A stretch of 20,000 bases of DNA from an uncultured virus (IMG/VR IMGVR_UViG_3300042731_005566) (Duplodnaviria; Heunggongvirae; Uroviricota; Caudoviricetes), in the IMG/VR virus record IMGVR_UViG_3300042731_005566; one strand, written 5' to 3'. Shown here piece by piece: positions 1-20,000 of this stretch; within the stretch, counting starts at the first letter, position 1; each line of letters opens with the position of its first letter. The notes beneath the pieces are model-generated. The model was given only the letters and a program-made list of their open reading frames with translations, made no database searches and was not told the DNA's origin. Made by a program: the position numbers and the translations under genes.

Positions 1-32
1 CGTGCAATTGCCGCGGCCAAAGCTTTCTGCCA

Positions 33-287
33 CCCGAAATGCTAGCTCGATGGCTACTCAATCGAGACGCGTAGCGGAAGCCAGTTCGCTCCTCGGGGTG
101 CTCCCCGGAATGCTAGCTCGATGGCTACTCAATCGAGACCGTATCGAGCCGAGCCCGAAGGCGTTCGCGCCCCAGACCCGGAATGCTAGCTCGATGGCTA
201 CCCAATCGAGACTACAAAACGGGGCCAGCGGTGTTTTTCCGTGGCCGGCCCCCCGGAATGCTAGCTCGATGGCTATTCAATCAAGAC
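33..287 (+). CRISPR. CRISPR array, regular part: four 36-bp repeats with unique 35/37/39-bp spacers (may continue left of the window)
   Basis: Repeats at 33-68, 104-139, 177-212 and 252-287, consensus CCCGGAATGCTAGCTCGATGGCTACTCAATCGAGAC, with 0-2 mismatches each. Internal hairpin CTCGAT/ATCGAG and a 3' end of ...GAGAC. Spacers 69-103, 140-176 and 213-251 are unrelated to each other. Strand is inferred from the AC 3' end and from decay toward the right. Confidence 0.85.
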
Positions 288-319
288 GCCACGCCAGGAT
301 GTAGACACGGAGGACTGAA

Positions 320-652
320 ATGGGAATGAAACCGAGACCGAAGAAAAGAACGGATCCACAGGTCCGTGAAACGTTGGTGTCTGCCGCCGACCGATTGATC
401 GAGACTCTGGAAGACCTCCTACAACCATATGAGCGGGAAAAGGCGGAGGTGGTGATCAATGTGGCTCGGGAGGCTATTTACGAGTTGCAGTACGCCAATC
501 CGAACACCGAGATCGTACTCAAAAGCGTGCTACAGGCGTACCTGACGCCGGACGTCGGTATCTACCATTCCGGGTACGAAGCCGCCTTCACGAAGAAGTA
601 CGCCAAACTCGAAAAGATCATCAAGAAGGTCGTCGAGGCGACTGGCATGTAG
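320..652 (+). CDS. Hypothetical protein (110 aa) inserted inside the repeat array
   Basis: GGAGGA RBS at 309-314, natural helical-looking sequence, followed by a terminator. Confidence 0.75.
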   Translation: MGMKPRPKKRTDPQVRETLVSAADRLIETLEDLLQPYEREKAEVVINVAREAIYELQYANPNTEIVLKSVLQAYLTPDVGIYHSGYEAAFTKKYAKLEKIIKKVVEATGM

Positions 653-660
653 CAGCTTGA

Positions 661-694
661 ATGCTTCCTTGTCGGTCAGGGGAGCATCCCTTTT
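661..694 (+). terminator. Putative intrinsic terminator
   Basis: ATGCTTCCTTG-tcggt-CAGGGGAGCAT forms an 11-bp stem with two G-U pairs, followed by CCCTTTT, directly after the stop at 652. Confidence 0.6.
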
Positions 695-1254
695 CAATCG
701 AGACTTGAGCACCAAGGGCGACGACAATCATGCTAGCTCGATGGCTATTCAATCGAGACTTGAGCACCAAGGGCGACGACAACCATGCTAGCTCGATGAC
801 TATTCAATCGAGACCTCGGCCCCGCAACCAACGAAGACCCGGAATGCTAGCTCGATGACTACTCAATCGAGACGTCGGATTTGGGATCGAGGCTACCCAA
901 TCGAGACAGCCTAGCTCGTCTTTCGACGCGTCGAGATCGAACCCAGAATGCTAGCTCGATGGCTACCCAATCGAGACGCGAGCGACAACCTGGCGCGCGG
1001 TCTCAAAGTCGCGACCCGGAATGCTAGCTCGAAGATGATGAATCCGATGCAATTGAATCAGCCATGATCCGTGCTGGACTCATTTGGAAATGTGTCGAGT
1101 GCGGCTACAACAACGAACCAGACTACACTGCGTGCGATAACTGTGACAGAGAACGCGAGGACGGGTGTCCCGGAATGCTAGCTCGATGGCTACCCAATCG
1201 AGACGCCGTAGATCAACACCAGGTGGTCCCAGAATGCTGGCTCGATGGCTAGAC
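693..1254 (+). CRISPR. Degenerate continuation of the same array (full, truncated and internally deleted repeats)
   Basis: Repeat pieces at 693-704 (3' 12 nt), 730-759 and 785-814 (lacking 5' CCCGGA), 838-873 (full), 891-907 (3' half), 942-977 (full), 1015-1032 (5' half), 1169-1204 (full) and 1228-1254 (internal deletion). Spacers are 17-37 bp, and one is duplicated (705-729 = 760-784, 1 mismatch). Confidence 0.75.
1064..1252 (+). CDS. RanBP2/NZF-type zinc-finger mini-protein whose C-terminus reads through repeat sequence
   Basis: WKCVECGYNNEPDYTACDNC matches W-x-C-x2-C-x3-N-x6-C-x2-C exactly. No obvious RBS. Confidence 0.6.
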   Translation: MIRAGLIWKCVECGYNNEPDYTACDNCDREREDGCPGMLARWLPNRDAVDQHQVVPECWLDG

Positions 1255-1297
1255 GTGTCCGGGTCCGGCAGAAAACAAGAAAGAGGAGTTTAGTGAC

Positions 1298-1537
1298 GTG
1301 GACAGCGACGATCCGATCGTGGTGCGTGTGAAGAAGGCACGGTGGGAAACACTCGGGCTCGACATGCCTCGGGATACCTACAGTGTCATGGCGATTGAGC
1401 TACCGAGCGGTCGCCGCCTTGTAGCTATTGTTCCTTCTGGCATTGACGAAGCAGACGCCAGGTTTGCTGAACAGGAGCTGCGCAGCCTGGCCGATGTGAT
1501 CGCTGGATTTTTTGGTCCTGCATCGACGAATTCATAG
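1298..1537 (+). CDS. Hypothetical protein (79 aa)
   Basis: AGAGGAG RBS upstream of the GTG start; plausible composition. Confidence 0.6.
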   Translation: MDSDDPIVVRVKKARWETLGLDMPRDTYSVMAIELPSGRRLVAIVPSGIDEADARFAEQELRSLADVIAGFFGPASTNS

Positions 1538-1713
1538 CGCGTTTTTTTGGGTACTTCACGATGGTGGTATGGCACGCTAAAATCGCGTCCGCGATCATCG
1601 ACGTGAAGCTTGCACGCAGCATCAATTCTAGGTAAAAACGAGGTAGGACGCGTCCCTGTACTACTGCTCTCAACTCCTCGACGCGTGGGGAGCAAACCGA
1701 AAGACGAGAACGA

Positions 1714-2328
1714 ATGCCAGTTCCTCCCGTGAAGTCCACCGCGGCGTGGCTGTCAGCTCATGATGCTGCAAAGCTGCTCGACGTAACCCCTGACTACATC
1801 GCGAAGTTGGGGCGCTCAAAGCGTATCCGCAGCAAACGGCTCGGGCCGAACCGCAACGCTTACTCCAAAGCTGATGTTGCGAAGTTCGCCGCTCAGCGAA
1901 AGCCACGCAAGAAGCCACGCAAGAGGTCACGCAAGCCTGGATCGAACGGTGCCGCCGGCAAGCCTGGATCGAATGGTGCCATTGACACAGACCGGTGGGT
2001 TGACGTGGCTGAAGCTGCGCGGATCACAGGCCTGACCAAAGGCGGTGTGAACTGGGCTGCTAAGCAGGGGCGCATTCCTACCGTCAACATGGACGGCCAC
2101 CCGAGGCGTTATCTCTACTCGGCTGACGCCTGCGAAAACTACAAGCGCACGAACAACGGACCCAAAGCGCAAACGTCGAAGTCAGACCCTGCCACGCGGA
2201 TGGCACCGAAGCGCGCGCAGACTGCCATCCAGAAAGCACGCTGGGTGTTCGATGGAATCGCGATGGGTGCTATTACCTCTGAGAGCGAAGCTCTAGAACT
2301 TCTTCGCGGCATTCTCTACGAAGACTGA
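1714..2328 (+). CDS. Tandem excisionase/MerR-like HTH DNA-binding protein
   Basis: Two HTH_17-like units (WLSAHDAAKLLDVTPDYIAKLGRSKRI; WVDVAEAARITGLTKGGVNWAAKQGRIP) joined by a basic linker with a duplicated KPGSNGA. Confidence 0.75.
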   Translation: MPVPPVKSTAAWLSAHDAAKLLDVTPDYIAKLGRSKRIRSKRLGPNRNAYSKADVAKFAAQRKPRKKPRKRSRKPGSNGAAGKPGSNGAIDTDRWVDVAEAARITGLTKGGVNWAAKQGRIPTVNMDGHPRRYLYSADACENYKRTNNGPKAQTSKSDPATRMAPKRAQTAIQKARWVFDGIAMGAITSESEALELLRGILYED

Positions 2329-2342
2329 GAAAGGAGCGTACG

Positions 2343-2912
2343 ATGATCAAACTACGTGGACTGTCCTGGTCTCGTATCGAGAGTGCCTGGCACGGCATGC
2401 GAACACGCCGCGATACGGTCGCGTTGGAACGCGCACTCATTCTACGGCAGCTGCGAGACATGGCGCCGTGGACGGATCGCAAACGGTACGCGTCGCAGGC
2501 TGCGTACGACGAGCTGGCTGAGTACAGCTTTCACGACATACTTCGTCACCGTCTCTACGAGAACCCCAGAGAGGTCCGCAACACGTTGGCTGTGCTGGAT
2601 ACCTTCGGGGAGAAAGCCTTCCGACGCTACGGCCGCGCGGTGCTCGTCCGCATCCACAATCGCACGAGCAATCAACGCAAGCGGACGCGTGCGCTGCGTG
2701 AGCTGGACAAGATCATGCGGAAAGAGGATCGACCACCGTGCCCAACGACCGTGTCTCTGGTGCTCAACAAGATCGAGCCCGCCAAACGGCGCCCGAGCCA
2801 CATCGAGTTGGTTCGCAAACTCAAAGAACGTATTCGCGCGTTGGAGACGGAGAACGCGCAGCTCAAGCACAAACTGCGTACAGGACGCGCACGTAAACGC
2901 AAGGCGGCCTAG
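2343..2912 (+). CDS. Hypothetical basic protein with C-terminal coiled coil
   Basis: AAGGAG RBS; heptad-like LKERIRALETENAQLKHKL. Confidence 0.7.
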   Translation: MIKLRGLSWSRIESAWHGMRTRRDTVALERALILRQLRDMAPWTDRKRYASQAAYDELAEYSFHDILRHRLYENPREVRNTLAVLDTFGEKAFRRYGRAVLVRIHNRTSNQRKRTRALRELDKIMRKEDRPPCPTTVSLVLNKIEPAKRRPSHIELVRKLKERIRALETENAQLKHKLRTGRARKRKAA

Positions 2913-2927
2913 CCAGAAAGTAGTACT

Positions 2928-3470
2928 ATGAAGAAGCTCATGCAAACACTGGATGCCGAAGTTGATCGTCGCGTCGAGCAGCTGATCGAACGTTTGCGGC
3001 CGCAACTCCATCACCTCGTACGCACCGAAGTCGTCAACGCTCTCGCCTACACGGTCAAAGTAGATGCCGGGCCGATCACGCCGAAGCAAGCTCAGAAGAT
3101 AGTCACTGACGTCAATGCCACAGCAGCCATCACTTCGATACGAGGCATCGTAGAGACACCAAACGGTTGGGCGTGTGTTCACTGCGGCACGACATTCAAG
3201 ACCCAGCGAGCTGCTTCTATTCACGCACGTGCGTGCAAGCCCGAAGAGAAGCAGAAACCGCAAGGCTCACGTCGTGGCCCGCGCCGGGGCCCGCGTCGTT
3301 GCATCAAGCCAGGATGCAACGCACAAAGCAAGGGACCTCGTTTTCACCACCTCTGCGCAAAACACATCAACGCACCGAAGAAGCAGTGGCAAGCGTGGCA
3401 GAAGCAGGCACGGAAGCAGCCGCGAAAGAAAACACGTGCCGCGGCGACCACTGGACGGATAGAGGGATGA
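2928..3470 (+). CDS. Zinc-finger protein (C2H2/C2HC-like plus a C-x4-C...C-x2-H module)
   Basis: WACVHCGTTFKTQRAASIHARAC and CIKPGC...HLCAKH; very basic tail. Confidence 0.7.
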   Translation: MKKLMQTLDAEVDRRVEQLIERLRPQLHHLVRTEVVNALAYTVKVDAGPITPKQAQKIVTDVNATAAITSIRGIVETPNGWACVHCGTTFKTQRAASIHARACKPEEKQKPQGSRRGPRRGPRRCIKPGCNAQSKGPRFHHLCAKHINAPKKQWQAWQKQARKQPRKKTRAAATTGRIEG

Positions 3471-3871
3471 CGATGCCCGAAAGCTTCACTGACCCCATGG
3501 TCTACACAGAGGAATGGGCCGTCTGCGGGCGCCTCGATCAGCCTGTGACCGACTACATGAAGGACCCTAACAACCCCTGGAAGTGGAATCGTGGGCTCCT
3601 GGTTCGAGCGGGCGGCGTTGGAAGGCTTTGGCTCAGGGCGATCCCAGATCCACAGGGACGCCTCGACGGGTCAACTCCTCCAGAGGTCTCAGCCCACACC
3701 CGAGCGAAGCTTGCCGCCGCAGCTCCCTGCATGTTCCGCCTCCTGATGGACATCTACGAGAACCCTGACAAGGACTGGTCCCAGGAGATCACCAACGTTA
3801 CGCGCCGTGCTCTCGCAGGCCAAGGTTACTATTACTACCGTTGGAAGGAGCCCCGTGACCTCACCGAATGA
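3467..3871 (+). CDS. Phage-type hypothetical protein (start revised from 3167 to 3467)
   Basis: ATGA overlap with the previous stop. Contains RAKLAAAAP, a variant of the common phage 'ANARLIAAAP' motif. Confidence 0.65.
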   Translation: MTMPESFTDPMVYTEEWAVCGRLDQPVTDYMKDPNNPWKWNRGLLVRAGGVGRLWLRAIPDPQGRLDGSTPPEVSAHTRAKLAAAAPCMFRLLMDIYENPDKDWSQEITNVTRRALAGQGYYYYRWKEPRDLTE

Positions 3872-4271
3872 AGACCTGATAGAGCAGATCGCTGAAGTCA
3901 TCTATCGGCATGCTGGTGGAATCTGCCCTGAAGAGTTCGAGAACGTCTTCGGCAAGCCGCAGCGACACTGGAAGACCGACGCCCCTCGGGACACTCGCGA
4001 TGACGAACTGCAAGAGCATGAACGCGATGAGTATCGGCTCCAGGCCCGCAAGGTTGTTGAGACCGTCGCCTCCTACCTCTTACTCGATGGCAAAGACAAG
4101 CTCATGGTGACGTTGCGAACGAAGGCCGAGCGCGACCGCTACCGCAAGCATGTCGCCAAATTGCGCGGAATGCTCTACCAGTGGTTACTGGTGCCCGAGG
4201 ATCGTGATGCGCAACTGGAGCAAGAAACAAGCGCGTTGCTGGCTGAAACTGCCGACAAGGAGGCGCCGTGA
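3855..4271 (+). CDS. Hypothetical protein (start revised to GTG 3855)
   Basis: GAAGGAG RBS at about 3844-3850; in frame with track ORF 3807..4271. Confidence 0.65.
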   Translation: MTSPNEDLIEQIAEVIYRHAGGICPEEFENVFGKPQRHWKTDAPRDTRDDELQEHERDEYRLQARKVVETVASYLLLDGKDKLMVTLRTKAERDRYRKHVAKLRGMLYQWLLVPEDRDAQLEQETSALLAETADKEAP

Positions 4272-4340
4272 GCGCGATGAGGCAAGAACACGAAGTACGG
4301 CAACTGCGCAAACAGCTCGATACCTACAGAAAACAGCACA

Positions 4341-4523
4341 ATGTGTGACGCTCCGCTCTGCAACCGGCCCGCGCTCAAGTGGGATCTCTGCACTGCACAT
4401 CTCGTGCTGTTCTGCCATCTCCTCGACCGCCGAATCGAAATCCCAGAATTTGACCGGCTCATGTCGTTGCCTACTGAAACCATGCTACAGGAACTCAACC
4501 GGCGTTTTCAGGTGCCCCAGTAA
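4341..4523 (+). CDS. Small putative zinc-binding protein
   Basis: CDAPLC...LCTAH pattern; same orientation as the surrounding operon. Confidence 0.5.
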   Translation: MCDAPLCNRPALKWDLCTAHLVLFCHLLDRRIEIPEFDRLMSLPTETMLQELNRRFQVPQ

Positions 4524-4569
4524 AAGACCCGACCGTCATTACCACTCCAGATGGTTTCAGATTCGCGCG

Positions 4570-4785
4570 ATGAATAGGCACTGGTGCTGCATTTGCGGAG
4601 CGGGATTCGAGACGGCGGGCGGACTGCGGCGCCATCTTCGGAACGTTCACTCCGAGGATACGGTAACCGATCACTCCTTTCGAGCGATTCGCTATTCGCA
4701 CAACGGGCAACTACGAACAGGGAATTGCGCGATCTGCTATCGGCCCGCGCAATTGCACATGCGAGGTGAGCATGGAGACAGTTGA
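4570..4785 (+). CDS. Small C2H2 zinc-finger protein (start revised to ATG 4570)
   Basis: CICGAGFETAGGLRRHLRNVH canonical C2H2 spacing, plus CAIC...H. Confidence 0.65.
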   Translation: MNRHWCCICGAGFETAGGLRRHLRNVHSEDTVTDHSFRAIRYSHNGQLRTGNCAICYRPAQLHMRGEHGDS

Positions 4786-4942
4786 GTGCGCACGATGCCA
4801 TGGTCGGATCGTGGTGAACAAAGAACTATACTGGGCGGACGTCCCGAGCGTCGGCGTGCTTTGCAATGCGTGCCACGAACGATGGCTAGAAGGTGAGCTA
4901 GCGGAAACAACCGATCCAGCTGAGGTGAAGAACGATGGCTGA
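4772..4942 (+). CDS. Small zinc-ribbon protein (56 aa, below the ORF-track cutoff)
   Basis: Hand translation METVECARCHGRIVVNKELYWADVPSVGVLCNACHERWLEG...; GAGGTG RBS; overlaps both neighbours. Confidence 0.6.
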   Translation: METVECARCHGRIVVNKELYWADVPSVGVLCNACHERWLEGELAETTDPAEVKNDG

Positions 4943-5117
4943 TCCCGAATTCAAAGACATGACAGGAGAGCCACGTTCGGACGCAGAGCTGCAAGAAGCG
5001 GTCGAACGGCATCTGGTTCGCAGCATGAACAAGCTGATTGATGGAAGTGCCCGATTTGTTCATGGCGCTCACGACGATTCACGATGCGTTGCAAGAGCTG
5101 CTCGCGATTCGCGGTGA
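4935..5117 (+). CDS. Hypothetical protein, possibly frameshifted near 5038
   Basis: GAGGTG RBS. The +1 frame from 5041 (MEVPDLFMALTTIHDALQELLAIRG) looks more protein-like than the in-frame tail. Confidence 0.45.
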   Translation: MADPEFKDMTGEPRSDAELQEAVERHLVRSMNKLIDGSARFVHGAHDDSRCVARAARDSR

Positions 5118-5129
5118 GGGAATGAAAGG

Positions 5130-5801
5130 ATGCCGCTAGAGCTACGGCAAGTAAAGCGTAGTGTGTATTGCATGACCTATGTGCCCGCGTACGACGAGCC
5201 TCACCTCTGGTTGTGGTTGGGGTGGCGTAACACCCACTACGTGATGCGTTTCGCGTACGAACTCGTAGATCGCGAACTCGCAAAGTTGGACCGATTCGGG
5301 CGTAGACCGAGCAAGAGTCGCCGATGGCGCGGCGTGGGCATACGATCGAGGCATGTAAAAACGATACGTTCTGTGATGAAGTTCCTCCGCAATGCACATG
5401 CTCGCGCAGCGGATAACGCTATGCGGTTGTCCAATATGAGAAATAGTCGTCCCCGACCTGAAAGTGTAGAAATGGTCAGCGAACTGAAAGACGTTTTCTG
5501 GGCTCACCTATTAACAGGTCCAGACGCTTACGGTGCGCGAATCGCGGACCAACTATATCAACGACTCACGATTCCCGAAAAAGACCTCACCGAGGTCCAC
5601 CTTCAGTACCGCCTCAACGATCTCACCAACGGTCGAGGCAGCCAAATACATGATGTTGACGTCGGCTATGCTTGCTTGGCCGCTTGCGAGATAGGACACT
5701 GGGATATCGCGCGCGACATCGCCCTATCTGCTCTGGTGCACGATGATGAACATACGTTGGGTGAGATCCCCGAAACAAAACAGACCCACTCCCGAATATG
5801 A
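5130..5801 (+). CDS. Hypothetical protein (223 aa)
   Basis: Long ORF in operon orientation, overlapping the next gene. Confidence 0.65.
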   Translation: MPLELRQVKRSVYCMTYVPAYDEPHLWLWLGWRNTHYVMRFAYELVDRELAKLDRFGRRPSKSRRWRGVGIRSRHVKTIRSVMKFLRNAHARAADNAMRLSNMRNSRPRPESVEMVSELKDVFWAHLLTGPDAYGARIADQLYQRLTIPEKDLTEVHLQYRLNDLTNGRGSQIHDVDVGYACLAACEIGHWDIARDIALSALVHDDEHTLGEIPETKQTHSRI

Positions 5802-5991
5802 TCTGACTGTTGTGCAGCAAGCGCTCAGGTCAGCAATCGACATAGGCCGCTATGACGTCGCCCAACAGATCGTAGAGGAAGCGAAGGCTGATGTGTGCAT
5901 CATCTGCGGGACCGCGCTTGCCACCTGCTCAGTGCTTCACGCCGGAACCAATATGCAGCTCTGTGACGAGTGTGCCTCTGAGTGGCAGTAG
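5743..5991 (+). CDS. Small protein with C-terminal zinc ribbon
   Basis: CIIC...CDEC. Confidence 0.55.
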   Translation: MMNIRWVRSPKQNRPTPEYDLTVVQQALRSAIDIGRYDVAQQIVEEAKADVCIICGTALATCSVLHAGTNMQLCDECASEWQ

Positions 5992-6329
5992 CAATGGCTT
6001 GCGGTAGCTACAAACGGCACCGTTTCACCGAGCACGGATGTAAACGTGCTGCTTGTGTGCGCTGTGGTGCGCCGAACCCGAATTGGGAGATCGTACTTCT
6101 CGTCAAGCCCGCACGGCGCCCTTCCTGGTGGCCCAAGAACGGCAAGAAGGGCGCAGCCTGGGCTACCATCAACTGGGATGGCGAGTGGATACTCGGCTAT
6201 TCGATAGGTGTGGACTTCAAGAAACAGTTTCGGCGGTCGCAGGCAAGAGCTGCTCGGAATCTTTGGGAGGAAGAGTACGACTTCCGAAAGTGGGTCTTCA
6301 GGGAGGTGCTAGGTCGAACGTCTAGCTAG
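5982..6329 (+). CDS. Hypothetical Cys/His-motif protein (alternative start ATG 5994)
   Basis: C...H...C...CVRC N-terminal cluster; Trp-rich basic remainder. Confidence 0.55.
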   Translation: MAVAMACGSYKRHRFTEHGCKRAACVRCGAPNPNWEIVLLVKPARRPSWWPKNGKKGAAWATINWDGEWILGYSIGVDFKKQFRRSQARAARNLWEEEYDFRKWVFREVLGRTSS

Positions 6330-6362
6330 AAGCCGAGCAGTCAATGCAGTACCATCGTGGGC

Positions 6363-6803
<441 letters not shown>

Positions 6804-6822
6804 CCCTGCTGGCGCCCACAAA

Positions 6823-7107
6823 CTAGTCAGCATCTCCATTACCATCGCTTGGTGGCTTGGGTTTGTTGATCACCGTCAGGCCAGGCAGTTTCAAGGGCTC
6901 ATCAAGCGTCGCGACGCTGGCGAGTGCACGTGACAGTCGCATGGCTTGTGGAATCGTCAAACTTAGCTTGCGGCGCTCCGTCCACTTCTTGGTGACTGGC
7001 TGGACGATAGCGATGATGACCTCCTGATTGCCGTTTTCACGCACTACGTAGAGCGCGTGACCGTCGCCGAGGTCAATACGTACGCTATTTCGGCCGTAAG
7101 GCACCAC
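6823..7107 (-). CDS. Hypothetical protein (94 aa)
   Basis: TGT-TAGACT extended -10 just upstream on the - strand; beta-rich then helical pattern. Confidence 0.6.
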   Translation of the reverse strand: MVPYGRNSVRIDLGDGHALYVVRENGNQEVIIAIVQPVTKKWTERRKLSLTIPQAMRLSRALASVATLDEPLKLPGLTVINKPKPPSDGNGDAD

Positions 7108-7157
7108 GTGCAGTCTAACAGATGATCGCGGACAGGATCTCGTGATAGTGTGGCTTT

Positions 7158-7802
7158 ATGCTCTTCTACGCACACAACTCACAAGGCCTCGGCGCGGTGC
7201 TCATCGAGGGCACGAACTACAAATGCGGCGCGAAGCTCTGTTACGGAGTCGATGGGGCCACGAACACGCATAGGCTGTTTCAGGATCTGCAACAGGCTGC
7301 CAACCAGGTCGCCGCACTCTTCGGGTTGGCGCCCATCGCTGTCGATGGACTCATCGGTGTCAACACCGTAACGCTCATCCGGGAGATCGCCGCACGGGTA
7401 CCTGCCGCAACCGGTGCGCTCGGGCAAGCTCGGGGAGCCTTTAGCAAGGAAGTCGCAGCCAAGACTGCAACTGAGTTGACTACTCAGTTGAAGGCCCTCC
7501 TGGTGCCTCGCCCCGTCGCGACACCTTCCACGTCTCAACCGTCACCTACTGTACTCACCCCGACAACGACTGCACCGGCACAGTCCGGGGCCTCTCCCAT
7601 GACCACGCCTGCTGCACAAGCCACGACGTCTGCGCCATCAACACAGGCGACGACGCCAACGCAATCAGCAGCAGCTGCGATGACATCAATGACACCCACG
7701 CCCAAGAAGACTCCAGTACTTGCCATCGCCGGAGTCATCGGCGGAGTTGCACTCCTCGGAACGATCATCGCAGTTATCGCCGTGAGGCGCAGCGGTCACT
7801 AG
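7158..7802 (+). CDS. C-terminally anchored membrane protein with a peptidoglycan-binding-like motif and a Thr/Pro/Ser stalk
   Basis: LQ...VDGLIGVNT resembles the PG_binding_1 'DGxxGxxT' motif. T/P/S/A linker; TM segment VLAIAGVIGGVALLGTIIAVIAV followed by RR. Confidence 0.7.
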   Translation: MLFYAHNSQGLGAVLIEGTNYKCGAKLCYGVDGATNTHRLFQDLQQAANQVAALFGLAPIAVDGLIGVNTVTLIREIAARVPAATGALGQARGAFSKEVAAKTATELTTQLKALLVPRPVATPSTSQPSPTVLTPTTTAPAQSGASPMTTPAAQATTSAPSTQATTPTQSAAAAMTSMTPTPKKTPVLAIAGVIGGVALLGTIIAVIAVRRSGH

Positions 7803-7940
7803 ACCGTTGTCAAGGCTTCACGCCTGACTTCTGCGTTTCTTCTCCTCACTCACGGACAAACAATAGGTTCCACCACGTGTCGCGCGGTTAGCTGATCGCG
7901 GCCGCGATTTCTTCGTCGCGTATGACAACGGACAGTTTCT

Positions 7941-7962
7941 TGTCAGGCCGCGATGCTAGTAT
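7941..7962 (+). promoter_or_regulatory. TGTCA-class promoter upstream of nrdJ
   Basis: TGTCAGGCC-GCGA-TGC-TAGTAT; aligns with three other intergenic copies. Confidence 0.55.
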
Positions 7963-8028
7963 GGCCTGCGTCGGGGCGGCACCGAGGCGCCCGACGTTTG
8001 AGCCCTACACAACCGAGGACGGAGACTC

Positions 8029-10383
8029 GTGGAACTGCTGCAACCGAATCTGACCACTATTGGGGAGAGTGTCCTAGCGAAACGGTATCTGAAGCGGAAC
8101 GAGAAAGGGGAAGTCATCGAGACGCCACGCGACCGCTTCGTTGCAGTAGCCAAGCATGTCGCACGAGCAGAACGCAATCACGGCGTCGATCCGGAGACGG
8201 TGTGGCCCTCCTTCTATCGCATGATGGCCGCCCGAGATTTCATGCCAAACACGCCCTGCTTGGTAAATGCGGGACTGTCCGCCGGGCTCCTGTCCGCCTG
8301 CATCGTGTTGCCCATCGAGGACTCGATGCCGAGCATCTTCGGAACACTGCGCGACATGGCATTGAGCCACCAACAGGGCGCTGGGACGGGGTTCAGTTTT
8401 TCGCGGCTGCGCCCCAAAGACGACTTCGTGCGATCCACTACCGGACTTGCGAGTGGTCCGATCAGCTTCATGAAGGCATACAACAACGTTACGGAGTGCG
8501 TGAAGCAAAGCGGCGTTCGGCGCGGGGCGAACATAAGCGTCTTGCGTTGCGACCACCCGGATATTCTCGACTTCATCGACTGCAAGAAAGATCCGAGCGA
8601 GCTACAGAACTTCAACATCAGTGTCGGGATCACGAACGCCTTCATGGACGCGTTGGCAGCAGACGCAATGTACGCGCTGGTCAACCCACGCACGAATGAG
8701 GTTGTGAGCGAGCTAGCAGCTCGAATGGTTTTCGATCGGGTCGTTCGCAACGCACATGCCACAGGTGAGCCAGGGCTCTTCTTCCTAGATCGTGTGAATG
8801 AACTCGATCCGTTGACGACGGCCGACGATCCGATTGAAGCCCCAAATCCATGCGGCGAGCAGCCACTTCACCCGTATGACGCTTGCGATCTGGGATCGAT
8901 CAATCTCGTCAACTTCTACGACGTAGCAAATCGAGAATTGGACTTCAAGCGACTCGAAGCTACGACGCAGCTCGCTGTGCGCTTCCTCGATGACATCCAC
9001 GACGTCAACCAGTACCCGATTCCTCAGTTGGCAGAACGCACACGGGAAAATCGCCGTGTTGGCCTCGGCGTCATGGGCTGGGCGGACCTCCTGATCAAGA
9101 TGGGTGTTCCCTACGCGTCACAGCAAGCGCGCGACCTCGCCGGCAACGTGATGAAGTTCATCAACACGCAGGCAATCGAAGCCAGCGAGGAGCTAGCAGC
9201 GCTTCGTGGACCGTTTCCAGCATTCGAGCGTTCAAAACACTTCACGGCGGGGCGCAAACACCGTCGCAACGGGACGGTGACCACGATTGCGCCAACCGGA
9301 TCCATCTCGATCATCGCGGGATGTTCTAGCGGCATAGAGCCGTTGTTTGCCATCGTCCAGACGCGCAGGCAAGCCGACATGGAGATGGTAGACGTCAACC
9401 CAGACTTCGTCGAGATCGCGAAGCGGGAAGGCTTCTACAGTGATGCGCTCATGGAACGCGTCAAAGAGAACGGCACCGTTCGAGACGATCCCGACGTGCC
9501 CACACGATGGCAACGTGTCTTCGCGGTCGCCAACGAAATCGATCCAGCTGCGCATGTGCAGATGCAAGCCGCATTTCAGCAGCACGTCGAGTGCGCGGTG
9601 TCCAAAACGATCAACATGCCCAAAGACGCGACCGTTGCTGACGTAGAACGCGCCTACAAGCTCGCCTGGGAAGAAGGTTGCAAGGGCATCACGGTCTATC
9701 GCGATCAGTGCCGTGCGAATCAAACCCTGACGCTTGGTACCGGCAAGCGCCCCGAGCTGCACCCCATCCCGACGGGTACATATGATCTCCTCGGCGAGAT
9801 GATCAAGACGCCCACAGGCAAGCTCAGCGTCAAGGTCGGGTTGGACATCAACGACCGGCCGTTTGAAACCTGGCTCGCTGTCAGCCGTGCTGGCACAGCA
9901 GTCAGCGCCGACTGTGAGGCCATTGCCCGGCTGGGATCCCTGGTGCTCCGGCTGGACAGCCCGATCAGCCCCGAGCGGCGCCTCCAGCTCATCGCGGACC
10001 AGCTCTCGGGCATCGGCGGGGGGGATTCGGTGGGATTTGGGCAAGAACGGGTCCTGTCACTCCCAGATGGGGTCGCCAAGGCCCTCCGTTCGCTCGCTGA
10101 CGCGCTCGAAAGCCGCCGAGCGTCTACGCAGGCCTCGCCAGCAGAGGCCGTCGTAGAGCCTCCAGGGGCACCTAAGGGGGATAGCCACGGCAACGGGCAC
10201 GGCAATGGGCACGGGCACGGAAATGGCCATGGAAACGGCAACGGGAATGGGAATGGCAACGGTAACGGCAACGGCCACAAACACGTTGCCTTCGGCGACA
10301 TCTGCCCAGATTGCCACCAGGTCGCGCTGTACTACGCCGAGGGCTGCGCCAAGTGCGCGCTGTGCGGCTTCTCGCGTTGTTGA
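8029..10383 (+). CDS. nrdJ: Class II (adenosylcobalamin-dependent) ribonucleotide reductase with TSCPD-like region and C-terminal Zn ribbon
   Basis: Motifs PNTPCLVNAG, LSACIV, GAGTG, VRRGANI, GEPGLFF, NPCGEQPL, CDLGSINL, TIAPTGSIS, SSGIEP, VSKTIN, KGITVYRD. C-terminal CPDC...EGCAKCALCGFSRC. No class I beta subunit adjacent; GGAG RBS; no ATP cone. Confidence 0.93.
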   Translation: MELLQPNLTTIGESVLAKRYLKRNEKGEVIETPRDRFVAVAKHVARAERNHGVDPETVWPSFYRMMAARDFMPNTPCLVNAGLSAGLLSACIVLPIEDSMPSIFGTLRDMALSHQQGAGTGFSFSRLRPKDDFVRSTTGLASGPISFMKAYNNVTECVKQSGVRRGANISVLRCDHPDILDFIDCKKDPSELQNFNISVGITNAFMDALAADAMYALVNPRTNEVVSELAARMVFDRVVRNAHATGEPGLFFLDRVNELDPLTTADDPIEAPNPCGEQPLHPYDACDLGSINLVNFYDVANRELDFKRLEATTQLAVRFLDDIHDVNQYPIPQLAERTRENRRVGLGVMGWADLLIKMGVPYASQQARDLAGNVMKFINTQAIEASEELAALRGPFPAFERSKHFTAGRKHRRNGTVTTIAPTGSISIIAGCSSGIEPLFAIVQTRRQADMEMVDVNPDFVEIAKREGFYSDALMERVKENGTVRDDPDVPTRWQRVFAVANEIDPAAHVQMQAAFQQHVECAVSKTINMPKDATVADVERAYKLAWEEGCKGITVYRDQCRANQTLTLGTGKRPELHPIPTGTYDLLGEMIKTPTGKLSVKVGLDINDRPFETWLAVSRAGTAVSADCEAIARLGSLVLRLDSPISPERRLQLIADQLSGIGGGDSVGFGQERVLSLPDGVAKALRSLADALESRRASTQASPAEAVVEPPGAPKGDSHGNGHGNGHGHGNGHGNGNGNGNGNGNGNGHKHVAFGDICPDCHQVALYYAEGCAKCALCGFSRC
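10186..10278 (+). repeat. In-frame Gly-Asn/Gly-His low-complexity repeat in NrdJ
   Basis: HGNGHGNGHGHGNGHGNGNGNGNGNGNGNGH with varied synonymous codons. Confidence 0.9.
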
Positions 10384-10421
10384 TACACGCAGCTTGCCTA
10401 CGCAGACAACACTAGTGGGGC

Positions 10422-10443
10422 TGTCACACCTCTGTGTTATGGC
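10422..10443 (+). promoter_or_regulatory. TGTCACACC-class promoter
   Basis: TGTCACACC-TCTG-TGT-TATGGC, 6 nt before GTG 10450. Confidence 0.6.
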
Positions 10444-10449
10444 ATAGAC

Positions 10450-10791
10450 GTGAACTCTCCTGATCCCGCCTTTGCCAACCAAATCATTTGCTGCTGGAGC
10501 ACGACCATGTTTGCTGCTGCTGATCCTCGAATCCAGGAAGCCGCCGCCGTAGCCGCCAATGCTCTGTCGAAGTTCGAGGAAGCTCGCAGGGAGGTTGTTG
10601 AGCGCGTTCAACAAGTCGCGCAGCAGACCGCTGCCAGCATGGAAATTGGCTGGGCCGCGAGCGAGGAAGGCAAGCGTGAGGCTGAGGCGTTCATCGAGGA
10701 GAGCGCGGCCGGCAGAAACGGGTTCTCGGACCTGTACTCCAACGTCCTTGCTGACTGGATCATCAGTCAGGCCCGCGATCGACTCGCCTAG
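10450..10791 (+). CDS. Hypothetical helical protein
   Basis: Follows the promoter motif; Ala/Glu-rich. Confidence 0.65.
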   Translation: MNSPDPAFANQIICCWSTTMFAAADPRIQEAAAVAANALSKFEEARREVVERVQQVAQQTAASMEIGWAASEEGKREAEAFIEESAAGRNGFSDLYSNVLADWIISQARDRLA

Positions 10792-10853
10792 ACTGTCTAC
10801 CCCCGCACAGAACCCTATTTTGATCGCGTGAGCGATCATGATAGGGTAGTTTC

Positions 10854-11186
10854 ATGCCGAAAAAGAGCTACCAGTACTGGGGCGTCTACGAGACAGGCGT
10901 CGCGGCCACTCCGCGCGGTCCGAAGAAGATCGTCGAGGAGATGGCGGGGATGCTCTCCAAGCCGGACAACACCGGGCGCCAGGTATGCATCAAGAAGGGC
11001 GAGCGTGGGTTTGGAACGCTGGGTGAGGCGACGGGCGTTTGCTACATCAACGGCGTGCGGCAACTAAGCCGCAAACCGCGGGCGCCGCGTCCGCGCAAAC
11101 CCAAGCCACTCGCGGCCCCTATCTCAGCTCCAGCGCCAACGCTAGCCGCCCCGGAGCTGCCTCCCGAACCAAAAAAGCCTGAATAG
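10854..11186 (+). CDS. Hypothetical basic protein with Pro-rich tail
   Basis: TGA-TAGGGT 6 nt before the ATG. Confidence 0.7.
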   Translation: MPKKSYQYWGVYETGVAATPRGPKKIVEEMAGMLSKPDNTGRQVCIKKGERGFGTLGEATGVCYINGVRQLSRKPRAPRPRKPKPLAAPISAPAPTLAAPELPPEPKKPE

Positions 11187-11195
11187 GAGAGAGTC

Positions 11196-11597
11196 ATGCT
11201 AGCTACGTCAGAGTCGTGCCCACCTGAGGTACTCCAAGATTTCATCACCCACATGGGCATTCCAACGACGGGCACCGGGAAGTACGAGGTCCGCTCGCAG
11301 GTCATCAAAGACAACAAGCTCTACTACGCCGTGGAGAGCTACGAAGAAGAAACCGATGCGAAGGGCCAATTCGATCGGGAAGAGATCAGCGGCGGCAAAG
11401 TTGTCAGCGCAATCGTCGTCGCACCAAACGGCCAGCTCACTTCCTCCAAGGGTTGCCCGGTGAAGCGTGAAGACGTCGAGAAGAGTGGAGGCCTGACCAA
11501 ACGCAAGTGGTTCTGGCCCGTCGTCATCACCATCGTTGCAGCAGCAGGCATCGGCGCGACCATCTACTTCGTCCGTAGGCGCAAAGCTCAAGCGTAG
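11196..11597 (+). CDS. C-terminally anchored membrane protein
   Basis: AGGAG RBS; TM segment WFWPVVITIVAAAGIGATIYFV followed by RRRK. Confidence 0.7.
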   Translation: MLATSESCPPEVLQDFITHMGIPTTGTGKYEVRSQVIKDNKLYYAVESYEEETDAKGQFDREEISGGKVVSAIVVAPNGQLTSSKGCPVKREDVEKSGGLTKRKWFWPVVITIVAAAGIGATIYFVRRRKAQA

Positions 11598-11599
11598 CC

Positions 11600-11815
11600 A
11601 TGCGCAAGACGAATCACCTCAAGCTCGACGCCTTCTGCCGGAACGGTAAACAAACCGAGGACGGCGTCAGCAAGTGCTACACGCGGATGTGCTATCGGGC
11701 AGCACCTGGTATGCCCGTCTACTGTGGCAAAGGATGGGGTGAGGATCGTGTTACGTCCGAAAAGATGGCGATGGAAAATCTGTTTTTCGCTTTGGAAAAA
11801 GCTATCTTCCCGTGA
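11600..11815 (+). CDS. Small Cys-containing hypothetical protein
   Basis: Starts 2 nt after the previous stop. Confidence 0.55.
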   Translation: MRKTNHLKLDAFCRNGKQTEDGVSKCYTRMCYRAAPGMPVYCGKGWGEDRVTSEKMAMENLFFALEKAIFP

Positions 11816-11869
11816 CCGGCTGACACTGGGCTCGCGCAGACTTAGCAATCCTATGGTAGCGTAGAAGCC

Positions 11870-12268
11870 ATGTCGATCTCGAAAATTCCCGTATGGGTCT
11901 GGTGGGCCGGCGGTACGATGTTGCTAATCGGAGCTGGTACAGCGACCGCACTAGCGGTCCGTGGTCGGAAGGGCGGCACTGTCGGCGCCTGGGAAGAAGA
12001 CTACGACTACGACGACGAGGAAGAGTACCTGTCCCCGTGGGAGGAGCAGGTCGAGGCCTTTCAACATCGTCACCCGCAAGCGCCGGGTTGCAGCCGTGAA
12101 TACGACATGGCTGACGCGCTCGCAAAGGCATACCGCACGAGTGCTGCGATGCATTGCGAGAACGTGGATGCACTGCACTCAGCCATCAAGGCAGCCTGGG
12201 AGGGCAAGTGCAAAGTCGCGCGTAGACTCATCCGCAAGGCGCGCTGCGACCACAACCCGAGAAGATAA
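11870..12268 (+). CDS. N-terminally anchored membrane protein with an acidic patch
   Basis: TGG-TAGCGT 7 nt before the ATG; hydrophobic N-terminus; EEDYDYDDEEE. Confidence 0.7.
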   Translation: MSISKIPVWVWWAGGTMLLIGAGTATALAVRGRKGGTVGAWEEDYDYDDEEEYLSPWEEQVEAFQHRHPQAPGCSREYDMADALAKAYRTSAAMHCENVDALHSAIKAAWEGKCKVARRLIRKARCDHNPRR

Positions 12269-12271
12269 CCG

Positions 12272-12484
12272 ATGGCGAAGCGAAAGATTACCGCCTGTGA
12301 TGCCAAACGCCGGTTGATTGCCGAGGGCATCGATTTCCGACAAGACTTCCATCAGCTTCGCAATGACGACGTCTGCAAGATCCTTGACGCCGCGAAGGCA
12401 GCTCGCTACCACAAGAGCAAGAACGCGCCAGGCTCGCGAGCGCGCATGTACTACCAGTATCTCAAGCGAAAACGCGGCTGCTAG
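12272..12484 (+). CDS. Small basic phage-type hypothetical protein
   Basis: Tightly packed after 12268; DFHQL...NAPGSRARMYYQYL. Confidence 0.65.
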   Translation: MAKRKITACDAKRRLIAEGIDFRQDFHQLRNDDVCKILDAAKAARYHKSKNAPGSRARMYYQYLKRKRGC

Positions 12485-12485
12485 C

Positions 12486-12602
12486 ATGGGCACGGACGCG
12501 AAGACAGAAGCCTACTCCGCGGCGCGCTACTTCGTCGCCGCGATCATCATCCGGCTTGGCTGGGAGGTCGGCGGCTGGATCTGGCTGAAGCTCGCAGCAT
12601 AG
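12486..12602 (+). CDS. 38-aa putative membrane peptide
   Basis: MGTDAKTEAYSAARYFVAAIIIRLGWEVGGWIWLKLAA; starts 1 nt after the previous stop. Confidence 0.45.
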   Translation: MGTDAKTEAYSAARYFVAAIIIRLGWEVGGWIWLKLAA

Positions 12603-12693
12603 GGAGCGCCATGAAAGCCTCGAAAAGTTTCAACAAGCACGCCGCTACAACGTGAGGTTAGCACCCGAGTGTGGCGCCGTGGTACGTTGAGAC

Positions 12694-12984
12694 ATGATCG
12701 GAGGAAGGAGACTAGGAATGAAATGGCTCGTTGCACCAGTTGATCAGGGCCAGGCGGTTGAGGTGAGCTTCGCCTTCGACGAGAACGGCTGGTATCGCAA
12801 GACCCGAGATCGTTCGCTGCCTAGTACGCACCGCGACGCGATCGAATGCCACCGCGTCTCCTAGCGCGCGGTCGAAAAAGAGTTCGGCTCCGACGTCGAG
12901 TTCGAGCCGCAGAACGGCATGCCGTCACGTTACGCGACCCGCAAGCTGCCGTGGAAGCGTATCGCCTGTCCGCGTCGTCGCTAG
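12694..12984 (+). pseudogene. ORF interrupted by a single in-frame TAG at 12862-12864
   Basis: TGG-TACGTT promoter 5 nt before ATG 12694; second ATG 12718 with GGAGGAAGGAG RBS. Reads MKWLVAPVDQGQAVEVSFAFDENGWYRKTRDRS...RVS*RAVEKEFGSDVEFEPQNGMPSRY...CPRRR*. Confidence 0.55.
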
Positions 12985-13002
12985 CCGAGGCAGCTATTAG
13001 CT

Positions 13003-13284
13003 GTGCAGCGCCTGAACGGCTACACGCGTGATTGCGGAACCTGTGATATCTTGGCTTCGGAGGTAATCATGCGAAAGAGCTGCGGCCGACCGAGCGATCC
13101 CTTCTACACACTGCGCCGAGGCGACATCGGAAAGGCGCGGATCTGTGCCTTCGGCAAATGGTGGCCGACCGAAGACTTCATCGGCCGTGTGCTCACCAAG
13201 GACGTCGGCAAGCGTGTCTACAAGCGCAGAGGCATTCTTCAAGTCGAGAACGACGCACAGCGCGCACGTCGGCTGCGACGCTGA
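13003..13284 (+). CDS. Small basic hypothetical protein
   Basis: Internal repeat-like DIGK/DVGKRVY; operon orientation. Confidence 0.6.
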   Translation: MQRLNGYTRDCGTCDILASEVIMRKSCGRPSDPFYTLRRGDIGKARICAFGKWWPTEDFIGRVLTKDVGKRVYKRRGILQVENDAQRARRLRR

Positions 13285-13359
13285 TACATTCCATGGGCCG
13301 TAACCCGCGGTGAGCGTCAAAAAGACGGCACCACCAACACGACTACGCAAGCCGGTAAC

Positions 13360-13722
13360 ATGAAGTATATGCGTTGGTACCATGGGACATCAACCGCAGC
13401 AGATCTAGCCGTTGGAGACTTTCTCGATCCCGCTTACGCTACTCATGAGGCATTCGTTTGGGCAACGGCCTCACCTCGGCATGCTCAGTACTTTGCGGAA
13501 AGTCGGGCCGCTATCGACGACGGCGAGCCAATCGTTTTCGTTGTACGTCTTACGGAGTACGCTACGGTCAGCACACTCACTAGGTACGACGAGGAAGCCT
13601 TAGAGGAGCTGCAAGAAGAAGGTGTTGATGCGGTCATCATTCCCGAGGGTGAGGACGGCAATCCAGAACTGGCAATTTTGAGCTGCTCAGCTGCCTTCGT
13701 TTCCGGTATCGTAGAGTTGTGA
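13360..13722 (+). CDS. ADP-ribosyltransferase-fold protein (ART-PolyVal-like)
   Basis: YHGTS ... FVWATASPRHAQYFA ... VFVVRL ... GVDAVIIPE ... ELAIL, the H-Y-E-type ART pattern of phage/plasmid polyvalent proteins. Confidence 0.65.
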   Translation: MKYMRWYHGTSTAADLAVGDFLDPAYATHEAFVWATASPRHAQYFAESRAAIDDGEPIVFVVRLTEYATVSTLTRYDEEALEELQEEGVDAVIIPEGEDGNPELAILSCSAAFVSGIVEL

Positions 13723-13895
13723 GCGACCGACTCAAATTCCGGCGCGTCCGTAAGGGCCTCTGGCGGCACCGCACGTACACGGCTGAGAAGCAAGGCTCGA
13801 AGTGGACCGTTCGCAAAGGGGGCCGCGTGGTTTGCGACGGTGCAAAGGATCTGACAGCTGCAAGTAGTTGCATCGTCGAGGACAGGAACAAGTAA
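13719..13895 (+). CDS. 58-aa basic protein (below the ORF-track cutoff)
   Basis: GTGA overlap at the start and TAATG overlap at the end; MSDRLKFRRVRKGLWRHRTYTAEKQGSKWTVRKGG... Confidence 0.6.
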   Translation: MSDRLKFRRVRKGLWRHRTYTAEKQGSKWTVRKGGRVVCDGAKDLTAASSCIVEDRNK

Positions 13896-14368
13896 TGCCC
13901 AGCTACCCGAAGTGCAGTCGCGTCGAAATCCGCACGTACCTCGTAGATGAGTACGAAGGCGGACGCGACTACGAGCTGACTGCGTTCATGGGTGGCAGTA
14001 CTGTCGGCAGTATGGATCTGTCTACACAGGAACTCGAAGGCCGCCCTATCCTGGGCGTAGAGTACGCGAAGGTGCTGACGCCCCGATGCGGTATCGGAAC
14101 GAAGCTCTACGAACGTGCGCTACAACTTGCTTGTGAGAACGGCATACCGCTCGCATCTGATACGGCAAGGACCGTGGCTTCTGAAGGCTTCTGGGCGAAG
14201 CAGACAACGAAGGGTCGTGCGCATTGCTATCTGGGAGATCGACCTGGAAGGCGGCTACGACACACGCCAGGCGGGTTTGATACCGAGGGCACGTGGCCCT
14301 GCTACAGGTATGCAATGCGTGAGGCATGCCCACGCAAGCTGGATCTCAGCGGCCGCCGCCGTCGCTAG
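13895..14368 (+). CDS. GNAT-family acetyltransferase (start revised to ATG 13895)
   Basis: RCGIGTKLY (acetyl-CoA-binding motif A, R/Q-x-x-G-x-G/A-like) followed by LASD...TVASEGFWAK. Confidence 0.7.
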   Translation: MPSYPKCSRVEIRTYLVDEYEGGRDYELTAFMGGSTVGSMDLSTQELEGRPILGVEYAKVLTPRCGIGTKLYERALQLACENGIPLASDTARTVASEGFWAKQTTKGRAHCYLGDRPGRRLRHTPGGFDTEGTWPCYRYAMREACPRKLDLSGRRRR

Positions 14369-14658
14369 ACAGGGCTGACCGACTTCGCGGTCTTGAGGGC
14401 CTCGCGGACTGGTGGAAACGCTGCGATGAGGAAACCCATCGCGAGCCCCATCACACCCATCAAAAGGATGGTAGTGGTCGCTGGCTGCCGAAACCAGCGA
14501 GCGTAGCTACAATGCCAGGCTTGGTCGTCAGGGTTGTACCGGCATTGGAGTGGCACGTCCTCGGGGATGACTGGCGCGACGATACGGTTCGCCGTGTATG
14601 CGGTAGGGGTCGGCGAGAGTGCTGATGTAACCGTGCCCGCTTGCTGCAATGTCAACAT
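14365..14658 (-). CDS. Small membrane protein
   Basis: TM segment ILLMGVMGLAMGFLIAAF. Confidence 0.6.
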   Translation of the reverse strand: MLTLQQAGTVTSALSPTPTAYTANRIVAPVIPEDVPLQCRYNPDDQAWHCSYARWFRQPATTTILLMGVMGLAMGFLIAAFPPVREALKTAKSVSPV

Positions 14659-14668
14659 ACGTCAGCCT

Positions 14669-14914
14669 CTACCGGCAGCGTTTCTCAGCCTTCGTCAGCC
14701 ATTGCAGGAAGGATCGCGGATAGGTCAGGTCACCTGCACCAGACTTCATCGCGCGCTCTGCTGCTTTGTCCGTAGTCTCTTCAACGAAACGGATGGTCTT
14801 CGGATCGTTTGGGATCGCGAAGTTGTAGAAGTTCGACCGTCGGGGCTCCCTTTTACGGATCAGTCCCGTTTGCGGCTCGAAGAATACACACCGTGGGTAC
14901 TGTGCGCGTGCCAT
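14669..14914 (-). CDS. Small basic hypothetical protein
   Basis: TGA-TAGACT 6 nt before the ATG. Confidence 0.65.
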   Translation of the reverse strand: MARAQYPRCVFFEPQTGLIRKREPRRSNFYNFAIPNDPKTIRFVEETTDKAAERAMKSGAGDLTYPRSFLQWLTKAEKRCR

Positions 14915-14957
14915 GTCGCCAGTCTATCAACTCCAACCAGAATATGGTAGCGCGTCG

Positions 14958-15140
14958 TCAAATGCGCATAAAGACGACGCTGCTGGCTGCGATTGTCGCT
15001 CCGGTAGCCAGTGCTGTAGGCAGCGGTCGCGCGCCTAGCACCTGCGCTAGCAGCCCCACGATGAGCCCGGCGCCGAGACTCACAGCAACGGCTGCAATCT
15101 CTGCCCGACGCTGTTCTTCAGTGGTGACTAGCGCAAGCAT
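14958..15140 (-). CDS. Small two-TM membrane protein
   Basis: Two hydrophobic segments; overlaps the upstream gene's end. Confidence 0.55.
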   Translation of the reverse strand: MLALVTTEEQRRAEIAAVAVSLGAGLIVGLLAQVLGARPLPTALATGATIAASSVVFMRI

Positions 15141-15430
15141 CGGTCTGTGAAACTCGCGTGAAAGAGAATGATACGGCGTTGCAGCTTCACCGCGGCGCTG
15201 TACAAACGCTTGGCTTGTGTCACTTGGCCTTTGCTGAGCTGACCTACCTGAGCCTTCGCCGCGCGTGACTCCGATAGCGCCTTACCGATTCGGTTGGCGC
15301 TGAGAAGAAACGCGGTCGCAGCCTCTTTGCAGGCAACTGCATCGCGGGCACGTTTCAGCTCTTGCGCAGCTTCTTTGACTGCCTGTTTGCCGTTCTGGAG
15401 GTGTTCGTACGCCGGTGCACCGAGTCTCAT
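15128..15430 (-). CDS. Helical basic hypothetical protein
   Basis: TGA-TACGTT 6 nt before the ATG. Confidence 0.65.
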   Translation of the reverse strand: MRLGAPAYEHLQNGKQAVKEAAQELKRARDAVACKEAATAFLLSANRIGKALSESRAAKAQVGQLSKGQVTQAKRLYSAAVKLQRRIILFHASFTDRCLR

Positions 15431-15448
15431 TCGACTAACGTATCACGT

Positions 15449-16519
15449 CTACGGATTGGCTGCGACTGTCTCGGTTTTATCCCGCGTACGATAACGGATC
15501 GCGACGTTGCTAGGGTGCAGTACAAGCCGTTGCCACACCGTGCGGCCGCCCTTCGGCTTCCAATCCTCCCATACGCCTCCTACCCAGGCTGGGCGTGGGT
15601 CCGGGCCGTGTTGGTGGAAGGCCAATTCGGTCGCGCGTGTAGCGAACCTGAGGGCCGGTAGCGCGTCTGTGATCTGCTTGAGTCGCTGGGTGGCGTTGTT
15701 CATCGAGCGGGGCTTCCCGAACTTGCCGTGGAGGCCCGGTTGGACGTCCACAATAGCCTCGAACGCGGTCACGACGACCTTCTCGGCCGGACCGATCTCG
15801 GTAACCTCTGGCTTGACGTAGTCCTTCTTGGGCTCGTCTACGCGACGTTCCTTGATCCAGGCACGCAGCGCGCGTGCTTCCTCTTCCATGCGTGCGATAA
15901 GGACCTTTGTTGCGAGGTAGTACTTGCCGTAGAAGCTCGGCCAGCGGTTCGGGTGGACGAAGTTCTTGAAGACGATCTTGTTGCCGGTCCAGAGCTTCTT
16001 GTCGTTGATCCAGTCGTTCTCCTTCGCGGTGGGAACGAACTCGATGGTCTTCCAACCTGAATGCCAGGTGCCGTCGATATCAACGATCATGAAGTTGCGG
16101 AAGGCGCCAACGTCCTGCACGTCGTCAGCGGACGTCATCACGTTCATGTCCTTGACCAACACACCAAAGCTGAAGACGTCTTTGTTCGAGCGCAGACCAA
16201 CGATGTGTCCGTGTCGGTTGTCCTTCGAGATGACGTGCTCGGTGGACTTCTTCGTCGTGGGCCGGCGATTCCGGTAGGTGGGTAGATTGATGACCGCGCG
16301 GCGGTCAACGAGCGCAGCCAGGAAGCAGCTCAGGTCGAGGTCAGTTGGGGATAGCACACCGTTGTCGAGGAGCGCCGGACCTGGCTTCCGGGCGTAGAGA
16401 TCGTAGGCCCAGTAGTTTGTCAACGTCGTCGTTAGCTCGGCTACGTCGTTGCTGCGGTCACTGATCGGCGCAAGCAGATCGCCGAGAGTCTTGTCTTTGA
16501 GGGGCGAGCGGGTTGCCAT
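15449..16519 (-). CDS. Hypothetical protein, 356 aa (start revised to ATG 16519)
   Basis: GGAGG RBS; strong GC3-biased codon usage; preceded by a TGTCACACC promoter. Confidence 0.85.
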   Translation of the reverse strand: MATRSPLKDKTLGDLLAPISDRSNDVAELTTTLTNYWAYDLYARKPGPALLDNGVLSPTDLDLSCFLAALVDRRAVINLPTYRNRRPTTKKSTEHVISKDNRHGHIVGLRSNKDVFSFGVLVKDMNVMTSADDVQDVGAFRNFMIVDIDGTWHSGWKTIEFVPTAKENDWINDKKLWTGNKIVFKNFVHPNRWPSFYGKYYLATKVLIARMEEEARALRAWIKERRVDEPKKDYVKPEVTEIGPAEKVVVTAFEAIVDVQPGLHGKFGKPRSMNNATQRLKQITDALPALRFATRATELAFHQHGPDPRPAWVGGVWEDWKPKGGRTVWQRLVLHPSNVAIRYRTRDKTETVAANP

Positions 16520-16539
16520 GATTTCCTCCGTATGGAGAC

Positions 16540-16561
16540 ACCATAGCAACCGGGTGTGACA
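16540..16561 (-). promoter_or_regulatory. TGTCACACC-class promoter
   Basis: - strand TGTCACACC-CGGT-TGC-TATGGT. Confidence 0.6.
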
Positions 16562-16888
16562 CTAGTGGCCAGCCCAGGCGCAGCTGTTGCGCACGCCTTT
16601 TTGCTCGGCCTTCTTCGCGATACGCGCGTACTTGGCCGCGTCCTTCTTGCGGCCCGCGTTCTTGGACCGCGTCACCATCTGAGCCGCTCGGCCCTTGGCT
16701 GCGAGGAGCCCCTGACAGTCCACCACGCACGGCCCACTCTTGGCGATGATAGGGAAGCTGAGGTTCTTCGGATCGAGGAACGCTTTGCGGCCGCATCGAT
16801 CGAAGAGCTGCCGGCGCTGCTTCATCGTCTTCGGTGACACTTTGTGCCAGCCGCGGGTAATCGTGAATTCTTGCTTTTTTGCCATCAT
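16562..16888 (-). CDS. Small basic Cys-containing protein
   Basis: GW...CGRKAFLDP...FPI...C...CQGLLAA..RA.Q pattern; GAGG RBS. Confidence 0.7.
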   Translation of the reverse strand: MMAKKQEFTITRGWHKVSPKTMKQRRQLFDRCGRKAFLDPKNLSFPIIAKSGPCVVDCQGLLAAKGRAAQMVTRSKNAGRKKDAAKYARIAKKAEQKGVRNSCAWAGH

Positions 16889-16945
16889 AGCCTCGTAGAA
16901 ATCGCGTCTGCGATCTTCACTCTACTACGATTCTAGCTGGCCGCA

Positions 16946-17338
16946 CTAGGCCTCGATGATTGGCTCGAACTTGCCCGAATAGTCAACGGCGCGTACCCAA
17001 CCACACTTGCTCGGCATCCACCCGTGCCCAAACGACAGCTTGCGTGGGTCGAGCCCCAGCTCTTCGCCGATAGCTGTGAGCAACTCGCGCTCTTCGTCCC
17101 AATCGTTCTCGATGACTTGGTGGTAGTACCAGTCAATGTAGACGTCGATCGAAAGCATTGGCCGGATGTTCCGTCCGGGCCACCAACTTGCCGGCACTTG
17201 GCGTTCTTGCCACTCGCCTGACCACTTGTCTTTCTCACGCCTCCAAAAGATGACGTCTACATCCAGGTCGGCCACGTAGGGCCCAACGCCGGTTTCATAG
17301 ATGCCCGGCCGGATCTTGGCTAACGGTTGTCGTGGCAT
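16946..17338 (-). CDS. Hypothetical Trp-rich protein
   Basis: TAGACT 5 nt before the ATG. Confidence 0.65.
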   Translation of the reverse strand: MPRQPLAKIRPGIYETGVGPYVADLDVDVIFWRREKDKWSGEWQERQVPASWWPGRNIRPMLSIDVYIDWYYHQVIENDWDEERELLTAIGEELGLDPRKLSFGHGWMPSKCGWVRAVDYSGKFEPIIEA

Positions 17339-17440
17339 GGTTTAGTCTAACTCGAAACCGCTGCCAATCGCGTCTCTGATCGAATTTCTTGCTGTCCCCC
17401 GGTCTCTCTGTCAGGGGCCGCCGGGCAACGAATCGTCGGC

Positions 17441-17671
17441 CTATAGATCGGCCGGCTTCTTCTTTGGCCAGGCATCCATCTTCGTCGCCTGTTCACGAGC
17501 GCGACGGGACAGCTCTGGGTCACCGCCGCGTTCGTCGTTGAGTTTCGCCCAGTGCCGTACAGCATCACCGGACACAGCGTCCTGGCCTCGAATCAGGAAC
17601 ACAGGTTCGTTCTCCGGGATCGCGTTCGTCGGATCTTGAATTCGGTTGTAGTCATCTCGTGCATGCTTCAT
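17441..17671 (-). CDS. Phage-type hypothetical protein (IPxxEPVFLIRGQD)
   Basis: GAGGA RBS; motif common in small phage proteins. Confidence 0.75.
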   Translation of the reverse strand: MKHARDDYNRIQDPTNAIPENEPVFLIRGQDAVSGDAVRHWAKLNDERGGDPELSRRAREQATKMDAWPKKKPADL

Positions 17672-17723
17672 TTTTCTGTTCCTCTCGACGTTTTCGCGAC
17701 ACCATCGCTACGTTAACCGTGGG

Positions 17724-18461
17724 TTAGGCAACAACCTGAATGCGAAATGGACGATTGCTGGTTGGGTCAATGGCTGCGTCGTGCGGCAGCTCCTTCTCCC
17801 AGCGCTTCATGTCCTTGTTCCACCGAAAGCCGGCCTTCTTAGCTAGCTCGCGGTCGTCGTAGGAAACGAGCGCCTGGAAAACAGCTCGCGGCTTCATGGC
17901 CTCGACGATCTGCTCATCAAGGTCCTCGACGTGTGTAAGCAGCTCGCAGGTCAGGAGTACATCTGAGAGCGCGCGGTGAAGCTGGTTGCTGATCGGGATA
18001 CCGTGATCAACTGCCAGGTAACGCAGCGCCTTCGATTTCTGCTGATGGGGATAGGTGAGGTCCATCGTGCAGAACCATGGAATGGGCGTGCGGTCCTGAC
18101 TGCGTAGCAGTGGAGGATCTTCTGCAAGTGCGTCGATGAACGCCTGGTCGAACTTTCGGTTGTGTGCTGTGCAGACGTCCACCGCACCCGAATCGCAGAG
18201 TTGCAGAATCGGGGCGAGTGGTCCATCCACGTCACAGAACACAGGCCGCCACGCGTACAGGTTGACAGCCGCAGCCAAGATGTCCGAGGTGATGTTGTTG
18301 ATCTTCACTATGGGGTTCTCGACCTGGATCGGCATGATGGTCGAGTAGGCCCAAATCATAGCTTTGACTTCGGAGTCAAAGACAGCCGCAGCCACTTCGA
18401 GGAGCGCGTCACGGCCAGCTTTGAGGCCTGTGGTTTCGACATCTAGTACCAGAATACGCAT
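17724..18461 (-). CDS. DEDDh 3'-5' exonuclease (DnaQ/epsilon-like) with C-terminal DUF5710-like motif
   Basis: ExoI LDVETTG, ExoII AHNRKFD, ExoIII HRALSD; tail VSYDDRELAKKAGFRWNKDMKRW. Confidence 0.9.
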   Translation of the reverse strand: MRILVLDVETTGLKAGRDALLEVAAAVFDSEVKAMIWAYSTIMPIQVENPIVKINNITSDILAAAVNLYAWRPVFCDVDGPLAPILQLCDSGAVDVCTAHNRKFDQAFIDALAEDPPLLRSQDRTPIPWFCTMDLTYPHQQKSKALRYLAVDHGIPISNQLHRALSDVLLTCELLTHVEDLDEQIVEAMKPRAVFQALVSYDDRELAKKAGFRWNKDMKRWEKELPHDAAIDPTSNRPFRIQVVA

Positions 18462-18467
18462 ACCCTG

Positions 18468-18489
18468 TTTCTACCAGCTCGGTGTGACA
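18468..18489 (-). promoter_or_regulatory. TGTCACACC-class promoter
   Basis: - strand TGTCACACC-GAGC-TGG-TAGAAA, 6 nt before the exonuclease ATG. Confidence 0.55.
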
Positions 18490-18524
18490 TCATCTGTGTT
18501 GAGCTGTCTGAGCCTGCAAAACGC

Positions 18525-18553
18525 TTGACAAACTAAACAGTCATCCGCACGAT
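18525..18553 (+). promoter_or_regulatory. Sigma70-type promoter for the PTH2 locus
   Basis: TTGACA (18525-18530), 17-nt spacer, CACGAT (18548-18553); ATG 7 nt downstream. Confidence 0.55.
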
Positions 18554-18560
18554 GAAGATC

Positions 18561-18906
18561 ATGCAGCCACGACCACAGCGTTAGTCTCACCCACTACGTC
18601 GTAGTCCGACGTGACTTACCGCTCGGCGACCTCGCAGCCCAGCTCGCGCACGCTGCTGGAGAGTCGCTGAAACTCCCCCGACCGTACGGTACCGAGCCGG
18701 TCGTCTACGCTGTCATTCTAGCAGCCGAGGACGAAGCCCAGCTCGAATGGGCTGCGTATCGGCTCGACCAAGCTGCCATCCCCCACGTTGTCATCCGAGA
18801 ACCTGACCCGCCGTATTGCGGCGCAGCCACGGCCATCGGTGTGTTGCCAGTCGAGAACCGTCGTGGGGTGCGGCGGGCGCTCAGCCGGTTGGAGCTGTTG
18901 CGATGA
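18561..18906 (+). CDS. PTH2-family peptidyl-tRNA hydrolase split over two frames (7-codon leader plus +1 body); not in the ORF track
   Basis: Body THYVVVRRDLPLGDLAAQLAHAAGES...VILAAEDEAQL...IPHVVIREPDPPYCGAATAIGVLP...LSRLELLR matches PTH2 hallmarks (VVRxDL, G..AAQ.AHA, D...T.IG..P, L.LL). The frame is closed upstream by TGA 18553 and has no ATG/GTG/TTG before the core. Confidence 0.8.
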
Positions 18907-18908
18907 CG

Positions 18909-19391
18909 CTACCAATCCTCTGGAGCCAGCTCGTAGTGGCACACTGCATGTTGAGCATCGAGCACAAGCGCTGTGTCTTCATCCCAGAAAAGCACGAGCT
19001 GGACCCCACGCGCGGTCAACCATTGTTGGAAGGACTGCGAGTCGTATATCGAATTTCCTCGGATCTGGTGTGGCGCGATCTCTTCTTCGAGTATCTCGAA
19101 CACTTCGGAGGGGGCACGTCGCTCCCGCCTAAACTGTCGGAAAATACCATCAAGCTCAGGATCGAGTACGTCCGAGCGGTAATCCTGCCAGAGCGCACGG
19201 ACAACGGACGCGACCTCCGTCCGATCCGACGTATCAAAAACCATCAACCCTGGGCACAGTGTGATCTCGTAGACGTCTCCGTACCCCTCTGCGAAGTCAA
19301 AGTCGTTCGTCAAGAACAACGAGCCGTAGCGCGCGATGGCTCCCAGCAACGAACCACGCCGCCCGTGGAGCCATTTCTGAGGATACGACAT
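18909..19391 (-). CDS. Putative ADP-ribosyltransferase-fold protein (start revised to ATG 19391)
   Basis: WLHGRR ... GSLFLTNDFDFAEGYGDVYEITL ... VFDT ... GVQLVLF; same motif order as 13360..13722. Confidence 0.55.
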   Translation of the reverse strand: MSYPQKWLHGRRGSLLGAIARYGSLFLTNDFDFAEGYGDVYEITLCPGLMVFDTSDRTEVASVVRALWQDYRSDVLDPELDGIFRQFRRERRAPSEVFEILEEEIAPHQIRGNSIYDSQSFQQWLTARGVQLVLFWDEDTALVLDAQHAVCHYELAPEDW

Positions 19392-19401
19392 CGCCCCAAC
19401 G

Positions 19402-19629
19402 CTAGATACGCAGGTCAAAAAGTTTGGGTGCACGGTCGCAGCTGTACGCCTCGACGACGACGTTTGCAGCTTGCCCGCCCTCTTTACGCTGCAACGACGC
19501 AGCGAGTCTCTGTGCGGCCGCTTTGCCCATGGTGCCACGGACGAAACCGCGAGGCTTCGGTTTGGCGCCTGGGCGGTCGCCTGCGTAGTAGGAGACGACG
19601 AACCAACAGCTGGGTTTCCGCTTTGCCAT
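19402..19629 (-). CDS. Small basic hypothetical protein
   Basis: TGG-TAGATT 6 nt before the ATG. Confidence 0.65.
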   Translation of the reverse strand: MAKRKPSCWFVVSYYAGDRPGAKPKPRGFVRGTMGKAAAQRLAASLQRKEGGQAANVVVEAYSCDRAPKLFDLRI

Positions 19630-19675
19630 GTACTCAATCTACCAAAAGAAGCCAATGACTGAAAGGACGTAAGCA

Positions 19676-20000
19676 ATGATGCAAGCAACAGCAGAGATTA
19701 CCGAAGATGTATGGGCCCAACGACGTGCAGTGCGAGACCGCCTGAAAGCTGCGGTCAAACAGGCCAGCGGACGCAAAGCAACAGTCCTCTGCATGATGAT
19801 TTCGCACATGCGGGGAAAGCTCCACTGCCAGAGCTATCAGAAGTACCACGGCGGCTGGCGATCCGTAGCGCAGCAACATGTCGAGGCCATGCGCGCACGC
19901 AACCGGTTCGAGGACGCTGACTTTCTCACATACCAGAAGCGGCTCGGGCCCGGCCAGGAACGCAAGTGGACCGAGTATCTCTTCGCCAGCTCGGTCATCG
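19676..20000 (+). CDS. Hypothetical protein, partial (runs off the window)
   Basis: AAAGGA RBS; MMQATAEITEDVWAQRRAVRDRLKAAVKQASGRKATVLCMMISHMRGKLHCQSYQKYHGGW... stays open to 20000. Confidence 0.6.
   Translation, partial: MMQATAEITEDVWAQRRAVRDRLKAAVKQASGRKATVLCMMISHMRGKLHCQSYQKYHGGWRSVAQQHVEAMRARNRFEDADFLTYQKRLGPGQERKWTEYLFASSVI

Follow-up and report, generated by a model that had tools for sequence, protein, structure and literature searches.

A likely binding-only type V-M-like CRISPR-Cas locus on a ~147-kb viral-classed element

INTRODUCTION

Repeats of 36 nt with a 3'-terminal hairpin ending in AC are typical of Cas12m (V-U1) and of phage Cas12j (CasPhi), the latter being an active nuclease. 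Cas12m and type V-M were reportedly studied by Wu in 2022, and mini-CRISPR arrays carried by viruses are said to have been studied by Medvedeva in 2019.

Papers on the structure and function of Cas12m (Omura 2023, PMC10442227; Bigelyte 2024, PMC11013384) describe, in their accessible parts, DNA binding without cleavage, even by D-E-D Cas12m, and processing that is independent of RuvC. The PAMs given in the accessible parts of PMC11013384 and of a 2026 preprint are T/C-rich and YTN. A single phage case, given as the first in the accessible part of a preprint (bioRxiv 10.64898/2026.09.14.751636), is MvCas12m of myxophage MV-1, whose 610 aa include the canonical triad D305/E463/D555. A review (PMC11656645) covers solitary repeat units and the mini-CRISPR arrays that viruses carry in interviral conflict.

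The best profile and fold matches of the effector described here are Cas12m proteins (Cas12m2 8HHL, GoCas12m 8PM4, and 23vw_A). The likeness extends to a TnpB-like core, a zinc-ribbon TNB, a non-canonical RuvC, a conserved H-R pair, a 36-nt repeat with a stem, pseudoknot, G:A pair, and terminal C, the lack of a tracrRNA, and perhaps, judging by the single protospacer (n = 1), a T-rich 5' flank. The differences are size (471 to 531 aa in this subclade versus 577 to 614 aa in the solved chains), a D-K-D triad, and a stop codon that lies within repeat 1. As far as the accessible part of its description goes, MvCas12m likewise sits beside an array on a phage genome without cas1, cas2, cas4, or a tracrRNA, and its own spacers, like ours, are without protospacers found; it corresponds to the larger viral D-E-D group (our loci L019 to L030), whereas the protein studied here is from the compact D-K-D group and a cross-phage protospacer was found here. 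Cas12j/CasPhi of huge phages is also a compact, phage-borne, tracrRNA-free type V system. Virus-borne mini-arrays share with this locus spacers against related viruses, an absence of adaptation genes, and solitary repeats on the element, but they depend on a host effector whereas this element encodes its own. TnpB with its omega-RNA has a shared protein ancestry and a guide-RNA scaffold that starts in the 3' end of the gene; here, in contrast, the array has many spacers, which turn over from one relative to another, the effector has lost the RuvC Glu, and transposon ends were not noticed.

We consider it likely that this is a type V-M-like CRISPR-Cas locus on a viral-classed element of ~147 kb, acting by binding only and with related phages as its likely targets.

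RESULTS AND DISCUSSION

Effector gene and array A

Positions are those of the window, i.e., the whole 20,000-nt stretch analyzed from the uncultured-virus record IMGVR_UViG_3300042731_005566; negative positions lie to its left. The original prediction described an array with no cas gene in view, which holds for the window itself, and suggested that a compact TnpB-derived RuvC effector may lie just to the left. Such an ORF is indeed present there, ending at -101 inside the first repeat:

-1684 to -101 (extrapolated; G000:C1:89345-90928, minus strand of the record), plus strand, left of the window: cas12m-like effector gene, 527 aa
-113 to -78, left of the window: repeat 1 of array A
-77 to -42, left of the window: spacer A1 (36 nt)
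-41 to -6, left of the window: second repeat of array A, with 2 changes
-5 to 32, plus strand: spacer A2 (38 nt), its last 32 nt being window positions 1 to 32
33 to 287, plus strand: rest of array A, with repeats at 33-68, 104-139, 177-212, and 252-287
69-103, 140-176, and 213-251, plus strand: spacers A3, A4, and A5

The protein is 527 aa long from an ATG common to its relatives and 541 aa from an upstream TTG at -1726, and its TAG stop (-103 to -101) occupies positions 11 to 13 of repeat 1.

Comparisons of sequence and of a predicted model support the assignment of this protein to the TnpB-derived Cas12m (type V-M) family and not to Cas12j. It matches PADLOC Cas12u1 at 1.3e-35, and the profile of its family matches the solved Cas12m chain 23vw_A at 1.5e-37, Cas12m2 at 2.9e-21, 8pm4 at 1.7e-14, and UnCas12m4a at 2.8e-13, as against 2e-7 to 6e-4 for TnpB and 0.09 for Cas12f. 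The Pfam Cas12f1-like TNB domain (PF07282) scores 26.5 bits with a cut-off of 26.3, the four cysteines of this zinc ribbon, which is C-terminal and sits in a split RuvC, are invariant in 23/23 family members, and NCBIfam recognized 0 families in the protein. In Foldseek searches with an AlphaFold2 model (mean pLDDT, 81.9), the top four matches were all Cas12m (1.8e-20 to 4e-17), with moderate TM scores of 0.49 to 0.56, while TnpB reached 2e-12. Identity to the solved Cas12m structures is ~18%. The two families first named as candidates therefore fared differently: PADLOC, the family profile, and the predicted fold all agree best with Cas12m (V-U1), whereas Cas12j is disfavored, with a profile match to Cas_phi3 of 0.015 (versus 1.5e-37 for Cas12m) that is confined to the zinc ribbon and a fold match to CasPhi-2 of 2.4e-6 (TM 0.24 to 0.30, versus 1.8e-20 for Cas12m).

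Likewise disfavored is the suggestion of an orphan mini-array that uses a host effector. A reading in which the repeats serve as such an array, or as a decoy that jams a host effector, or in which they belong to a Cas12j-type phage system, appears to us barely credible: several type V families have repeats whose 3' hairpin ends in AC, and solitary repeats and short-spacer units are present, but the element itself carries the cognate effector, whose gene overlaps repeat 1, as is also the case in relatives. Indeed, the effector family gave 0 matches in 4 MAGs and 401 Acidobacteriota genomes, and a scan of species genomes, a weak test with two peptide patterns only, yielded 124 candidates and 0 relatives. 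Searches for Cas1, Cas2, and Cas4 in this record and for Cas1 in four related records gave 0 matches, and no opposite-strand repeat copy with up to 6 changes, i.e., no anti-repeat, occurs anywhere in the record.

The repeats in the window are a genuine CRISPR array. The 36-nt repeat, CCCGGAATGCTAGCTCGATGGCTACYCAATCGAGAC, is separated there by unique spacers of 35, 37, and 39 nt, and its 28-nt core, at up to 3 mismatches, has 9 matches in the window versus 0.00 expected from 200 shuffles. Its anatomy is as first read (A-G, CTCGAT, a 9-nt loop, ATCGAG, and A-C), and the copies assigned to 33 to 287 are real; that extent, however, missed two more repeats to the left and an eroded array at 690 to 1251. 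The copy at 252-287 is a degenerate terminal one, with ATCAAG for ATCGAG and one pseudoknot pair broken. All 12 repeat copies in the 146,941-bp record lie on one strand. Rfam gave 0 matches on window 1-1700 (E up to 1), a promoter and terminator scan of window 1-1800 stayed at chance level, and no promoter-like site was found inside the window part of array A. Contigs from four DNA runs end at repeats and carry identical arrays except for one 55-bp unit of array B, of which one run's contig skips one copy, perhaps through assembly collapse; hence, ongoing spacer gain was not seen in the population.

Repeat structure

Judged from sequence, the repeat is able to fold into a short stem plus a pseudoknot helix of 6 bp, with A-C after it, which is the layout of the Cas12m2 crRNA. 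The hairpin comes out as the fold of lowest energy (-6.8 kcal/mol), yet that energy is ordinary (z -0.46; 53 of 200 shuffles fold as well), so that support for the structure comes from covariation among relatives and not from energy. Matches to the repeat model numbered 144, each on the strand of the effector gene. Pairing holds in 98.1% of cells for the 6-bp pseudoknot helix, 5 of whose 6 pairs show compensatory changes; the inner three pairs of the stem, which had been left out of the model, are paired in ~81% of cells, also with compensatory changes, as against 28 to 40% at slid control positions. The layout of stem, pseudoknot, G:A pair, and terminal C recurs in 13/13 related viral repeats (10 found automatically and 3 by eye), among which A35 and C36 are invariant. 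Compensatory changes across these 13 arrays support the scaffold of stem plus pseudoknot.

RuvC triad and crRNA-reading residues

The RuvC triad of the effector, D290, K419, and D498 (541-aa numbering), is invariant in 23/23 family members, and its Lys aligns in the profile alignment with E of 23vw_A and D of Cas12m2. Among 167 aligned relatives, 100 are DED and 32 are DKD, with K in two further fragments. The D-K-D combination is not listed among the Cas12m triads in the accessible parts of the literature, including PMC10442227, PMC11013384, and the 2026 preprint (HEK/HQK, HDD, DED/NED, DND, and NDD). As the middle carboxylate is replaced by Lys, RuvC catalysis by this effector is very unlikely on the sequence alignment. 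An invariant pair, H243-R244 (541-aa numbering), aligns with the H-R pair of the WED domain that in the published description of the Cas12m2 crRNA reads C(-1) and the G:A pair; by analogy, it would contact C(-1) of the crRNA here as well.

With ~470 to 530 aa, proteins of this natural subclade fall below the size of the "miniature" Cas12m, engineered to 581 aa, of the 2026 preprint. Its small size, together with the invariant Lys in place of the RuvC Glu, makes it a candidate compact DNA-binding platform.

Related loci and spacer targets

Two short peptide patterns alone retrieved 17 related viral loci, indicating that systems of the Cas12m type are common among viral contigs. In 16 of the 17 the array lies directly 3' of the effector gene, the related arrays are mostly regular and uninterrupted, and the effector family was found here on viral or metagenomic contigs only. 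The analysis gathered 105 spacers, and 1,383 representatives at E up to 1e-30. Locus L014 is a near-identical sister record of this one. Locus L034 has the same repeat and an effector that is 62% identical; spacer A2 is shared with its last spacer at 92%, while its array also holds seven regular spacers that are absent here and an older part with spacers of just 7 to 22 nt. L017 (effector 39% identical) has small ORFs upstream of cas12m with five solitary repeats on their flanks, one of which stops 2 nt short of an ATG. ORF-sized gaps in the array of L030 were considered and rejected, since a second repeat variant accounts for them.

The first, gene-proximal and probably newest spacer of L034 matches the present genome at 34/36 positions (E 8e-12; G000:68863-68898), and the ends of the match are the ends of the spacer. 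This protospacer lies to the right of the window:

20346-20381 (extrapolated; G000:C1:68863-68898, plus strand of the record), minus strand: protospacer of L034 spacer 1

It sits in an ORF of 433 aa with a T5orf172/MUG113 domain; the mismatches fall at spacer positions 2 (in the seed) and 21, and the 5' flank is TTG (n = 1). A near-perfect match of this kind with a 5' TTG points to phage-versus-phage targeting and, as direct sequence evidence, suggests that the Cas12m array of one phage is aimed at another, related one. Related competing phages are thus the likely targets. The L034 spacer could equally match the genome of L034 itself, however, which would mean self-regulation and not rivalry.

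The spacers in the window, for which targets had also been sought, have none in the sets searched. Matches to their own genome never exceed 16 nt; blastn with both array parts found no match among GenBank phages; and comparison with five related viral records gave E values of 0.1 or worse. The exact 24-nt starts of A3 to A5 and the 19-nt start of A2 were found in the viral collection only in the sister record L014, a weak search by exact words, as the true protospacer of L034 would fail it through its mismatches at positions 2 and 21. Several candidates were rejected. In PLSDB, A4 matched a Burkholderia replicon over 26/27 nt at E 0.4, which is chance level, and a second chance-level match fell in ORF110, outside any spacer. 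The 19-mer of A2 had four matches of 19 to 20 nt in Acidobacteriota MAGs, in three unrelated genes, with ~4 expected by chance; these are no more than a hint on sequence composition or host. Partial matches of 18 to 21 nt between spacers and loci of L027 and L030 involved only the 3' half of the spacers, in GC-rich sequence.

Array B and adjoining ORFs

Downstream of array A lie a second, irregular array and two ORFs, and a single repeat occurs far to the right of the window:

320 to 652, plus strand: 110-aa ORF between arrays A and B, preceded at 5 nt by a GGAGGA ribosome-binding site; GC3, 0.71
656 to 702, plus strand: strong hairpin 3' of the 110-aa ORF (-18.1 kcal/mol, z -2.4), followed by CCCUUUUC
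690 to 1251, plus strand: array B, eroded and irregular, from repeat matches
724/730-759, 779/785-814, 838-873, 942-977, and 1169-1204, plus strand: intact repeat scaffolds of array B
690-704, 891-907, 1015-1032, and 1228-1251, plus strand: repeat fragments of array B
1064 to 1252, plus strand: 62-aa ORF with a CxxC...CxxC zinc ribbon (Zn_ribbon_RanBP, 25.8 bits, short of the cut-off of 27)
72696-72731 (extrapolated; G000:C1:16513-16548, minus strand of the record), on the strand of the arrays: solitary full repeat, right of the window

The spacers of array B measure 25 nt (a tandem duplicate, 705-729 and 760-784), 23, 17, 34, 37, and 23 nt. The 110-aa ORF is without a match to known families, and its sole relative is a 110-aa protein of 82% identity on a short contig. 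The hairpin that follows it overlaps the repeat 3' fragment 690-704 and may be a terminator. The 62-aa ORF lies within a 136-bp insertion in array B and reads through the repeat at 1169-1204; we are unsure whether it is a real gene. The solitary repeat, 72.7 kb away, falls in the final ~45 nt of an ORF with an RF-1 domain, in antisense orientation.

This arrangement raises the question of whether the repeats punctuate the element's own transcripts. Cas12m would then bind and cut repeats that flank small genes, so as to set mRNA ends, stability, or translation, or else, guided by RNA, repress genes of the element itself, and defense or rivalry would be secondary. The genes between and inside the arrays (ORFs 320-652 and 1064-1252) would fit, as would the last repeat of array A, 32 nt upstream of an ATG, the final fragment of array B, which the next ORF follows at ~45 nt, the distant solitary repeat, the solitary repeats of L017 around small ORFs, and the account of Cas12m as a binder, not a cutter, in the accessible part of PMC11013384. 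We regard self-regulation as improbable, nevertheless, because guide matches to the element's own genome do not go beyond 16 nt, a clear foreign-type protospacer is known (that of L034 spacer 1), and the related arrays are mostly regular, the gaps of L030 being a second repeat variant; nor are the interrupting ORFs conserved, as those adjoining the arrays have no relatives in the 17 related loci.

It is also conceivable, but very improbable in our judgment, that the locus is a decaying relic of plasmid or host origin, no longer working, with eroding arrays and a dead nuclease. Array B is in pieces, some of its repeats being halves and its shortest spacer 17 nt; the older spacers of L034 are only 7 to 22 nt long; the terminal repeat of array A is mutated; the RuvC domain lacks its Glu and the locus its adaptation genes; and the own spacers are without targets found. 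However, the effector ORF is intact, with >50 columns invariant across relatives of 42 to 76% identity, among them the cysteines of the zinc ribbon and the H-R pair. The residue in place of Glu is not random but a conserved Lys, which argues for an old and selected loss. Gene-proximal repeats are perfect and their spacers regular at 35 to 39 nt, L034 has seven regular spacers not seen here of which one matches this genome, and characterized Cas12m proteins, according to the accessible part of PMC11013384, work without cleavage.

Carrier element

The carrier record of 146,941 bp is classed as viral and 94% complete by its collection. The "phage-borne" array of the original prediction is backed in part by this class; recognizable capsid, portal, and large-terminase genes, on the other hand, did not emerge. 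PHROGs (149 + 29 ORFs), Pfam (29 + 38 ORFs), and NCBIfam (35 ORFs) recognized no family of capsid, portal, tail, or large terminase, and six-frame searches of the record gave none either. A "terminase small subunit" appeared only in two weak secondary matches, below stronger HTH and HNH matches. Coding density under table 11, at 0.73 to 0.93, led us to reject an alternative genetic code as the cause of the missing structural genes. Language-model neighbors of two large unfamiliar ORFs scored <0.9 and are leads only.

These results, and the reported strong enrichment of type V-M on plasmids (PMC11656645), would suit the same system on a plasmid or other nonviral mobile element misclassed as a virus. 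We think this rather unlikely given the viral class and completeness assigned by the collection and the many phage-typical genes. The record encodes a DNA polymerase, a primase, four helicases, six HNH endonucleases, methyltransferases, a Sak4-like protein, an integrase, a ribonucleotide reductase, and an M15 peptidase, and no conjugation or partition genes were seen among its family matches. In addition, relatives of the effector occur on viral records that have direct terminal repeats (G405 and G409), and one DKD relative adjoins a large-terminase gene.

Working model

By analogy with the described Cas12m systems, the effector gene and array would be cotranscribed, and the effector protein would cut the precursor in the 5' part of every repeat. 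The 3' ~24 nt of the repeat would be kept as a pseudoknotted handle, and the first ~17 to 20 nt of the downstream spacer would serve as the guide. The complex may then bind double-stranded DNA adjoining a T-rich 5' PAM and, with Lys in its triad, block transcription or replication while leaving the DNA uncut. Spacer gain seems to take place at the gene-proximal end while older units would erode, which would account for array B. The role of the system probably lies in conflicts between related phages, with DNA bound rather than cut; "interference without cutting," known from plasmid rivalry, would thereby extend to phage rivalry.

A more speculative proposal, which we consider quite unlikely, gives the Cas12m repeat a second job as punctuation of phage genes and, separately, lets the array grow at a "leader" formed by the 3' end of cas12m. 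Cas12m would cut and then cap transcripts to give crRNA-mRNA chimeras whose stability or translation it controls, and array growth would proceed without any Cas1-Cas2 on the phage. In L017 as in this element, solitary and terminal repeats lie 2 to 50 nt ahead of small ORFs.

Repeat arrays and effector gene

The window (bases 69244-89243, reverse strand, of the 146,941-bp record G000, labelled by its source collection as viral, linear and 94% complete) opens partway through a CRISPR-like array of the 36-nt repeat CCCGGAATGCTAGCTCGATGGCTACYCAATCGAGAC. Places outside the window are given as extrapolated window coordinates, negative to its left.

Features of the repeat region and of the record
ends at -101, + strand: effector ORF, with a TAG stop that occupies bases 11-13 of the first array A repeat
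-113..-78 and -41..-6, + strand: further repeats of array A, left of the window
33-68, 104-139, 177-212 and 252-287, + strand: repeats of array A inside the window, read from the sequence
-5 to 32 (1-32 in the window): A2, the second spacer, shared with bases 2796-2831 of metagenome contig L034
320-652, + strand: 110-aa ORF with a ribosome-binding site, GC3 0.71
690-1251, + strand: array B; it keeps five intact scaffolds and four fragments of the repeat, includes a 55-bp unit duplicated in tandem, and has spacers 17-37 nt long
inside a 136-bp insertion in array B: small zinc-ribbon ORF
~20346-20381 (G000:C1:68863-68898), ~350 bases past the right end: protospacer within a 433-aa T5orf172/MUG113-domain ORF
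72696-72731, same strand as the arrays: solitary repeat

The anatomy originally described for the repeat, A-G, CTCGAT, a 9-nt loop, ATCGAG and A-C, was confirmed. The four copies at 33-287, of which the last is degenerate (ATCAAG for ATCGAG), are separated by unique spacers of 35, 37 and 39 nt. The 28-nt core (up to 3 mismatches) occurs nine times in the window versus 0.00 in shuffles. The hairpin is the minimum-energy fold (-6.8 kcal/mol), with a stability ordinary for its composition (z -0.46). The two repeats beyond the window bring array A to six repeats and five spacers; the 110-aa ORF and then array B follow. All 12 copies in the record lie on one strand, and no opposite-strand copy (up to 6 changes) was found in the whole record. 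Across four wetland DNA runs, one 55-bp unit is the single difference seen in the locus.

The ATG start codon shared with its relatives gives an effector of 527 aa. Pfam reports a Cas12f1-like TNB zinc ribbon barely above cut-off, no NCBIfam family matched, and PADLOC assigns Cas12u1, the old name of Cas12m (1.3e-35). A word-indexed search yielded a family of 23 unnamed proteins including the window's own (471-531 aa, 36-76% identical by BLASTP). Among solved Cas12m chains the family profile matches 23vw_A at 1.5e-37, Cas12m2 at 2.9e-21, 8pm4 at 1.7e-14 and UnCas12m4a at 2.8e-13, versus 2e-7 or worse for TnpB, 0.09 for Cas12f and 0.015 for CasPhi-3. With an AlphaFold2 model (mean pLDDT 81.9, pTM 0.59), the top four Foldseek matches are Cas12m structures (1.8e-20 to 4e-17, TM 0.49-0.56), followed by TnpB (2e-12), Cas12f (2e-11) and CasPhi (~2e-6). 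Of the two effectors named in the original prediction, Cas12m is the right one; Cas12j (CasPhi) lies far behind by both profile and fold and is rejected. The CRISPR finding is real and its interpretation is supported: the effector's sequence and fold, the architecture of the repeat and the composition of the locus all agree with type V-M membership, and a T-rich 5' flank was seen at one protospacer.

The repeat as RNA scaffold

An array lies directly 3' of the gene in 16 of 17 related viral loci, the 17th stopping 324 bases past the match. Repeats in these loci are 36-37 nt long and end in GAC (CAC in one, L023). They have a common layout, which fits 13/13 (10 by script, 3 by eye): a stem arm of 3-5 bp, two unpaired bases (often A-G), a 6-bp arm, the stem partner, and then a 3-7-nt loop, the 6-bp partner and A-C. 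A covariance model built from the 6-bp helix only, with the stem left out, matches 144 copies, 144/144 on the strand of the gene. In the resulting alignment, which was fitted to this helix and whose rows are mutually related, 98.1% of cells pair at the helix and 5/6 pairs show compensatory changes. The inner three pairs of the stem are paired in ~81% of cells (5, 13 and 8 double changes), versus 28-40% when partners were slid by 1-3 columns. This RNA architecture is the same as that of the Cas12m2 crRNA in the portions of the published account used here, namely a 36-nt scaffold with a six-pair pseudoknot (-22..-17 with -8..-3), one G:A pair and an A that is flipped out; His269/Arg270 read C(-1). 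An invariant His-Arg pair of the family aligns with His269/Arg270. Rfam gave no match for window 1-1700. At 8300-9100 of L030, a related viral locus, the array changes to a second repeat variant, giving two repeat types in one array; the pseudoknot arms are altered compensatorily, from CGAGGTCG/CGACCTCG to CGGAGTC/GACTCCG.

The ORF at 320-652 has one relative, 82% identical, and no conservation between loci was found for ORFs among repeats. L017, a viral contig of 43 kb that encodes a D-K-D Cas12m and has a large-terminase gene 3' of its array, carries six solitary or paired repeats between small ORFs outside the main array (4500-5430 and 12612-12647); five solitary ones flank small ORFs upstream of cas12m, one ending 2 nt before an ATG. 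Genes among repeats could reflect recombination at the repeats or, with low probability, a regulatory use of them, which would be the more novel reading. Elsewhere in G000, the solitary repeat at 72696-72731 lies antisense within the last ~45 nt of a 147-aa ORF with RF-1/PCRF peptide-release-factor domains (L035:16115-16558:+).

A compact D-K-D subclade

The RuvC triad begins and ends with Asp in 23/23 family members and has Lys in the middle, as part of VxxK[DN]T; relatives carry VLEE or VLVDD there. On viral contigs (20 rows, one a fragment without data), the compact relatives of 498-531 aa (window, L015, L016, L017, L034 and five database proteins) are D-K-D, and the larger ones of 580-783 aa (L019-L030) are D-E-D, with one D-E-N. 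One D-K-D relative adjoins a large-terminase gene. An HMM search of 1.84 billion representatives returned 4,611 proteins at E<=0.001 and 1,383 at E<=1e-30; scores fall sharply past about 13 full-length D-K-D representatives.

RuvC triads among 167 aligned proteins
DED: 100
DKD: 32, plus 2 fragments with K
NED: 10
NDD: 8
other or gapped: 15

Reported Cas12m triads are HEK/HQK, HDD, DED/NED, DND and NDD in the sections consulted of PMC10442227 (its discussion), PMC11013384 and a 2026 preprint. D-K-D is absent from the triads given there; Wu 2022 or the supplements may record it. A Cas12m carried by a virus is not in itself a novelty, since a preprint of September 2026 (bioRxiv 10.64898/2026.09.14.751636) describes, in the portion consulted, a myxophage Cas12m of 610 aa with D-E-D as the first in phage, and prophage type V-M cases are mentioned in the part of PMC11656645 that we cite. 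Relative to the literature covered, the compact D-K-D subclade and its abundance on viral contigs are new, as are the position of the stop codon within repeat 1 and the cross-phage protospacer.

Array turnover and a protospacer in a related genome

L034, the 2,863-bp metagenome contig, encodes an effector 62% identical to that of G000, yet its repeat differs at only 1/36 positions, the stop-in-repeat overlap is common to both, and its last spacer is 92% identical to A2. The first seven spacers of its array are regular and absent from G000; degenerate units with spacers of 7-22 nt come next. The two arrays therefore have one old spacer in common, differ in their gene-proximal spacers and erode distally; array B resembles erosion of this kind. 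Arrays may have been exchanged between phages, or the A2 spacer may be under selection.

When 105 spacers from all loci were compared with G000 and 18 loci (E<=0.01), 11 non-self matches were obtained, two of them strong: the shared spacer (1.3e-7) and the first, most recent spacer of L034 against G000:68863-68898 (8e-12). The remaining nine are short and partial; two were inspected and both rejected. The L034 spacer 1 alignment is 34/36 and coincides with the spacer ends; spacer positions 2 and 21 are mismatched, and the seed mismatch at position 2 could be an escape mutation. The 5' flank of the protospacer is TTG (GAC at the same position in the array), which for this one protospacer fits the T/C-rich and YTN PAMs given for Cas12m in the parts used of PMC11013384 and the 2026 preprint. 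The original prediction had proposed matching the spacers to genomes and deriving a PAM. Searches with the window's own spacers brought no target in G000, GenBank phages or five related viral records, nothing beyond chance level in plasmids, and none in the viral collection, where the scan took exact words only and is a weak test; a PAM-like flank came instead from the L034 spacer, at a single protospacer. A2 has four 19-20-nt matches, all in unrelated genes of Acidobacteriota MAGs, a number equal to chance expectation.

Carrier and possible role

At the level of sequence, our comparisons demonstrate a fusion of gene and array, a conserved scaffold, loss of the RuvC Glu, absence of anti-repeat and adaptation genes, and one protospacer with a PAM-like flank in the genome of a relative. 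Six-frame searches found no Cas1, Cas2 or Cas4 in the record; a search for Cas1 in four related viral records, of which two are complete with terminal repeats, was also negative. By analogy with characterised Cas12m, the precursor would be cut within the repeat independently of RuvC, the effective guide would be 17-20 nt, and the effector would bind double-stranded DNA tightly and silence it without cleavage. According to the sections consulted of PMC11013384 and PMC10442227, non-cleaving silencing holds even for D-E-D variants, and cleavage would be less likely still where Lys replaces the Glu. The protospacer suggests rivalry between related phages as the likely role; the main alternative is self-regulation of the element, because a 2,863-bp contig is all that represents the L034 genome.

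It is improbable that the carrier is something other than a phage. It carries many genes of phage type, for replication and for HNH proteins, methylases, integrase and lysin; none of the 178 ORFs of G000 could be assigned to a capsid, portal, tail or large-terminase family, and the cited part of PMC11656645 describes type V-M as enriched on plasmids and as occurring in some prophages. A changed genetic code as the reason for the absent structural genes was rejected, as coding density under table 11 is normal.

Several other genes were observed. An 868-aa ORF (L037:5039-7645:-; G000:C1:41039-43645) matches the Major Vault Protein shoulder at 3.2e-30 and also has Vault_3 repeat domains, which is uncommon on a virus-like element. 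A 329-aa pentapeptide-repeat protein of G000 (L042:2258-3247:-) has HetL-, Qnr- and MfpA-like matches far below cut-offs. Within the window, a 784-aa ribonucleotide reductase (8029-10383) has barrel, all-alpha and TSCPD domains, and a 204-aa ORF (1714-2328) has two excisionase-type HTH_17 domains joined by a basic linker, which holds a 27-bp tandem repeat at 1931-1980.
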